From an archaeon (GTDB taxonomy: Archaea > Nanobdellota > Nanobdellia > Pacearchaeales > GW2011-AR1), in contig JABHWZ010000004.1 of NCBI GenBank assembly GCA_018657525.1, positions 26,245-90,244 of the forward strand: 64,000 nt of DNA, given 5' to 3'. The notes under the pieces were generated by a model. That model ran no database searches and had not been told where the DNA came from. It saw only the letters and a list, made by a program, of their open reading frames with translations. A program made the translations under genes and the position numbers. This document shows, piece by piece, positions 1 through 64,000 of this stretch. Numbering within the stretch: position 1 is the first letter of the stretch; every line of letters starts with the position of its first letter.

Positions 1-11
1 AAAATAAAAAA

Positions 12-458
12 TTAATTTCGTCGCTTCTTAACTTTTTTCCAAGCAACAAAACCTATGGCTATCATGTAGAGTATTGAACCCACTTTTGGAATAATCAATG
101 ATAAACTAAACCATCCCGGATAATTTCTCTTTTCAAAAATTCTCCATGTAGCGATTACAAATAATACTAGCAATGGAATTGTTCCGAGTAATGGAATCAG
201 GAATAAAAATACCCAAGCCCAATGAAAGCCTCCCAACTGAAGCATCATAGCAACATTAGCAAAAGGAATCCAAGCAAGCCACGGCCGTTTGTATTTTAGT
301 TTTATTGCAATACTCCTCCATGCTAAAGCAACATAAACATATGTCGTAATTAAAACAACAGATATTACTGCAATCAAAGCAGCACCAACTAAACCTCCAA
401 AGATCCCGCTAGCAAAAATTTCTTCTCCTGTCATATTTGTAAATAAATCATAATTCAT
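12..458 (-). CDS. small integral membrane protein (4 predicted TM helices), unknown function
   Basis: 148-aa ORF with four hydrophobic helices and a basic C-terminus (KKVKKRRN); no catalytic motif recognised. Confidence 0.55.
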   Translation of the reverse strand: MNYDLFTNMTGEEIFASGIFGGLVGAALIAVISVVLITTYVYVALAWRSIAIKLKYKRPWLAWIPFANVAMMLQLGGFHWAWVFLFLIPLLGTIPLLVLFVIATWRIFEKRNYPGWFSLSLIIPKVGSILYMIAIGFVAWKKVKKRRN

Positions 459-577
459 ATTTTTTACCTCCTTATGATAAATACATGAAATTAAGTTTTA
501 TAAAATTATTGAAAATTATATTTGACCTTTTTTTAACTACAATTATTATCTCTTCTAATTTTGCTTCTCTTATAAGT

Positions 578-1330
578 TTAAGGAGAATCTATCATAATAT
601 CTTGGACTAAGCCTTGAAAACAATCCTTAAAATGAGCATCAATTCCCAGGTTTCCTTTTTGAAATGGAGCACTATGACCACAATATCTTTTAATATCCAT
701 TACCATTGTATCATATAGTTGAGATGGGAAACCAGAAGGATAACCATTTAACGGAAGCACTTTCTCATTAAGAAACTCTTCTATCAAAGAATATTGTTCT
801 TGAGTAGCATACGGAAACCTTAACTTAACTTCAGATTCTCCCATTTGAGCTTCTATAAAATTTAATAGTATTTCTGTTTTTTCTTCATTTGTAGTAGGAA
901 CTTCCCCCGAGGTTAAAGCAATTCCATTCTCTGGAGTAGGATAAACATATTCTAAAATTGTAAATGGATACATACTCAAATGAATTATACGAGATTCTTT
1001 TTTCCGATTCAATTCTTCTTTTTCAGCTTTCTCTGTTTCTTGTCCTAATCTTCTTCTCTCAGGTTCCCTTTTCTGGTTTAATCTTTTTTTATCTTCTCCT
1101 TTTGCTTTTTCCTTCCGAATAGCATAATTAAATCCTTTTAATGTTACTTCAAATTCACCCCTAGATCCTCTGTGAGTTTGCAACCACATCTCTGGAAACT
1201 CCCGCGAAAAATTGCCTTCCTCGTCCAAAGTTAGAGTTCCTATATCTAATGGTTTATGCTGAGTAGTATAAATTAAGTCTGCCATAAATCTTGTTCGATT
1301 TTGTAACTTATAAAGATAGTTGTATAACAA
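578..1330 (-). CDS. hypothetical protein with central K/E/R-rich low-complexity linker
   Basis: 250-aa ORF in an AT-rich genome where random ORFs this long are unlikely; charged linker KEKAKGEDKKRLNQKREPERRR; no recognised domain. Confidence 0.5.
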   Translation of the reverse strand: MLYNYLYKLQNRTRFMADLIYTTQHKPLDIGTLTLDEEGNFSREFPEMWLQTHRGSRGEFEVTLKGFNYAIRKEKAKGEDKKRLNQKREPERRRLGQETEKAEKEELNRKKESRIIHLSMYPFTILEYVYPTPENGIALTSGEVPTTNEEKTEILLNFIEAQMGESEVKLRFPYATQEQYSLIEEFLNEKVLPLNGYPSGFPSQLYDTMVMDIKRYCGHSAPFQKGNLGIDAHFKDCFQGLVQDIMIDSP

Positions 1331-1414
1331 AATAATCTTCGAAGGAGGGATATTAAATAGGTTTAAGATTTTAGTAAGTTTGGAAAAATGATAATATAAA
1401 ATTTTGTTAAAGTT

Positions 1415-3115
1415 TTATTCTGCTAATTGATACAAACGAACTTTATTTTGTTCAGTGTCAGTATAAGCTAATGTTCCATTGCCAATAGCCATAGACCTCA
1501 TTGCAGCCCATCCACCAGGATGATTTTGCGGATAAAAATGTGTCATTACTTCTCCAGTATTTGCTCCTTTCTTGTAAGCTTTTACACTAGCTACAACTTC
1601 TTCTGGATCTTGAGTTACTGCCCACAATAATCCCTTTCTATCCACGCAATGATTTGAAGGAACACACCCACTATCTAATTGTTCTCCGTTAATCATCTTA
1701 AATGATTTTTCATAAGCTTCTGTTGTTAAACTTTTATCTATTGCTACAATATCATGATTGGATTTTAAGTAAACATGATTTCCATTGATAACAATTCTTG
1801 CAGTATCATCAAAGCTAGTATTGCTATAACCTCCTGAAGGACTAAATCCTAATGGCACTCCAATTAATTTTTTCCCATCAGTTGCAACTAAAGCATTATC
1901 ATAACATTTTGGAAAATCATTTGGTCTAGTTACAAAATAATGAACCCCCTCATCTTCTTCAACTTGCCATATTCCTACGGAAGCCCAACGACCTCTTCTT
2001 GAAAATTCACTTATTCCTTTATCTGCCAATAAATTTAATGCATCTTGAAAGCCACCTTCATTTTCAGTGATTTCTTCTAAATTTCCATTAAATCTTTTTA
2101 ATTGATTATTCCCTCCAGCATAAATTATTCCATTTGAACCAACAGAAATATTTCCTTGAAAACTAGTTGACATCCCAGCAAAACCATCAAAAGCAGCCAT
2201 AATTCCTGTATCTGCAGAAGCAACTTTTCTCCCTGTTTTAATATCATAAGCATTTAATGTTAAATTCCTATCGGCCTCACTCTCACTTTGATATCTTTGA
2301 CCTAAAACGACAAGTTTATTATCTCTATCAAAGGCTATCGCACAAGGAGTAATATCTAAAGATAATGTTCTATCTTTCAATAATGTTGGTTGAGCTATTT
2401 TGTGTTGTGTTTTCAATTCCTCATCAAATTTTGTATGTTGTTCTAAATTAAATTTTCCTTCATTTTGTTTTCTATTAAAAGAATTCCAAACTTCTCTAAC
2501 TCCTTTTTCTTCATCAAAAGGATCTGTTACCTGATATTCAAATCCTTTTTGAGTAATATTTTCAAAATATCCCAATCCCATATTAGTTTCCCTAACCATT
2601 TCTACTAATCTTTCTTTTCCTAATATAATTCCATGTGATTTTTCCAAAACTCCAATTAATAATGTTGCATCAAATCCATTCCCCTCATAGTGTCTTTTAA
2701 AAAAATCTTCTTCTAATTTAATACCTCTTTCTTCAGCTATTCTTTTATAGTCTTCTTGAGATAACATAAACATCTGTTTTGCACCAGCTTCTAATTCTTG
2801 TGCGTCCATTTGTTGAATTGGCCTTCCTAAAACTTTTTCAATTCTTCCAATAGCTTTTTCCTCTCTTTCAGCTCTTGAAACAATTATGGCCACTGGATTG
2901 TTTTCCATCATAGAATCATAAATTCCCTCGCTTTGCCCACAAAAAGAATTTTGAATCTCATCCATAGATACCTCTCGTCCTAATTGAGTTACTAAATGAG
3001 TTAATAATCCTTTGGGTGCTTGAGAAAATAAAGAAGCTTTATCTCGACCACTAGCATAATCTAAGATTCCTTTTCTAATTTGTGTTGATGTATTATCAAT
3101 AACAGTTTCTGACAT
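1415..3115 (-). CDS. hypothetical large protein (566 aa), possible beta-propeller-like C-terminal half
   Basis: long uninterrupted ORF; Gly/Asn-rich repeats (GSNGIIYAGGNN, INGNHVYL) in the C-terminal half; no signal peptide; family not recognised. Confidence 0.55.
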   Translation of the reverse strand: MSETVIDNTSTQIRKGILDYASGRDKASLFSQAPKGLLTHLVTQLGREVSMDEIQNSFCGQSEGIYDSMMENNPVAIIVSRAEREEKAIGRIEKVLGRPIQQMDAQELEAGAKQMFMLSQEDYKRIAEERGIKLEEDFFKRHYEGNGFDATLLIGVLEKSHGIILGKERLVEMVRETNMGLGYFENITQKGFEYQVTDPFDEEKGVREVWNSFNRKQNEGKFNLEQHTKFDEELKTQHKIAQPTLLKDRTLSLDITPCAIAFDRDNKLVVLGQRYQSESEADRNLTLNAYDIKTGRKVASADTGIMAAFDGFAGMSTSFQGNISVGSNGIIYAGGNNQLKRFNGNLEEITENEGGFQDALNLLADKGISEFSRRGRWASVGIWQVEEDEGVHYFVTRPNDFPKCYDNALVATDGKKLIGVPLGFSPSGGYSNTSFDDTARIVINGNHVYLKSNHDIVAIDKSLTTEAYEKSFKMINGEQLDSGCVPSNHCVDRKGLLWAVTQDPEEVVASVKAYKKGANTGEVMTHFYPQNHPGGWAAMRSMAIGNGTLAYTDTEQNKVRLYQLAE

Positions 3116-3383
3116 CTTAAAATATCTATATGATATCGGTTTTTAAGTATTTGTGTTCATTATTACTATAAAATTATCAACACAAAATAATAATGCTAAA
3201 ATATTTTTAAATCGCCACCACCCTATTCGTCACCTGACTTTGATTTTTCAATTTTACCTTCGGTTATTTCATAAAGTCAAATAACTCAATCAAACTGGGA
3301 TGAAATCAAAGATTTCAGAAACATATTTGAATTTAACCACTTCAAATCCGGGAGGATTTATCTGAATAAAATTCAGATAAAAA

Positions 3384-3465
3384 CGCCACCACCCGGAATC
3401 GAACCGGGGCACCCCGAAGGGTCCAGATTAGCAATCTGGTGCAATAACCGCTATGCGATGGTGGC
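3384..3465 (-). tRNA. tRNA-Ser (anticodon GCU), class II with long variable arm
   Basis: hand-folded cloverleaf on the minus strand: acceptor GCCACCA/TGGTGGC, anticodon stem CCAGA/TCTGG, loop TTGCTAA, 14-nt variable arm, T-arm CCCGG-TTCGATT-CCGGG, discriminator G; CCA not encoded. Confidence 0.85.
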
Positions 3466-3516
3466 TTCAATGTTTACCACGCATTCGACAAAGTCGAGAG
3501 GAATTTCCTATTCTGA

Positions 3517-3665
3517 CTATGCGATGGTGGCATAAGTTTGAGTATGATTTGGAGTTTTTAATTTTTCTGGTGCAATAACCGCTACCTGAATTTATTCAGG
3601 TTCTCGTGACCTTTAGGTTACCTGTCCTCAGGTCCTCGTGACCCGAAGGGTTATGCGATGGTGGC
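3517..3665 (-). repeat. partial duplicated copies of the tRNA-Ser 5' end (pseudo-tRNA fragments), one interrupted by a 66-nt insert
   Basis: ctatgcgatggtggc at 3451-3465 (real tRNA 5' end), again at 3517-3531 and as ttatgcgatggtggc at 3651-3665; ctggtgcaataaccgct (3436-3452) repeated at 3570-3586; fragments lack the anticodon and 3' half. Confidence 0.6.
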
Positions 3666-3742
3666 TTATAAAAATATACAATATTTTGAGAATTTAAATC
3701 TTTGCGTTTTGAGGTTTTTTCTTTGGTTAAACATATTTTAAA

Positions 3743-4693
3743 TTATCTCTTCTCCACCAATTCCCTAAACCTTTTCTGTACTCTTTCTATTGGAGTTAAC
3801 CTCGGTTGTCCCTTTCTACGAAATGGAATACAAGTATGACGAAAATCATCAAACCATCCTCCTTTACCATAATCTCCCTTAGATTCAGCACCAGATGCGA
3901 GAGCTCCAACTCTTAACAGATTAAGAGTTCCATGATCAAATGGAGGTCCAGAAAAATTATCTCGAACATATTGCCCCATCATTAAATCAAGTCCATGTTC
4001 TTTTTTCCCAAATTCAAATGTTTTATCTATAATATATGTGACCACATCTTCAGGCAATGCAAACATCTCCCCAACATATTCTGGATGTTGTAATAGTGTT
4101 AAACGCAAAGGACATCTTTTAGCTTGCTCTATTGTCATATTTTCATTAAGTCCAATTAATTTCCCTTCCTTATCTTTTTCAAACCAGTCTTCTAATTGTC
4201 TGGAGTAAACTCCTTCACCACTTAAATTATCCCAAGAGATACCAGTATGAGAATAACTATTTGGAGCCCAATAATCATTTTTTAACTTAAATCCTGAACC
4301 TAAGTTTCCACGAGGATCGCTGTCTCCATCTCTTCTTCTTGCACCTGCGTCTTTGACTTTAGCAATTAAAGACAACGTGCGTTTTCCAATCTCCGGAAGC
4401 ATCCACCCATCAATTGTTCCACAACAAGGCAAGATAATTTTTAATTCTATTTCATTAGATTCTGGATTTTTTCTTGTAGCAATCATAGTTGAAACATCCC
4501 AATAACTTTCAGTCATTTCTGGCATCCCCCTATTTTGAATTGCTAAATATCTCATTCTTGCTTCAGAAGGAAATTCTCCTTCCATGTTTGAAGCATTAGA
4601 AATAAGAGAGAACATACTATCATCTCTATCAAGATTATGCACTTCAAGAGTTTCATTCCCTAACGCAATATCCCATTTTGCCTGTTCTGCCAT
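3743..4693 (-). CDS. hypothetical protein (316 aa)
   Basis: long ORF; conserved-looking patches PCCGTIDGW and GDSDPRGNLGSGF; family not recognised; adjacent to two tRNA genes. Confidence 0.55.
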   Translation of the reverse strand: MAEQAKWDIALGNETLEVHNLDRDDSMFSLISNASNMEGEFPSEARMRYLAIQNRGMPEMTESYWDVSTMIATRKNPESNEIELKIILPCCGTIDGWMLPEIGKRTLSLIAKVKDAGARRRDGDSDPRGNLGSGFKLKNDYWAPNSYSHTGISWDNLSGEGVYSRQLEDWFEKDKEGKLIGLNENMTIEQAKRCPLRLTLLQHPEYVGEMFALPEDVVTYIIDKTFEFGKKEHGLDLMMGQYVRDNFSGPPFDHGTLNLLRVGALASGAESKGDYGKGGWFDDFRHTCIPFRRKGQPRLTPIERVQKRFRELVEKR

Positions 4694-4776
4694 ATAATTT
4701 TTTAAATAATCTACTTTATAATAATTTCTGTGCTTAAAAGTTTTATAGTTTTTTCAAATTATGTTCAAAAAATAAA

Positions 4777-4852
4777 TAGCAGGGGCAGGATTTGAACCAT
4801 GCGACCTCCGGGTTATGGGCCCGACGAGCACTCCAGACTGCTCCACCCTGCT
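4777..4852 (-). tRNA. tRNA-Met (anticodon CAU), initiator-like (A1:U72, three G:C pairs in anticodon stem)
   Basis: minus-strand sequence AGCAGGGTGGAGCAGTCTGGAGTGCTCGTCGGGCCCATAACCCGGAGGTCGCATGGTTCAAATCCTGCCCCTGCT+A closely matches the archaeal tRNAi-Met consensus; one extra nucleotide or bulge in the T-arm. Confidence 0.8.
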
Positions 4853-4943
4853 ATATAAATTCAACTTTCTTTTTACTTATAAAATTATCTATTTTAATTC
4901 TTGACGCTTGTAGGAGGCAACGAAAAAGCGTCTATTCAGATAA

Positions 4944-5005
4944 CGCGATGCCTATGTTCAATGGCCTTCTCTTATCCGAGCTTCGCGATGCCTATGCGCA
5001 ATGGC
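4944..5005. repeat. 22-bp imperfect direct repeat (2 mismatches) duplicating the toxin gene 3' end
   Basis: cgcgatgcctatgttcaatggc (4944-4965) and cgcgatgcctatgcgcaatggc (4984-5005); second copy contains the toxin stop codon. Confidence 0.7.
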
Positions 5006-5315
5006 TTTTTAACTCTTTTTTGATCTCTTTTTTATTTTCCAAATATTTTTCATATTTTTTAAAATTTTTAAAAACTCGTAGAAAAATCAATCTATGATTT
5101 TTATCAATTGCATAAACATAATGAATCTCATCCTTCACTGCCCGAAAAATATCTGCACCATTTATATGTTCCTCAAACTTATGCAATCGACTAAAATGCT
5201 CATGATTACTATCCGTAATCAATCCAACATCAAAATCCCCCGCATCTTTCTTAAATCTTTTTGTAACAATGACCTCTGATATCTTTCCTTCAAACTTATC
5301 GAAATGATTTTCCAT
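4992..5315 (-). CDS. RelE/ParE-superfamily toxin-like protein (orphan, no adjacent antitoxin ORF)
   Basis: 107-aa protein; C-terminal segment FRAVKDEIHYVYAIDKNHRLIFLRV resembles the RelE motif (R.RVGDYRIIY.ID...VYIL RIG); only 49 bp to the next gene upstream. Confidence 0.45.
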   Translation of the reverse strand: MENHFDKFEGKISEVIVTKRFKKDAGDFDVGLITDSNHEHFSRLHKFEEHINGADIFRAVKDEIHYVYAIDKNHRLIFLRVFKNFKKYEKYLENKKEIKKELKSHCA

Positions 5316-5364
5316 ACTTCTTAATAATAAACAAACTTAAAAACTCTCCTAATTTTTTTACTAC

Positions 5365-6036
5365 ATGGAATTGATTTTAGGAATAGATGATGCAGGCAGA
5401 GGTCCAGTTATCGGTCCAATGGTTTTGGCAGGAGTTCTTTTAGATTCAAAAACTGAAAGTGAACTTAAAAAATTAGGCGTGAAAGATTCTAAAGATTTAA
5501 CTCCCAAACGAAGAGGAATATTAGCTGAAAAGATTAAAGAGAAAGCAGAAACATTTGAGATAGAAATAATTTCTGCTCCAGATATCGACGATAAAAACGC
5601 GCAAGGAATAAAGTTAAATGAAGTAGAAGCTTTCGCGTGTGCAAATATAATAAATAAAATAAATAAAGGATACAAAAAAATAAAAGTAATCCTTGATTGC
5701 CCGTCGGTAAGTCTAATAAAATGGGGAGATTTCTTAAAAACTAAAATTAATAATTTATCTAATTTGGAAATAAGATGTGAACACAAAGCAGACAAAAATC
5801 ATGTTGCAGTTTCAGCAGCTTCGATAATTGCAAAAGAAACTCGAGAAAGTGAAATGACAAAACTAAAAGAAAAATACGGAAATGAAATTGGGTCAGGTTA
5901 TTGTTCTGACCCTTTAACCCAAAAATTTTTAGAAAAATTTTTACATAAATATGACAATGACGGAATTTTTAGAAAAACTTGGACAACTTATAAACGGGCA
6001 AAAGAAAAACTCAAACAAAGAAAACTCAGTTTTTAA
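5365..6036 (+). CDS. rnhB: ribonuclease HII
   Basis: N-terminal GIDDAGRGPVIGPMVLAG is the RNase HII catalytic motif (GIDEAGRGP..GP); 223 aa is typical for the family. Confidence 0.9.
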   Translation: MELILGIDDAGRGPVIGPMVLAGVLLDSKTESELKKLGVKDSKDLTPKRRGILAEKIKEKAETFEIEIISAPDIDDKNAQGIKLNEVEAFACANIINKINKGYKKIKVILDCPSVSLIKWGDFLKTKINNLSNLEIRCEHKADKNHVAVSAASIIAKETRESEMTKLKEKYGNEIGSGYCSDPLTQKFLEKFLHKYDNDGIFRKTWTTYKRAKEKLKQRKLSF

Positions 6037-6281
6037 TCCTTTTCTGCTCTATCTTCACATTCTAACATTTTGTTCAAATTAGTAACCAAATCTGGACTAT
6101 TGTGCCCTGCCTTGATTTCTTCGCAAGCAACACATAAAGTGTAAGTTAAATATTTCTTCCTAATAGGATCAAATAAATAATCTTTGAACTGGCAAATAAT
6201 TGCAGGGTCTCTATAACCGGGTAATCTACTTGCTTGAACTTTCATAGCATATAGGCAACTTGGCGTTACATCATTTTCCAT
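6033..6281 (-). CDS. small hypothetical protein with Cys pairs
   Basis: 82-aa ORF overlapping the rnhB stop by 4 bp; contains cysteines (CLYA, CQF, CVACEE, C75) but no clear zinc-ribbon spacing. Confidence 0.35.
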   Translation of the reverse strand: MENDVTPSCLYAMKVQASRLPGYRDPAIICQFKDYLFDPIRKKYLTYTLCVACEEIKAGHNSPDLVTNLNKMLECEDRAEKD

Positions 6282-6363
6282 GAAAAAATATAGATAATTC
6301 TTTTTTTAAATATTATGCCACTCGACTAATAATCCTTAAAAACCTAAGTTCATTATCCTATGT

Positions 6364-9222
6364 ATGACTTATATCAAAAAATTGGTGATGAAAGGTTTCA
6401 AGAGTTTTGTAAAACAAACAGAATTACCTTTCGCTCAAGGAATAAATGTTGTCTTAGGACCCAATGGTTCTGGAAAATCCAATGTCTCCGACGCACTTTG
6501 TTTTGTCTTGGGAAGACTTTCGGTAAAATCAATGCGCGCAGCTAAGGCCAAAAATTTAATTTTTATGGGTTCTAAATCAGCGTCGCCAGCTAAAGAAGCT
6601 TCAGTAGAAATAATCTTTGAAAATCAAGATAGAATTTTCGCTTTAGATACAAATGAAATTTCAGTAAAAAGAATAGTTAGAAAAAATGGACAATCAATTT
6701 ATAAAATAAATAACGAAACAAAAACACGGCAAGATGTCCTCGCATTACTTGCACAAGTAGGAATTGACCCAAACGGGTTTAACATAATTCTTCAAGGAGA
6801 GATCCAAAATTTTGTAAGAATGCATACAGAAGAAAGAAGAAAAATAATTGAGGAGGTTTCGGGGATATCTACTTACGAATCGAGAAAATCCAAGGCGATT
6901 AAAGAATTAGATAAAACAGAAGAAAGGTTAAAAGAAGTCTTAGCAGTTTTAAGAGAACGAACAGCTTATCTAAATAACTTAGAAAAAGAAAGACAACAAG
7001 CCTTGCGTTATAAAAAACTAGAAAAAGATATCAAAAGATATAAGGCAAGTATAATTTATATCGACCTCTCCAAAAAGAAAAAAGAAGCCAATAGGATTCA
7101 AGGGGATATTCAGATAAAATTAAAAGAGATAGATAAAATAAAAAAATTAATTTTATCTGATGAAATTTTAATGGGTTCTCTTGAACAAAAAATATCTCAG
7201 ATAAATTCTACAATTTCTAATTCTACTGGAGTAGAACAAGAAAAATTAAACACAGAGATTTCTGATATTCGGGCGGAGTTAGCAGGATTAAATGTAAAAA
7301 TAGAAAATTATGAAACAAAGATAATTCAAATACAAAGACAAAAACAAGATTTGCAAGAAAAAGTTAGGGAAGGAATAATTACTTTGAAAGAACTTCAAAA
7401 AGAGTCTCCGACAATTATTAAAAAACAAGAAGAACTTTCTTCAAAAAAACAAGAACTTGAAAAGTTAGAAGAACAGAGAAAAAAGTTTTATATGATTAAG
7501 ACTGAATTAAAATCTATAAGAGAACGGCTTCAAGATAAAAAATCAGTTCTTCAAAGTTACGTCGACGAATCAGCTTTTTTGCTAAAAGAAATAGAATCAA
7601 TAACATTAGAACTTTTTGATAAAAAAACAGATCCAGAAAAATTACATCATTTAAAAATTGCTTTATCCAAAAAAAGAACGCACCTAGATGATTTATCAAA
7701 AAAGGAAATTGAGCTAGACAAAGTTTCACACACAAATGAATACGAAATCTCAAAACAAAATTTAGTCATAGAAAAAATATCAAAAATTGATGTTTGCCCA
7801 TTATGTAAATCAAAAATGACTCCTGAGCATATACATGTTATTGGTTCTGAAGTAAAACCAAAAATAGATTTACTAAAAAAAGAAATTGAAGAATCAGACA
7901 AAGAATTAAATTTAATTTATACTCAAAAAGAAGTTTTAAAAAAAGATATAGATCAGATAGAAACAGAAATAAATAAGAGAGAATCCGATTTATTAAAACT
8001 TTCTCAAATACATGGGAAGACAAAGCAGATAAAAGTGCTTCAAGAAAAAGTTGGATCGATTAAAAAAGAATTAGTTGAATTAAATAAACGGAAAAATTAT
8101 TTAGAAGAAAATTTCGATGAATCTTCAAATGTCGAAACAAAATATGAAACGGCCATGGTGGAAGTTCAAGAAATATCTTCAAGATCTGAGGAAACAATTG
8201 ATTCAGAAATTTCATTTAAACAAAGAGAATTAGAACGCTCAAAGATTACTTTAAAACAATTATGTCGAGATGAACAAGATATTCAAGAAGAATCTATTTC
8301 ATTAAGAAAAGAGATTGAACAAAAAGAACAATTACTCGAAAAAAAGAAAAAACAAGATGAAGAATTGAGCAAACAATTTAAGTCGCTAATTGCTGAAAGA
8401 GATTCATTACAAAATAAGATTAGAGAAATTGTATCTGATTTATCCTCTAAAAAAAATTCAATACATTTTATTGAACAAACAATTAATAATTTTAAAATAG
8501 AAAAAGCAAAGGTCGACGCTGAAACAGAGAATTTAGAAATTGAAATTCTAGAATTCCCTAATGTTGAAATAATGAAAATTCCAAAAGAAACCCTTCAAGA
8601 AAGATTAAATAAATCTCAGGAAATTATTTTAAGAATCGGCTCAGTTAATATGCGTTCTTTAGAAGTTTACGATGCAATAAAAAAAGAATATGATTCAATC
8701 AAAGAAAAAACAGAAATTATTGCTAAGGAAAAAGAAGACATATTGAAAATAATTAAGACAATAGATATCAAAAAGAAGAAAGCATTTATGCAAACCTTCC
8801 ATCAATTAAATGAAATTTTTTCTAGAAACTTTGCGCAAATTTCAACTAAGGGGCAAGTCTCATTAGAATTAGAAGATAAGAAAGACCCTTTCACTGCCGG
8901 AGTAGGAATTGTAGTAAAAACCGGGCATGGGAAATATTTCGACGTTACTTCGCTTTCAGGTGGAGAACAAACAATGGTAGCGCTTTCATTAATCTTCGGG
9001 ATACAAGAATTAAATCCTTACTGCTTTTATGTTCTAGACGAAATCGATGCGGCATTAGATAAACGAAACTCAGAGAGACTTGCAAGTCTTCTAAAAAAAT
9101 ACATGCAGAGAGGACAGTATATAGTAATAACCCACAACGATGAAATCATAAACAGTGCTACAAATATTTACGGAGTTTCAATGCACGATGGAATTTCTAA
9201 AGTAATAAGTTTGAAGATTTAA
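6364..9222 (+). CDS. SMC-family ATPase with coiled-coil arm and central CxxC zinc-hook in place of a hinge (SMC head / Rad50-like hook)
   Basis: N-terminus KGFKSF...VVLGPNGSGKSNVSDALCFVLG (SMC Walker A); C-terminus LSGGEQTMVALSLIFGIQELNPYCFYVLDEIDAALD (SMC signature plus Walker B); about 600 aa of K/E-rich coiled coil; central VCPLCKSK near aa 480; no Gly-rich hinge domain; 952 aa is short for canonical SMC. Confidence 0.85.
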   Translation: MTYIKKLVMKGFKSFVKQTELPFAQGINVVLGPNGSGKSNVSDALCFVLGRLSVKSMRAAKAKNLIFMGSKSASPAKEASVEIIFENQDRIFALDTNEISVKRIVRKNGQSIYKINNETKTRQDVLALLAQVGIDPNGFNIILQGEIQNFVRMHTEERRKIIEEVSGISTYESRKSKAIKELDKTEERLKEVLAVLRERTAYLNNLEKERQQALRYKKLEKDIKRYKASIIYIDLSKKKKEANRIQGDIQIKLKEIDKIKKLILSDEILMGSLEQKISQINSTISNSTGVEQEKLNTEISDIRAELAGLNVKIENYETKIIQIQRQKQDLQEKVREGIITLKELQKESPTIIKKQEELSSKKQELEKLEEQRKKFYMIKTELKSIRERLQDKKSVLQSYVDESAFLLKEIESITLELFDKKTDPEKLHHLKIALSKKRTHLDDLSKKEIELDKVSHTNEYEISKQNLVIEKISKIDVCPLCKSKMTPEHIHVIGSEVKPKIDLLKKEIEESDKELNLIYTQKEVLKKDIDQIETEINKRESDLLKLSQIHGKTKQIKVLQEKVGSIKKELVELNKRKNYLEENFDESSNVETKYETAMVEVQEISSRSEETIDSEISFKQRELERSKITLKQLCRDEQDIQEESISLRKEIEQKEQLLEKKKKQDEELSKQFKSLIAERDSLQNKIREIVSDLSSKKNSIHFIEQTINNFKIEKAKVDAETENLEIEILEFPNVEIMKIPKETLQERLNKSQEIILRIGSVNMRSLEVYDAIKKEYDSIKEKTEIIAKEKEDILKIIKTIDIKKKKAFMQTFHQLNEIFSRNFAQISTKGQVSLELEDKKDPFTAGVGIVVKTGHGKYFDVTSLSGGEQTMVALSLIFGIQELNPYCFYVLDEIDAALDKRNSERLASLLKKYMQRGQYIVITHNDEIINSATNIYGVSMHDGISKVISLKI

Positions 9223-9299
9223 TATTTTCTATAAATGTTTAAACTTGAAAGTAGTTACAAAATATAAAGATTTATAAAGTAGATTATTTAAAAAATTAT

Positions 9300-10280
9300 A
9301 TGACTGATTTAAAATTGGAAAATAATGATTTAGTTGAAAGATTACGTGATGGAGAATTAAACGTTGCCACAATTTCTTCTGCAATTGAAGGAGATTATGA
9401 AAGCGGGAAAGCTGTGGAAAGGCAATTCGCGGGACTTAGTATTGATGAACTAGAAGAATTGGGATTAGAAGTTATTGAATTTTTATCATTTATTACCCCC
9501 TTTATGGACGAATCTGAACCTCTTGAGAAAAGAGTGTTGGAATTAAAAGGGAAATCTTATTCACAACAATTGGAGCGAGCCAGATTAATTGCTTGGCAAG
9601 GTTTTGGATCAAAGGATTACAGCTCAATTAAGGGAGTTCAAGCATTATTGGAACAGCATAAAGATTGTGATTTACGGGAAGGGGAATTGAACGATTGTAA
9701 ATGTGTTAAGGAGATAAAAGCTAAGTTAGATTTATACAGTAGATTATTTAGGGGAGAGTTATCTTTGTTTTATACCAAAGGAATAGATATTTTTGAAACT
9801 GAAGAATATAAGTTAAGAATTCATCCAGGATCATGGGAAAATTTTGGTGGGGTTGAATTACATCTTTTTAGTCAAGGGAAATCAATAATGCAAGTGGGGG
9901 GTAAAATTCATAACTATGCTGAGATTCGTTCAATTCATGGGGGAAAAAAAGCAGGAGACGCTATTGCAGAGTTTAAAGAATCAACAGGAGTCCATCCAGC
10001 CAATTTGAATTTATTATTATTTTTAAAGTTAAGTCAACACCTAAGACATAAAAAATTAACTATCCGTGGAAGGACGAGTAGAGCATTTAATATGAAAAAT
10101 GTTGATAGTCCATTATATTTAATTCCCAGAAATTATTTTAGATTGAAAGCAAATCCAGAAAATGGATTATATGAATTTGAGGAGACTAAGAGAGATGCAC
10201 TATTAGAAAAATTTGCAAAAAATAATCCAATAATAGAGAATGCATTTGCTTCAATGGATTCATACCTTAGTGCTTTATAA
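9300..10280 (+). CDS. hypothetical protein (326 aa), possible partner of the upstream SMC-like gene
   Basis: long ORF 78 bp downstream on the same strand; acidic N-terminus; no recognisable domain. Confidence 0.5.
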   Translation: MTDLKLENNDLVERLRDGELNVATISSAIEGDYESGKAVERQFAGLSIDELEELGLEVIEFLSFITPFMDESEPLEKRVLELKGKSYSQQLERARLIAWQGFGSKDYSSIKGVQALLEQHKDCDLREGELNDCKCVKEIKAKLDLYSRLFRGELSLFYTKGIDIFETEEYKLRIHPGSWENFGGVELHLFSQGKSIMQVGGKIHNYAEIRSIHGGKKAGDAIAEFKESTGVHPANLNLLLFLKLSQHLRHKKLTIRGRTSRAFNMKNVDSPLYLIPRNYFRLKANPENGLYEFEETKRDALLEKFAKNNPIIENAFASMDSYLSAL

Positions 10281-10300
10281 GTTTGAAGATTTGAAAGTTA

Positions 10301-10798
10301 TTAATAACAATCATCTGGCATTTCCAATTCCCAACTTTCCCAATCCAACCGTGGATACGCATTGTTATACGTTCTATTTTCAAAAGACCTTTCCATTCCA
10401 AATCCATAAAAGCTCCCATAAAAATCACGATAATCAATTAATTTTACTTCTTCAACAGGAAATAATTGCATTTCATCTCCAAAATCATCTTCTAATCTTG
10501 ATTCAAATTCCCACCCCTCACTTTGATACGGAACCACTTTAAAGGTAAATGGAGAATTAGCAATATACCTTGCCAAAAGTCTGTGGTTCCCTCCATCTTT
10601 AAATTTGTCCCCCTCTTCTTCAATTTCTATGGAATAGCTTGGCATATACACTTTTGGTTCTATTTCTATAAGGGTGGGCATAGAAATTTCATCTCCAGCT
10701 TCAATCCCCCTAACTAAAGCATCAACTAAAACAATGTGACAATTTCTTTCCCAACAAAATATTTTATCTTTATCCCAATCAAAAAATCTGTGTTCCAT
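10301..10798 (-). CDS. hypothetical acidic protein (165 aa)
   Basis: ORF with Trp/acidic-rich composition; no known motif. Confidence 0.45.
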   Translation of the reverse strand: MEHRFFDWDKDKIFCWERNCHIVLVDALVRGIEAGDEISMPTLIEIEPKVYMPSYSIEIEEEGDKFKDGGNHRLLARYIANSPFTFKVVPYQSEGWEFESRLEDDFGDEMQLFPVEEVKLIDYRDFYGSFYGFGMERSFENRTYNNAYPRLDWESWELEMPDDCY

Positions 10799-10865
10799 TT
10801 TCGCCTAGGCCTTCGGCTAGGTTATAAAAAAATAAAATAAAAAAATTAAAAAAAATTAATTAGAT

Positions 10866-12110
10866 TTAGTAGTAACTTTCACCAAACTCTTCAGTCTGGG
10901 AAGGTTTCTTACCAAGTAAAACAATTAATACTACTAATAAAACTAGGAATACAATTCCTAAAATTACTGTTAATACTACAACTGGGTTGCTTGCTACTGA
11001 TTTACCTTCTACGTTCATGCTTAGAGGAACTGTACTTACAAGTTCGTCTCCGGAAAACACACTTACATCGAAAGCGTATGATCCTTCAGCATTTGCTACA
11101 GCACTAACCTTAACTATCTTGCTTGATCCGGCTGGAACAGCAACAACAGCAGATTCAGTACTAGAGGCAACGTCCGCAGAATTTTCTGTAACAACTCTGT
11201 ATACTTTTAATTTGTCAGTTGGGTTAACAACTAATAAATCATATACAGCTTCTTCTCCAGCTGCAATTGTTTTGCTTGCACTTGTCACAATAACGCTATT
11301 TGAAAAGTCGTTTTTAACAACAATTTGTTTAACAGCAACTGTTTCAGAATCTTCATTAGATACTGTAACCTCAACTGTATAAACACCTGCTTCAGCAGAA
11401 TAAGGAACATTCAAGTTGATTACTCCACTTGTACTGTCCTCATCATCGTCATCACAATTACTATCACAATCTTCCATAGCTACTAAGTCACCGAAATAAG
11501 CTGTCTTTTCGACACCTAATTCAACGATTCTAGCAGTTACATAAAGATCATCTAAGTCATTGTATCCTCTGTTTTTCAATACAACTGTTACCGGTAATTT
11601 ATCCCCAGCTTCAACTGTTTGACTAACAGTGATTGACTTAACTTCTGCATTGTATGAAGGTCTTTGAACCATTAAAGTAATTTCTGCTAATTCTGAATTG
11701 TACTCTTTACCATCTATTTCAATAGCTAAAGTTAACTCATCACTAACATCATCTTTAAGTTCATAGGGTACTGAAAGAACCAAAATTTTTGCGTATCTTG
11801 AACCATTTTCAATATCAAATGGAGCAGTGATAGCATCAACTTCGACTTTTTCACCTTCAAGTTCTGCTTCAATAGTAACATCTGTGTCATCATTAGTGGC
11901 AGTAAATTCTACTCGTACAAGAATTTTTTCGCCAGCAATAACTGCCACATCGTTCGCAACTCTCATACCATTAACTTCAACCTTTGCGGAATCTGTGATT
12001 CCAGGGGTTGCAGCAACAGCACTAACAGTAGCCATTAAAACCAGAACACTTGTGATTGCAACAAGAGAAACCAAAAGTTTCTTTGCATTCATTTTTGCTT
12101 TTTGTCTCAT
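10866..12110 (-). CDS. secreted cell-surface (S-layer-like) protein with N-terminal signal peptide and C-terminal transmembrane anchor
   Basis: N-terminal hydrophobic signal (LLVSLVAITSVLVLMATVSAVAA); Thr/Val/Ser-rich beta-rich body; acidic stretch DCDSNCDDDDED; C-terminal TM VVLTVILGIVFLVLLVVLIVLLGKK followed by a short tail; GC higher than surroundings, consistent with high expression. Confidence 0.6.
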   Translation of the reverse strand: MRQKAKMNAKKLLVSLVAITSVLVLMATVSAVAATPGITDSAKVEVNGMRVANDVAVIAGEKILVRVEFTATNDDTDVTIEAELEGEKVEVDAITAPFDIENGSRYAKILVLSVPYELKDDVSDELTLAIEIDGKEYNSELAEITLMVQRPSYNAEVKSITVSQTVEAGDKLPVTVVLKNRGYNDLDDLYVTARIVELGVEKTAYFGDLVAMEDCDSNCDDDDEDSTSGVINLNVPYSAEAGVYTVEVTVSNEDSETVAVKQIVVKNDFSNSVIVTSASKTIAAGEEAVYDLLVVNPTDKLKVYRVVTENSADVASSTESAVVAVPAGSSKIVKVSAVANAEGSYAFDVSVFSGDELVSTVPLSMNVEGKSVASNPVVVLTVILGIVFLVLLVVLIVLLGKKPSQTEEFGESYY

Positions 12111-12242
12111 ATTTAATTACACAGGATCCTTTGTTTCCTGTAGAAATTGAGGTCCAATTTTGTTTATAAACTTTATGGTGATAACATAAATTTGTCATTT
12201 TTTAGATACTTATTGTAAGTAACAACCAGTAAATTAAATTAC

Positions 12243-13022
12243 TCACAATAATTTTGTAGAATAAATTTCCAATCCAACACTGCTATCAGCGACGGGATTC
12301 GGTGATTCATTGATAATAGTTACACTTTTATTTTTAGGCATTGAATCCAGTAATTCTTTCCATTCTTTCTTAGTCGTTAATCTATGATGCTTTTCTCCTT
12401 TTTCTCCGTACACAATTCCCGAAAAATGGCAATGCCATTTTTTTTGTGGAAACAATCTTTTAATTTTTTGAATATCCACTTTTTTCTCCCTTGCAAGGAT
12501 ATGCGCAAAGTCCAAACAAAACCCGCACTGAGTGTCCTTCACAAGCTGTGCTACTTCTTCAGCGCTCCCAAAAACATTAATCTTTCCTATAGTTTCAACA
12601 CAAATTTGCGGGGTATATTTTTTTTCTTTACGAATTTTTTGCAACTCCAAAATTTGCTTTTTTATATTTTCATAAGCTATTTCTTTTTCCATTCCAGAAT
12701 AAAAACCAGCATGAATTATCACTTCTTTCGCTTTTAACCAAGTCCCAATTTCCAAACTTTTCAAAACTCGCTTTTTGCTCGCTTCAATTTTCGCCTTTTC
12801 TTTAGAATTCAAATTAATCCAATACGGCGCGTGAATACTCAAATCAATTCCAAACTTTTTCGCGCTTTTGCCGATCCGTACAGCATCTTCTTTTTTCTTT
12901 AGGTAAGCCCCATAAGTGAAAGCAAATGTCGCCGCTTTAAAACCCAATTTAGAATATTCTTCAAGCCGAGCCTCCACATTCTTGACAGAACCTAAACCAG
13001 CAGGACCAAATTTAATTACCAT
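12243..13022 (-). CDS. nfo: endonuclease IV (AP endonuclease, xylose-isomerase-like TIM barrel)
   Basis: motifs IHAPYWINLNS (Endo IV HAPYLINL), HAGF and CLDFAHI; length 259 aa. Confidence 0.75.
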   Translation of the reverse strand: MVIKFGPAGLGSVKNVEARLEEYSKLGFKAATFAFTYGAYLKKKEDAVRIGKSAKKFGIDLSIHAPYWINLNSKEKAKIEASKKRVLKSLEIGTWLKAKEVIIHAGFYSGMEKEIAYENIKKQILELQKIRKEKKYTPQICVETIGKINVFGSAEEVAQLVKDTQCGFCLDFAHILAREKKVDIQKIKRLFPQKKWHCHFSGIVYGEKGEKHHRLTTKKEWKELLDSMPKNKSVTIINESPNPVADSSVGLEIYSTKLL

Positions 13023-13112
13023 AAAATAACTTAGAAAAAGAGATATTTAATTTTATTGATTGAAAAATTAATGAGAACTAAACCTATCTAATCTTCCCTC
13101 AAGAAAAAAGCC

Positions 13113-13658
13113 CTAGCTCTTCCAGGTTTCTAAAGAATTCCCACACCTATATCCAGAACAAGTCGAATTAACTAATTCCTGTAATTTTTCTAAACCAATG
13201 TCTGTCCGTAATATTCTAGTAAATAAATCCTTATCCAATTGCAAATTTCCGCTATTATAATACCTTGCTCTTTCTGTTGCTTGCAAATAAATTCCCTTTT
13301 TTTGAGGATTTACTAATAAATCATATTGATTCGGGACAATAATTTGTGATTGTTCTCCAACTCTAAATTTCCCAAACCATACACTTTTATTAAATACTTC
13401 CTCAATTACATTCTTTAAATCATCAACTTCTATTGTTTCATCCCCTTGTAACATCTCCAATCCATTACAACAGACAATAAAATAAACAGAATCTTTAGAA
13501 TTACTATTAGTCACTTGACCTTTAAGTACCTTTACTAGAGCTTCTGAATCAACTGTCTCTTGATCAGAGATATCAAAATAATTTCTTTCCCTATATCTTT
13601 TTCTCCACGTTTTAAACATAAAATTTGGGATGCTCATTATTTTATAAATCTTCCCCAT
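13113..13658 (-). CDS. hypothetical protein (181 aa)
   Basis: ORF; no motif recognised. Confidence 0.45.
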   Translation of the reverse strand: MGKIYKIMSIPNFMFKTWRKRYRERNYFDISDQETVDSEALVKVLKGQVTNSNSKDSVYFIVCCNGLEMLQGDETIEVDDLKNVIEEVFNKSVWFGKFRVGEQSQIIVPNQYDLLVNPQKKGIYLQATERARYYNSGNLQLDKDLFTRILRTDIGLEKLQELVNSTCSGYRCGNSLETWKS

Positions 13659-13721
13659 TCAATAAATCTTTCTCCCAATAAAAATACAAATCCTTTTAAT
13701 AAACAAAGTTAATTTTTATTT

Positions 13722-14006
13722 ATGGGATATAGAAAAGGTTACCCAGTAATAATGGGCGTCGGAGATGCAGAAAGATTTGAAATTAATTTAAAAGATTTTG
13801 ACTATTTAGGGGAATACAACACAGAAAGAGCTTTCGCGTTTACATTTGATGGATTAGATAAAAAATTAATGAGTCAAGTCATGGATGGTCTGGAAGAAAA
13901 ACAAGCAGATTTAGCAGTAATCAACGAGCAGGATAATTCTAGTTTTCTATTAATTTTCCCAGCAAGAATTTGGCATTATAAAATGTATAGATATTCAACA
14001 GATTAA
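13722..14006 (+). CDS. small hypothetical protein (94 aa)
   Basis: ORF in an intergenic position with a plausible start; no homology recognised. Confidence 0.35.
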   Translation: MGYRKGYPVIMGVGDAERFEINLKDFDYLGEYNTERAFAFTFDGLDKKLMSQVMDGLEEKQADLAVINEQDNSSFLLIFPARIWHYKMYRYSTD

Positions 14007-14008
14007 AA

Positions 14009-14392
14009 TTATTCGCTAACCTCTTCCCGAATTTCTCTTGCCACTTTTTCAATCCCTCTTAACTTCATACAATATTCCTCTTTTGGAATTTCAATATTGT
14101 TCCTCAATCCCTGTATCTCTCGCCCCAACTTTTCTAAATCGCTTTCTCTTTTCTCTCTTTTCAAATCCCTTCTATAAGCTCCATCCACAAAATCTGCTTC
14201 TGCTTTAAACTCTTCAATAGCTTTGTCCTCATTTCCAGGTTTAGTCAAAAAAAGAAAAGCATAATCTGGATACCCTTCTTCACTCAATTCGTAGCCCAAA
14301 CCTTTACCAAATGAACATGCAAAAACCATCTGCTGAGCTTCAAGAAATCTAACTAAAATTTGCCCCTCTGCATATTCCGGCTTATATTCCAT
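14009..14392 (-). CDS. hypothetical protein (127 aa)
   Basis: ORF; charged C-terminal half. Confidence 0.4.
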   Translation of the reverse strand: MEYKPEYAEGQILVRFLEAQQMVFACSFGKGLGYELSEEGYPDYAFLFLTKPGNEDKAIEEFKAEADFVDGAYRRDLKREKRESDLEKLGREIQGLRNNIEIPKEEYCMKLRGIEKVAREIREEVSE

Positions 14393-14426
14393 AAAATAAT
14401 TGAAGACTTAAACTATTTAATTCTTT

Positions 14427-14867
14427 CTAAATAATTCCCTTCAATTCATTTTCTAAATTATTAACAATCTGCGAGTGCGTGTTCTTAATCATAATTTCTT
14501 GAATGTCTTCTTTTAATCTTCCGTGGCACATAGTTAAATCTGATTCGGGTAATTCAATGCTCCCAAGATTCAAATAACAATCCATTGATTTCCCCTCGAG
14601 AATCTGTCTGTCAAGTCGTCCTTCTTTTATCTGATTAATTGTAACTTCAATAATGCACTTGCCCCCTTCCTTTTCTTTTATTCTATAAAACCACGTCGTT
14701 GAATCAGTATCATAAACAAACTTTGTACGAACACATTTCATCTGATGAGATTTAAAACACGCCAAGTTATCACATCTATAATGAAAAAATATTGTAAAAT
14801 AAATCGAGGCTATCAAAATAATAAAAGCAATTACAATTACAAACATCGTCACCTTTCCTTTTTCCAT
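14427..14867 (-). CDS. membrane-anchored hypothetical protein (N-terminal TM)
   Basis: N-terminal hydrophobic helix VIVIAFIILIASIYFTIFF followed by a Cys-containing domain. Confidence 0.45.
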   Translation of the reverse strand: MEKGKVTMFVIVIAFIILIASIYFTIFFHYRCDNLACFKSHQMKCVRTKFVYDTDSTTWFYRIKEKEGGKCIIEVTINQIKEGRLDRQILEGKSMDCYLNLGSIELPESDLTMCHGRLKEDIQEIMIKNTHSQIVNNLENELKGII

Positions 14868-14908
14868 ATAATAAAATAAATAAGATATTATTTAAAGGTT
14901 TTTGAAAA

Positions 14909-15901
14909 TTATTTATAATCTTCAAGTTCAACATTTTCATAACTGACTTCTTTACCTCGCACAGTTAAGATTCCAGTTTGACCAGAACTTAAACAACCTG
15001 AATTCCAGAATAATTCATCAGTGTATTTTCCTTCTTCTACAACTTCTCCATTAGCATTAGTCGCTCTGTGACCTGTTCCGTGGAAATGCCCACTTATCGC
15101 CTTTTTAATTCCTAATTCTTTATATAATTTAGCCAATCCTTCATTTCCTCTGTTCCCTGTTTTTACTTCAACCGGAACTCCAGCTGCTTTGTATCTTTCC
15201 ACATGGGGCAAGGGAATAACTGTTCCTTTAGCTAAATGATTTTCTTCATCCAAAAAATCTTCAGTTACTTCTCCGAATTTAGTAACATCAACGCAATTTT
15301 CAATTCCTTTAAACTTTCTAGGAACATGACAAAATACAATTGTTTTATCTGGATTTGTAACTAATCTTTTTAAATCATTAATATTTGTATAATTTATTCC
15401 TTTGACTTGTTTACCCTCTTTCAGGGCCACTACATATTCTTCTAATTTTCCAAAAGGAGTAATTCCTTCTTGAGACATTAAATAATTCCCACTTGGCATT
15501 CTTGCGTCGTCTCCCAATTTATATGATCCAGTGCTAGGTCCAAAATCTGCTCCAGGTAAAAATACTAAATCATGTCCATCTGCTTCCACTTTCTGAGGTT
15601 TATTCACATTAATTAAATTATCACATTCTCCTCCTAATTTTTCCATTACTGACTCAAATGCTAACATCATATCATGACCTGCTGGCTGGACATACGCTTC
15701 TAAGCCACTTTTACCAACTCTCTCTAGAACTTCTGCAATATTTCTTTGACTTTCATCTAAACTCTTTCCAACTTCTGCTAAATCACCATTTAAAATAATC
15801 TTCTCAATTCCCTTCTCTTTAAAAGCTCTAAGAGACCTCTCCAGATTTTCTAAACTACCATGAATATCTGAAATAACCCCGTATTGCACTTCTTTTATCA
15901 T
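14909..15901 (-). CDS. calcineurin-like metallophosphoesterase
   Basis: motifs VISDIHGS (D-x-H), LNGDLAE (GD), and GHFHGTGHR (GH-x-H) in the correct order. Confidence 0.7.
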   Translation of the reverse strand: MIKEVQYGVISDIHGSLENLERSLRAFKEKGIEKIILNGDLAEVGKSLDESQRNIAEVLERVGKSGLEAYVQPAGHDMMLAFESVMEKLGGECDNLINVNKPQKVEADGHDLVFLPGADFGPSTGSYKLGDDARMPSGNYLMSQEGITPFGKLEEYVVALKEGKQVKGINYTNINDLKRLVTNPDKTIVFCHVPRKFKGIENCVDVTKFGEVTEDFLDEENHLAKGTVIPLPHVERYKAAGVPVEVKTGNRGNEGLAKLYKELGIKKAISGHFHGTGHRATNANGEVVEEGKYTDELFWNSGCLSSGQTGILTVRGKEVSYENVELEDYK

Positions 15902-16028
15902 AGTATATATTAGCCTCTTTTCTTTATAAACCTTTGCATAATGTTACCACTAAAAAGTTAATTAAATAATAAAAAAGACGGAAAATAAAAAAAAATAAAA
16001 AAGTGTGCCTTACGGTGCACTAATGAGT

Positions 16029-17165
16029 CTAAAGACTTAACAATTGAATTTTCGTATCTGTTGTAGCGAAATTCTTTGCCACAATAACACTGCATTTAGC
16101 ATCTTCTGCAGATTTGATAATTGGTACTGTAACAGTTCCATCAATAATTATCACTGACGGAGTTTTGTTTATTCTTTTAAGAGTTCCATTTAAACTCTTT
16201 ACTGAAACAGATTTAATCTTCTCTAAATCTGAATCAAGAATTACCGCATTATCACTACCCTGGTTTTTATCTGAAAGTTCTTTTAGCTTTTTTTTATCTG
16301 CTTCTTTAAGCTCAAAGTTTTCAGACTTTGCCTTAGGTTTCGGAAGTTTGTTCTGTCTAAAAAAATCTTCAACTGAGGTTTTTTTCCTCAAGTTCATAAG
16401 AATTTCTTTTCCAGTTAATTCTTCCACTTCTTTTCCATCTGGGGCCGAAGCTATGTAATCAATTTCAGCATTGTCAACAACATTTTGAGAAATTAACTTT
16501 CCTCCTCTGTCACCATCAACAAACAAAGTCACTTTTTTGTGCTTTGTTAATTCTTGGACACTTTTTGGAAGCTTTGTACCATTCATAGCTATGCAATTTT
16601 TGACACCTGCTCTTAACAAGTTAATTACATCTGCTCTTCCTTCTACAATAATAATTTCTTCTCCAGAGAGGTCACCACAGGGTAACTTTTCATCTCCATG
16701 TTCTTGGACATTCGAAGTCTTTGTTGATTCTTTGATTTCATTTGAAATTTCCCTTGAATCTGTTTCATCTGAAAGTTGTTGCATCAATTTTTTTGCCCTT
16801 TCAATGATATAGTCCCTTTTGCTCCCTCGAACATCTTCGATTTGCCCAATTTCTATCTGAGCATCGCAAGGACCAACTCTCTCAATTGTTTCAATGGCTG
16901 CTGCTATTAATGTTGTTTCAGATTGATCAAGTGCAGTTGGAATCTGAATTTTGCCCATAGTCTTTTTTTCATTTCTTTCTAATTGGACTTCAATTCTACC
17001 GATTTTTCCTTCTTTCTGCAGTTCTCTCAAATCTAACTCAGCACCAAGCAAACCTTCTGTTTGCCCAAAAAGAGCACCGATTACATCTGGTTTTTCTAAA
17101 GCACCTTCTGCAACTAAATTCGCATGTACCATATATTTTATTGATACCGGACTTACTTTTGCCAT
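16029..17165 (-). CDS. dnaG: archaeal DnaG-type primase (Toprim; exosome-associated)
   Basis: N-terminus MVHANLVAEGALEKPDVIGALFGQTEGLLGAELDLRELQKEGKIGRIEV matches the archaeal DnaG signature almost residue-for-residue; Toprim EGRADVINL / VDGDRGG. Confidence 0.85.
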   Translation of the reverse strand: MAKVSPVSIKYMVHANLVAEGALEKPDVIGALFGQTEGLLGAELDLRELQKEGKIGRIEVQLERNEKKTMGKIQIPTALDQSETTLIAAAIETIERVGPCDAQIEIGQIEDVRGSKRDYIIERAKKLMQQLSDETDSREISNEIKESTKTSNVQEHGDEKLPCGDLSGEEIIIVEGRADVINLLRAGVKNCIAMNGTKLPKSVQELTKHKKVTLFVDGDRGGKLISQNVVDNAEIDYIASAPDGKEVEELTGKEILMNLRKKTSVEDFFRQNKLPKPKAKSENFELKEADKKKLKELSDKNQGSDNAVILDSDLEKIKSVSVKSLNGTLKRINKTPSVIIIDGTVTVPIIKSAEDAKCSVIVAKNFATTDTKIQLLSL

Positions 17166-17357
17166 ATTATTTTATTTTCTCCATTTAATTTATTTGAAAT
17201 CTAGGATTTCATCGGAACTTCGTTCCTTTAGAAAATATAGAACTAATTTCTTATTACTGAAATTATACTGAAAATGTGAATGTTAATTGAATAATCTAAT
17301 AATCTTATATCTTCTAATACTGATTAATATAAACAAGACTATATAAATTTTACTGAT

Positions 17358-17771
17358 TTAGCTCCCAAATAACCTACTTTCCCTAAAATGGTGGACTTTC
17401 TTTAAACAAGGAACCGCAATTTCTTGGTATTTTGGATGCATTCCTAGATAAGTCCGGTCAAGGGTTAAACTTGGCAAAATAACCAAGTTCTTCTCATCAA
17501 ACTCAAAATTTCCATTTAATCCAAATCTTATCTCTCTTTTTACCAATCTTCTTGGAATTTGGTCATTTGAAATAAAATAATATCCTCTCGTAAAGTTTTT
17601 TTTCTTAAGTTTTTCTATAATCCAATATTCTGGGTAAAAACAATAATCTCCTTCAATTATACCAAAATCTATTCTTCCTTCAGAATCAAATCTCTCGTCG
17701 CCAATAGTAAATAAATTAACTTTTTTATTTGGGATTATCAACTCTCTTAATTTGTTTTCTCGTTTTTTCAT
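17358..17771 (-). CDS. hypothetical protein (137 aa)
   Basis: ORF only. Confidence 0.4.
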   Translation of the reverse strand: MKKRENKLRELIIPNKKVNLFTIGDERFDSEGRIDFGIIEGDYCFYPEYWIIEKLKKKNFTRGYYFISNDQIPRRLVKREIRFGLNGNFEFDEKNLVILPSLTLDRTYLGMHPKYQEIAVPCLKKVHHFRESRLFGS

Positions 17772-17802
17772 TAAACTTAAAAAGAAATCTCTTTTATTAA
17801 TT

Positions 17803-18027
17803 TTAGTAATTATGAACCTTTACTTGGCCAGACCAGGTATCACCAATTCTACCAAATACAACATGATTTTTATCCCCTTGATCTTGAAGCATGCCCTGAG
17901 TTTCTACAACTTGTTCAATCGTTGCATAAGATTTAACTGGTAACGCTCCACCATTTAAAACAGTTCCAACTGCGTAAGGATGTTCGTCATCCAATCTTGG
18001 TTTTATTTGTCTGCTTATTAGTTTCAT
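17803..18027 (-). CDS. small hypothetical protein (74 aa) at the position normally held by rps10
   Basis: ORF immediately downstream of tuf; sequence does not resemble ribosomal protein S10; GC higher than background. Confidence 0.35.
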   Translation of the reverse strand: MKLISRQIKPRLDDEHPYAVGTVLNGGALPVKSYATIEQVVETQGMLQDQGDKNHVVFGRIGDTWSGQVKVHNY

Positions 18028-18085
18028 TTTGTTTACTCTAAGTTTTAATTAGTCCAAAAATCGCCTCTCTTTTTTATAAGAAAAT

Positions 18086-19369
18086 TTATTTCTTTTTAAC
18101 AATCTCAGTACACATACCAGCAGCTACAGTTTGACCAGCGTCTCTAACCGCGAATCTACTCATAAATGGATTGTCTTTTTGAGTTTCTAAACATAAATTA
18201 CCTTGAGGCTTAATTCTAACTTTTGCTGAATCTCCGTTCTTTAAGAAGTCAGGATTATCCTTAATTGATTCTCCAGTTCTTGGATCAATCTGTGCGATTA
18301 GTTCTATAAACTGGCAAGGCACTTGAGCAGTATGTATATGGAATACAGGGGTGTATCCTTTAGCTAATACTGTTGGGTGATTAATTACTGTGATTGTAGC
18401 AATGAACTCTTCAACAACTGGGCATGGTGTTGCCGCTTCGCAAATAACATCTCCTCTTGCAATATCTTTCTTACCAACTCCTCGAACATTAACTCCCACA
18501 TTGTCTCCTGCAATAGCTTCTGGCAATGTTTCGTGATGAGCTTCAATAGTCTTAATTTCTCCTTCAATTCCTTCACCAGTTCTACCTGGAAGAACTTTAA
18601 CTTTCATACCTTGCTTCATGATTCCTGTTTCAACTTTTCCTACTGGAACAGTTCCAATACCTGTGATATCATAAACATCTTGAACTGGCATTCTCATAGG
18701 TAAGTTTGAAGGTAATTCAGGGGCCGGGAAAATATCCATTTGTTCTTTTATTGTCGGGCCTTTATACCAAGCCATATTTTCTGATTTGTTAGCAATATTA
18801 TCTCCCATTAATCCCGAGCAAGCAACAAAAGTAGTTGTTTCTGGGTTGATTCCAACACCTTGTAATAATTTACCTACATCTTCTTTAACTTTATTGAATG
18901 ATTCTTCTTTGTATTCTACTGCGTCCATTTTATTAACAGCGATAGCAATATTTTTTACGCCCATTGTTCTTAATAACCATAAATGCTCTGTTGTTTGTGG
19001 CTGAACTCCACTCGGAGCTGCAATTACTAAAAAAGCAGCATCTGCTTGTGAAGCACCAGTAATCATGTTCTTTACAAAATCTCTGTGACCAGGTGCATCA
19101 ATAATTGTAACTTCAAATTTATCAGTCATTAATTTTTTATAAGATAAATCAATTGTAACTCCTCTCTCTCTTTCTTCTTTAATACTATCCATAATATAAG
19201 CGAATTCAAAACCTGCCTTACCATGCTTAGTAGCTTCTTCTTTTAGCTTTTTCATTTCTTGCTCAGAAACAGCTCCACCGTCAAACATCATTCTACCTAC
19301 GCAAGTCGATTTTCCTGCATCAACATGCCCAACGAATACAACATTCATGTTCGGTTTTTCTTTTGCCAT
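18086..19369 (-). CDS. tuf: translation elongation factor 1-alpha (aEF-1alpha)
   Basis: G1-G4 GTPase motifs GHVDAGKST, DAPGH and NKMD, with full-length similarity to archaeal EF-1alpha. Confidence 0.95.
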   Translation of the reverse strand: MAKEKPNMNVVFVGHVDAGKSTCVGRMMFDGGAVSEQEMKKLKEEATKHGKAGFEFAYIMDSIKEERERGVTIDLSYKKLMTDKFEVTIIDAPGHRDFVKNMITGASQADAAFLVIAAPSGVQPQTTEHLWLLRTMGVKNIAIAVNKMDAVEYKEESFNKVKEDVGKLLQGVGINPETTTFVACSGLMGDNIANKSENMAWYKGPTIKEQMDIFPAPELPSNLPMRMPVQDVYDITGIGTVPVGKVETGIMKQGMKVKVLPGRTGEGIEGEIKTIEAHHETLPEAIAGDNVGVNVRGVGKKDIARGDVICEAATPCPVVEEFIATITVINHPTVLAKGYTPVFHIHTAQVPCQFIELIAQIDPRTGESIKDNPDFLKNGDSAKVRIKPQGNLCLETQKDNPFMSRFAVRDAGQTVAAGMCTEIVKKK

Positions 19370-19604
19370 GCATATCTAATAAAAAATTTAGTTTATAAAT
19401 GTTTCGATGTGCAACAAAATCTTTTTTCAAATAAATTTTTATCGTCGAGGATTTATATTTTTCCCTCGGCATTTAAAATATTTTCCATTGATTCCTTGAT
19501 AAGATTTTTATTTTTTGCCAAAAATCTAGAAGATTTTTGCAGTAGTAACTTAAAAGTGACTATTAAATAGAAACCTTTAAAAAGTAAAATTATTAGAATT
19601 AAAT

Positions 19605-20894
19605 ATGGACGGAGATAAATATAGAATAGTGATGGGGATTTATGATCGTGGTGTAGCTTTTGCATTAAAAAACGGGTTAAATTCTCATTTTAGAAAAAGG
19701 CAGATTGCCTCACAAGTTGAATTAGGTGAAACAACTACAAGTAGAGCAGTAATGACTTTAACACTTCCTCCTGGAACAGAGCTTTGTAAGAACGGATTTG
19801 ATAAATTAGTTGGTGAAAGTAAATGGTTTCCTTCGGATCTAAAAAAACGTCCCAGAAATATTCAAATAACAAAGCTTGAAGGTGCTCAAGAACCAGTTCC
19901 AGTAGAATCTACCCCTGATTATTCTAATCATCCAGAGGCAATTGCTCAGATGCAAGCAGGTTACGAGAAAAAATTAGTAGCATCAGAAAGAAGAGAATTA
20001 GACGCTTTTGAGAAAATATGCGAACTTGAGGTTAAATTAGAATCAAAACCCGCTGCTTTAGAAAAAGAAGTTATCGTCAAAAAACCAGCAATAATCACTT
20101 CCCCTCTACAAGGATTTTATTCTTTTATGAGAACATTAAAAGATGGTTGTGACTTCGCTGCAGCAGATTATGATGTTTTAAGATTTGCCGAGGGAATAGG
20201 ATTCTCAGGAACTGAAAAAAGATCGGAGTTAGTCGGAAGAATACTCGGAGTAGATTTCAAAGATGATACCGTTCAAGTTCATTTAGAAAGATTAAGACAG
20301 CAAGGTCAATCAATCAACAAAACATATCTGGATAAAGTCCAAAAAGAACTTAAAGAAAGAGAAGCACAAATTGATTTGTATGGAAAACAAAAAACTTCTG
20401 GAGTTGGAGATGAATTATTGGATGTTTTAAAAACTTACTCTGAAACAGCAAGTAAAAGAATTGGAGAATTAAATACTGAACTTGAAAATAAAAAAAGGGT
20501 AGTTGCAGAAGCAAAAGCAATTCTGCCTAGAGTAGAGGGCGTCTTAGAAAATTATGATCAAATGGTAGAAACAGCATCTAACGTTTCTAAAAGAAGTGAC
20601 ATAACAATTCAATTTCCTGTTTTAATTAACGGGTTTGAAAACCAAAATTTATTTATAACTTTGTTAAAAGCAGGGTATCAAAATTTTAATGATAGAGTAG
20701 CTGGCTTCCTGGGAGAAAAAGGTTTCGCTCCAATGGAGCCTATAGCAGAAGATTTTCTATCTTTCACAGGTTACTTAGACAAAAGAAAAACTCCGCCAAA
20801 AGTAGTGCAGTACTTTAATGAATTATTTTCTCAAGAATACTCTCCAACTGCAAGAGTCGGGTTAACTCCTAGAACAATGGCTTTCCATTGGTGA
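19605..20894 (+). CDS. hypothetical protein (429 aa) with coiled-coil segments, inserted between fusA and tuf on the opposite strand
   Basis: long ORF; no recognised domain. Confidence 0.5.
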   Translation: MDGDKYRIVMGIYDRGVAFALKNGLNSHFRKRQIASQVELGETTTSRAVMTLTLPPGTELCKNGFDKLVGESKWFPSDLKKRPRNIQITKLEGAQEPVPVESTPDYSNHPEAIAQMQAGYEKKLVASERRELDAFEKICELEVKLESKPAALEKEVIVKKPAIITSPLQGFYSFMRTLKDGCDFAAADYDVLRFAEGIGFSGTEKRSELVGRILGVDFKDDTVQVHLERLRQQGQSINKTYLDKVQKELKEREAQIDLYGKQKTSGVGDELLDVLKTYSETASKRIGELNTELENKKRVVAEAKAILPRVEGVLENYDQMVETASNVSKRSDITIQFPVLINGFENQNLFITLLKAGYQNFNDRVAGFLGEKGFAPMEPIAEDFLSFTGYLDKRKTPPKVVQYFNELFSQEYSPTARVGLTPRTMAFHW

Positions 20895-20961
20895 TCTAAA
20901 ATATTCTCAAAATGGTTGGTCAAGCCAAGTTTGTTTCATTTTATTTTCTCCAATAAATAAT

Positions 20962-21267
20962 TTATTCTGATTGCTCAAAAAAGCTTTTCATTCTATTAGC
21001 AAAATATTCTGAAGGCCTATTTACTTCAGTTTTCATAAGCTCCTCAACGTCTTCTTGTCTTTTTTCTCCAATATCTTCAACTCTGTACTCTTCAGATTTT
21101 AGGTGCGCTTCTAATTCAGAAACACGAGCTTGAGGTATTCTAAAGATATTCTCTGGCTGACATGGCGCGCTAACAAATCCTGCTTTTTCGTCTCCTTTTT
21201 CCAATAAGAAAAAGTCTTGAGGTGAAACCCATCTATGATACGCTCTCGCATAATTTTTTTCTGTCAT
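20962..21267 (-). CDS. small hypothetical protein (101 aa)
   Basis: ORF only. Confidence 0.4.
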   Translation of the reverse strand: MTEKNYARAYHRWVSPQDFFLLEKGDEKAGFVSAPCQPENIFRIPQARVSELEAHLKSEEYRVEDIGEKRQEDVEELMKTEVNRPSEYFANRMKSFFEQSE

Positions 21268-21391
21268 GTTATTTTTCTCCGATTTAATTTTAGAATTCTA
21301 TCGCGATTCTATACGATCACCTTATATTTTAAAGAAATATTTAATTTAAAAATCTATTGGTTACTAACTTGTTTTTAAAAAAAGAACCCCA

Positions 21392-21473
21392 TTATTGATT
21401 CTCTGATAACCCTTCCGAAGGTTTTTGCAGAGCATAATCTTCGCAAAGGTTTATTGATTTTCTGATAAACCTT
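21392..21473. repeat. 23-bp imperfect direct repeat (2 mismatches) duplicating the last codons and stop of fusA
   Basis: ttattgattctctgataaccctt (21392-21414) and ttattgattttctgataaacctt (21451-21473); the second copy encodes ...GLSENQ plus stop of EF-2. Confidence 0.7.
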
Positions 21474-23610
21474 TTCTCTCTCTAATCTTCTTAACAATAT
21501 CGTCTTGCATCGCTGGAGGAATCGTCTCAAATAACTGGTCCATTAAACTTGAAATTCCTCGACCCTCTGTCGCTGAACGTAAATCACTTGACCATCCCAT
21601 CATTTCTCCAACTGGAAGTTTAGATTTCATTTCTGCTGTTCCAGAATCTTGTTCAACATTAATCATTTGCCCTCTCTTACTTCCAACTAATTTTGTAACA
21701 GGTCCTAAAAATTCTTCAGGCATTTCAATTAAGTGAATCTGTAATGGTTCTAATAAACTAGGCTTTGCAGTTTTCATCGCTTCTGTGATACCTTCCCTAA
21801 CTGCCGGGTAAACTTGTGCAGGGCCACGATGAATTGCATCCTCATGAAGTTTAATATCCATTAACGAAACTTTCATCCTCGAGCACGGCTCTCTTGCTAA
21901 CGGACCTTGATCAATAACCATTTCAAAAGCATCCAAAATCATTTCAATAACTTCTTGCATGTGAACTTCTCCTTTTGTTGCATCCAAGAAAACATTGCCC
22001 TTGTAAACATCTCTTAAATTTCTAACAGTATTATTTTCCCAACTCAAATCCGCAAAAGTTTCTAAAAGTTCCTTCCCTGATTTTTTCTTTATTCTACCTT
22101 CAAAAATGTCCCCTTTCTGAATCGCCTTGGCAACATCTTCTTCTAATGGTTCAATTCTAATAAAAAAACTATTATGTTTATTCGGAGATCGACCTTCCAT
22201 TGTCTCTGATTCTTTGCCAACTGTTTCTCTATAAACAATAATCGGCGGGGAGGTTTTAACTTCTAATCCTTTTTCTGTTTTAATTCTATTCTCAATAATT
22301 TCTAAATGTAATTCCCCCATACCACTCATTAAAGATTCTCCTGTCTGATCATTAATTTCGATTTTCAAAGATGGATCTTCTTTACCAACCTGTCTTAAAA
22401 CTTCAACCAGCCTTGGTAAATCTGCTGCCTTGGTTGCCTCAATTGATTTTGTAACAACCGGATCAAATAAGTGAGTAATAGCTTCGAATGGTTCCATTTC
22501 ATCTTGGCTGACTGTCTCTCCCGCAACAACATCTCTCAATCCAACAATCCCAACGATATTTCCTGCTGAAACTTCTGGAACAATAATTCTCTGAGAACCC
22601 TTGTAAACTGAAACTTGTTGAACAGTAACATTTTTCTTTGCTGTACTCATGTAAAGCGAATCACCTTGTTTAATCTTTCCTGAAAATAATCTCCCTGCTG
22701 CAACTTCTCCTGCATGTTTATCAATAACAATCTTTGTAGGCACAAATACTGGAGTTCCGTTTGCATTACATTCAATCAAATTTTTTCCTAACTCTGATTC
22801 TTTATCTCCGTGCCAAATTTTGGGAATCCTATACGCCTGAGCTTGAACTGGATTTGGATGCTGTTTAATACTCATGTTTAAAACAACTTCATGTAGCGGT
22901 GCCTTTTTTGCTAGCTCTTTCCAGGTATCATTTTCATATGCATCAATAACTTCCTTGAAAGTAATTCCATGTTCTTTCATATAAGGAAAACTCAACGCCC
23001 AATTATGAAATGCAGAACCAAATGCAACTGTTCCCTCTGCAACTCCCACCTTCCATTTTTCTTTATAACCTTCCGGTGCAATCTGCTCGATTAATCTATT
23101 GATATGTTCAATAATTTTAACAAATTTTTCTTGCATAGCTTCTGGAGTCAATTTAACTTCTTTGATTAATCTATCAACTTTATTAATAAATAAAACCGGT
23201 TTAACCAATTCTTTTAATGCCTGTCTTAATACTGTTTCAGTTTGTGGCATAACTCCTTCAACAGCACAACTTAAAACAACACAACCATCAACTGCTCTCA
23301 TGGCTCTTGTAACGTCGCCACCAAAGTCAACATGTCCCGGCGTGTCAATTAAATTAATTAAAAATTCTCCACCTGCTTCTGGAAGATCATGAACCATTGA
23401 TACCGACGCTGAATCAATTGTAATTCCTCTTTCTGATTCATCTTCATGGAAATCCAAAGCTCTTTGTTTACCTGCTGTTTCTGCAGAAAGCATTCCTGCC
23501 CCCGCCAATAAATTATCTGAAAAAGTAGTTTTCCCGTGGTCAATATGCGCGGCAATCGCTATGTTTCGAATCTTCTCCTGTTGCTTCATTAAATCTTTTA
23601 TTTCTGTCAT
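21451..23610 (-). CDS. fusA: translation elongation factor 2 (aEF-2)
   Basis: AHIDHGKTT, DTPGH and NKVD GTPase motifs; diphthamide-region EDAIHRGPAQ; 719 aa. Confidence 0.95.
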   Translation of the reverse strand: MTEIKDLMKQQEKIRNIAIAAHIDHGKTTFSDNLLAGAGMLSAETAGKQRALDFHEDESERGITIDSASVSMVHDLPEAGGEFLINLIDTPGHVDFGGDVTRAMRAVDGCVVLSCAVEGVMPQTETVLRQALKELVKPVLFINKVDRLIKEVKLTPEAMQEKFVKIIEHINRLIEQIAPEGYKEKWKVGVAEGTVAFGSAFHNWALSFPYMKEHGITFKEVIDAYENDTWKELAKKAPLHEVVLNMSIKQHPNPVQAQAYRIPKIWHGDKESELGKNLIECNANGTPVFVPTKIVIDKHAGEVAAGRLFSGKIKQGDSLYMSTAKKNVTVQQVSVYKGSQRIIVPEVSAGNIVGIVGLRDVVAGETVSQDEMEPFEAITHLFDPVVTKSIEATKAADLPRLVEVLRQVGKEDPSLKIEINDQTGESLMSGMGELHLEIIENRIKTEKGLEVKTSPPIIVYRETVGKESETMEGRSPNKHNSFFIRIEPLEEDVAKAIQKGDIFEGRIKKKSGKELLETFADLSWENNTVRNLRDVYKGNVFLDATKGEVHMQEVIEMILDAFEMVIDQGPLAREPCSRMKVSLMDIKLHEDAIHRGPAQVYPAVREGITEAMKTAKPSLLEPLQIHLIEMPEEFLGPVTKLVGSKRGQMINVEQDSGTAEMKSKLPVGEMMGWSSDLRSATEGRGISSLMDQLFETIPPAMQDDIVKKIRERKGLSENQ

Positions 23611-23677
23611 CTTAATCTTTAAGAATAATAATTCTTCGGAAAATTAGTTTAAAAGGTTGTTGGTTTAGAGAAATTTA

Positions 23678-24034
23678 TTATTCCAATAAATCTTCAGGGG
23701 TTATTCCTTTACGTGCAAGGTCTTTTTTTTCTTGGGCAATTCTATCCTTGCGACGAGGAGATTTTCTACAAAATTCTGAATATTGAGAATTAAGATTCAA
23801 TTCTCCACGACTCTTATCTAAATGCGCTAAAAATTCTTTCGACATTGGAAACTCTCCCTGATAATCCCAAAGATTAATAGATTCGTCTCCCCCATAAGCC
23901 CTTGATTCACATCCCTCACATTCATAAAGAGTAGTTTGTGCATATTGTGTTCGACTATCAAATGAGTTTGTTTTAAAAATGGATTTCATTTCTCTTCCGC
24001 AATCACATTCAATTTTTGTAACTCGTTTTGCCAT
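23678..24034 (-). CDS. zinc-ribbon-containing hypothetical protein
   Basis: CDCGRE ... CEGCES cysteine pairs; basic C-terminus. Confidence 0.45.
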   Translation of the reverse strand: MAKRVTKIECDCGREMKSIFKTNSFDSRTQYAQTTLYECEGCESRAYGGDESINLWDYQGEFPMSKEFLAHLDKSRGELNLNSQYSEFCRKSPRRKDRIAQEKKDLARKGITPEDLLE

Positions 24035-24080
24035 ATTAAATTAGATTACCTCTTCTTTTTAAAGATTATTATTCTGTACT

Positions 24081-24428
24081 TCAATCCTGATCAAACTCTC
24101 CTTTTAAAACTCTTTGAATTTGTTCTGAATATTCTTGATAATTTTCACCAATTGATTCTTGAGAAACCATTTCAATTTGAATAAGTTCTTCCTCAGTTAA
24201 ATAATTAATTTTTAGCATTCTAACTCGATTACTTTGAGAAACATCTAACACTTTTAGATAATCTTCATCGACAAAAGTATGAATTACAATTGAAGCATGA
24301 TAGTCTGGACGACCTCCTATTCCACAAGCTCCCTGCTCATAAACAAGATCCCCTCTCTTAATTGATTCTAATCTTTCTCTTTCTGCAAAATATTTTTTCC
24401 GTATTGCATCAAATTCTGATTTTTTCAT
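24081..24428 (-). CDS. hypothetical protein (115 aa)
   Basis: ORF only. Confidence 0.4.
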   Translation of the reverse strand: MKKSEFDAIRKKYFAERERLESIKRGDLVYEQGACGIGGRPDYHASIVIHTFVDEDYLKVLDVSQSNRVRMLKINYLTEEELIQIEMVSQESIGENYQEYSEQIQRVLKGEFDQD

Positions 24429-24435
24429 TTTAGAA

Positions 24436-24693
24436 TTATTTCAATTTAGGATGAGTCAATCTCAACTCTTGAACTTTTTTATATGCTATGTCTCTTTCTT
24501 GACTTAATTCAATTTCTGTTTCATTCATTTTACGTGGATCTAATTTTCCAACTTTCCTGTCAAGTTCAGCATAATTCTTTAATGAAGAAGTATATTCAGA
24601 AAAAATACCCTTTTCATAACTATCTTGAGAACAGACACAACCAGTTAAAGTCGCTAAGCCTAAAACCGCTACAACTAATTTTCCTTTTGTCAT
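24436..24693 (-). CDS. small putative lipoprotein or secreted protein
   Basis: N-terminus MTKGKLVVAVLGLATLTGCVCS resembles a signal peptide with a lipobox-like Cys. Confidence 0.4.
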   Translation of the reverse strand: MTKGKLVVAVLGLATLTGCVCSQDSYEKGIFSEYTSSLKNYAELDRKVGKLDPRKMNETEIELSQERDIAYKKVQELRLTHPKLK

Positions 24694-24746
24694 GAAATTT
24701 AAATAAAAAATTACTTTAAAAGAATTATTATCCTCTATCCGTATAA

Positions 24747-25091
24747 TTATCTTACTATTTTCCTAATTTGCTCCTCTGTTCTTGAAAAAAATAAAACCTC
24801 TTCCATATTTCCATCCGTGCGATAATTGTAGTATCCTGCTAAAACTTTATCCGTGAATATGAATTCTCCAATATAGTCATCACTTTCAGAATTTATTCCA
24901 TGTCTTGAAGATAAATTTCTTAAATGAATCTCAAAATTGCCTTGCTCCATTAAATCCTGATATTGAGATTCCCCAATTTCATCTTTAATTACAGAATTAA
25001 CATCCTCACAAAGATCTGCCCATCTCTCTTCTAATTTAAGAATTTCATCTCCGCCAGTTGTGTCGTGAATTGGTTCTGGAATTTTTATCAT
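24747..25091 (-). CDS. hypothetical protein (114 aa)
   Basis: ORF only. Confidence 0.4.
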   Translation of the reverse strand: MIKIPEPIHDTTGGDEILKLEERWADLCEDVNSVIKDEIGESQYQDLMEQGNFEIHLRNLSSRHGINSESDDYIGEFIFTDKVLAGYYNYRTDGNMEEVLFFSRTEEQIRKIVR

Positions 25092-25120
25092 TTAAATTTA
25101 GAATAAAAAATTATTTAAAA

Positions 25121-25786
25121 TTACCTCGCAGAATCAGCCTGAGATTCTGCTTCCTTTTTCTTTCGCACTGAGAAGCTTTCCCCATTATCATCTGCAGCCA
25201 TCATAATTTCTTCAGCTAATGCTTGAAAAAGTTTTTTCTTTTTTCCGAAAGCTTTATCTGATGCTCCTTGAACTATGTGCTTTAAAACAATATTAACTCT
25301 TCTCAATGGAGAAACATCAACAGCTTGAGGATATCTTGCCCCACCATATTCAATTACTGTGATTTCATCTCGCGGCGCCCCATTTTCAAGTGCCTTAATT
25401 AAAACTGCCACTGGGTTTTGTTGCTTCTTTTTTTCAATTAGTTCAAATGCTTTCAAAACTATTTTCATATTTTTATTATATTTTCCAGACGCATCGCCTT
25501 TCTCTATTTTATGTTTTTTACCTCGGTGTCCAGCATTAGAAAGTTTATTCATTAGTCTTTCAACAATATGAACTTTTACTTGACCAAGTTTTGTAACATT
25601 TCTTCCATGACTTTTAACAATTAATTTTGGAGATAAATTGATCACATTAACTAATCCTGGATCTCCAATCTTAATTTCAGAAAGATCGTATTTATCAAAA
25701 ATTTTAAATTGCGGAACTGAAACCCCTGCTTTTCCAGTTACTTCAGCTTCGTTAATATTCGCATTTTCTTGAATTTGTTCTTCCAT
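25121..25786 (-). CDS. rps7: ribosomal protein S7
   Basis: segments VHIVERLMNKL...GKK, KAFELI and IKALENGAPRDEIT match archaeal S7/uS7; the annotated 235-aa ORF is probably N-terminally over-extended, likely start at MEEQIQ. Confidence 0.85.
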   Translation of the reverse strand: MEEQIQENANINEAEVTGKAGVSVPQFKIFDKYDLSEIKIGDPGLVNVINLSPKLIVKSHGRNVTKLGQVKVHIVERLMNKLSNAGHRGKKHKIEKGDASGKYNKNMKIVLKAFELIEKKKQQNPVAVLIKALENGAPRDEITVIEYGGARYPQAVDVSPLRRVNIVLKHIVQGASDKAFGKKKKLFQALAEEIMMAADDNGESFSVRKKKEAESQADSAR

Positions 25787-25787
25787 T

Positions 25788-26117
25788 TTAATCTGATCCT
25801 CCAAATACATTAGATAATAATGATCCATCTTTTGAACGCATTAAATGAACCTCAAAATCTTCAATAGTTATTTCTTCAATATCCTCAACCTCTGCTTTTG
25901 AGAATCGTCTAAACTTATTATCTCTTCCAAGAAAATAATAGCCTACTCCTGGATCTTCTTCAACCTCTGCTGGATTTATATGATCAAAATCGTTAATTAT
26001 CCTTTTAATATCCCCTGGCTTACCATAACCTATAGTTCCATCCATAGATTCTCCTTCAGAATCAAAAAATAAAATTCCTTGTCCCAAAACATCTTCTAAT
26101 CTAATTTGTTCTTCCAT
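25788..26117 (-). CDS. small acidic hypothetical protein inserted between rps12 and rps7
   Basis: 109-aa ORF flush against the S12 gene and overlapping the S7 start region; no recognised family. Confidence 0.45.
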   Translation of the reverse strand: MEEQIRLEDVLGQGILFFDSEGESMDGTIGYGKPGDIKRIINDFDHINPAEVEEDPGVGYYFLGRDNKFRRFSKAEVEDIEEITIEDFEVHLMRSKDGSLLSNVFGGSD

Positions 26118-26561
26118 TTAACGTCTTCCCTTCTCAACCTTTCCGCTCCATAATCTATGAAGTGGTTGATCATTTACTTTTAGAACTTTATATCTCACAC
26201 CCGGAATATCTCCCTTCGAACGTCCCTGTTTTCCACCGATTCTTTCAATCATAACTTCGTCATGTTCATCAATAAATTTTTGCGCCAAGTTTCCAGGAAT
26301 AAATGCAGTTACTTGTCTCCCATTTTTAGTCAATTGAACTTTACAACATTTTCTCAAAGCCGAGTTCGGCTGCTTTGCTTCTTTTTGAACTTTCGACAAA
26401 ACAATACCTTTTGCCTGATTAGCACCTTCTAACGGATCTGACTTTGCATAAAGATTTAAAGTTCTAACTTTAAATTTTCTACTTTTCCATCGGAATTTCT
26501 TCCGGTCTTTCATTTTTTTCTGTGCTGATTTTAATCCCATTTTACTAATATAAACTAACAA
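26118..26561 (-). CDS. rps12: ribosomal protein S12 (uS12)
   Basis: conserved segments [13 protein letters not shown] and [18 protein letters not shown]. Confidence 0.9.
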
Positions 26562-26583
26562 TTAATTTGCTTTATAAAGCTTA

Positions 26584-27000
26584 TTATTGAATCCGAAATT
26601 CTTTGCCAAAGAAATCTTTGATTATTTTTTGCATTTCTAAAAGCCGTCTTTTGTTTCTACCAATCAACGCTGCCTTGCTTTGACTTCCAGCAGTTAGAAT
26701 AATTTCATCTCCTTTAACTTCAATCTCCTTAAACTCAATCGGTTTTACAATAGCTGCAACAAACTTTTTCAAATCTGCAATGCCCTCGGGTTGAGGAATT
26801 ATTTTAATTCTCTTTTTTAAAACTTGACTTATTCTTTTAACATTTTGTGCATCTCTTCCAACAGCCATTTTTACAAATTGTCTTGGAACACAAAATAAAA
26901 CTTGATTATTATATGGAAAGCAAAATCGAGTTCTAACTCGAGTGACTTTTTCAAATAAATTCAATTGTCTCAAATCCTGCATATTTAATGTTTGTATCAT
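26584..27000 (-). CDS. nusA: archaeal NusA-like KH-domain transcription factor
   Basis: about 140 aa with two KH-like modules (VGRDAQNVKRI, GRNKRRL); located upstream of S12 as in canonical archaeal clusters. Confidence 0.75.
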   Translation of the reverse strand: MIQTLNMQDLRQLNLFEKVTRVRTRFCFPYNNQVLFCVPRQFVKMAVGRDAQNVKRISQVLKKRIKIIPQPEGIADLKKFVAAIVKPIEFKEIEVKGDEIILTAGSQSKAALIGRNKRRLLEMQKIIKDFFGKEFRIQ

Positions 27001-27122
27001 TATTTTTCTCTCTCCAATAGTGCTGCTTTGAAAAATCTTTGATTAATTTTTAATCCCCTTATTTTCCGAAGAGTAATCTAATTTGCTTAAAATTGTTTGT
27101 CTTATAAATCTTTTGGATTAGT

Positions 27123-27941
27123 TTAATGTTTGACTATTTCTCTTACTTTGAGTTTATATTTCTTTTCTAACATTCTAACTTCCTCCTCAATTTGTTTAAA
27201 ATATTCTTCAGGATTATTAATAGCAAATTCAAAATCTTTAATTTTATCTGGAAAATTTTCTTTGATAAATGGATAAAATCTTTTCATTACTGATTTTCTA
27301 GTATTTAGAACTTCAACCCAAACATATTCACAAAAACTTAATTCCCTGAATAATTTTTCTAAATTAGTTATCCCGGGAAGTATCGGAGAAATAAATCCAT
27401 AAACTTTAATTCCATTTTCTTTGGCTTCTTTTAAAACTTTGATTCTTTCTCGAGGAGAACTTGCCAACGGTTCGATTTTTCTAGCCACATTTTCATCCAA
27501 AGTATTTAACGAACAACCAACTTCAACATTTAACTTTTTCAACAAATCAAAATCCCTTTTTATTAATGCGGATTTTGTAAGAATTTCAATTGTAAATTTA
27601 TCTTTAAAATCAGACTCAGAAATTATTTCTAAAACTTTTCTTGTAAGTTTGTATTTTGCTTCAACAGGCATATAACAATCACAAACACTTGCTAACCAAA
27701 TGTTTCCAGGCTTTTTCTTTTCTAATTCTTTCGGAAGAAGATCAGGACAATTTACTTTTGCAAAAACAAATTCTCCCCAAGCATCTGGAATTTTTTGGAA
27801 CCTTCGAATAAAATCCGCATAACAATATTTGCATCCATGCTGGCAACCAGTATACGGATTAATTACGTAGTCTGTTAACTTACTTATAGTCATACAACTT
27901 TTACATTGGATTTCTTTGATTTTCATAATCTTAAGTCGCAA
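27123..27941 (-). CDS. radical SAM protein, spore-photoproduct-lyase (SplB)-like DNA repair family
   Basis: INPYTGCQHGCKYCYA gives the C-x3-C-x2-C radical-SAM triad in the NPY.GC.H.C.YCYA context typical of SplB-like proteins. Confidence 0.65.
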   Translation of the reverse strand: MRLKIMKIKEIQCKSCMTISKLTDYVINPYTGCQHGCKYCYADFIRRFQKIPDAWGEFVFAKVNCPDLLPKELEKKKPGNIWLASVCDCYMPVEAKYKLTRKVLEIISESDFKDKFTIEILTKSALIKRDFDLLKKLNVEVGCSLNTLDENVARKIEPLASSPRERIKVLKEAKENGIKVYGFISPILPGITNLEKLFRELSFCEYVWVEVLNTRKSVMKRFYPFIKENFPDKIKDFEFAINNPEEYFKQIEEEVRMLEKKYKLKVREIVKH

Positions 27942-27971
27942 AAGAGGTTTATAAATTTAAGAAAATATTTT

Positions 27972-28223
27972 TTAGATAGAATTTTTGATTTTTATTCTAC
28001 AATCTAAATAGTCCCTCGAACATTTTCCATTAAATGTTGCTTCATCCTTTGCACTCTCACATTGATATGCCCAAGGACAGATTGTGGCTTCCCAACCAAT
28101 CGTTTGATTAGGTTCACCCATTTCGTAGATATATTCTAAAAAACTTTCTCTATCTAAGCAAATTTCATCTTCTTCATCTAACCATTTCTTTCTATAATCA
28201 TTTTCATTAGAATCTAATCCCAT
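27972..28223 (-). CDS. small Cys-rich hypothetical protein
   Basis: 83-aa ORF containing seven cysteines. Confidence 0.35.
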   Translation of the reverse strand: MGLDSNENDYRKKWLDEEDEICLDRESFLEYIYEMGEPNQTIGWEATICPWAYQCESAKDEATFNGKCSRDYLDCRIKIKNSI

Positions 28224-28261
28224 ATTTGAACAAAATAAAATTCATTTAAAAAACTTTAGAA

Positions 28262-28507
28262 TTATTTATTCATCCAAATCTTTTTAAAAAAAGGTAAAGT
28301 CAAAGTTGATAAAATAAACGCCAGCGACGGAACAATAGAATTAATAAATGGTTTTGGAAGTCCAGCAGAATAAAAGAAAATTACAATAACTGCGTAAGTC
28401 AAAACTGAAATCGAGATTCTTCTTGTCCAACTTGTTTCCCATGCCTTGTCTAATTCCACTCGTTTGTTTCTTTCTTGAATTTTTTTGATTGATTTTTCAA
28501 TACTCAT
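28262..28507 (-). CDS. small membrane protein (2 TM)
   Basis: two hydrophobic helices. Confidence 0.35.
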   Translation of the reverse strand: MSIEKSIKKIQERNKRVELDKAWETSWTRRISISVLTYAVIVIFFYSAGLPKPFINSIVPSLAFILSTLTLPFFKKIWMNK

Positions 28508-28531
28508 AATTAAAATAAAGAATGCAATTAT

Positions 28532-29083
28532 TTAAGGATTTTGGTTTGCATCAATTTCAAGTATTCTGTTTTTTAAATATCTCCAATTATAATAAGTCAG
28601 GTGTGGATTTAATGTTTTTGTTTCATCTGTCCCACAAATTTTATCCTCATCTTGATTGTATCCATAAATCGCAGGCATATCCTTCAGAGATCCTGTAACA
28701 TGGATTCTTGAGTTTCTTATTTTAATAACTTCCCCTTCCAATTTAGCCAAATCCCCTCCTGCCCGAGTATAAAGTCCTACAATCGGAACTTCTTTCTTAC
28801 ATGCTTCTACTGCGAGATTAATTGCTATCCTAGGACGATGAGAATAAAGTCCTTGTCCATATCCATATTCAATCAAAGCCATATCAAATTTATCTGGAAA
28901 TTCTTCTTGAGAGGGCATCTCTCTTGAAATCCCTTCCCAAAAAAATAATTCATCATCCCCCAACAATTGCGTGGCAAGAATATTATCCCACCCAGTAAGT
29001 TTCTTGGCATATAGACCCTTTGGAACATCTTGCTTCCACATTCTTTCATCACTAATTAATATTTTCATAATTATCTTTATCAA
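28532..29083 (-). CDS. hypothetical protein (183 aa)
   Basis: ORF only. Confidence 0.45.
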   Translation of the reverse strand: MIKIIMKILISDERMWKQDVPKGLYAKKLTGWDNILATQLLGDDELFFWEGISREMPSQEEFPDKFDMALIEYGYGQGLYSHRPRIAINLAVEACKKEVPIVGLYTRAGGDLAKLEGEVIKIRNSRIHVTGSLKDMPAIYGYNQDEDKICGTDETKTLNPHLTYYNWRYLKNRILEIDANQNP

Positions 29084-29148
29084 TTTATATTTAAAAGGAT
29101 TACCGAAGAGAAATATAGATTTGTAATTTTTTAACTTAAAAGTAATCC

Positions 29149-29691
29149 TTAAACTAACGCGTCAATAAAATCCGACTTAGTTACAACCCCCACAAATTTG
29201 CCCCTCTTCTCTACCAAAACTATTGGATAAAATTTTAACAATTGTTTTATAACACTCATTTCTGTTTTATGATTAATTATTGGGGGAGGATTCTCCATTA
29301 TCTCTTCAGCACTCAACTCTTTGATTTCTTCGATATCTCTCGACAAAATCGAAAATTCAGAAACTAATCCAATTATTTTATTTTTCTTAATTACCGGAAT
29401 TTGGGAAATACCATGTTTGTTCATTAATTTTATTATTTCTTTAACTTTCTCAATTGGATTAATAGAAATCATTTTTTTATTCATAATTTCAATAGCAGTT
29501 TTCTCGTGACTTTTTGTTAAATTTTCCAAAGCATTTTCTATTAGCTTCACCTTAGAATATGTTGGATCTAATCTTCCAGCTTCGATTTTAGCAATCATAC
29601 TCTGACTAATCCCCGCTTCTTTTGCAAACTGAAATTGAGTCAAACCAATTTGTTTTCTAATTTTCTTTAGTTGAGTTATATCAAACACCAT
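29149..29691 (-). CDS. XRE-family helix-turn-helix transcriptional regulator fused to a CBS-domain pair
   Basis: N-terminal HTH LTQFQFAKEAGISQSMIAKIEAG; two CBS-like modules (GISQIPVIKKNKIIGLV and IVLVEKRGKFVGVVTKSD). Confidence 0.75.
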   Translation of the reverse strand: MVFDITQLKKIRKQIGLTQFQFAKEAGISQSMIAKIEAGRLDPTYSKVKLIENALENLTKSHEKTAIEIMNKKMISINPIEKVKEIIKLMNKHGISQIPVIKKNKIIGLVSEFSILSRDIEEIKELSAEEIMENPPPIINHKTEMSVIKQLLKFYPIVLVEKRGKFVGVVTKSDFIDALV

Positions 29692-29780
29692 AATTATTCT
29701 AATTTATTCTAACTTTTAAATATTCCTATAAGAATAATTTTGTCAGAATTTTATTTAAAGAGAAAGAAAGTTAATTTGTT

Positions 29781-30386
29781 ATGGAAAATAAACGAATAAA
29801 AATAATAGAATTTAAGGATGGAACAAATATAGATTGGAAAGTAGATCATTTTGGGAAGACCCTCTGTAATTCGGGTTTATCTATCTTTGCAGATTATTGG
29901 CCTACATTTCAACAAGCGGATGATTTTAGTTTGCCATATTTTATGGATTTGGAAGAAAGAAAGATAGTTTTTTACTCTTTGTTGAAATCATCTCATGAGA
30001 CAAAACACAAAGTTCCCTGGACGCGAATACAAAAAAGATATACTGGTAATTATGTGTGTGCACGCGGATATGCAATATGTGATGTCAAATATAATCGTTT
30101 CTCTGAATATGTGGAGAAATCTGGTCCTCTTTGGGAGCATATCAGATATTCAGTTAATTTTGAAACTAGAGAAAAAGAAGAAAGCAGAGAAGAATTTTGC
30201 AAGTCTATAGGTAACAATGGCTATTCTTTTGATAAGGACCTTCCTTGCATCCTTCATTCCCCTCTACTAAACTTAAGTAAAGGGAGATTTAATTTAAAAT
30301 CACGAGAATGCTTCCTTACCAAAAATACATTTCGCTCTTTGGAAATTTTTCTGAATAATCAAGGAAGATTATTAGGGGAAAATTAA
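29781..30386 (+). CDS. hypothetical protein (201 aa)
   Basis: ORF only. Confidence 0.45.
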   Translation: MENKRIKIIEFKDGTNIDWKVDHFGKTLCNSGLSIFADYWPTFQQADDFSLPYFMDLEERKIVFYSLLKSSHETKHKVPWTRIQKRYTGNYVCARGYAICDVKYNRFSEYVEKSGPLWEHIRYSVNFETREKEESREEFCKSIGNNGYSFDKDLPCILHSPLLNLSKGRFNLKSRECFLTKNTFRSLEIFLNNQGRLLGEN

Positions 30387-30387
30387 A

Positions 30388-30774
30388 ATGACAAGAAAAA
30401 AACCCAAAGATGGCTGGGTAGCATTGGATTCTGGAACAACCGGTTTTTACAATGCAATATCTTATACAAAATGGGGATATTATGATTCTGAAAAAAATGC
30501 GGCAATGTTTGTTGAATCTAGGGGAGGAAGAAAGACCTCGAGGATATCTTCAATACGAATTACAAGATCAAGGAATATTTCTCAATTAGAAAAAGAAGAA
30601 ATTCTCCGGACTCATCCAGAATATCAAAACTATCTCCGATCAATAAGGGCAGATGAAGAACGCAATAGAAGATACAGTAGGATGATTGAAGAAAATAATC
30701 AAAGGTTGAATAAAAAAGAAAAAAAAGAAAAAGCACGTAAAACAAGAGTTAGTAGAAAATATGGATTTAAATAA
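30388..30774 (+). CDS. basic hypothetical protein (128 aa), R/K-rich C-terminus
   Basis: ORF; start adjacent to the upstream stop, suggesting co-transcription. Confidence 0.45.
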   Translation: MTRKKPKDGWVALDSGTTGFYNAISYTKWGYYDSEKNAAMFVESRGGRKTSRISSIRITRSRNISQLEKEEILRTHPEYQNYLRSIRADEERNRRYSRMIEENNQRLNKKEKKEKARKTRVSRKYGFK

Positions 30775-30780
30775 TAGTGA

Positions 30781-31416
30781 TTATTCCAACATCACATTAA
30801 AAATTCTAAATTCTGCTTTTCTTAAATGATTTTGAAGAGTTGTCCTTGGAACTTTTATTTTTCTTGCCAAATCTTTCAAAGAAATTTTTCTAGGGTATTC
30901 ATAATAACCATTTAATTTAGCAATCTCAAAAAAATTTCTCTGCTTATTTGTCAATTTTGGAACTGAAGTTTGGATAAAGATTTCTGGGACTTTTCGAGTT
31001 AAGGATAAGATATCTATTTTAGCAAATTTTTCTATTTTATCAATAAACTCCGTTAAATTTTTTCTATTCCATGATCCGATTTCCCAATACTCAAAACCTT
31101 TTTTTATTAGAACTGGTTTAATAAAAAATAATTCTGGATTAAAAAAATTAGCGGTATAATTTTTTCCTTCTAATAAAACAATAATCTGGTTATTTTTCAC
31201 TTCTAATTTTTTAACTGATTTTTCTTTTTCCAAACTTTTAATAAAAGCTTTTTTATTTTTTTCATCTCCATTTATAAAAATAACTGCCCCATGAAATTTC
31301 TTTTTGTTCTTCGAAAAATTATTCAGTGGAATCCCGACTGCAGTTATATTAAACTTTTTAGTTCTTGGAGCAATCCAATCTCTTTCATGTTTTATTTTAA
31401 ATTTGCCAAACCACAT
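30781..31416 (-). CDS. transcriptional regulator with C-terminal HTH_10 (bacterio-opsin-activator-like) domain
   Basis: C-terminus ISLKDLARKIKVPRTTLQNHLRKAEFRI matches the HTH_10 signature (..TL..HLR.AE.K.). Confidence 0.6.
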   Translation of the reverse strand: MWFGKFKIKHERDWIAPRTKKFNITAVGIPLNNFSKNKKKFHGAVIFINGDEKNKKAFIKSLEKEKSVKKLEVKNNQIIVLLEGKNYTANFFNPELFFIKPVLIKKGFEYWEIGSWNRKNLTEFIDKIEKFAKIDILSLTRKVPEIFIQTSVPKLTNKQRNFFEIAKLNGYYEYPRKISLKDLARKIKVPRTTLQNHLRKAEFRIFNVMLE

Positions 31417-31529
31417 AAGTGGATAAATTAATCATCATTTTTAAATATTGTGGTCATATGCCTACTAAAGCTATATCTATCGAGAGTTCAATCTTTTATT
31501 AATAAAATTGCTCACAAGAGCAGGAGAAA

Positions 31530-31841
31530 ATGAAAATGACAACAGAATATTATAAAGCAGAGTATGAAGAAATGAAAGGGATAGCTGAAAATCCAAATCA
31601 TCCAGTTCGTAAAGAGATAAGATCTCTTCTTGAAGATGGAATGGTTATAGAGATGGCCCCTGAAAGGACGTGGCCACATCCAGATGACTGCGGAGGTGTT
31701 GAGCAGGGATTTTATCGATATCTTATGGATACCTTTAATGCTGAATATGTAACAGTTGCATTTTCTCTTGAAATGGAATTTAGTCCAGAAACATTTAGAA
31801 AAAAATTTGAATTTTGTAAAAGTGCTTGGGGGATAAAATGA
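31530..31841 (+). CDS. hypothetical protein (103 aa)
   Basis: ORF only. Confidence 0.4.
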   Translation: MKMTTEYYKAEYEEMKGIAENPNHPVRKEIRSLLEDGMVIEMAPERTWPHPDDCGGVEQGFYRYLMDTFNAEYVTVAFSLEMEFSPETFRKKFEFCKSAWGIK

Positions 31842-32323
31842 TGCAGAAGGAATTTGAGAAGATTAAGAAAATATTTTACGAGAGAAATTTAAAAATAGAA
31901 ATAATTCAACATGAAGTTCCTAAAACTAGTGAAGAACTTGCAAGAACAGTTAATTATGATTTAAAACAAGGAATTAAAGCGATTGTTTTAAGCAATGGGC
32001 AAGGAGAATACCTTGTTGTTAATATTCCTGCAAATGAAAAAGTGAATATGAAAAAAGTAGCAGAGCAAATTGGATGGCCTAAAAGCAGGATAAAATTTGC
32101 ATTACCAGAAGAAGTCGAAATCCAAACAGGTTGTAAAATAGGAGAAGTTCCTCCTCTCTATCATAAAAAGAAACTTCCAATTTTGATTGATAAGAAAATT
32201 TATTGGAACAAGAATAATTTCTTTACTCCCGGAATAGTTTCCCATACTATTAAAATTAAAACGGAAACTTTAAAGGATCTTTTCAAGAAAGTTGATGCAA
32301 TTGAAGGAGAGTGGACAAAATGA
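31826..32323 (+). CDS. YbaK/ProX-like aminoacyl-tRNA deacylase domain protein
   Basis: size and motif KAIVLSNGQGEYLVV...GCKIGEVPPL resemble the YbaK/EbsC editing-domain fold. Confidence 0.5.
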   Translation: MGDKMMQKEFEKIKKIFYERNLKIEIIQHEVPKTSEELARTVNYDLKQGIKAIVLSNGQGEYLVVNIPANEKVNMKKVAEQIGWPKSRIKFALPEEVEIQTGCKIGEVPPLYHKKKLPILIDKKIYWNKNNFFTPGIVSHTIKIKTETLKDLFKKVDAIEGEWTK

Positions 32324-32658
32324 GAGAAAAATATTTCACGAGGTCTGAAAAAAAGTTCTTAGGAATCATTAGTGCATTAGCTGCTGCGACTTTGATTTAT
32401 GGAATTTCTGTATTGCCTTCTATTCATGAAAAAGAGAGAAAGGCTCACCCAGAAAGAGTTTACTTAGATCAAGGAAGGGGGTATTTAGAAGATACTACTA
32501 GCCCTCCAGATGGAATTCCAGATAAAAGAGTAGAAATTTATTATATCCCAACCGGATCATTCCAATGGGATTATCCTTGCACTTTAGAAGAAATTAAATA
32601 TTTTCAGAGATATCAGGAGGATAAAAAAACCAATAGAAGATACAGGTTTCCCAAATAA
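32311..32658 (+). CDS. membrane-anchored hypothetical protein
   Basis: one N-terminal TM (LGIISALAAATLIYGISVL). Confidence 0.4.
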   Translation: MDKMREKYFTRSEKKFLGIISALAAATLIYGISVLPSIHEKERKAHPERVYLDQGRGYLEDTTSPPDGIPDKRVEIYYIPTGSFQWDYPCTLEEIKYFQRYQEDKKTNRRYRFPK

Positions 32659-32719
32659 AAGATTATTATCCCCCTAAATAATAATAATAACAAAATAAAC
32701 ATTTAAAAACTTAAAAAAT

Positions 32720-33130
32720 ATGATTATGAAAATGACAATGATGCAACAAATACCTGCGGGTTTAACTCCAGGACAAATAAAACGAAAATATGGTTCAGGT
32801 AATTGGAACCTTTTTGTTCAAATATATCCTGATTATGCTTACGATTTATTTTCTCAATTGGGTTTGGCAGACTTAGGGCGGGCTATTTTGAATGAATGTT
32901 CTAGAAAAGAAATATCACTCTCGAGTAATTTATTAGAAGAGGTTCAATTAAAAATGGATTATTTAAATGAGAAGAGTTCAAGAAGAAGCGTTTCCTATAT
33001 GGGCTCAACAGAACCAGGCCCCCAAAAGGATAATGCTCCCTTGAGTCTAAACTGGAGAGATCAAAATGTCTGGGAAGGAAATGTGCGTAGTTATGAAGAA
33101 TCTGGAAATAATACTAGGATTTTTTTATAA
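32720..33130 (+). CDS. hypothetical protein (136 aa)
   Basis: ORF only. Confidence 0.4.
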   Translation: MIMKMTMMQQIPAGLTPGQIKRKYGSGNWNLFVQIYPDYAYDLFSQLGLADLGRAILNECSRKEISLSSNLLEEVQLKMDYLNEKSSRRSVSYMGSTEPGPQKDNAPLSLNWRDQNVWEGNVRSYEESGNNTRIFL

Positions 33131-33168
33131 TCTTCAGAAAATATTTTTATTTATTACCTTCATCAACT

Positions 33169-36100
33169 CTACTTGTTTGCATTATCCACAGTTTTTGCCT
33201 TGGCTGTTTTCTTATCTTTGTCTTTCTTAATTAACGGACCAATAACATTAACTAACAATCCAGGAAGACCAGTTCCTACTGGCACCGGCTGATTAATAAT
33301 AATATTCTCAACAACACTTGTCAAATTATCCTGGCTACCTTTAATTGAAGCATTAATAAATTGTTTAACTGGCGTCTCGAAAGTAGCTCTTGCAAGTATC
33401 GAAGATTTTTGCGCAATTATTCCCATTCTTGTAACACCCTTAACTTCACCAGTATTACACATAGCATCTGAGATTAATTTTAAATGTCTCTTGTCGATAT
33501 CGATACCTTGACTATTCAACACTTCATTAACTTCATCCATAATTAATTGTCTCGCAGCCTCGATACCAAGAACTTTTGCAACTTCATGAAGATCGTTTGA
33601 AACTATTTTTTTCTTATTAACTTCTTTTAATTTTAACACTTCATCTAAGTTTGTCCCAAGCGTCATAATCACATAATTTGATTCTTTCTTTGCCACAAGA
33701 ATTTGCTCTACGCCCTTAACTCCTGAAATAATTGTATCCTTTAATTTTTCTTTTAATTTATAAATTTCTTTAAAATTAAACTCTTCAGCATTAACCTTAA
33801 TTGCATCTGGTTTTTCTTTTACTTTAAATCCTAAATCTTCTAATCTTTCTGTAATTTTTTTGATTGAAGTATGAGTTTGTTGTAGACCTTTTTTATTAAT
33901 AATTATTTCAATATTCTTTTCACTAAAATCTAAATTTATTTCTGAAGAAATTTCTTTTAACTTAACTTCTTTAATTTTTTCTGCAAAAACTCTTGCATCT
34001 TTTTCATTATTATATTCTTTCTCTAAATAGATTTCCATTTTTGGAGAAGAAGGTTTTTTTCTTGCATCGAAAATTTCAATCAATCTTGGTAATCCTGATG
34101 TGACTTGCATCTCTGCAACACCTGCCATATGGAAAGTATTTAGAACCATCTGCGTCGAACTCTCACCAAATGATTGTGCAGTAATTAATCCAATCGCTTC
34201 CCCGAATTCAACTTGTCCATCGTTCAAATGTAATTTACAAACATCTTTACCATCTTCACCAAATTTGAACTGGATTATTCTATTTCCAGAATCTCTTACC
34301 GTGCCGTCGTATTCAACTCTTAAATCTTGTAATGCATTAGCTAATCTTCTATACAAATAACCTGATTTTGGAGTTCTTAATGCAGTATCCATAAGTGAAT
34401 CTCTACCAGTAATTGCTTGAAAGAAAAATTCATCTGGTCTTAATCCTTTAATAAATGGACTATGGATAAATCCTCTTGACCTCGGAGACAAGTCTCCTTT
34501 TTTAAAGAATGACAATGTTCTATCATTATAACCGATTCCAATTCTTCCGCCCATAAATGCTTGCTGACCTACACATGAAGCCATCTGAGTAATATTCAAA
34601 ACATTTCCACCACCACCAGATTTAATCATATGACTTACTGGATTTGTAGCCGGGAATTTTTCTTTAACAATTGCACCAATCTTTGTTCGGATCTCATTTA
34701 ATGTTTGAAGAACTTTAATCTCTCTTGATTCTTCTGCAGTCTTACCAGGAATAATCTCCAATGTTTTTTCATTATAAGATTGAAGAATTTCTTGAGTTTT
34801 CTTTTCAGATTTTTTAATAATTTCTTCCCCTTCTTTTACAACATCTTCAGATAAATCCAAATCTTCTACTGAGATTGTAATTCCTCTTGAAGTTAAATAT
34901 TTTGTACCCAAATCAAAAACTTTCTTTAAAGTTCCAACCGCTTCAATTCTACCTAAATTTCTGTCTAGCTCTTTTACTAATTCTCCATCTTCTTCTGCAA
35001 AAGCTGTTTTGTCAACAACCCCACTTTCAATTTTTCCACCTTTGACCACTATAGAACTATTCTTAAAGTCAATCTTAGGAATAACTTCTGAGATTATATC
35101 TAATCCAGTGATTTGTTTCTTAGTAATTTCAGAATCAATTCCCGAGTTATATAATAACTGATTTGCTTCTGCTTTTGTTAACTCTGCTAGTCCTAATAAA
35201 TATCCCCCTGTAATTGAATCTGCTTGCGTTCCAAGTAAATTAGTATTATTCTTTGGAGAGATCAAATTTTGCTTAACATCCAATAAAATCTTCGCTTCAG
35301 CACGAGCCTCTTCGGTTTGAGGACTATGGATATTCATCTCATCACCATCAAAATCAGCGTTATAAGGGAATGTTGCCGCAGGATGTAATCTAAAAGTTCG
35401 TCCTGGTAAAACTTTAACATAATGAGCCATTAAACTTCCTCGATGTAACGACGGATGCCGATTAAATAAAACAATGTCTCCATCTTGTAAGTGTCTTTCA
35501 ACTCTATACCCAATATCTAATTCTTCAATAATTTCTTCTTTTAATTCTTCAGTAATCTTTTTTCTTTTCCCATCTGGCCTAATAATATAATTTGCTCCAG
35601 GATATTCTTTTCCTTTTTTAATTAATTTTTTCAATTTTTCAATATTTAAATCATTCACTGTTTCAGCAAAAGTAACTATCTCAGCAATTTCATAAGGAAC
35701 CCCAACTTCATTAATTTCTAAGGAAGGATCTGGAGATACAACTGAACGAGCAGAATAATTAACTCGCTTTCCTGCAAGGTTCTTTCTAATTCTTCCTTCT
35801 TTTCCTTTAATTCTTTCTGTAATTGTCTTCAATGGTTGTCCTGATCGATGTCTTGCAGGAGGAATTCTCGTAGTAGTATTATCAAAGAATGTCGTAATAT
35901 GAAATTGCAATAAGTCCCACAAATCCTCAATGATAACTTCTGGAGCACCAGCATTTAAATTTTCCCATAGTCTTTGATTAGCCCGGATAATGTCTGAAAG
36001 TTTATGAGTTAAATCATCTTCTGATCTCTCCCCTGACTCCAAAATAATACTTGGCCTAATTGTCACAGGAGGAACAAGCAACATTGTGAGAATCGCCCAT

Positions 36101-36663
36101 TCTGGTCTTGCTGAATTGGGATCAACGCCTATTTTTTCAAATTCTTCATCAGGAATATTAGTTAACATCTCTCGAACCTGAGTTGGAAAAAGTCTTTTTT
36201 TCCCAATATAAAAACTAGTAGGTTTCTCTAATTTCACCCTTGGATGCTCAACTCCACAATAAGGACATTTTTTAACATCCTTAGCTTTTTTAGCTCTTTC
36301 ACTTAAAGAATATTTCTTCATTTTTTCTTCGTTCAATAATAATTTCCCACAATCATGACAGAAAGATCTCAAAGCAATTTCAACTAATGGAATATATTTT
36401 AGATGCATAACTGGTCTTGCTAAATCAATACTCCCTGGATGTCCCAAACATTCTTTTAATCTTCCACCACAAGTTCTACATCTAACTCCCGGATCAACTG
36501 CCCCCATTCTTAAATCCATCAATCCACCATCGACAGGGTATCCATCAATATCATAAAGTTCTGGAGTTACTATTTTCGCCGAAGATATTTTCTTAATTTT
36601 CTCAGGACTAACTAATGAAAACTTTATATTCTTTATTTTTTTTCTAATTATTTTTGGTGCCAT
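33169..36663 (-). CDS. rpoA: DNA-directed RNA polymerase subunit A, unsplit (A' and A'' fused in one 1164-aa ORF)
   Basis: N-terminal zinc motifs CRTCGGRLKECLGHPG; catalytic NADFDGDEMN; bridge helix TALRTPKSGYLYRRLANALQDL; trigger-loop region SFGESSTQMVLNTFHMAGVAE (normally the start of A'') all in one frame. Confidence 0.95.
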   Translation of the reverse strand: MAPKIIRKKIKNIKFSLVSPEKIKKISSAKIVTPELYDIDGYPVDGGLMDLRMGAVDPGVRCRTCGGRLKECLGHPGSIDLARPVMHLKYIPLVEIALRSFCHDCGKLLLNEEKMKKYSLSERAKKAKDVKKCPYCGVEHPRVKLEKPTSFYIGKKRLFPTQVREMLTNIPDEEFEKIGVDPNSARPEWAILTMLLVPPVTIRPSIILESGERSEDDLTHKLSDIIRANQRLWENLNAGAPEVIIEDLWDLLQFHITTFFDNTTTRIPPARHRSGQPLKTITERIKGKEGRIRKNLAGKRVNYSARSVVSPDPSLEINEVGVPYEIAEIVTFAETVNDLNIEKLKKLIKKGKEYPGANYIIRPDGKRKKITEELKEEIIEELDIGYRVERHLQDGDIVLFNRHPSLHRGSLMAHYVKVLPGRTFRLHPAATFPYNADFDGDEMNIHSPQTEEARAEAKILLDVKQNLISPKNNTNLLGTQADSITGGYLLGLAELTKAEANQLLYNSGIDSEITKKQITGLDIISEVIPKIDFKNSSIVVKGGKIESGVVDKTAFAEEDGELVKELDRNLGRIEAVGTLKKVFDLGTKYLTSRGITISVEDLDLSEDVVKEGEEIIKKSEKKTQEILQSYNEKTLEIIPGKTAEESREIKVLQTLNEIRTKIGAIVKEKFPATNPVSHMIKSGGGGNVLNITQMASCVGQQAFMGGRIGIGYNDRTLSFFKKGDLSPRSRGFIHSPFIKGLRPDEFFFQAITGRDSLMDTALRTPKSGYLYRRLANALQDLRVEYDGTVRDSGNRIIQFKFGEDGKDVCKLHLNDGQVEFGEAIGLITAQSFGESSTQMVLNTFHMAGVAEMQVTSGLPRLIEIFDARKKPSSPKMEIYLEKEYNNEKDARVFAEKIKEVKLKEISSEINLDFSEKNIEIIINKKGLQQTHTSIKKITERLEDLGFKVKEKPDAIKVNAEEFNFKEIYKLKEKLKDTIISGVKGVEQILVAKKESNYVIMTLGTNLDEVLKLKEVNKKKIVSNDLHEVAKVLGIEAARQLIMDEVNEVLNSQGIDIDKRHLKLISDAMCNTGEVKGVTRMGIIAQKSSILARATFETPVKQFINASIKGSQDNLTSVVENIIINQPVPVGTGLPGLLVNVIGPLIKKDKDKKTAKAKTVDNANK

Positions 36664-36666
36664 TAT

Positions 36667-39600
36667 TTATTCGTATTTGTTTTTTAAATTTAATGTTGTT
36701 TGAATATGTAATCCTTGCAGTTCTTCAAGTAATAATTTGAAAGCATAAGATACTTCAATGTATTCAACGTCCTCTGAATTACAAGTAGAACAATACACTT
36801 TTCCCCTCGCTGTATCATCAATTGCAACCGCACCACATTTAGTACAAATTGGAAGCACAACTTTATCTGAATCATATCTTTCCTTTAATAATAATGAAGC
36901 CCCGTGTGCAACTAATGCTTGCTGTTCCATTTCACCAAGTCTTAACGCTCCTCCTCTTGATCTACCCTCTACTGGCTGTCTCGTTAAAAGTGCAACTTTT
37001 CCAGATGCTCTACCATGAATTTTATTCCCAACCATATACTTAAGTTTAAGATAATAAAGATCACCAATAAATATTCTCGCTTCCATCCTCTTCCCTGTCA
37101 CCCCATTATACATTGTTTCTTTACCATCATATCTAAATCCTAATTTAGTTAATTGCGCTTCTAACTCTTTCTTACCTTCCCCACTAAATGAAGTTCCATC
37201 AACTGTTTCTCCTCTTAAACATCCAACTTTACCAGCTAATAATTCTAATAAATAACCTACAGTCATACGCGAAGGTAAACCATGCGGGTTAAAAATAACA
37301 TCCGGCCTAACTCCATTTGCTGTGAATGGAATATCTGATTCAGGAACAATGGCCCCAATAACCCCTTTCTGACCGTGGGCTGTCGCAAATTTATCTCCTA
37401 ATTCTGGAATTCTTAAATCCCTTGTTTTAATTTGCACAATTTTATTTCCCTCTTTATCTTCTGTAATAAACACTGCATCTACAATTCCTGTCTCTTCTTG
37501 TCGCATAGTGATACTCGCTTCCTTATTTGTTCTTATTGAAATTTCTCTAGCTTCTGATAAAAATTTGGGGGGGGAAGTTTTACCAACCATAACGTCTCCT
37601 CCTTCAACTTCTGCTTCAGGATAAACAATTCCGTCCGGCTCAAGATATTGATAACTCTCTTCAGTTCTATACCCTGAAGTATCTTTTTCAGGTATTCCTA
37701 ATTCATCTTTTAATCCGCCCGCATAATTCATCTCAACAGTTGAATACGGTCTAAAATAAAAACTTCTTCCAACGCCACGATCCAAACTTCCCTTATTAAA
37801 AATCAAAGCGTCTTCAATATTATATCCTTCATAAGTCATAATCGCTACAGTTAAATTCTGTCCCGCGGGATAAGTATTAAGAGTATCATAAACAAAACTT
37901 CTAACAATTGGTTTTTGTGGATATTGTAATATCGAAACATCTGTGTCAAGTCGACAATGATAATTTGCAGCATATAATCCGAGAGCTTGTTTCTGAGTTT
38001 TACTTCCACGATTTAATCTTGAACTTTGATCATGATTTCCATAAGGAACTAATGAAGTTATAACACCAAATAAATCAATTGAATCAATTTCTAAGTGTGT
38101 ATGTTTATCAGTTAACTCTTCTTCTAATAATGCAACCAAAGTATTTTCTTCCTCTGCAGCGTCGAGGTATTCTACAATTCCGTTAGAAACTAAATCCTTC
38201 CATTTCAATTCATCTTGTTCAATTTGAATTAGATGTTCATGTTTTAATCTTGGAATTCCATTATCTACAATAATCAAAGGTCTTAATGCTCTTCCTGGTT
38301 CAGTTGAAATAATCACAATATGAAGCCCATTATTATAAGAAATATTTAGTTGAAGGGGCAATGTGCCAGATCTCCTTTTCTCTCTAATCTTAGATACAAA
38401 TTCTTCAGGCGATTTAACAGATCCAATAAATAGACCATTTAAGAAAACTTCTTCTCCTTCAACACCCGCTGAATCCAATCCATCTGTTTTTAAATCATCT
38501 ATAAATTTAGATCTTTCTAGATTAATTCTTGTAGATATTTTAGATAGGATAGCTAAATTTTTTCTTAAACCAATTTCAGTTCCTTCTGGAGTTTCAATAG
38601 GACAGAATCTACCATAGTGAGTAGGATGCAGTGTTCTTGCCATAAGATTCTCTTGATCAGAAGGCAACATCGAGGCAACTCTTTGCAATTGCGAAATCGT
38701 ATCCAGATAATTTGTTTTGCTCATATTTTGAGTAACCCCTTTTCTTTCTCCAGTCCATGAACCAGTAGCAATAGCTGATTCAACTCTATGTGAGAATAAT
38801 GTTGATTTAGCAATAGTTTTAATTGAATAGAATTTTTTTCTCTTTGAAGATTTTTGTAAAGAGTATTGAATATCCCTAATTAAAATTCCCAAATTAACTC
38901 TAAATAAACTTGATAACAAATCTCCTGAAAGTCTAACTCTTTTATTTGCATAATGATCTTTATCGGTAATTAAAGAAGGGTTCTCTTTGGCGATTAAATA
39001 CTGCTTAATTAATTTACATAATGTAACCGCTTTATTTATTCTATCTTCTTTTTTTGTTCCAATATGTGGGAATAAATACGAGTCAATTCTTTGTTTAACT
39101 CTATCTAAAATTTCTTTTTTTGTACCTTGAAGATTTGTTTTTTCAGCAATATACATCATGGCGTCCTCGGGAGTTGCGATATTTACAAATTCATAAAGAT
39201 TAACAATAACACTATCTGTTTCCTTACCAATATATTTTGCGATGTCTGATTCTTTTGTTAAACCAAGTGCTTTCAAAAGTATTAACGACGGAGTATCTCT
39301 GAATCTACTAAAAGTTGTTTCAATAATTCCCTCTTTATTTTCAGTAATTGTAACCGGAATTCTGTAAGTTCCCTTTAACGAAAAAAGTCTCAACATTAGT
39401 CCACCCTTTTTGTTTGATTCAATAAATGATTGGTTTTCCGCAAGGTCCTCTGCCATAACCATAACTCTTTCATTTCCATTAATAATAAAATAACCTCCTG
39501 GATCCATTGGATCATTATAGTTTGCAATTAAATCTTCTTTAGACATCCCATGCGTGTTACATGCTTTACTTTTTACCATTATCGGAATTCTACCAATTTC

Positions 39601-39930
39601 TACAATCTCTGAATCAATTTGATCATCTTTTTTAACAGTAAGTTCAAGTTTAACCGGAGCAGAATAAGTAAGATTTCTTAGTCGAGCATCGGCCGGAATA
39701 ATTTGAGAAGTGCTTCCGTCAGCTTCGGTCATTTCAGGTTTACCCACTTCTATTTTCCCAAGAGTGATTTCAAAATCTTCATTATTTATTGTCTCTTGAA
39801 TTTCATTCACAATTTCTTGCATCCTCTGTCCTATAAATTCATTAAAAGAAGTGATGTTTGATTCTACTAACGAATGTTCTTTCAGATATTTTTTAATAAT
39901 GATATGTGAGTTTTTGTCTTTAACCATCAT
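36667..39930 (-). CDS. rpoB: DNA-directed RNA polymerase subunit B (unsplit)
   Basis: 1087 aa with conserved RNAP beta-like blocks (GDKFATAHGQKG, NPHGLPSRMTVG) and C-terminal zinc motif CTKCG...CSTC. Confidence 0.95.
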   Translation of the reverse strand: MMVKDKNSHIIIKKYLKEHSLVESNITSFNEFIGQRMQEIVNEIQETINNEDFEITLGKIEVGKPEMTEADGSTSQIIPADARLRNLTYSAPVKLELTVKKDDQIDSEIVEIGRIPIMVKSKACNTHGMSKEDLIANYNDPMDPGGYFIINGNERVMVMAEDLAENQSFIESNKKGGLMLRLFSLKGTYRIPVTITENKEGIIETTFSRFRDTPSLILLKALGLTKESDIAKYIGKETDSVIVNLYEFVNIATPEDAMMYIAEKTNLQGTKKEILDRVKQRIDSYLFPHIGTKKEDRINKAVTLCKLIKQYLIAKENPSLITDKDHYANKRVRLSGDLLSSLFRVNLGILIRDIQYSLQKSSKRKKFYSIKTIAKSTLFSHRVESAIATGSWTGERKGVTQNMSKTNYLDTISQLQRVASMLPSDQENLMARTLHPTHYGRFCPIETPEGTEIGLRKNLAILSKISTRINLERSKFIDDLKTDGLDSAGVEGEEVFLNGLFIGSVKSPEEFVSKIREKRRSGTLPLQLNISYNNGLHIVIISTEPGRALRPLIIVDNGIPRLKHEHLIQIEQDELKWKDLVSNGIVEYLDAAEEENTLVALLEEELTDKHTHLEIDSIDLFGVITSLVPYGNHDQSSRLNRGSKTQKQALGLYAANYHCRLDTDVSILQYPQKPIVRSFVYDTLNTYPAGQNLTVAIMTYEGYNIEDALIFNKGSLDRGVGRSFYFRPYSTVEMNYAGGLKDELGIPEKDTSGYRTEESYQYLEPDGIVYPEAEVEGGDVMVGKTSPPKFLSEAREISIRTNKEASITMRQEETGIVDAVFITEDKEGNKIVQIKTRDLRIPELGDKFATAHGQKGVIGAIVPESDIPFTANGVRPDVIFNPHGLPSRMTVGYLLELLAGKVGCLRGETVDGTSFSGEGKKELEAQLTKLGFRYDGKETMYNGVTGKRMEARIFIGDLYYLKLKYMVGNKIHGRASGKVALLTRQPVEGRSRGGALRLGEMEQQALVAHGASLLLKERYDSDKVVLPICTKCGAVAIDDTARGKVYCSTCNSEDVEYIEVSYAFKLLLEELQGLHIQTTLNLKNKYE

Positions 39931-40139
39931 ATGACCACCCTATAATAGATGGCAACCTCTTCGGTCTCATCATCTTTTCTTTCAATTTTAATTATATCAC
40001 CAATTTCCCAACCTTCTTGAAGCGACGGATCGTCGATAAAAATCTTAGGTAATTGCGCTTTAGAGATGTTTAATTTCTTTAAGAACTCTTCTGATTCTTT
40101 TTCATTAAGTTTAGTGTGTTTGGGTTGTAGAATGTGCAT
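39927..40139 (-). CDS. rpoH: DNA-directed RNA polymerase subunit H (Rpb5 homologue)
   Basis: 70 aa; HILQPKHTKL...GDIIKIERK...IYYRVV matches RpoH; 4-bp overlap with rpoB. Confidence 0.85.
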   Translation of the reverse strand: MHILQPKHTKLNEKESEEFLKKLNISKAQLPKIFIDDPSLQEGWEIGDIIKIERKDDETEEVAIYYRVVI

Positions 40140-40175
40140 TTTGATGATAATATGAGTTAGTATAAGCTATTCGCT
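40140..40175 (-). promoter_or_regulatory. putative TATA/BRE promoter of the rpoH-rpoB-rpoA operon (leaderless)
   Basis: minus-strand gcgaatagcTTATACTaactcatattatcatcaaaATG places a TATA-like element about 21-26 nt upstream of the ATG. Confidence 0.3.
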
Positions 40176-40334
40176 TTAACAACTTTACAATAATAAAAGA
40201 TTATGAATTTTCATTTAAAAAGCTTTCTATAATCTGGGAAATATGCTTTAAATTGAATATTTGCGAAACAAAAGCTTTTTTAAAGTATTTATCCCCATTT
40301 AATTTATTATTTGGGTTTAGTATTCAAATAATAT

Positions 40335-40408
40335 GGCTTCGTAGCTCAGCCTGGCAGAGCACTAGACTTTTAATCTAGGTGTCGCGGGTTCAAATCCCGT
40401 CGAGGCCA
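40335..40408 (+). tRNA. tRNA-Lys (anticodon UUU)
   Basis: hand-folded: acceptor GGCTTCG/CGAGGCC (one G-U), D-arm GCTC-AGCCTGGCA-GAGC, anticodon stem CTAGA/TCTAG with loop CTTTTAA, T-arm GCGGG-TTCAAAT-CCCGT, discriminator A. Confidence 0.85.
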
Positions 40409-40411
40409 TTT

Positions 40412-40672
40412 ATGTTTGACAAAGATATCTCTGAAATTTTATGCTATTGTTGTGGAGAAGAATATTCTATCAGAGAATTTAATTCAGAACTCCCCTTAGA
40501 GTTTTGTGGAGAATGTGGAGCAGAATTTTTCCTCCCTAAATCACACAATCCCTTAAAAGGTTACAAGTGCCTTGATCAATATTACAGTTTATTAGAATTG
40601 TTGCCCCCCCATCTTCTTAATCATTTACCTCTCTATCTAACTCCTCAGTTAAGTCCTCAAAGAATCAGTTAA
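40412..40672 (+). CDS. small zinc-ribbon-like protein (CxxC...CxxC)
   Basis: the track ORF starts inside the tRNA; a likelier ATG at 40412 gives MFDKDISEILCYCCGEE...CGECGAEF; overlaps the thioredoxin gene on the opposite strand at its 3' end. Confidence 0.35.
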   Translation: MFDKDISEILCYCCGEEYSIREFNSELPLEFCGECGAEFFLPKSHNPLKGYKCLDQYYSLLELLPPHLLNHLPLYLTPQLSPQRIS

Positions 40673-40969
40673 TTTCTCTTCAAGTTCTTCAGCACTAACC
40701 GCTCCAACAATTCTATCAAAAATCTTGCCATCTTTTATTATAATCATATTTGGAATTGAACTAACTTTATATTTGTCCGCCAACGCAGGATTATTTGCAA
40801 TATCTATTTTCCCAAATTTAATTTTATCATTAAATTTATCTTCCATCTCGTCGACAATTGGAGACATCATTATACAAGGCATACACCAATCTGCAAAAAA
40901 ATCAATAAATACAATTCCCCCTTTAAGGAACTCTTCAAATTCATGATTGGTTAATTCTTTGACAACCAT
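40649..40969 (-). CDS. trx: thioredoxin (CMPC active site)
   Basis: FFADWCMPCIMMSPIV thioredoxin-fold motif; 106 aa. Confidence 0.8.
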   Translation of the reverse strand: MVVKELTNHEFEEFLKGGIVFIDFFADWCMPCIMMSPIVDEMEDKFNDKIKFGKIDIANNPALADKYKVSSIPNMIIIKDGKIFDRIVGAVSAEELEEKLTDSLRT

Positions 40970-41008
40970 TAAATTTGAACAATTTTTTAATTTATAAAAT
41001 TATTCGTT

Positions 41009-41557
41009 CTATAAAATATCCTGTAAAACTTCCTCTACCTTTTTTTCCAAATCTTCAAAACTCCCATTATTTTCAAAAACAAAATCTGCCTTATTAATAC
41101 ATTGAGAAATATTTTGTTTAGCAGGATCATTGGAAATCATTTCTCTTTTTTCATTTACTACAAATTCTTGGAAAGAAACATTATCTGTTTTGCTCTGCCT
41201 TAAGAGAATTCTTTCATACCTTTTCCTAATTTCTGCATCAACTGCTAATAAATAAAATTTTCCTTTGGACTGAAGTGCTTCAACTTCTCCAACTGCTCGC
41301 AGACTTTCAATAACTGCCAAACCTCCATCTTCCCTCGCTGATTCGTATAATTTTTCCACTATATAACTTGGGGAATTTTCAGCCCGCAATTTATTTGCCA
41401 CCAGAACCATATTATCTCGGTTCACTGCTAGACTTAATATTTTTATTTCGTCGACGATAAAATCCCTAACAGAATAATGCACAAAACCCTTTGTCTTTAA
41501 ATAATCTACAATCGTTCCTTTCCCTGCTCCGAGTGTTCCAGTAATTCCGATTATCAT
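41009..41557 (-). CDS. P-loop (deoxy)nucleotide or dephospho-CoA kinase-like protein
   Basis: Walker A GITGTLGAGKGT at the N-terminus; 182 aa; 4-bp overlap with dut in a dNTP-metabolism operon. Confidence 0.55.
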   Translation of the reverse strand: MIIGITGTLGAGKGTIVDYLKTKGFVHYSVRDFIVDEIKILSLAVNRDNMVLVANKLRAENSPSYIVEKLYESAREDGGLAVIESLRAVGEVEALQSKGKFYLLAVDAEIRKRYERILLRQSKTDNVSFQEFVVNEKREMISNDPAKQNISQCINKADFVFENNGSFEDLEKKVEEVLQDIL

Positions 41558-41985
41558 GCTCCACTACTCCCAAACCCGCTGTCACTTCTTTCACTTTCTT
41601 TTAACTTTTCAACTTCTTCAAATTCTATTTGTGGATAAGGAAGAATTATAATTTGACAAATTTTATCTCCCACTTCATAAACTTCTTCCCCAATTTTTCT
41701 AAATCTTAATTTTAATTCTCCACGATAACCAGAATCAATGACTGCTACATGATTTGTTAAAACCAAATCTTTATTGGATAAACTACTTCGTGGAAAAATA
41801 ATACCCACATACCCTTCTGGAATTTCAAATGCTAATTCAGTCCCATATTCAATAAACTTTTCTTTTTCTTCCTTAGACATTGCAATCAAGTCCATCCCAG
41901 CGTCACCAAATTTAGCATATTCAGGAATAATTGCATTAGAATTTAATTTCTTTATTTTTACTCGCATTTGCTTCCACACCCACAA
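41554..41985 (-). CDS. dut: dUTP diphosphatase (trimeric dUTPase/dCTP-deaminase fold)
   Basis: motifs AGMDL, FPRSSLS and VIDSGYRGEL; 143 aa. Confidence 0.8.
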   Translation of the reverse strand: MWVWKQMRVKIKKLNSNAIIPEYAKFGDAGMDLIAMSKEEKEKFIEYGTELAFEIPEGYVGIIFPRSSLSNKDLVLTNHVAVIDSGYRGELKLRFRKIGEEVYEVGDKICQIIILPYPQIEFEEVEKLKESERSDSGFGSSGA

Positions 41986-44522
41986 ACTTTACATCCTTCT
42001 TGATAAGTAAAGGGTTGTCCACAATCTTTACATACCTCTCTTGTTTGTGTACCATCTTCGATATATTTTTTCAATGCCCTTCTAACCCCACTTTTCCAAC
42101 TATGAATTCCCTCTATCTTATCATCCATTTTATCAATTATATGGACTATCTCTTCTAACGGAACTTGATTTCGCATCATTCCAGAAATCATTCTACTATA
42201 ATTCCAGTAAGCTCTATCAAACTGGTGTGAAATTCCTCCAACTCTTGATTGAAATCCATTTCTATCGGCATAGATAAAATCATAATGAGTTCGTTGTCCA
42301 TCCTTTTCCTTTACAATTATCCCTTCAGTTATGTTACTGGGAACCGCTAAGACTTCCTCTTCTGATTTGCCTGTAAAAATCTCATACGGTCTGCCTTCAT
42401 GTAATCCCACAAACGCAATCCATTTATCTAGACAATCAGGTGATTGATTATTAAATCTCAAAACTTCAGCTTCAAGTTCTTTTGGACGATTACTTAGTAT
42501 ACTTGTCACAGAGTTTTCTTTTGTAGTCATAACCCCTGACCCTCTTGATCCATCTCGATAGATAGTAATTCCCTTACATCCGGCTTCCCATGCTTTTTGA
42601 TAAACTTTTGCTACAGTTTCTTTAGTAGTCTCTTCTGGAAGATTAACTGTAGCACTAATAGAATGATCTACCCATTTCTGAACTCTTCCCTGCAATTCTA
42701 CTTTTTTTACCCAATCAGTATCTTGGGCTGTTGATTTATTATAAGGTGATTCTTTCACTAGTTCTTTTAACTCTTCTTTACCCATATTTAAAATATTCTG
42801 TTTAGAATATCCTAATGGTTCTGCCCATTCCATAAAAGGTCTATGAACTATGTCAAAAATTTCCCATTCATCCCCAACATTATCCACATCATCCACTTTT
42901 GCCCCGCGATTTGTTTTGGCATTTGTATCTATTTTTTTCCGTCTTTGGTATCTTGCTGCAAATAAGGGTTCTATTCCTGAGGATGTTTGTGTCATAATGC
43001 TTGTAGTCCCAGTGGGAGCAATTGTAAGAAGAGCTATATTTCTTCTCCCATCTTTTTGCATTTCATTATAAAGTTCTGGGCGCGCCTCACGAATTCTCTC
43101 AATAAAAGGATTGTCTGCTTCTAGTTCTGGATCATAGACTGAAAATGCTCCTCTCTCCCTAGACATTTCAATAGATGATTGATATGCGCTTAGTGCCATT
43201 TCTTCATGTAATTTTTCTTCAAATTGATTTCCTTCTTCTGTAGCATATCCTAATCCTAATGCTGCCAATGTGTCTGCTTCGCCAACAATCCCCAACCCAG
43301 TTCTTCTCCCCCCAGAGGTTTGCTTTCTAATTTTTTCCCATAATCTTCTTTCTACACTCTTTATTTCATCTAACTCTGGATCCCTATTAATTTTATCCAA
43401 AATTTTATCTATTTTCTCCAATTCTAAATCTACAATATCATCCATAATTCTCTGCGCTTTCTTAACATTTTTTTGAAATAAATCATGATTAAATTCAGCT
43501 TCAGGAGTAAAACGATTTTCAACATGCTCATAAAGATTTAGAGCTAATAATCTACAAGAATCATAAGGGCAAAGGGGAATCTCCCCACAAGGATTTGTTG
43601 AAGTGGTTTTATAACCAAATTCAGAGTACCTATCTGGAAGAGATTCCCGGATAATATTATCCCAAAATAAAATTCCCGGTTCAGCAGATTGCCAAGCATT
43701 ATGAATTATCTTTCCCCAAAGTTCACCAGCATTAACTGCTTGAGTGTATTTTGGATCATCAGTTTCAATTGGAAATTGTTGAAAATATTCCCCTCCATTT
43801 AACGCTTTATTCATAAATTCATCATCTACTCTGACTGAACAATTTGCCCCAGTAATTCTTCCCAAATCCATTTTAGCATCAATAAAATCTTCTGCATCTG
43901 GATGTCGAATAGATAAGCTTAACATAAGTGCCCCCCGCCTACCATCTTGAGCAACTTCCCTTGTAGAATTTGAATGTCTATCTGCAAAAAGTACCACTCC
44001 CGTAGAAGTTAATGCAGAATTATTTACTGGACTCGCTTTAGGACGAATTCCTGATAAATCATACCCTACTCCTCCTCGACGTTTCATAAGTTGTACTTGT
44101 TCTTGATCTATTTGCATGATCGCTCCGTAAGAATCCGCAGATTCTTCTTGCACTCCAATCACAAAACAATTTGATAATGATGCAACTTGAAAATCATTTC
44201 CAATGCCAGTCATTGGGCTTCCCTGTGGAACTATATATTTAAAATCTTTAATCAATTCAAAAATTTCTTCTTCTTCCATTGGATTTTTATAATTTGCCTC
44301 AACTCTTGCAATTTCCCCAGCAATTCTATGATGCATATCCTCTGGAGTTCTCTCATATAAATTTCCAAAAGAATCTTTCAAAGCATATTTGTCAAGCCAA
44401 GTTAATGCAGCAAATCTATTTCCATTAAAGTATCTTGTGGATGCTTCAGCTGCTTCTTGGAAACTATATTTGGGAAGCTCCTTTGATACCAAAGTCTTAT
44501 TTTCTATTGTCTTTCCCATCAC
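41958..44522 (-). CDS. nrdJ: ribonucleoside-diphosphate reductase, class II (adenosylcobalamin-dependent, monomeric type) with C-terminal zinc ribbon
   Basis: active-site NPCGEIPL with the preceding Cys; conserved glycyl/thiyl-radical-domain blocks; C-terminal CKDCGQ...CKVCGCGSKCE; no NrdB-like gene nearby. Confidence 0.85.
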   Translation of the reverse strand: MMGKTIENKTLVSKELPKYSFQEAAEASTRYFNGNRFAALTWLDKYALKDSFGNLYERTPEDMHHRIAGEIARVEANYKNPMEEEEIFELIKDFKYIVPQGSPMTGIGNDFQVASLSNCFVIGVQEESADSYGAIMQIDQEQVQLMKRRGGVGYDLSGIRPKASPVNNSALTSTGVVLFADRHSNSTREVAQDGRRGALMLSLSIRHPDAEDFIDAKMDLGRITGANCSVRVDDEFMNKALNGGEYFQQFPIETDDPKYTQAVNAGELWGKIIHNAWQSAEPGILFWDNIIRESLPDRYSEFGYKTTSTNPCGEIPLCPYDSCRLLALNLYEHVENRFTPEAEFNHDLFQKNVKKAQRIMDDIVDLELEKIDKILDKINRDPELDEIKSVERRLWEKIRKQTSGGRRTGLGIVGEADTLAALGLGYATEEGNQFEEKLHEEMALSAYQSSIEMSRERGAFSVYDPELEADNPFIERIREARPELYNEMQKDGRRNIALLTIAPTGTTSIMTQTSSGIEPLFAARYQRRKKIDTNAKTNRGAKVDDVDNVGDEWEIFDIVHRPFMEWAEPLGYSKQNILNMGKEELKELVKESPYNKSTAQDTDWVKKVELQGRVQKWVDHSISATVNLPEETTKETVAKVYQKAWEAGCKGITIYRDGSRGSGVMTTKENSVTSILSNRPKELEAEVLRFNNQSPDCLDKWIAFVGLHEGRPYEIFTGKSEEEVLAVPSNITEGIIVKEKDGQRTHYDFIYADRNGFQSRVGGISHQFDRAYWNYSRMISGMMRNQVPLEEIVHIIDKMDDKIEGIHSWKSGVRRALKKYIEDGTQTREVCKDCGQPFTYQEGCKVCGCGSKCE

Positions 44523-44962
44523 TTAATCCCTCCAATCTCTTTTTTAAAATCTTTAACATCTTGAAAATCTTTATATACCGACGCAAATCTTATGTATGCA
44601 ATATTATCTAATCGCTTAATTTTTTTAATGATTAATTCTCCAATTTTAAAACTCTTGATTTCCTTTTTCCCCTTTCTTCTTATTTGTTCCTCAATTTCGT
44701 TTACCATTTTTTTAATTTTTTCTTGCGACACCGGTCGCTTTTCAAATGCTCTTGTCACCCCAATCCCAATTTTTTCAATATTAAATTTTTGTCTTGCACC
44801 ATCTTTTTTTATTACCCAAATTTCTCCCTTATCAATTTTTTCATATGTTGTGAATCTTTTTTGACATTTGAGACATTCCCTTCTTCTTCTGATGCCCTCT
44901 GGAGAATTTCTTTTATCTGTAACCCTATGGGTCGTATGTGAGCAATATGGACATTCTATCAT
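44519..44962 (-). CDS. nrdR: NrdR-family transcriptional repressor of ribonucleotide reductase genes (zinc ribbon plus ATP-cone)
   Basis: MIECPYCSHTTHRVTDKR...RRRRECLKCQKRFTTYEKI then ATP-cone VIKKDGARQKF...KRPVS and C-terminal IAYIRFASVYKDFQDVKDF match NrdR; the track ORF (to 44977) begins at a TTG, ATG at 44962 fits NrdR length. Confidence 0.8.
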   Translation of the reverse strand: MIECPYCSHTTHRVTDKRNSPEGIRRRRECLKCQKRFTTYEKIDKGEIWVIKKDGARQKFNIEKIGIGVTRAFEKRPVSQEKIKKMVNEIEEQIRRKGKKEIKSFKIGELIIKKIKRLDNIAYIRFASVYKDFQDVKDFKKEIGGIK

Positions 44963-44972
44963 TCTTTTAATA

Positions 44973-45017
44973 TACAATATGTTGTATGAAGTTATTCTCT
45001 CTTACACCATAATTTGT
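44973..45017. promoter_or_regulatory. two candidate NrdR-box-like imperfect palindromes spaced 31 bp centre-to-centre, immediately upstream of nrdR
   Basis: tACAATATGTTGTa (44973-44986) and ACACCATAATTTGT (45004-45017) resemble the ACAC.ATAT..GTGT NrdR box; 31-bp spacing equals the tandem-box spacing known in bacteria. Confidence 0.4.
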
Positions 45018-45108
45018 ATTATAACTAAAAATAAATCCTATTTAAACATTTATAATCACTTTAAAGTGGGCGGAGGAAATTGAAGGATTTTTTAGTTGTT
45101 ATCATTAT

Positions 45109-45939
45109 TCATGCACAAATCCCAACTAACTGACATTTCTTACAAATTTTTCCACGCGAAGGCTCCCCACAATTTTCACAATATTTAACGCCTTCGCTCT
45201 TTTTCTCAACCCGCTTCAAAAGTTTCTTTGAATTTTTAATTATATTCTCTTTTTGTTTTGTCGGAACTTTTTCTAAAAAATTCCTTATCTGAATCCTATA
45301 AGAATCAATAGCACACGGACATCCCTCATAATGAACTGGAAGTTTATTTTTCTTTGAATATTTTTTAATATCTTCTTCAGCAATATAAAACAGCGGTTTA
45401 ATCCTCGGAATAAATTTTTTATTTGAAATATTTTTTGTTACAATTCCAGAACTTGCACTTAATTCTAAACTTCCCTTAAAAACATTCATTAAAATTGTCT
45501 GCGCTTCGTCGTCGAGATTATGACCGGTTGCAATATAATCCGCTTTCAATCCCCTCACTGCTTTATTTAAAATCCATTTTTTAATAACCCCACAAATTGC
45601 ACAATTTTTAATCTGTGATTTTTTCTGTTTGTAATGTTCAGTCTGAATCGCAGTTCGAAGATAACACATTCCAGAACCCATTTCTTTTTTCATATCATAA
45701 AGATGCAATCGCATATCCAATAATTTACAAAGCTCGACAACTTTTTTCAAACACTCTTCAGAATATTTCCCAATTTTTAAATCAATGTGTAACCCTTCAA
45801 TTTTATGTCCAAGTTTGTGCAAAAGATATGCAACAACAGTAGAGTCCTTCCCTCCAGATAAAGCTACCACGATTTTTTTTTCCTTATTTAAACCAATTCG
45901 CTTTATAGTTTCCTTAAATTTTTTCTCAAGTTTATCCAT
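45109..45939 (-). CDS. PP-loop ATP pyrophosphatase, TtcA/TtuA-family tRNA thiolase-like, with extra C-terminal zinc ribbon
   Basis: PP-loop VALSGGKDS; Cys motifs CAICG and EGCPC at TtcA-like Fe-S ligand spacing; C-terminal CENCGEPSRGKICKKCQ. Confidence 0.65.
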   Translation of the reverse strand: MDKLEKKFKETIKRIGLNKEKKIVVALSGGKDSTVVAYLLHKLGHKIEGLHIDLKIGKYSEECLKKVVELCKLLDMRLHLYDMKKEMGSGMCYLRTAIQTEHYKQKKSQIKNCAICGVIKKWILNKAVRGLKADYIATGHNLDDEAQTILMNVFKGSLELSASSGIVTKNISNKKFIPRIKPLFYIAEEDIKKYSKKNKLPVHYEGCPCAIDSYRIQIRNFLEKVPTKQKENIIKNSKKLLKRVEKKSEGVKYCENCGEPSRGKICKKCQLVGICA

Positions 45940-45977
45940 AGAATAAATTAGTTCTAAGAAGTTTTAAATGTTATTAG

Positions 45978-46373
45978 TTATCTATCTAATTCTGTGTGAC
46001 AATGAACTGTCCATAAAAATGAAGGCAATAAATATGTTTTTCCTTTGTGCTCTGTCAAGTATCCAAATTTCTTTTCCAGAACTGCATCCAATCCATAATC
46101 TTTTCTTCCTTTAACTTCTCTGGCTCTCCATTCTCCTACTTTAGCTGCTCTCATAATCAAATTAACAAGATGTTGTTCATATTTGGAGTTTCCCAAAGTG
46201 TCCATAACTAATCTGGCTACAACATTTTTTCCCTGCGCAATAGCGCTTTTATGTTTACCAAAAACATCTTCGACAGGACTTTCCCTGTTTAAAATTCTCA
46301 TATAATCATCAGAATAAATTTCATCATCTAAGATTACATTTTGACCAATTAATTTTCTACTTGGAATTGTCAT
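45978..46373 (-). CDS. hypothetical protein (131 aa), downstream partner of Cys-rich small protein copy 1
   Basis: ORF with 4-bp overlap to the upstream small gene. Confidence 0.45.
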   Translation of the reverse strand: MTIPSRKLIGQNVILDDEIYSDDYMRILNRESPVEDVFGKHKSAIAQGKNVVARLVMDTLGNSKYEQHLVNLIMRAAKVGEWRAREVKGRKDYGLDAVLEKKFGYLTEHKGKTYLLPSFLWTVHCHTELDR

Positions 46374-46588
46374 CTTTTTTTCTCCATATGATTATCACAT
46401 CGTCCCTTGCCACAAGTCTGATGAAGTCTTTCGCCTTCTGCAGTTGGTTTACAGTTTAAACAATCATATATCTCTAATCCCTCAACATCATGCGCTTTAA
46501 CTCTGTGGGGCTTTGTCTTGTCTGGATCATATTTAGAGCATCCTCCAACATAGCTTCGATGCAAAATGCCGTTTTCATCTATAGTCAT
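46370..46588 (-). CDS. 72-aa Cys-rich (zinc-ribbon-like) small protein, paralog copy 1
   Basis: about 55% identical to the ORF at 47312-47530 (RSYVG.CS.Y.PD.T.P..VKA.DVEGL..Y.CLNC.PT.EGE...Q.CGK..C.N); the 17-nt stretch tccaacatagcttcgat is shared at nucleotide level. Confidence 0.5.
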   Translation of the reverse strand: MTIDENGILHRSYVGGCSKYDPDKTKPHRVKAHDVEGLEIYDCLNCKPTAEGERLHQTCGKGRCDNHMEKKR

Positions 46589-46649
46589 TGTATTATTGTA
46601 ATTTTAAAGGGGTATTTAAATCTTTTGTTCTAAGAAGTTTTAAACTTTC

Positions 46650-47315
46650 TTATCTGTAAAATTCTTCAACTTTATTATCTAAATACTCTGCCTCTTCTAG
46701 TGGAAGTTTACCTTTTCTTCTCATTTGGCAAGCCCATCCCATCATCAACCCTGCTGTTGAAGTCATAAATGGAGGAAAAACTTGTGTCATAAATTCCATA
46801 TGAGCCTGGATCTCAGCAGAAGGGGCAGGATTAACTCCCCCTGTTAGATAATTACAGAGAAGAGGTGCTATTGTATACGCCATTGCTGCAGTAATTGCCA
46901 CCATCCCCACAAAATTATCTGGTGCTAAAATTCCATCAGTTCTTAAATAATTCAATCCCCTGCTAACCAATTCTTTTGTTTGTCCTAATCTTTCATTATG
47001 AACTTTATTTCTTCTCCTAGGAAATAATCTCCAAACCGGTTTATCAACTCGATCAGATAACTCTCTTAAAGAATCTCCAATAGTTATCTTTCCATTTATC
47101 GCATCTTTCAAAACAGGATTCTCTTCATATGCTCTTATTATTTGTTTTTGATATTCAGACATATCAATCCAAGGTAAATCCTCAAGAGTGGGCCCCATAT
47201 AGTTTTCTTCAAACATTCTATATCCTTCAAACTTTTTTCTTACTTCATCAAACTCTTGTCGAATTTCATCATTTATTCCTTCTGATTCTTTTAATTGAGC
47301 ATATAAACTTGTCAT
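46650..47315 (-). CDS. hypothetical protein (221 aa) with hydrophobic C-terminal half, downstream partner of Cys-rich small protein copy 2
   Basis: ORF with 4-bp overlap to the upstream small gene; hydrophobic segment GMVAITAAMAYTIAPLLCNYL. Confidence 0.5.
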   Translation of the reverse strand: MTSLYAQLKESEGINDEIRQEFDEVRKKFEGYRMFEENYMGPTLEDLPWIDMSEYQKQIIRAYEENPVLKDAINGKITIGDSLRELSDRVDKPVWRLFPRRRNKVHNERLGQTKELVSRGLNYLRTDGILAPDNFVGMVAITAAMAYTIAPLLCNYLTGGVNPAPSAEIQAHMEFMTQVFPPFMTSTAGLMMGWACQMRRKGKLPLEEAEYLDNKVEEFYR

Positions 47316-47530
47316 CTTTTTTTCTTCCTAAAATTTTCACAATATCTCTTACCACACGGTTGAGTTATTTTCTCTCCTTCATCAGTTGGCACACAATTCA
47401 AACATTCATAAACATCCAAACCTTCCACATCACGCGCTTTAACTCCGCGAGGTCTTGTAGTGTCTGGTAAATAACTAGAACACTCTCCAACATAGCTTCG
47501 ATTTAAAATTCTGTTTCTATTTCTTACCAT
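47312..47530 (-). CDS. 72-aa Cys-rich (zinc-ribbon-like) small protein, paralog copy 2
   Basis: paralog of 46370-46588 with the same Cys spacing. Confidence 0.5.
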   Translation of the reverse strand: MVRNRNRILNRSYVGECSSYLPDTTRPRGVKARDVEGLDVYECLNCVPTDEGEKITQPCGKRYCENFRKKKR

Positions 47531-47618
47531 CGTAATATTTCAATTTTTAAAACATTTATAAACATTTGTATGTTCAATAAATCCAAATATTTATAAAACA
47601 TTTTTTTATCTAATTTTT

Positions 47619-47921
47619 ATGACAAAACAATTAGATAAGATGGCAAGTGACTTTTCTTTAGCCTATGCTTTATGTTCTAGTGCAAGAAGGACTTGTTGTA
47701 TAATTGGGCCCGCTCTAAGACTTGGAAGTTTTGATTTAGAAAATATGCAAATGTTTATTGAAGGACTTAAAGATAATTGGAATTTGTTAAACCAACTTTC
47801 CACCAGATATCTTAAAACTCAAGAGATTACAAATTATCTTCTTCAAGTTAAATCTACTGCAAAAGACTCCTTGCCAGAAAATTTTTATAATTGGATTTAT
47901 GAAACTGACTCTACAGATTAA
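47619..47921 (+). CDS. hypothetical protein (100 aa)
   Basis: ORF only. Confidence 0.4.
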   Translation: MTKQLDKMASDFSLAYALCSSARRTCCIIGPALRLGSFDLENMQMFIEGLKDNWNLLNQLSTRYLKTQEITNYLLQVKSTAKDSLPENFYNWIYETDSTD

Positions 47922-47933
47922 TCAAATCTAATC

Positions 47934-48920
47934 TTAATCACATGTTTCAATTTTTTCTTTTGTTATATACTGATATGCAGAATAAGCTGCAGTGCAACCA
48001 TCCGCCACTCCAATAATTAATTGTTTGAATTCTTTATCAGTTACATCCCCTGCTGCGAAAATCCCTTTAACATTAGTTAAACAATTTTTATGGTCAATTA
48101 TTATTTCATCTTTCTTATTTGTTTTAACTCCAATATCTTTTGCTAATCCCGAAAGAACCTTATGGCCAATTGCAACAAAAACAGCATTAACTTCTAATTC
48201 TTTCTTCTTTTTGTAGGGTTTATCCAAAGTCACTGATTCAGCTTTGGAACTTCCTTTAACTTCTATGACGTTTGTTTTATTTATTACTTTAATTTTTTTA
48301 TTCTCTTTAATTTTTTCTAAATTTGTCGGTTCAGGATGAATCTTTTCCCCTCGATAAATCATGTAAACTTTATCTGCATATTGAGCTAAAATAAGTGCAT
48401 CAATCGCAGCACTATCTGACCCTCCAATAACTGCCACAGTTTTCCCCCTATACAAAGGACCATCACATAAGGCACAATAATTAATTCCTCTTCTGTCAAA
48501 TTTTTCAGAACCTTTCACAGTTTTTGGAAGTTTCCTCCATTTTGTTCCTGTTGCAAAAATAATTGCCTTTGATTTATATCCTTCTTTTTCAGTTTTAATA
48601 TTAAAACAAGTTTTCATTTTTTCCACTGATTCAGCTTTTTCAGTTTTAATAGTAATATCTTCATAATTTCTTGCATGTTCTTCGATTTTTCTAGCAAGTT
48701 CCATCCCTCCAATTTTTTTAAAACCAGGATAATTTTCCACCACATTTGTTGTAGTGATAACTCCTCCAATTGGTAACTCGGAACCATGAGGAGTCCCTAA
48801 AACCAAAGTTTTCAAACCCAATCTTGAAGCATACATTCCCGCGGCCAAACCTGTTCCTCCTGCACCGATAATAATCAAATCATAATTTTCTTTAACAACT
48901 TCTTTTCCCTCTTTTTTCAT
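47934..48920 (-). CDS. trxB: thioredoxin-disulfide reductase-like FAD/NAD(P) oxidoreductase
   Basis: FAD-binding IIGAGGTGLAAG; redox CALCDGPLYRGKTVAVIGGSDSA (TrxB CAxCDG then NAD site); C-terminal GIFAAGDV. Confidence 0.8.
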   Translation of the reverse strand: MKKEGKEVVKENYDLIIIGAGGTGLAAGMYASRLGLKTLVLGTPHGSELPIGGVITTTNVVENYPGFKKIGGMELARKIEEHARNYEDITIKTEKAESVEKMKTCFNIKTEKEGYKSKAIIFATGTKWRKLPKTVKGSEKFDRRGINYCALCDGPLYRGKTVAVIGGSDSAAIDALILAQYADKVYMIYRGEKIHPEPTNLEKIKENKKIKVINKTNVIEVKGSSKAESVTLDKPYKKKKELEVNAVFVAIGHKVLSGLAKDIGVKTNKKDEIIIDHKNCLTNVKGIFAAGDVTDKEFKQLIIGVADGCTAAYSAYQYITKEKIETCD

Positions 48921-48960
48921 ATTATCTTCCTATTTTTATTTAATTTAAATGTTCCCTTTT

Positions 48961-49314
48961 TTATCCCCGCCATCGATCAATTTTATTTTCAACTTTGGTA
49001 GACCAGCTTTGGATAATCTGTTTTATTTTTTTTCTAATCTGCATTTTTGAATTACATTCATAGGTAAAAATATACCCTCCATTTTGCAAATTCTTTTGAT
49101 GTCTAATTATAACTTCTTGCCCAAATAATTTTTTTACTGCTTTTTGAATTGTAGTTAAACCTAAATTTAATTTTTTAATCATCCCTATAGTGGTATGTTC
49201 TGTTTTGGAATTAGCTAAAAAATATTTAAAAATTTCAAATTCCTTTTTAGTCAGTCCTAATCCACATTTAATAATATCATCCAAATTAAACTTTTTACAC
49301 GCAAAGTTTATCAT
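48961..49314 (-). CDS. putative winged-helix transcriptional regulator
   Basis: segment [13 protein letters not shown]...[22 protein letters not shown] resembles a MarR/TrmB-type wHTH; 4-bp overlap with the thioredoxin gene. Confidence 0.4.
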
Positions 49315-49634
49315 CCTAGAATAGATTCAATTTTTTCTTTCAAAGCTTCTTTCGGCACAAATCCCACAATTCTATCAATTTCTTTCCCATCTTTAGTTAC
49401 AATCAGACAAGGGATCCCACTAACCTCAAATTGTGCAGGAAGATTCTCTTCCTCTTCGATATTAACCTTGACAAATTTTAGTTTCCCAACAAAGTCTTCA
49501 CTAAGTTCTTCAAAAACCGGGCCCATCATTTGACACGGACCACACCACGAAGCCCAGAAATCAATGATTACAGGAATTTCTGATTTTTCAACTTCCTCTT
49601 GGAAATTCAAACTTATTACTTTTTTTGTTGTCAT
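49311..49634 (-). CDS. trxA: thioredoxin (WCGPC)
   Basis: [18 protein letters not shown] active site; 107 aa. Confidence 0.85.
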
Positions 49635-49769
49635 TTTTGCTCCAATACTTCACAATTTAGAGTACCTAATTGCACTTTATAAGTACTTATATAATCAAGA
49701 AGTACTATTTAAACCTTTCTCAGATAAATTTTCCACAACTTTTATAATCTCCACCCTCCTTTCTTAAAT

Positions 49770-50522
49770 ATGAAAAAGAAAGTTTTACTTTTAGGTGCTT
49801 CTGGAAATATTGGAACCGGTTTCATAGAAAACTATTTGGAAAATCAAGAATATCAAAAAGATTACGATTTGATTATTGGAATTCATCAACACAATTCAAT
49901 AACAGACAAACTTAAAACAAGAAAGTTTTCACTAACAGATTTAGATTCTTTAAGAAAAGCATTCCAAGGAATTGATGTAATAATCAACTTAGCCGCCAAT
50001 CCACATCCCGAAGCTGATTTCGAAAATTTAATCGATTCCAATTTAATCGGAGCTTATAATGTTTTCCAAATTGCAAAAGAAAAAAAAGTTGCGAGAGTAA
50101 TTTTTGCAAGTAGTGTGCATGCTATAAAAGGTTATGATTTAGATTACAAAGTCAGAGCAGAGGACGCACCAAAACCTCTAACAATTTACGGAGCAACAAA
50201 AGCATTTGGCGAAGCACTTTGTTACACTTTTTCACAAAATTCAGAATTATCTTGCATTGCAATACGAATCGGAGCTTACGCAGCAAAAGAAAAAATGCAC
50301 AATGTTTGTTCTCAGAGAACAGATTATCATTACGTCGTAAGTCAAAAAGACCTTTCCCAATTAATCCATAAAACAATTATTGCTCCAGAAAAAATCAAAT
50401 ATACAATTCTAGCTGGAATATCAAACAATAAAAAACATAGTATGGATTTAGAACTCGCAAAAAAGTTAGTTAATTACAATCCTAAAGACGACGCTTATGC
50501 AATTTGTGAGAAGACTAGATAA
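49770..50522 (+). CDS. NAD(P)-dependent epimerase/dehydratase-family (SDR-like) protein
   Basis: Rossmann LLLGASGNIGTG at the N-terminus; YxxxK-like YGATK. Confidence 0.65.
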   Translation: MKKKVLLLGASGNIGTGFIENYLENQEYQKDYDLIIGIHQHNSITDKLKTRKFSLTDLDSLRKAFQGIDVIINLAANPHPEADFENLIDSNLIGAYNVFQIAKEKKVARVIFASSVHAIKGYDLDYKVRAEDAPKPLTIYGATKAFGEALCYTFSQNSELSCIAIRIGAYAAKEKMHNVCSQRTDYHYVVSQKDLSQLIHKTIIAPEKIKYTILAGISNNKKHSMDLELAKKLVNYNPKDDAYAICEKTR

Positions 50523-51384
50523 AATAATAATCATAAAATAATCTTTTATTGATATAAAATAATATCCCTAAGAGGCCAGTAAAAGACAATATTAATGCCA
50601 CCCAATTTAATGAATTCTCCCCGAGCTCTTTAATTATATTCCCAGTAATACTTGAATTAATTAAAAACATACTAAAACTCAATAATGCTATCCCAATACT
50701 CAAGCATAATTTTTGAGATAAGTCTTTGCTTTTTTGTTTGATTAATCCTCCACTTACATATTCTTCTCCTTCTTGCCTGTATTGTGAAAAACAATAATCC
50801 TCTGTAGGAACTATTTTAAATCTAAATTTTGCATCTCTCGAAAGGTCATCTAGCGCAGAATGCAACATACTTTGTTTACCTATCCTACATTTCGAAGTTT
50901 TAACCTTCCGCTTAAATCTCACAATTAGATTTCTTTTTCTATCTTCATCTATTCTGTCTGTTTCTTTTGATTTTTTCATAACCAAATAACCTGCTAACTG
51001 CCCTGAAGGTTTTTCTTTATATGCAATTACTGCAGTCTTCACTCTTGAATCTCTCAAAAAAGCATCAACATCCTCTGGACTTGGAGCAACAGTTATAGAT
51101 TTTTTGGAAGGCAAAAATCTATGAGTATGTATCAAAGTGTAAGGTTTTTTCCCGTGTCTTTCACTTAAGAATAGGGCCTTAAGTGGATGGACTTCCACTC
51201 CCCCTTCTTCAGGCAAGGCACTCACATCAACCGGTTCTTCCCCGGGAAATTTGATTAGGGCTTCTTCAGTTTTTGTATATCCACTCCCCTCAATAATCTC
51301 TCTAGGACTTTTCCTTTTTTTCATATTAAAAGATTTATTGAGATATTTAAATAATTTTGCTTTGGAAAAAGAAAAGTCCCCCAA
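50515..51384 (-). CDS. hypothetical protein with C-terminal transmembrane anchor
   Basis: 289-aa ORF; C-terminal TMs LCLSIGIALLSFSMFLI and WVALILSFTGLLGILFYI. Confidence 0.45.
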   Translation of the reverse strand: MGDFSFSKAKLFKYLNKSFNMKKRKSPREIIEGSGYTKTEEALIKFPGEEPVDVSALPEEGGVEVHPLKALFLSERHGKKPYTLIHTHRFLPSKKSITVAPSPEDVDAFLRDSRVKTAVIAYKEKPSGQLAGYLVMKKSKETDRIDEDRKRNLIVRFKRKVKTSKCRIGKQSMLHSALDDLSRDAKFRFKIVPTEDYCFSQYRQEGEEYVSGGLIKQKSKDLSQKLCLSIGIALLSFSMFLINSSITGNIIKELGENSLNWVALILSFTGLLGILFYINKRLFYDYYFI

Positions 51385-51415
51385 AATTTATAAACCATCC
51401 ACCCTTATTTTCAAT

Positions 51416-52159
51416 ATGGAAAAAGCAGTTCAGATAACTTTGATAATTTGTGGAACAATTTTATTCTTGGGATTAGTAGCTTTCTCAATAATTAGTCCTG
51501 CATTTCCACAAACTAATACTGTGACTGGAACAGGTGAAGCCTCAATAAAAGTTACTCCTGACATCGTTGGAGTTTACTTCAATGTAGAAACTTCTGGAAC
51601 AACAAGCAAAGAAGCAAAAGACGCAAACTCTGAAATTGTGGATGGTTTAATAACTGAATTACTAAAGCAAGGATTTGAAAGAAAACAAATTCAAACTCAA
51701 AATTTTAATATTTATGAAGATTATGATTGGACAAATGGGCAAAGAATTCCAAAAGGTTTCAAAGCAACACATTCAATTAAGGTAGAATTGTCTTCAGAAA
51801 ATTCTGAGAAAATAGGTGAAATAATCGACGCTGGAGTTGACGCAGGAGCAAGAATTAGTTACATAAATTTTGAGTTAAGCCAAGAACTTCAAAATACTCA
51901 TAAAGCAGAAGCAATGAAACTTGCTGCTCAAGATGCGAAAACAAAAGCAAACGCAATCGCAGAAGGGTTATCCGAAAAATTGGGGAACTTAGTTTCAACA
52001 TCAAGTAATGACTTTGATTATCAACCTTGGAGACTACATGAGGCAGTTGGTTCGGGGATATCTGAAGACGCTGAATTAGCAAAAGAAGCTTCAACAAATA
52101 TCCAACCTTCTGAAAGAGAAATATCTGCACGAGTTACAGCAGTTTTTAAATTAAAATAA
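51416..52159 (+). CDS. SIMPL/DUF541-domain secreted or membrane-anchored protein
   Basis: N-terminal signal/TM ITLIICGTILFLGLVAFS; body matches the SIMPL family (FERKQIQTQNFNIYEDYDW..., KLAAQDAKTKANAIAEGL); the track ORF is N-terminally over-extended, ATG at 51416 preferred. Confidence 0.65.
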   Translation: MEKAVQITLIICGTILFLGLVAFSIISPAFPQTNTVTGTGEASIKVTPDIVGVYFNVETSGTTSKEAKDANSEIVDGLITELLKQGFERKQIQTQNFNIYEDYDWTNGQRIPKGFKATHSIKVELSSENSEKIGEIIDAGVDAGARISYINFELSQELQNTHKAEAMKLAAQDAKTKANAIAEGLSEKLGNLVSTSSNDFDYQPWRLHEAVGSGISEDAELAKEASTNIQPSEREISARVTAVFKLK

Positions 52160-52195
52160 AAATTTAAAAAATTATTTAATTTATGAATCAGTTAT

Positions 52196-52411
52196 TTACC
52201 TACATCCACAACTTCCACTGCTAACTGCTCCACATGTTGCTCTTCCACAATTGTTTTCAAGTGTGCAACTATTTCCACAAGTCGTTCCGCAACTAAGCGC
52301 ATCAGTTTGTTCAGTGTCAGTTGATGAATCAGTAGTAACCGCATTAATTGTCGTGATTCCAGCAAAAACTAAAACCAACGCAATAACTCCTAATGTTATC
52401 CATAGCTTCAT
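52196..52411 (-). CDS. secreted Cys-rich small peptide precursor (71 aa; signal peptide plus 8-Cys C-terminal core)
   Basis: N-terminal Sec-like signal MKLWITLGVIALVLVFAGITTINA; Thr/Asp-rich linker; C-terminal core SCGTTCGNSCTLENNCGRATCGAVSSGSCGCR with 8 Cys in 32 residues. Confidence 0.55.
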   Translation of the reverse strand: MKLWITLGVIALVLVFAGITTINAVTTDSSTDTEQTDALSCGTTCGNSCTLENNCGRATCGAVSSGSCGCR

Positions 52412-52489
52412 ATTTATACCTCCAATTTAATTGAAATAATAAAAAAATAATTTTATATAATCGGTTCGCTGAAACTAGTTACATTTTAT

Positions 52490-52582
52490 TTAAGCACAAC
52501 AAAATTATTCATCGTGTCAAGAAAACTTCAATATATCTTAATGCTTTGATTAATTTTGCTTAAGCACAACAAAATTATTCAT
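52490..52582. repeat. perfect 23-bp direct repeat (two copies, 70 bp start-to-start) upstream of the Cys-rich peptide gene
   Basis: ttaagcacaacaaaattattcat at 52490-52512 and 52560-52582; the second copy lies within the last codons of the regulator gene at 52550-53023. Confidence 0.8.
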
Positions 52583-53023
52583 TCCTCTTCGCTTTCTTTC
52601 TACAATTTCTCGTGCTTCTAGCTTATCTAAAAGCCGAGTCATTCCAACTTTTCCAATTCCCAATTCTTCCATCAATGTTTTCTGAAACATTCCCCCTTCC
52701 TTCTGAAGCATTTCAATAGCTTGTTTCTCCCGCACATTTAATCCCTTCAATTCAATTGGCTTCTTTTTCTCTTTTACTATTTTATATTTAATTTTCTCTC
52801 GCGGTTTTGTATTCATTATAACTAACCCAATAATTAAAATAACTGCAACAATACTTAGACTTATCCAAGTTTGAATATTAGCATTTGTGTACATTCCACA
52901 CGTGGGTCCATGCGAACAACTTATATCTAGATTTGCCTTTATCAAATTATTAAATATCCAAACCATGGCTCCCATTACCCCTGAAATTCCCACAATTAAC
53001 CAACCGACATTTTTATTTTCCAT
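52550..53023 (-). CDS. membrane-anchored winged-helix (MarR/ArsR-like) transcriptional regulator
   Basis: two TM helices (WLIVGISGVMGAMVWIF and WISLSIVAVILIIGLVIM) followed by wHTH QKTLMEELGIGKVGMTRLLDKLEAREIVERKRRGMNNFVVL. Confidence 0.6.
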   Translation of the reverse strand: MENKNVGWLIVGISGVMGAMVWIFNNLIKANLDISCSHGPTCGMYTNANIQTWISLSIVAVILIIGLVIMNTKPREKIKYKIVKEKKKPIELKGLNVREKQAIEMLQKEGGMFQKTLMEELGIGKVGMTRLLDKLEAREIVERKRRGMNNFVVLKQN

Positions 53024-53405
53024 TTATTTTCCCCTCATAATTTTTAATTGCCTTCCCAAGTGCTTCAATTCCTAAAATAGAACAATGAACTTTTATTCTG
53101 GGCATTCCCCCCAAAGCTTTCACAATATCCTCTTTTTTTATTTTCTTTGCCTGTTCTAAAGTTTTACCTTTTGCTAATTCACAAACAACATCTGAAGCTG
53201 CTATCGCAGCTCCACATCCAAAAGTCTTAAATCCAATATCCTTGATCACTTTTGTCTTTTTATCTAACTTGAATTCTAAATGCATAACATCCCCGCACGC
53301 AACATTTCCAACTTCTCCAACAGCGTCGGGATTTTTTACATCTTTTACAAATTTTGGATTTTGAAATCTTTTTAAAAGTTCTTTGGTGTAATTTAATTGT
53401 ATCAT
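53013..53405 (-). CDS. iscU: Fe-S cluster assembly scaffold IscU/NifU-like
   Basis: three conserved Cys in GNVACGDV, FGCGAAIA and HCSILG. Confidence 0.8.
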   Translation of the reverse strand: MIQLNYTKELLKRFQNPKFVKDVKNPDAVGEVGNVACGDVMHLEFKLDKKTKVIKDIGFKTFGCGAAIAASDVVCELAKGKTLEQAKKIKKEDIVKALGGMPRIKVHCSILGIEALGKAIKNYEGKINGK

Positions 53406-53456
53406 TTTAAATTATGCCAAAGAAAATATTCATATTTACTTTAGTATAGGTGTTAT

Positions 53457-54335
53457 TCATTTTGCATGAATGTATTTTAATTTACTTAGTTCTTGAACAT
53501 ACTTTTTCCTGACTTCTTCATTTTCTTCAATTCTACAATTTCCCCAGGTTCCTGGACTTCCCCAAGTTTTATCTTTTATCCAATCCCAATTAATATAACA
53601 AAAAGCCTTGATTTGCTTATGTTTTCCAATCCATTCAAAATATGGTTTAAACCAGTTATCCCAACTTTTTTCTCCATCTAAAACTCCAACTTCTGCAGCA
53701 GTTGATTCTCCAATCATCACCGGTTTTTTATGTTTTTTAGCTAATGTTAAAAAATCTTCTACAGGCTTATATTTTCCTGTCAAGTGCCTAGCAAAGAACA
53801 CATCTATCCCAAACCAATCCACATAATCATCTCCGGGATAATATTTTTCAACAGGATCTGTTCCATTAAATGGGCAAGCACACCAAACAGTAGCAATATT
53901 TTCAATTTTAGCTTTTCTAAATTTATCTGTGATATATTGCCACGCCTCCACAAAATTATCTGAATCATATTTTCCTTTTTTATCAAATTCATATCCTATC
54001 CTAATAAATGTTGACCTTTTCATTTTTTGAATCATTCTAAAAAATTTATCCAAATCTTCATCATACTTTCCAGCCAACACCTTAGAGGTTTGATCTTTTC
54101 CATCAGCATCTAATAATTTTAATCCAATTTGCAACATCAGATCTGGAAATTGTTTTAATTCATTTCTAATTTTTTTTATCCATTGTTGAATTTTATGAAT
54201 TTTTGCATAAGTCATATATATGGCTGGTTTAAATTCTTCAACGGAATCAGAATATTTTTTAAATTGTTCTAAACTTTGTCCTGCGCCATGGATTACTTTA
54301 TTCCCTTTTGGCTCAAATTTTTGATTAAAATTCAT
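53457..54335 (-). CDS. glycoside-hydrolase-like TIM-barrel protein (GH26/GH113-like)
   Basis: segments WCACPFNG, YYPGDDYVDWFGIDVF and MIGESTAAE resemble GH26-type mannanase blocks; assignment tentative. Confidence 0.45.
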   Translation of the reverse strand: MNFNQKFEPKGNKVIHGAGQSLEQFKKYSDSVEEFKPAIYMTYAKIHKIQQWIKKIRNELKQFPDLMLQIGLKLLDADGKDQTSKVLAGKYDEDLDKFFRMIQKMKRSTFIRIGYEFDKKGKYDSDNFVEAWQYITDKFRKAKIENIATVWCACPFNGTDPVEKYYPGDDYVDWFGIDVFFARHLTGKYKPVEDFLTLAKKHKKPVMIGESTAAEVGVLDGEKSWDNWFKPYFEWIGKHKQIKAFCYINWDWIKDKTWGSPGTWGNCRIEENEEVRKKYVQELSKLKYIHAK

Positions 54336-54730
54336 TTTATTTTCAATGGTAAAAAAGGTTTAATTGCTTTCCGCAGTTGTGGATACGTCCATTTCTTTTG
54401 GAACGAAATATAATCAAGTTCTTTTAAATGAGCTAGTGCTTCAGGGATTAATCTTTTTGAATCTGTAACATTAATTTCAATAAATTTGTTTTTTCCAATA
54501 TTAAATTTATTTTGCAAAACATCTTTTAACCTTTTTCTGACAGTGATAATTATATCTGCCCAATCAACATCTTCTTGTGAAATAGGATTCCACTTCATAT
54601 TTGGATCTTCAAAACCTTCGGCTCCACCATACCTTGTTTTATATCCTTTTCTCCCAAGATATTCTGCAAGATACTTACTCCGATTAAGTCCTTTAGAACA
54701 TACAGCCAATACTTTAATTTTTTCTTTCAC
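54332..54730 (-). CDS. low-molecular-weight protein-tyrosine phosphatase / ArsC-like arsenate reductase family
   Basis: N-terminal CX5R P-loop VLAVCSKGLNRSKYLAEYL; 132 aa. Confidence 0.6.
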   Translation of the reverse strand: MKEKIKVLAVCSKGLNRSKYLAEYLGRKGYKTRYGGAEGFEDPNMKWNPISQEDVDWADIIITVRKRLKDVLQNKFNIGKNKFIEINVTDSKRLIPEALAHLKELDYISFQKKWTYPQLRKAIKPFLPLKIK

Positions 54731-54996
54731 TCCAGTGCCTCCAACTTTTTCATCAATTCATTAATTTCTTTTTCAGAAAACCCGTGTGCCTGACAGCCCT
54801 GTTCAATGGATTCCATCTGCGACATCGGGCATCCAAAACAATGCATTCCAGCTTCCAATAAAACTTCTGCCGACTCTGGAATTTTATCAAGCAGTTCTGA
54901 AAAAGTCATGTCTTTTGTAATCTTTGCCCCAGCATTCCGCAATTTGGGGTACACTGAGCAGTGTTGTTTTTTCATTTCAATTTTTCTGGTTTCCAA
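54727..54996 (-). CDS. DUF1858-like redox-disulfide small protein
   Basis: TFSELLDKIPESAEVLLEAGMHCFGCPMSQMESIEQGCQAHG matches the DUF1858 pattern including the paired Cys. Confidence 0.5.
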   Translation of the reverse strand: METRKIEMKKQHCSVYPKLRNAGAKITKDMTFSELLDKIPESAEVLLEAGMHCFGCPMSQMESIEQGCQAHGFSEKEINELMKKLEALE

Positions 54997-55364
54997 TTTA
55001 ATTCTTTCATTCTCTTTCTAGCAAAATCTTCCATCCCCTGTTTAACAACCAGCACATCTAATTTATGGAGGATATTGTTAATTTGAATTTTACCTCCACG
55101 ATAAAGTTTCCACCAATCTCTCTCAGTGTTTAGGAATTTCCAATCCTTGGGAATAGAATCTTCAGGAACAATCGCTACTAAATCAATATCACTCCCATCA
55201 TGATTTCTGTAGGAAGTTTCATATTTACCAAATTCTCCAGTCGTAGAGCTTCCGACTAAGTATGCTTCTTTAACTTCGGGAACTAATTGTGATTTAACAA
55301 ATTTAATAATTCTTTGATGGACTTCCTCCTGATTCGAATAAATTATCTTTTTTGGTTTAGTCAT
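54972..55364 (-). CDS. nucleotidyltransferase-domain protein (Pol-beta-like NTase)
   Basis: GS-x-(9-13)-Dh[DE]h NTase motif: [31 protein letters not shown]. Confidence 0.6.
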
Positions 55365-56100
55365 TTTTACTTAGTTCCAATTTTAAACTTTCTAATTTAA
55401 TTCCTGAATATTGCACCTTACTTATCTCTTTATCTTCCCCAAGAATTTTAATTTTAAATCCCTCTTTTTTTATCAAATCTAAATAATCTTCCTTTTGTAA
55501 TGCTCCCGCCACACATCCAGAAATTAAATCTGGATTATTTTTTTGTTCTTTTGTTAGTTCTCCTAATAGAACTATATCTGAAACATACATCTGTCCATTA
55601 TTCTTCAGAACTCTTTTTGCTTCTTGAAAGACTTTTGATTTATCTACTGAAAGATTAATCACACAATTACTGATTATTAAATTAACACTTTCATCTCCTA
55701 ATGGAAGATTTTCTATTTCTCCAAGTTTAAATTCAACATTTTGATAATTATTTTTTGCAGCATTTTCCCTTGCCCTTTTCACCATTTCCGGCGTCATATC
55801 AACCCCAATAACTTTGCCTTTCTTTCCAACTTTCTTGGAAGCAAGAAAACAATCAAAACCTGCTCCACTTCCTAAATCTAGAACAATATCTCCCTCTTTA
55901 ATTTGAGCAAGCGCAATAGGATTTCCACAACCTAACCCAAGATTTCCTGGGGCACCTAACTCATCTTCTGAGTAACCGATATTTCTTGCAATATTTTCTT
56001 GTTCATCTTTTTTGCAACTACAAGTACAACATGAGCCTTTATTTGTAGCAATATTTGTATAATTCTTTTTTACTATTTTTTTTATTTCTTCAGTTTGCAT
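55357..56100 (-). CDS. arsM: arsenite S-adenosylmethionine methyltransferase-like (ArsM family)
   Basis: SAM motif [13 protein letters not shown]; three ArsM-type Cys contexts GCGNP, SNCVINL and ISGCVAG. Confidence 0.65.
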
Positions 56101-57267
56101 TTAAATGTCCCCCACCAACGGACTTATCCGTCGCAGTTTTTCAACTGTTTTTTTTAATTGCTCAATTGCAAAATCAATTTCTTCTTTTGTTGTATATTTA
56201 CTGATTGAAATTCTAATGGATGAATTTGCTTCCAAAGGAGTTTTACCAATAGCTAATAAAACATGACTCGGGTCTAAATTTTTTGACGAGCAAGCTGAAC
56301 CAGTTGAAGTAAAAATTCCAGCTGAATTTAAAAAACTACCAATTGCTTCCCCTTCAATGTTATTAAAACATAAATTAATATTATTACAAAGCCTATCTTC
56401 TCTAGATGGACCATTCAAACTAACATTTGAAATTTCATTAGTAATTTTTTCAATAAAGTAATCTCTTAATTTTTTAATCCTCTTGACATCTCGATTTGAA
56501 GCAACTTGAACTGCTTTCCCAAAACCAACAATTCCCGGAACATTTTCTGTTGAACTTCTCAATTTAAATTCCTGCCCCCCACCATGCAATAAAGGGGTAA
56601 TTTTAATCCCCTCCCGAATATATAAAGCACCAACTCCCTTCGGACCATGAATCTTGTGTGCATTAATTGTCATCAAATCTAAATTCATTTTTTTAATTTT
56701 AATAGGAACTTTTGTAAAACTCTGACAAGCATCTGTATGAAACAAAACATTTTTTTCTTGACAAATTTTTCCTATTTCTTGTAAATGTTGAATAGTCCCA
56801 ATTTCATTGTTCCCGTGAATCACTGAAACTAAAATTGTTTTTTCTGTAATAGCATCTGCAACATCTTGAGGATTTACAAAGCCGGTTGCATCAACATCCA
56901 AATAAGTAACCTTGCCTCCTTGAGTTACAACCCATTTACATGCATTCAAAATACAATCGTGTTCAATTTTTGTAGTTATAATATGGTTCTTCCCACTTTT
57001 GATTGTCTGCTCTTTTAAAAATAATCCTTTAATCACAAAATTATTAGCTTCTGTTCCACTTCCGGTAAAAATAATATCTTTAAATTTTGCTCCAATTTCT
57101 CGAGCGATTATTTCCCGCGCCTCATCCAATCCTCTCTTAGCTTCCTGTCCCTTAAAATGTAGTGACGACGGATTACCATAATTTTCAGTTAAATAACTTT
57201 GCATTGCTTTAGCCACTTTTTCGTCAACCTTTGTTGTTGCCGCATTGTCAAGATATATTTCTTTCAT
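56101..57267 (-). CDS. cysteine desulfurase (NifS/IscS, class V aminotransferase)
   Basis: N-terminus IYLDNAATTKVDEKV; PLP lysine context INAHKIHGPKGVGALY; active-site Cys loop STGSACSS. Confidence 0.85.
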   Translation of the reverse strand: MKEIYLDNAATTKVDEKVAKAMQSYLTENYGNPSSLHFKGQEAKRGLDEAREIIAREIGAKFKDIIFTGSGTEANNFVIKGLFLKEQTIKSGKNHIITTKIEHDCILNACKWVVTQGGKVTYLDVDATGFVNPQDVADAITEKTILVSVIHGNNEIGTIQHLQEIGKICQEKNVLFHTDACQSFTKVPIKIKKMNLDLMTINAHKIHGPKGVGALYIREGIKITPLLHGGGQEFKLRSSTENVPGIVGFGKAVQVASNRDVKRIKKLRDYFIEKITNEISNVSLNGPSREDRLCNNINLCFNNIEGEAIGSFLNSAGIFTSTGSACSSKNLDPSHVLLAIGKTPLEANSSIRISISKYTTKEEIDFAIEQLKKTVEKLRRISPLVGDI

Positions 57268-57641
57268 TTTAATTTAACCTTTAAATTTTTCAAAATATCT
57301 AAAGTTTGACTCAAATCTTTTTCTTTAACTAATAAATGATCAGTAGAATATGAAGATACAACAAAGATACTTATTCCTGCTTTAGCTAACGCACTGGATA
57401 TTTTAGCGATAAAGCCAACTAATTCAAAATCAAGAACTATCTCAAAAGTAATCAGTTTCCAGTCTTTTTCAATTTTGATAATATCTTTTTTGTTAATTTC
57501 ACCCTCCTCAATAATTACCGTAATCTCTTTCTTATCTTTAATATTTGCAAAAGCTTCGGGACAGATTTTTTTAGATTTAACTACCCAAAATTTTTCATCC
57601 CAAATATGAATCATTTCCTTTTTCATTTCCCCCCTCCACAA
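57264..57641 (-). CDS. small ACT-like domain protein
   Basis: 125 aa; beta-alpha-beta pattern LVGFIAKISSALAKAGISIFVVSSYSTDHLLV typical of ACT/DUF ligand-binding folds. Confidence 0.4.
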   Translation of the reverse strand: MWRGEMKKEMIHIWDEKFWVVKSKKICPEAFANIKDKKEITVIIEEGEINKKDIIKIEKDWKLITFEIVLDFELVGFIAKISSALAKAGISIFVVSSYSTDHLLVKEKDLSQTLDILKNLKVKLK

Positions 57642-57934
57642 AATTTACAATTTCCAGAACAATATGTTTTCGAATGTTTATCAATCAATTTTAAAATAGG
57701 TAAAATAGTTTTTTTATTTAAAGAATAAATTCTCTGTTTCCCCTTCTGTTTAAAATCCACAATATTGCAACTTTTCAACGAGGCCAATGCATGAGAGACT
57801 TTGCTCTGCTCAACTTTTAATTCTCTAGAAATTTCCCCCACACTTCGCGGTTTCTCTTTTAATTGAGAAACAATTTCAACTCTAAGTGGATTTGCTAAAT
57901 TACTAAAAAATACATGATATGTTGATTTTAACAT
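57623..57934 (-). CDS. arsR: ArsR/SmtB-family metalloregulator with C-terminal Cys cluster
   Basis: wHTH LANPLRVEIVSQLKEKPRSVGEISRELKVEQSKVSHALASL; C-terminal CSGNCKFCGGG. Confidence 0.75.
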   Translation of the reverse strand: MLKSTYHVFFSNLANPLRVEIVSQLKEKPRSVGEISRELKVEQSKVSHALASLKSCNIVDFKQKGKQRIYSLNKKTILPILKLIDKHSKTYCSGNCKFCGGGK

Positions 57935-57985
57935 TGTGTTATTTTAATTTTTAATTTAAATAATGCGGTGAAATGTGCGAAATAT

Positions 57986-58010
57986 TTCATATGAAACTAT
58001 ATTCATATGA
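57986..58010. promoter_or_regulatory. candidate ArsR operator: two copies of palindromic TTCATATGAA
   Basis: ttcatatgaa at 57986-57995 and ttcatatga at 58002-58010, about 50-75 bp upstream of the arsR start codon (minus strand). Confidence 0.45.
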
Positions 58011-58021
58011 CTTTATAAATC

Positions 58022-58360
58022 TTACCTTTTCCTTTTTAATCTTTTATCCAAATTTCTTTTATATAAAATAGCATGAATTATCAAAACTTTTCTATTTTTA
58101 GGGCAAGTAGCTATTGAAAAAGTTACATTTTTACTTAAACTATAAAATAATTCATATCCAAAATCTCCCTGTTTCAGTCTATCCTTTTCAATTTCAAATA
58201 CCTTATCAAATTTTGGGAAAATTTCTAAAACTTTTTCATGTTCTATTCCCCTTTTCATAATCCCAAACTGATAATACTTTGTAAAAATTAATTTTTTACC
58301 TTTAATTTTTTCATTAATAATCCTATTGATTTCCTTTTTATCCTTAATTAAAAATGTCAT
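58022..58360 (-). CDS. DUF4258-like putative toxin (RelE-fold) of a two-gene TA-like pair
   Basis: 112 aa; IFTKYYQFGIMKRGIEHEKVLEIF resembles the DUF4258 N-terminus (I..H...RM.ERGI..EEV); 4-bp overlap with the upstream gene. Confidence 0.45.
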   Translation of the reverse strand: MTFLIKDKKEINRIINEKIKGKKLIFTKYYQFGIMKRGIEHEKVLEIFPKFDKVFEIEKDRLKQGDFGYELFYSLSKNVTFSIATCPKNRKVLIIHAILYKRNLDKRLKRKR

Positions 58361-58689
58361 TGTATCAACAATGGTTTTTCAATTGCTTGGATGTTATATG
58401 GGATTCTTTCTATATTTTTTCCTGCCTTAAGAATAAAATAAATTAGGTACCCATTTCTACATGGTTTAAACATAATCTTCGCCTGATTTAAACTCTCCAA
58501 AATTCTAGGATTAATCCCAATAGATTTCAAATAACTTGACGCTTTTATCAATTCTATATTAGCAATTTTATTACCCGAAAGAAAGTCTATATTTAAATTC
58601 AAAAATCTAAGACTTCCTACAACATCTCCTTCATTACAGGAAATCATCAATCTATCTGAAAAATCATCATACATAAAATTCTTGGTCAT
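58357..58689 (-). CDS. DUF2283-like putative antitoxin
   Basis: MYDDFSDRLMIS...GNKIANIELIKAS matches the DUF2283 pattern YD.E.D.L.I...G.IVGIEIL.AS. Confidence 0.45.
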   Translation of the reverse strand: MTKNFMYDDFSDRLMISCNEGDVVGSLRFLNLNIDFLSGNKIANIELIKASSYLKSIGINPRILESLNQAKIMFKPCRNGYLIYFILKAGKNIERIPYNIQAIEKPLLIQ

Positions 58690-58703
58690 AATAAAATATA
58701 TTT

Positions 58704-59696
58704 TTACTTCTTTAAAAATTTACCCTTTTTATTCCAATTCTCCGCAATTTCAGTTAATTGTTTTTTTCTGCTATTCAATTTTTTCAAACTCACCAAAATA
58801 TATTCCTTAATTTCTTTTAATGCATGTTTATCACTATCTAACAAAAACTTATCTAAATATTCAGATAAATCTTCCAAAAGTCTATCATACATATAGAAAA
58901 TTAGAGCATTCTTATTTAATTTAAATTTTCCATAGCTTTTTTTATATCCCTTTAAAATTGACTGAATATTATTATTCGAATGTAACCATAAATCTTTTTC
59001 TCTTAGATTTGAACCAACTCCATCCCAATCAATAAGGAATACTTCATTTTTTTCCACAATCATATTTTCCCCAATTGCATCCCCATGGCACAAAACAAAA
59101 TCCTTTTTTTCTAATCTGTTTTTTAATCCTTTTGCTTTAATTAACAAGTTCATAATTATCCTTCGAGAAATTAATTTTTTCAATAAATTATTCTTTTCTA
59201 GCCTTTTTAAATTATTTATTAAACACTTTTCATAATGAGGAGGTGCATTGAAATTTTCTTTATTTAATCCATCTACATCAACTAAATTTATTGATTTATG
59301 GACGCTTCCAATTAATTTTCCAAAGTTATATGCTTCTTTTTTATTTAATTTCCAATTTCCTTCTGTTCTTCCCGAAATATATTCATAAATAATTAATGGG
59401 TTTCGCATAAATTTTGTTTTTAGTTTTCTTTTAATTGTAGGGATGGGATAAGAAATATTTTGAATTCCTGCTTTTGAAAATAAATCAAAATTGACTCTTA
59501 ATGTGATATTTAATCCCTTTGCAATCCCTTGCCCATATTTATTCATATTAATTATTTTCAGAAAAAATTGCTTCTCTTCAGAATTCAAAATAGCTGTGTA
59601 AGACATTTCACCGAGGGGAATTTCTTTTATCCTTTTGACTTTTATTCCATATTGTTTTTTTAAAAATTTTTTCAAAAGGATTTTATTGATTTTCAT
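58704..59696 (-). CDS. aminoglycoside-phosphotransferase-fold kinase (APH/CotS/choline-kinase family)
   Basis: catalytic VLCHGDAIGENMIV (HGD...N) and FLIDWDGVG (DWD metal-binding motif). Confidence 0.6.
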   Translation of the reverse strand: MKINKILLKKFLKKQYGIKVKRIKEIPLGEMSYTAILNSEEKQFFLKIINMNKYGQGIAKGLNITLRVNFDLFSKAGIQNISYPIPTIKRKLKTKFMRNPLIIYEYISGRTEGNWKLNKKEAYNFGKLIGSVHKSINLVDVDGLNKENFNAPPHYEKCLINNLKRLEKNNLLKKLISRRIIMNLLIKAKGLKNRLEKKDFVLCHGDAIGENMIVEKNEVFLIDWDGVGSNLREKDLWLHSNNNIQSILKGYKKSYGKFKLNKNALIFYMYDRLLEDLSEYLDKFLLDSDKHALKEIKEYILVSLKKLNSRKKQLTEIAENWNKKGKFLKK

Positions 59697-60406
59697 GCTC
59701 TCTTTCCCTTATGCAACTTTCTATCACTAACTATCTTACCATCTTTTAACTTAATCAAACGAGAAACATATTTTGTGTGCCATTCTTCATGTGTCACCAT
59801 CACAATTGTCTGACCGTATTTTTTATTCAACTCTTTAAAGACTTCCAAAACTTGCTCTGAAGTTCTAGAATCTAAATTTGCACATGGTTCGTCAGCAAAA
59901 AGAATTCTCGGATTTTTAGAAATTGCCCTAGCTATAGCAACTCTTTGCTTCTCTCCTCCTGAAAGTTCACCTGGGATTCTATTTAATTTATCTCCTAACC
60001 CCACTTTATCTAAAGCTTCCTTCGCAGTCAACATAGATTCTTTTTTAGATTTACCTTCCATCAAAGACAGCACATAAACATTTTCCAAAGCGCTCATTTC
60101 ATTCATTAAAGCATAATCCTGAAAAACATAACCTAACTGAGTCAGTCTATAATAAGTCCTTTCCTCTTCTGGCAATTGCCCCACATTTAATCCTTGAACT
60201 GAATATTCTCCCTTAGTGGGATTATCCATCAAACCGAGAATTCTCAACATTGTAGTTTTCCCACTTCCACTCGGACCCATAATCGCAACAAACTCTCCTT
60301 TCTTTATTCCAAAATTCACCCCATCAATCGCCTTCACAGTAACACTTCCAGATTTATAAAATCGTTTCATATCTTCAACTTTAATTAGTGTTTTTTCTTT
60401 TTTCAT
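59693..60406 (-). CDS. ABC transporter ATP-binding protein (MacB/LolD type)
   Basis: Walker A GPSGSGKTT; signature LSGGEKQRVAIARA; Walker B ILFADEP; H-loop VTHEE. Confidence 0.85.
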   Translation of the reverse strand: MKKEKTLIKVEDMKRFYKSGSVTVKAIDGVNFGIKKGEFVAIMGPSGSGKTTMLRILGLMDNPTKGEYSVQGLNVGQLPEEERTYYRLTQLGYVFQDYALMNEMSALENVYVLSLMEGKSKKESMLTAKEALDKVGLGDKLNRIPGELSGGEKQRVAIARAISKNPRILFADEPCANLDSRTSEQVLEVFKELNKKYGQTIVMVTHEEWHTKYVSRLIKLKDGKIVSDRKLHKGKRA

Positions 60407-60837
60407 TTTAATCTTTTTTCCATTAAAAGATAATTTCCATCATATCTTGAATTTATTTTTTTGAATCCAAATTTTTTATAAAATTTAGGAATCTCTGTTG
60501 AAATTAAAATAATTTTAGATTTAGGTTTCTTTTGTTTTTTTATTTGATTTATTAGCTCTTTCATTAGTTTCGTGCCAATTCCTTGTTTTTGATATTTAGA
60601 ATTTGTATTCATCCAAAAAATATTGAATACCGCATTATCAACCCAGGAAGAGATAAACCCTCCCAATGCCACAATTTCTTTTTTATTTTCCGCAACAAAA
60701 TAAGTGGGCCTAAGCAAAGATTCAGAAAACATTTCTTTTAACTCTTTATGCACTAATTGTTTTGGATATTTGGGATTATTAGTTTTAATTATTTCCAACA
60801 TTTTTAAAAGATCCTTTTTAGTAGCTTTTTTCATTTT
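60403..60837 (-). CDS. GNAT-family N-acetyltransferase
   Basis: acetyl-CoA-binding motif QKQGIGTKLMKELI; probable start at MKMKKATKK since the track ORF overlaps the permease gene. Confidence 0.65.
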   Translation of the reverse strand, partial: KMKKATKKDLLKMLEIIKTNNPKYPKQLVHKELKEMFSESLLRPTYFVAENKKEIVALGGFISSWVDNAVFNIFWMNTNSKYQKQGIGTKLMKELINQIKKQKKPKSKIILISTEIPKFYKKFGFKKINSRYDGNYLLMEKRLK

Positions 60838-62042
60838 CATCGTCCCCAAATTGCCTCCAATATATCCTCTTTCGAAACCCGCCAAGCAGGAAGAATTCCT
60901 GCAACCACCGACATAATCAGCATAGTAAGTACACTTTTAATTATTAATCCTGATTGAATTTCCGGAATAATTGTTATGCTTTCATAAAATGTAACCGGAC
61001 TTACCGTAAAATAATACATAAGTGAAAAGTGCAAAACCAACCCAGCAAGGATTCCCATTGAAACATAAAACATACTGATAAATGCATAAGTTAAAACAAT
61101 AGAACGGGGCGTGATTCCTATCGCCTTTAAAATTCCAATTTCTTTTTTCCTATGTAAAACATTAATATAAATAATAATTAAAATTAAAGCCGCGCCCACA
61201 ATTAAACTTACCAAATTAGAAACAACATTAATCATATCTATACTTTGCATTGCTTGCCGTAAAATTGCATCAGATTTCTCGTCAGCAGTAAATATTTCTT
61301 CATTAATCCCTGCCGCAATAATCTTCTCCTTGGCTTTCGCAGAATTAACATTACCCTTTAATTTTATAACAACACTTGTAGCTTTTCCCCCTTCTAAACC
61401 ATAAACATCTTCAATTTCTTTATAGTGAACTAAAGCATTAAGGTCCACAAGCTCAAAAGTCCCCTCCATGATGCCTTTAACTTTGTAAGTTCTTACAACA
61501 CCATTACCATAAACCACGTCGACAAGAGAACCAACTCCTACCGCTCCCAGATTATCATATATCTCCGAACCAAAATAACCTTCCACAAGCATCGCACCAA
61601 TTATGATTTCGTTTCTAGAAAGATCCCCTAAAAATTCTCCCTCAGCAATAATATTTGGATAATTAGAAATATCATATTCCTCAGAGGGAAGTAACCCTGT
61701 TATCGTCGATCCCACAATTTTTTGCTTATGCTTAATCGAAGCACCGACATCCAATCTTTTCGTAGCCGCATGTACATCTGGCACTGCTCTTGCTTTCTGC
61801 AAAACATTATCTGCATTGTTGATATAAGCATTATCGCCGCTTGGCTCCACAACAACATCCCCATACGGATATTGCATAAAATTAGTAAACATCCCAGAAA
61901 TTCCCCCAATCATCGAGGGCAAAAAAACCAGATTCATAAAAATCAGCGACAAAACAAAAATGATAAAAACTATTGTTTTTTTGTTTCCTCTTTTTATGGA
62001 ACTTTTTGCACCAAGCAATCCAACCTTAAGATCATTAATCAT
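60837..62042 (-). CDS. ABC transporter permease, FtsX/MacB-like (4 TM with large extracytoplasmic loop)
   Basis: N-terminal TM, large loop, then three C-terminal TMs ending ILPAWRVSKEDILEAIW, the typical FtsX-family terminus. Confidence 0.75.
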   Translation of the reverse strand: MINDLKVGLLGAKSSIKRGNKKTIVFIIFVLSLIFMNLVFLPSMIGGISGMFTNFMQYPYGDVVVEPSGDNAYINNADNVLQKARAVPDVHAATKRLDVGASIKHKQKIVGSTITGLLPSEEYDISNYPNIIAEGEFLGDLSRNEIIIGAMLVEGYFGSEIYDNLGAVGVGSLVDVVYGNGVVRTYKVKGIMEGTFELVDLNALVHYKEIEDVYGLEGGKATSVVIKLKGNVNSAKAKEKIIAAGINEEIFTADEKSDAILRQAMQSIDMINVVSNLVSLIVGAALILIIIYINVLHRKKEIGILKAIGITPRSIVLTYAFISMFYVSMGILAGLVLHFSLMYYFTVSPVTFYESITIIPEIQSGLIIKSVLTMLIMSVVAGILPAWRVSKEDILEAIWGR

Positions 62043-62063
62043 TTTTTCTCAATTTAGGAATCA

Positions 62064-62981
62064 TTATTTTTTCTTTTCACTCCCTTTAAGAAGTTGATGA
62101 ATAATATTATCCTTTGATTTTTTAACTTTTGAAAAATAATAAATTCCCCCAACAAAAAGAGCAAGAATGATTATCCAAAATAAAATGAATAATATATTTG
62201 TGGGTTTTTTCAAGACACTAATATTGATTTCTCTTTCAATTTGGTTTTCACCAAAGTCATCATAATATGAAATTAAAACTGGAAAAGTTTGCTCCCCTGA
62301 TTTGTCTACTATAAATGTGAATATTGCTGGACCATCTTCATCTGGTTCAAGTGTTCCAATAAAAGATTGTTTTAATCCTTGAAATGAATGATTCACATAA
62401 ACTTCTACTGATTTAGCAGTTCCTTTACCTGCATTTTCAATTCTCAATGTTAATTCAGCTATTTCTCCTTTTACTGGAAGTACGGGATCTGTTTTTAAAG
62501 ACGCAATATTCAATTCTGCCTCTTCTCCAATAACAGTTAAACTAAATTCTCCTTCTCTTAAAAATTCTCCATCCTCTCCAGAGTAATCGACTCGATATTT
62601 AACTATATACTCTCCTGGAATTGCTTCTGGCTTTGTGCCCATGTGAAATGTAATAAAACGTTTACTATTTGTATAACCCATTCGACCAATATCCTGAACT
62701 AAATCCTCTTTCACTTCAATTAATGGAGAGATATCAGTTATTGTAAAAACGACCTCGTCAGAAACTTTCGAACCGCAATTGTCAATTAAAATGCCAACTG
62801 TAAAGTCCTCATCAATTCCAATCGAACTCGGACTAATATCTGAAACTGCCACTTCAACACAATGTCCCGACGTCACATTTCCAGTCATATTAAAATATCC
62901 TAAAACAAACAAAAAAACTACACATGCCAAGCCAATCCAAAATCCATGCTTTCGCATAAATTCATTTAACCCCTTTTTCAT
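62064..62981 (-). CDS. bitopic surface protein (N-terminal TM/signal, extracellular beta-rich domain, C-terminal TM anchor)
   Basis: N-terminal hydrophobic FWIGLACVVFLFVLGYF; C-terminal TM ILFILFWIIILALFVGGIYYF followed by a basic tail; probably co-transcribed with the ABC transporter. Confidence 0.5.
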   Translation of the reverse strand: MKKGLNEFMRKHGFWIGLACVVFLFVLGYFNMTGNVTSGHCVEVAVSDISPSSIGIDEDFTVGILIDNCGSKVSDEVVFTITDISPLIEVKEDLVQDIGRMGYTNSKRFITFHMGTKPEAIPGEYIVKYRVDYSGEDGEFLREGEFSLTVIGEEAELNIASLKTDPVLPVKGEIAELTLRIENAGKGTAKSVEVYVNHSFQGLKQSFIGTLEPDEDGPAIFTFIVDKSGEQTFPVLISYYDDFGENQIEREINISVLKKPTNILFILFWIIILALFVGGIYYFSKVKKSKDNIIHQLLKGSEKKK

Positions 62982-63054
62982 AAGATAATTAGCTATTTGT
63001 TATTTATAAAACTAACTAGAAAAGAAAATATCTTAAAACACATTTGGTCAAGGA

Positions 63055-63093
63055 AATAAAAAAAATAAAAAAAAGCCGAGCCCGAAGGCCCGG
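63055..63093 (-). terminator. intrinsic-terminator-like hairpin (UUCG tetraloop) followed by oligo-T
   Basis: minus strand CCGGGCC-TTCG-GGCTCGG then CTTTTTTTTATTTTTTTT, immediately after the stop of the gene at 63103-63966. Confidence 0.6.
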
Positions 63094-63102
63094 TTAAATT
63101 TA

Positions 63103-63966
63103 CTATACGTCAAGTTCGTCTCCGTCAATATAGATTCGTCCACTAGTATTGCCAAATCGTCCTTGCCTTAAAGCCAATCCACCCGAGTTCCCCCCTATTA
63201 CATCGGCATCTACCCTGGGATTTAATAATCCACCTATAATGAGTTGTTCTTGATGCATCCCGTATGTATTCTCAGGGATTATGTGTACCCTTTCAGGCCA
63301 GGGCGAGGAAACAATGTTCTCATAACTTCTGTCGCCAACATATATGGTATTCCCGCTGACACTAAGTTTAGCAGATCCTCCTGAAACCTGACCCCAATTA
63401 AAACCATGGCCATGACTGAATTCTACAGGGTTGTCATAATATTGTGTTAGATCGACATCAAGACTACAGGGTCCTCCTTTTGCAAGGGGAGCCAGTGCTC
63501 TTACTAAATCCTGTAGAGGTTTTTTCTTGCTCTTAGATCTTTGAGAACAAATCTCTTTCCATTTTAACCCGAAGGAGGGATCTGTTTTGCTGAGTTGATA
63601 ATCTAATTTCATACCCCCTTTTTCCACATAAGGCCTTGACGAAGTTCCGATTATAGTGGTTTCAGAATTCATTTGCCTAATTGTTTGTATAAGATCATAG
63701 CCCACCGGAGAAGGAGAGTCGCCCAATCTATTTGGTAGTTCATCATCTAGTAAAACAAAGTCAAACCCCGTACTACTTACAAACGCTCTGGCAGAATTAT
63801 AAGTTCTTGCTACACCAACTCCAAGACTTCTTAAATCCTCCGCCGGATCTTCTGGTTCATCCATAGAATCTTCCCCCAAAAGCTCTAACCTATAATACAT
63901 ATCGAATAGTTTCATTACTTCCGGCGAATCTTCCACAATCAAAGTTCTTCCTTTTCTTCTTTCCAT
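63103..63966 (-). CDS. response-regulator receiver (REC) domain protein with uncharacterised Gly-rich C-terminal domain; GC-rich relative to the rest of the window
   Basis: N-terminus TLIVEDSPEVMKLF ... FDFVLLDDELP...G..L is REC-like; C-terminal about 170 aa unknown; GC roughly 45% versus about 30% elsewhere. Confidence 0.5.
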   Translation of the reverse strand: MERRKGRTLIVEDSPEVMKLFDMYYRLELLGEDSMDEPEDPAEDLRSLGVGVARTYNSARAFVSSTGFDFVLLDDELPNRLGDSPSPVGYDLIQTIRQMNSETTIIGTSSRPYVEKGGMKLDYQLSKTDPSFGLKWKEICSQRSKSKKKPLQDLVRALAPLAKGGPCSLDVDLTQYYDNPVEFSHGHGFNWGQVSGGSAKLSVSGNTIYVGDRSYENIVSSPWPERVHIIPENTYGMHQEQLIIGGLLNPRVDADVIGGNSGGLALRQGRFGNTSGRIYIDGDELDV

Positions 63967-64000
63967 TTTCTATCACCTCCTTTCATCACTATATTTCTCT

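Follow-up and report, generated by a model that had tools for sequence, protein, structure and literature searches.

A membrane-anchored winged-helix protein, a palindrome-bearing promoter, and Cys-rich, exported-looking peptides: a candidate metal- or thiol-stress module in DPANN archaea

The window (i.e., the whole 64-kb stretch of archaeal DNA analyzed here) contains a short gene for a Cys-rich, exported-looking peptide next to the gene of a membrane protein with a DNA-binding domain, and two perfect copies of a 23-bp sequence lie at their boundary. What does the peptide do, and which element might place it under the control of its neighbor? A sequence-only reading of this region had proposed a disulfide-stabilized secreted peptide of the signaling or antimicrobial type, a neighboring sensor-regulator, and the repeats as binding sites. 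Comparison with related loci points to another answer, namely, a one-component sensor in the membrane that responds to a thiophilic metal (copper probably) or to thiol stress and whose cargo is an exported, metal-binding peptide rich in Cys. Judged from the sequence evidence described below, the chance that this reading is correct appears to be somewhat better than even. The genes and protein segments concerned are as follows.

51416..52159, plus strand: SIMPL/DUF541 gene (153.6 bits), convergent with the peptide gene
52196..52411, minus strand: gene of the Cys-rich, exported-looking peptide (71 aa; ORF translation)
52340-52411, minus strand: signal-peptide-like segment of the peptide (residues 1-24)
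52295-52339, minus strand: acidic Thr/Ser linker of the peptide (residues 25-39)
52199-52294, minus strand: 7-Cys core of the peptide (residues 40-71)
52418..52423, minus strand: Shine-Dalgarno-like GGAGGT, 6 nt 5' of the peptide ATG (read from the sequence)
52550..53023, minus strand: gene of the membrane-anchored winged-helix regulator (157 aa; Pfam, AF2, Foldseek)
residues 4-70 of the regulator, minus strand: transmembrane hairpin
52892-52918, minus strand: regulator tip C36-x-H38-G39-x2-C42-x-M44, invariant in the family
52559-52744, minus strand: regulator wHTH (residues about 94-155)
53013..53405, minus strand: NifU_N/IscU-like Fe-S scaffold gene (139 bits), overlapping the regulator start by 11 nt

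The peptide and the membrane-anchored regulator

The open reading frame at 52196-52411 (minus strand) exists and encodes the 71-aa protein originally quoted, and family conservation supports its description as a real, exported-looking, Cys-rich product. It had been called an 8-Cys peptide; the core actually holds 7 Cys residues, spaced C-x3-C-x3-C-x5-C-x4-C-x7-C-x-C (the x7 had been given as x6). The Cys pattern is kept in >130 relatives. The family comprises at least 176 clusters at 50% identity, without annotation, and its members combine a signal-peptide-like N terminus, an acidic linker that varies among them, and a conserved core with the consensus C-x2/3-C-x3-C-x5-C-x4-C-x7-C-x-C. Among 133 members, 101 have 7 Cys residues and 30 have 6; besides these single-module forms (6/7 Cys), two-module variants carry 13/14 Cys residues. 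Searches of Pfam and NCBIfam with the peptide gave no meaningful match, and a PDB sequence search with the profiles of both the peptide and the regulator families gave none.

The core is 22% Cys (7/32), rich in Gly and Ser, and devoid of aromatic residues. Its AF2 model has a pLDDT below 50 and hence defines neither a fold nor a metal site. On inspection, the N terminus begins with MK and has an h-region up to about residue 23; 127 of 132 relatives carry a small-x-small motif, usually V-x-A, after their hydrophobic stretch. The 71-aa product probably has a type I signal peptide, is exported by the Sec route, and is cleaved after INA, but the N terminus may alternatively be an uncleaved membrane anchor.

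The neighbor at 52550-53023 (minus strand) is, as had been proposed, a membrane protein with two helices in the membrane and, at its C terminus, a winged helix, according to Pfam and AF2. Its domain scored above the Pfam gathering threshold for MarR-type wHTH families (MarR_2 [PF12802], 33.3 bits versus a cutoff of 27; DUF7343 [PF24034], 31.3 versus 27.6). The AF2 model (mean pLDDT, 80.5) comprises a transmembrane (TM) hairpin with hydrophobic helices at 4-35 and 43-70 (pLDDT, about 80 to 95), a disordered linker, and a wHTH with helices at 97-109, 114-121, and 125-137 and two wing strands, and the protein terminates in the wing. Foldseek returned only MarR/ArsR wHTH domains (rmsd, 1.4 to 2.4 Å over about 60 to 66 residues). 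Assignment as a canonical MarR protein was rejected because the flanking N- and C-terminal dimerization helices are missing from the model. A Lys-rich segment after TM2 suggests, by the positive-inside rule, that the wHTH is cytoplasmic. The extracytoplasmic Cys pair pointed out in the sequence-only reading belongs to a C-x-H-G-x2-C-x-M motif, of which C36, H38, G39, C42, and M44 are invariant across a very large family (>1,500 sequence clusters in Woese-, Pace-, and Nanoarchaeota). We found no literature on DUF7343.

The peptide and regulator genes are adjacent, in either order, in every peptide locus examined, which makes the membrane winged-helix protein the conserved partner of the peptide. 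Viewed from the regulator, the association is looser, with the peptide adjoining it in 29/80 regulator-centered genome loci (i.e., about a third).

The regulator is predicted to unite a DNA-binding domain and at least one TM region in one protein, the combination by which TTRs are recognized. Like the bacterial ToxR, CadC, and TcpP and the Sulfolobus ArnR/ArnR1 (PMC10269533, PMC6396743), it has a membrane anchor, an extracytoplasmic sensing element, and a cytoplasmic winged helix in a single polypeptide. However, ToxR/CadC-like receptors have a wHTH of the OmpR type at the N terminus, one TM helix, and a periplasmic sensor domain that is folded, and the regulator does not qualify as one of them; here, the order is reversed (N-terminal two-helix hairpin and C-terminal wHTH), the DNA-binding domain is of the MarR/DUF7343 type, and the hairpin offers no folded outer domain but just its tip, about 7 residues long, with the C-x-H-G-x2-C-x-M motif. 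Unlike these TTRs, the regulator family is confined to DPANN archaea, and the text of a TTR survey (PMC10269533) does not mention DPANN, MarR, Woesearchaeota, Nanoarchaeota, or copper. Within the available portions of the literature on DPANN, copper, and transmembrane transcriptional regulators, the regulator-peptide system is not described.

A second set of likenesses is with metal sensors. CsoR (with its Cys-His-Cys Cu(I) site), ArsR/SmtB, and the archaeal CopR/CopT-CopM(TRASH)-CopA cop locus share with the regulator a Cys/His ligand set (a predicted role here) and a wHTH-type regulator, and Foldseek placed the regulator wHTH among MarR and ArsR/SmtB folds. As for copper sensors, the regulator gene in relatives lies beside genes for CopA, HMA, and small metal-binding proteins. 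Its Cys-His-Cys set presumably resembles the Cu(I) site of CsoR, with no sequence homology between the regulator and CsoR or CopR; the sensing site is predicted to be outside or at the membrane, whereas it is cytoplasmic in CsoR/CopR-type sensors.

The palindrome-promoter element and the duplicated gene end

At the boundary of the two coding regions, the following elements were located.

52452..52459, minus strand: TATA box TATATAAA of the peptide promoter (by position in the 48-nt motif model; consensus, TATAAtaa)
52464..52469, minus strand: BRE-like block GCGAAC (family consensus, CCAAAG), between the palindrome and the TATA box
52470..52483, no strand: 14-bp near-palindrome TGTAACTAGTTTCA (family consensus, TGAAACTAGTTTCA), candidate operator of the regulator
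52483..52512, minus strand: repeat copy 1, 30 nt that duplicate the regulator 3' end and read MNNFVVLK-stop (perfect 23-mer at 52490-52512)
52513..52549, minus strand: spacer from the regulator stop codon to repeat copy 1, holding the T-tract GTTTTCTT
52553-52582, minus strand: repeat copy 2, the last ten codons of the regulator (MNNFVVLKQN), with the stop codon (52550-52552) just beyond

The 48-nt motif model, which consists of the palindrome and the BRE/TATA elements, matches the 64-kb window only once, at 40.4 bits, immediately 5' of the peptide gene; the palindrome of this match is imperfect (12/14), and its BRE-like block departs from the consensus. Of 83 regulator loci, 69 have the element; its 74 instances all share the strand of the regulator, whose TGA stop codon many of them overlap. 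In a pattern-only metagenome scan with 67 evaluable cases, the palindrome was ≤30 nt from the stop codon of a regulator in 21, and a regulator was ≤700 nt upstream in 30, with the same cargo classes downstream. The 14-bp palindrome with its promoter, rather than the 23-mer, is the conserved cis element. From its position, we infer that the palindrome is a binding site of this regulator rather than of some other factor. When the window was searched for Rfam families and tandem repeats, only three tRNAs and trivial AT-rich repeats were returned.

The 23-mer TTAAGCACAACAAAATTATTCAT indeed occurs exactly twice in the window (52490-52512 and 52560-52582), compared with 0 expected in 100 shuffles, even with 3 mismatches allowed, and the repeat extends to 30 nt with 2 mismatches (52483-52512 and 52553-52582). 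The two perfect copies are therefore real, but they are a duplicated gene end and not a free-standing promoter repeat. Nor do they represent binding sites kept across related loci: only 6/82 loci have an equivalent duplicate, and each duplicate agrees with the wobble bases of its own gene and not with a shared consensus, so the 23/30-mer was rejected as a conserved operator. Duplicates of the same 3'-end kind were found in loci L064, L044, L068, L012, and L060. Among about 40 palindromes located away from a regulator, only 3 to 4 have a remnant of a duplicate. A tandem duplication of a 70-nt unit was dismissed because the flanks of the two copies are unrelated. Between L064 and L044, the duplicated end and spacer are 81% conserved, compared with 60% for the third codon positions of the gene, so that the duplicate may have some function. 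The T-tract in the spacer could act as an archaeal terminator.

Genes accompanying the regulator in relatives

Behind the palindrome-promoter, relatives carry either this peptide or genes for HMA-DsbD_2-cupredoxin proteins, DUF411 proteins, CopZ-like proteins, or other Cys-rich exported proteins. The first two genes downstream of the regulator (n = 116) include Cupredoxin_1 (19), HMA (16), DsbD_2 (13), DSBA/thioredoxin (3), Copper-bind (3), P-type ATPase (2), and DUF411 (2) domains. CopA is encoded downstream of two HMA-DsbD_2-cupredoxin genes, and the neighbor ATPase sequences carry CPC, YN-x4-P, and M-x2-SS, which we take to be the Cu(I) P1B-1 signature. At least 3 Cys residues are present in the last 25 residues of 40/69 motif-driven genes versus 54/725 other genes (p = 4e-23). 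The HMA-DsbD_2-cupredoxin proteins have Gly/Cys-rich C-terminal tails ending in ...GGCGCGG; an HMM built on the peptide core alone matches only two-module peptides and misses these tails, so homology was rejected, and the likeness between peptide and tails is only compositional.

Many other neighbors are related to redox or Fe-S rather than copper metabolism (i.e., NifU_N, ferric-reductase-like, hemerythrin, DsbA, glutaredoxin, and desulfoferrodoxin-like genes), and NifU_N is the immediate upstream gene in 15/68 loci. Thioredoxin and thioredoxin reductase genes lie about 3 kb away in the window. The SIMPL/DUF541 gene noted as the other flank of the peptide gene is present here (153.6 bits), but it is not a conserved neighbor: it accounts for 1 of the 116 downstream genes and is missing from most peptide loci, and we do not count it as a member of the module.

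Proposed module and competing readings

The proposed module would consist of the regulator, its operator, and the cargo, in the Woese-, Pace-, and Nanoarchaeota (DPANN). The regulator hairpin would expose the Cys-x-His-Gly-x2-Cys-x-Met tip at the outer membrane face, with a Lys-rich linker joining it to the cytoplasmic MarR/DUF7343-type winged helix. By analogy with known sensors, the ligand of the tip may be a thiophilic metal, most likely Cu(I), or the signal may be a closely linked thiol-oxidizing stress. The winged helix, presumably dimeric, would bind the 14-bp palindrome just 5' of the BRE/TATA of the next gene, a position immediately upstream of these elements that suits activation. After cleavage behind INA, the 71-aa precursor would leave a mature peptide of roughly 47 aa, and its 7-Cys, Gly/Ser-rich core may bind or buffer metal outside the cell in the manner of an exported metallothionein. 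Metallothioneins, which bind thiophilic metal ions stoichiometrically through clustered Cys thiolates, are the likeness suggested by the Cys-, Gly-, and Ser-rich composition of the core, its lack of aromatic residues, and the absence of a predicted fold without metal; they are cytosolic, whereas the peptide appears to be exported, and Pfam, NCBIfam, and PDB searches detected no homology to known metallothioneins. In the common arrangement, the regulator stop codon forms part of the palindrome; at the present locus, a new gene end and a spacer of about 40 nt separate the two, with the old end still on the operator, so that the 23/30-nt repeat is probably a fossil copy of the regulator 3' end. 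That the same switch drives copper- and thiol-handling genes in relatives suggests that this is probably an undescribed metal-stress module.

In an extracytoplasmic thiol/disulfide (oxidative) stress module, no metal would be involved; the tip Cys pair would be a redox switch, as in CadC/ToxR, where periplasmic Cys pairs participate in sensing, and the peptide would serve either as a thiol buffer that is sacrificed or as a structural peptide held by disulfide bonds. The palindrome-promoter has DsbA-like, thioredoxin-like, glutaredoxin, DoxX-like, and desulfoferrodoxin-like genes behind or next to it; these genes, the upstream NifU_N, hemerythrin, and ferric-reductase-like genes, and the thioredoxin pair in the window agree with such a function. 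Nevertheless, we regard this explanation as unlikely, if well worth keeping in view, because the commonest cargo domains are metal specific (HMA, 16; Cupredoxin_1, 19; Copper-bind, 3; DUF411, 2; and two CopA-type ATPases) and because the invariant His and Met residues beside the Cys pair are typical metal ligands that a disulfide switch does not need. Copper stress induces Dsb/Scs-type genes in bacteria, and Dsb-type neighbors thus fit the metal and thiol readings alike.

The peptide could instead be an autoinducer, i.e., the disulfide-stabilized signaling or antimicrobial peptide initially proposed, sensed by the membrane regulator through the 23-bp sites. This now appears improbable. The exported-looking peptide does adjoin a membrane sensor-regulator, the repeat is statistically real, and its region is better conserved between L064 and L044 than third codon positions are; however, the duplicate is missing from 76/82 loci and, where found, follows the codon choices of each genome, and the 23-mer is not palindromic, whereas the conserved partner element of the regulator is a palindrome. 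The peptides differ from one another, yet the exposed sensor loop (about 7 residues) is invariant. Moreover, HMA, cupredoxin, and DsbD_2 cargo can take the place of the peptide behind the palindrome-promoter, an argument for the peptide as an output rather than the ligand, and a promoter that drives HMA, cupredoxin, DsbD_2, and DUF411 genes, sometimes followed by CopA, points to metal/thiol handling and not to antimicrobial action or signaling. More improbable still is a RiPP precursor, either bufferin-like (MNIO-modified) or modified by radical-SAM or lanthipeptide enzymes, with Cys, Ser, and Thr residues altered before or after export. Bufferins (BufA; PMC11626156) are Sec-exported, Cys-containing, copper-chelating RiPPs with a copper-stress context and one- or two-module versions, and the peptide is likewise small, with a Cys-, Ser-, and Thr-rich core behind a signal peptide and with 6/7-Cys and 13/14-Cys (two-module) variants. 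However, bufferins come from bacteria, depend on an MNIO together with a partner of the DUF2063 type, and are members of the DUF2282 and BUF_6/12Cys families, features that the peptide locus does not show. The earlier observation that no modification enzyme is adjacent stands, with no MNIO/DUF692, DUF2063, radical-SAM, or Lan enzyme within about 6 kb on either side and none among the 25 most frequent families of 184 neighbor genes (about 77 loci). The peptide has no BufA-family match and matches no NCBIfam precursor model even at E ≤ 10, and on the evidence of these matches and neighboring genes, we do not class it as an MNIO-dependent precursor.

The metal-stress module, favored over these alternatives, is of interest because DPANN archaea either lack cultures or are difficult to grow, and their gene regulation is almost uncharted. 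The analysis yields a set that can be tested in vitro, comprising a regulator family (>1,500 clusters), a probable operator (the 14-bp palindrome fused to a promoter), and an exported Cys-rich regulon, most proteins of which have no family annotation. If the copper/thiophilic-metal reading is true, the regulator would be the first archaeal example of a one-component protein that senses metal on the outer face of the membrane, the peptides would form a new class of exported metal-buffering peptides, and several "hypothetical" families abundant in groundwater and sediment metagenomes would gain functional hints.

A broader possibility, which we advance tentatively and with more doubt than confidence, is a DPANN-wide extracytoplasmic copper/thiol-stress regulon under an undescribed membrane-anchored MarR-type sensor, with an operator fused to the stop codon of the sensor gene itself. 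Exported Cys-rich cargo, including the free 7-Cys "exo-metallothionein" and several unannotated families, would have been swapped repeatedly behind this operator, and the 3'-end duplicates (6/82 loci) would be scars or functional parts of cargo exchange.

Regulator, palindrome-promoter, and peptide

The module consisting of a membrane-anchored winged-helix (wHTH) regulator (157 aa), a palindrome-promoter, and the gene behind it (its cargo) is conserved. The cargo in the window is an exported-looking peptide of 71 aa (MKLWITLGVIALVLVFAGITTINAVTTDSSTDTEQTDALSCGTTCGNSCTLENNCGRATCGAVSSGSCGCR), whose core contains 7 Cys residues and not the 8 claimed in the sequence-only reading. The locus is organized as follows.

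51416-52159, plus strand: SIMPL/DUF541 protein gene (domain match)
52196-52411, minus strand: peptide gene
52409-52411, minus strand: peptide ATG
52418-52423, minus strand: Shine-Dalgarno sequence GGAGGT
52452-52459, minus strand: TATA box
52464-52469, minus strand: BRE-like block
52470-52483, minus strand: palindrome TGTAACTAGTTTCA, 12/14 symmetric (motif)
52550-53023, minus strand: regulator gene
53013-53405, minus strand: NifU_N/IscU-like protein gene (domain match)

The Cys spacing of the peptide core is C-x3-C-x3-C-x5-C-x4-C-x7-C-x-C. A word-indexed search found 9 relatives (46-58% identity), and a profile search of 1.84 billion representatives returned 176 clusters at E <= 1e-3 (71 at E <= 1e-10), almost all of 64-110 aa and matched over their full length. 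All members share three parts, i.e., an N terminus starting with MK or MN followed by ~20 hydrophobic residues (with a small-x-small motif after this stretch in 127 of 132 members), an acidic, Ser/Thr-rich, variable linker (median, 16 residues), and a core conserved as C-x2-C-x-G-x-C-T-x3-N-C-G-x3-C-G-A-x2-G-G-x-C-G-C-G. Single-module members (n = 133) have 7 Cys residues in 101 cases and 6 in 30, and some proteins have a tandem pair of modules (13-14 Cys). The peptide has no relative in Pfam, NCBIfam, or PDB, and AF2 modelled its N-terminal helix but not the core (pLDDT < 50). These peptides form a real, unannotated family.

The peptide and regulator genes are linked. Except in one lineage with a gene between the two, all loci that were retrieved with a peptide homologue have the regulator next to the peptide, usually directly upstream. 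Among loci retrieved through the regulator, 29 of 80 species-level genome loci contain a peptide homologue (E < 1e-4), and the peptide start mostly lies 50-130 nt past the regulator stop codon. One related locus (L002, 5900-6769) has the inverted order of palindrome-promoter, peptide, and regulator, so that the regulator would there be co-transcribed with the cargo and thus autoregulated. The SIMPL/DUF541 protein described as a flank is present in the window; such a gene is not conserved beside the peptide or the regulator. Directly upstream of the regulator, NifU_N proteins are the commonest (15 of 68 loci), followed by ferric-reductase-like, hemerythrin, and FTR1 proteins; in the window, the stop of the NifU_N/IscU-like gene overlaps the regulator start by 11 nt. 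Identical proteins have been deposited as hypothetical proteins of an archaeal MAG (locus tags HN832_04035 and HN832_04040).

Alignment of the regions downstream of regulator genes revealed a conserved series of TGAAACTAGTTTCA, nCCAAAG, ~4 nt, TATAAT(A), and a T-rich stretch, in which the TGA of the palindrome is often the stop codon of the regulator itself. A weight matrix of 48 nt, derived from 63 instances, gave a single match of >= 12 bits in the whole window (40.4 bits; 52442-52489, minus strand), directly 5' of the peptide gene. This motif (>= 22 bits) occurs in 69 of 83 non-redundant regulator loci, and all 74 instances in regulator loci lie on the regulator's strand. In a regulator-independent test, metagenome contigs were scanned for TGAAACTAGTTTCNCCAAAG. 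A regulator stop codon lies within 700 nt in 30 of the 67 instances that had at least 500 nt upstream (within 30 nt in 21 of the 30), and the other instances precede the same types of cargo genes elsewhere. The palindrome is centered ~21 nt upstream of the TATA center. Archaeal activators commonly bind at about this distance, and the position would be that of a typical archaeal activator site.

The repeat at the regulator's 3' end

The 23-mer TTAAGCACAACAAAATTATTCAT occurs, as claimed, in exactly two perfect copies in the 64-kb window (52490-52512 and 52560-52582); 100 shuffled sequences gave 0 matches with up to three mismatches allowed. When extended, the repeat spans 30 nt with two mismatches (52483-52512 and 52553-52582). 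Copy 2 forms the last ten codons of the regulator (MNNFVVLKQN) and is followed immediately by the regulator's stop codon (52550-52552); copy 1, which directly adjoins the palindrome, reads ATG AAT AAT TTT GTT GTG CTT AAA TAA (i.e., MNNFVVLK-stop). Six of 82 loci (the window, L064, L044, L068, L012, and L060) have a second in-frame-terminated MNNxVVL(K/R)x-stop 31-76 nt past the real stop codon. The wobble bases of every duplicate are those of its own gene, which means that the copies reflect gene conversion or local duplication and not an operator consensus common to the loci. The proposal that the 23-mers are the regulator's binding sites is thus not upheld, and the alignments indicate that the conserved cis element is the palindrome-promoter, not the 23-mer.

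The palindrome directly follows the duplicate in three loci (the window, L068, and L060), mirroring the common layout in which the stop codon is fused to the palindrome. Most palindromes away from the regulator have no duplicated-end remnant, and the remnant is therefore not needed for the promoter. Simple tandem duplication was ruled out as the origin of the repeat, since the two copies have unrelated flanks. In our reading, the repeat would be a fossil of an ancestral gene-end/operator junction, left behind when a new gene end and a T-rich spacer of ~40 nt came between the regulator and the operator. Between the species-level genomes of L064 and L044 (both 4475-4550, 3' of the regulator stop), the spacer and remnant are 81% identical versus 73% for the regulator gene and 60% for its third codon positions, which points to selection on, or gene conversion of, the "fossil" copy. 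The remnant and spacer may have some function, e.g., as context for a terminator or as an upstream element of the promoter.

Regulator architecture, cargo, and predicted function

The neighbor, read earlier as a wHTH regulator, indeed scores above threshold for both MarR_2 and DUF7343. Its relatives number at least 1,547; the 120 listed with the best scores are mostly 155-163 aa long (range, 142-176), and their named hosts are Woesearchaeota, Pacearchaeota, Nanoarchaeota, or unclassified archaeal MAGs. In a 30-member alignment, two hydrophobic helices flank C36-x-H38-G39-x2-C42-x-M44, which is invariant, and the C terminus (ERKRRGMNNxVVLK) is almost invariant. In the AF2 model (mean pLDDT, 80.5), helices 4-35 and 43-70 pair as a hairpin whose tip carries the Cys-His-Cys-Met motif, residues 71-96 form a disordered, Lys-rich linker, and residues 97-154 fold into a winged helix of three helices and two strands, the last strand being the conserved FVVL. 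Foldseek matched the wHTH portion only, to MarR and ArsR/SmtB domains, but the canonical MarR dimerization helices are missing. According to the positive-inside rule, the tip would face outward and the wHTH domain would be cytoplasmic. In L077 (708-1190), the gene directly 3' of the regulator encodes another membrane-anchored wHTH protein, a paralogue of 161 aa with a different loop (GCFNDPSC), which suggests that hairpin-tip sensors may form a wider superfamily.

Most frequent Pfam families among the first two non-peptide genes 3' of the regulator (77 loci, 116 genes)
Cupredoxin_1: 19/116
HMA: 16/116
DsbD_2: 13/116
VTT: 5/116
Thioredoxin_4/DSBA: 3/116
Copper-bind: 3/116
E1-E2 ATPase: 2/116
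DUF411: 2/116

The usual large cargo is an HMA-DsbD_2-cupredoxin fusion. In two loci (L031:4514-8146 and L050:4582-8195), it is followed by a P-type ATPase with CPC, YN-x4-P, and M-x2-SS, which we take to be a Cu(I)-ATPase (CopA-like) signature; this pair is the clearest copper link of the regulon. Other motif-driven genes encode a CopZ-like HMA protein, a DUF411 protein, TRASH-like zinc ribbons, DsbA-like and DoxX-like proteins, and Cys-rich exported families without Pfam matches (GLIPHIGC membrane, CEYCCG...GMVGGC, and IPCxGH proteins). At least three Cys residues are present in the last 25 residues for 40 of 69 motif-driven genes versus 54 of 725 others (p = 4e-23), and 13 of 36 non-peptide cargo proteins of >120 aa have a Gly/Cys-rich C-terminal tail, typically ...GGCGCGG. 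A core-only peptide HMM detected none of these tails, so their likeness to the peptide is compositional rather than demonstrable homology.

The exported CEYCCG proteins (~210-230 aa; center, ...ISCEYCCGA...ACGCA...; C terminus, ...GMVGGC) are among the commonest products behind the palindrome-promoter (L074:754-1383, L049:4576-5214, L087:4564-5205, and ~21 metagenome loci among L092-L171), and small proteins of 54-78 aa ending in ...SSGMVGGC are often encoded nearby. The GLIPHIGC family (L033:4547-5134, L061:4536-5132, L019:5316-6008, and L046:5153-5911) has an HMA-like IPCPGHAPLI domain and frequently a Gly/Cys-rich tail.

In the proposed mechanism, the hairpin tip would act at the outer membrane face as the sensor of a thiophilic metal, the wHTH domain would bind the palindrome and control the adjacent promoter, and the exported peptide would bind or buffer the metal outside the cell. 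We infer that this metal is most likely Cu(I), because the cargo is copper specific and the tip ligand set resembles the CsoR site. The main rival is a thiol/disulfide-stress sensor built of the same parts, for which the Dsb, thioredoxin, and Fe-S neighbors speak; since copper stress is tied to disulfide stress in bacteria, these readings overlap. A quorum-like role of the peptide as the ligand of the sensor is disfavored by the interchangeable cargo and by the tiny, invariant exposed part of the sensor, and its being a RiPP is likewise disfavored, with no maturase nearby.

Transmembrane one-component regulators are a recognized class in bacteria and archaea; the archaeal members named as studied in a survey are motility and pili regulators only, and a text search of that survey did not find DPANN, MarR, or copper (PMC10269533). 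No literature on DUF7343 was found, and the titles and abstract openings of the reports listed for DPANN, copper, and transmembrane transcriptional regulators combined did not describe this system. The closest functional analogue is the bufferins, exported Cys-containing copper-related peptides (PMC11626156), but their defining maturases are missing at the peptide module. The membrane-regulator architecture, the operator and regulon, and the exported Cys-rich peptide family thus appear to be new, with predicted functions.

Surroundings in the window

The module lies within a co-directional run (~49300-58000, minus strand) of thiol, Fe-S, and metalloid genes, encoding an ArsR-type HTH protein, ACT_7, cysteine desulfurase (Aminotran_5), a methyltransferase with an N-terminal Cys-rich stretch, DUF1858, NifU_N, thioredoxin, a DnaD_N-like wHTH protein, and thioredoxin reductase. 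The window has a G+C content of 30-36% and the majority of its genes on the minus strand, and the strongly negative GC skew over nearly all of 1-64000 (cumulative, -6.7) fits this bias. The RNA genes found were three tRNAs only (Ser-GCT, Met-CAT, and Lys-TTT). An ORF of 269 aa with a hydrophobic C terminus and no family match (50515-51324, minus strand) lies between the SIMPL and epimerase genes and has a gene call in the public contig.
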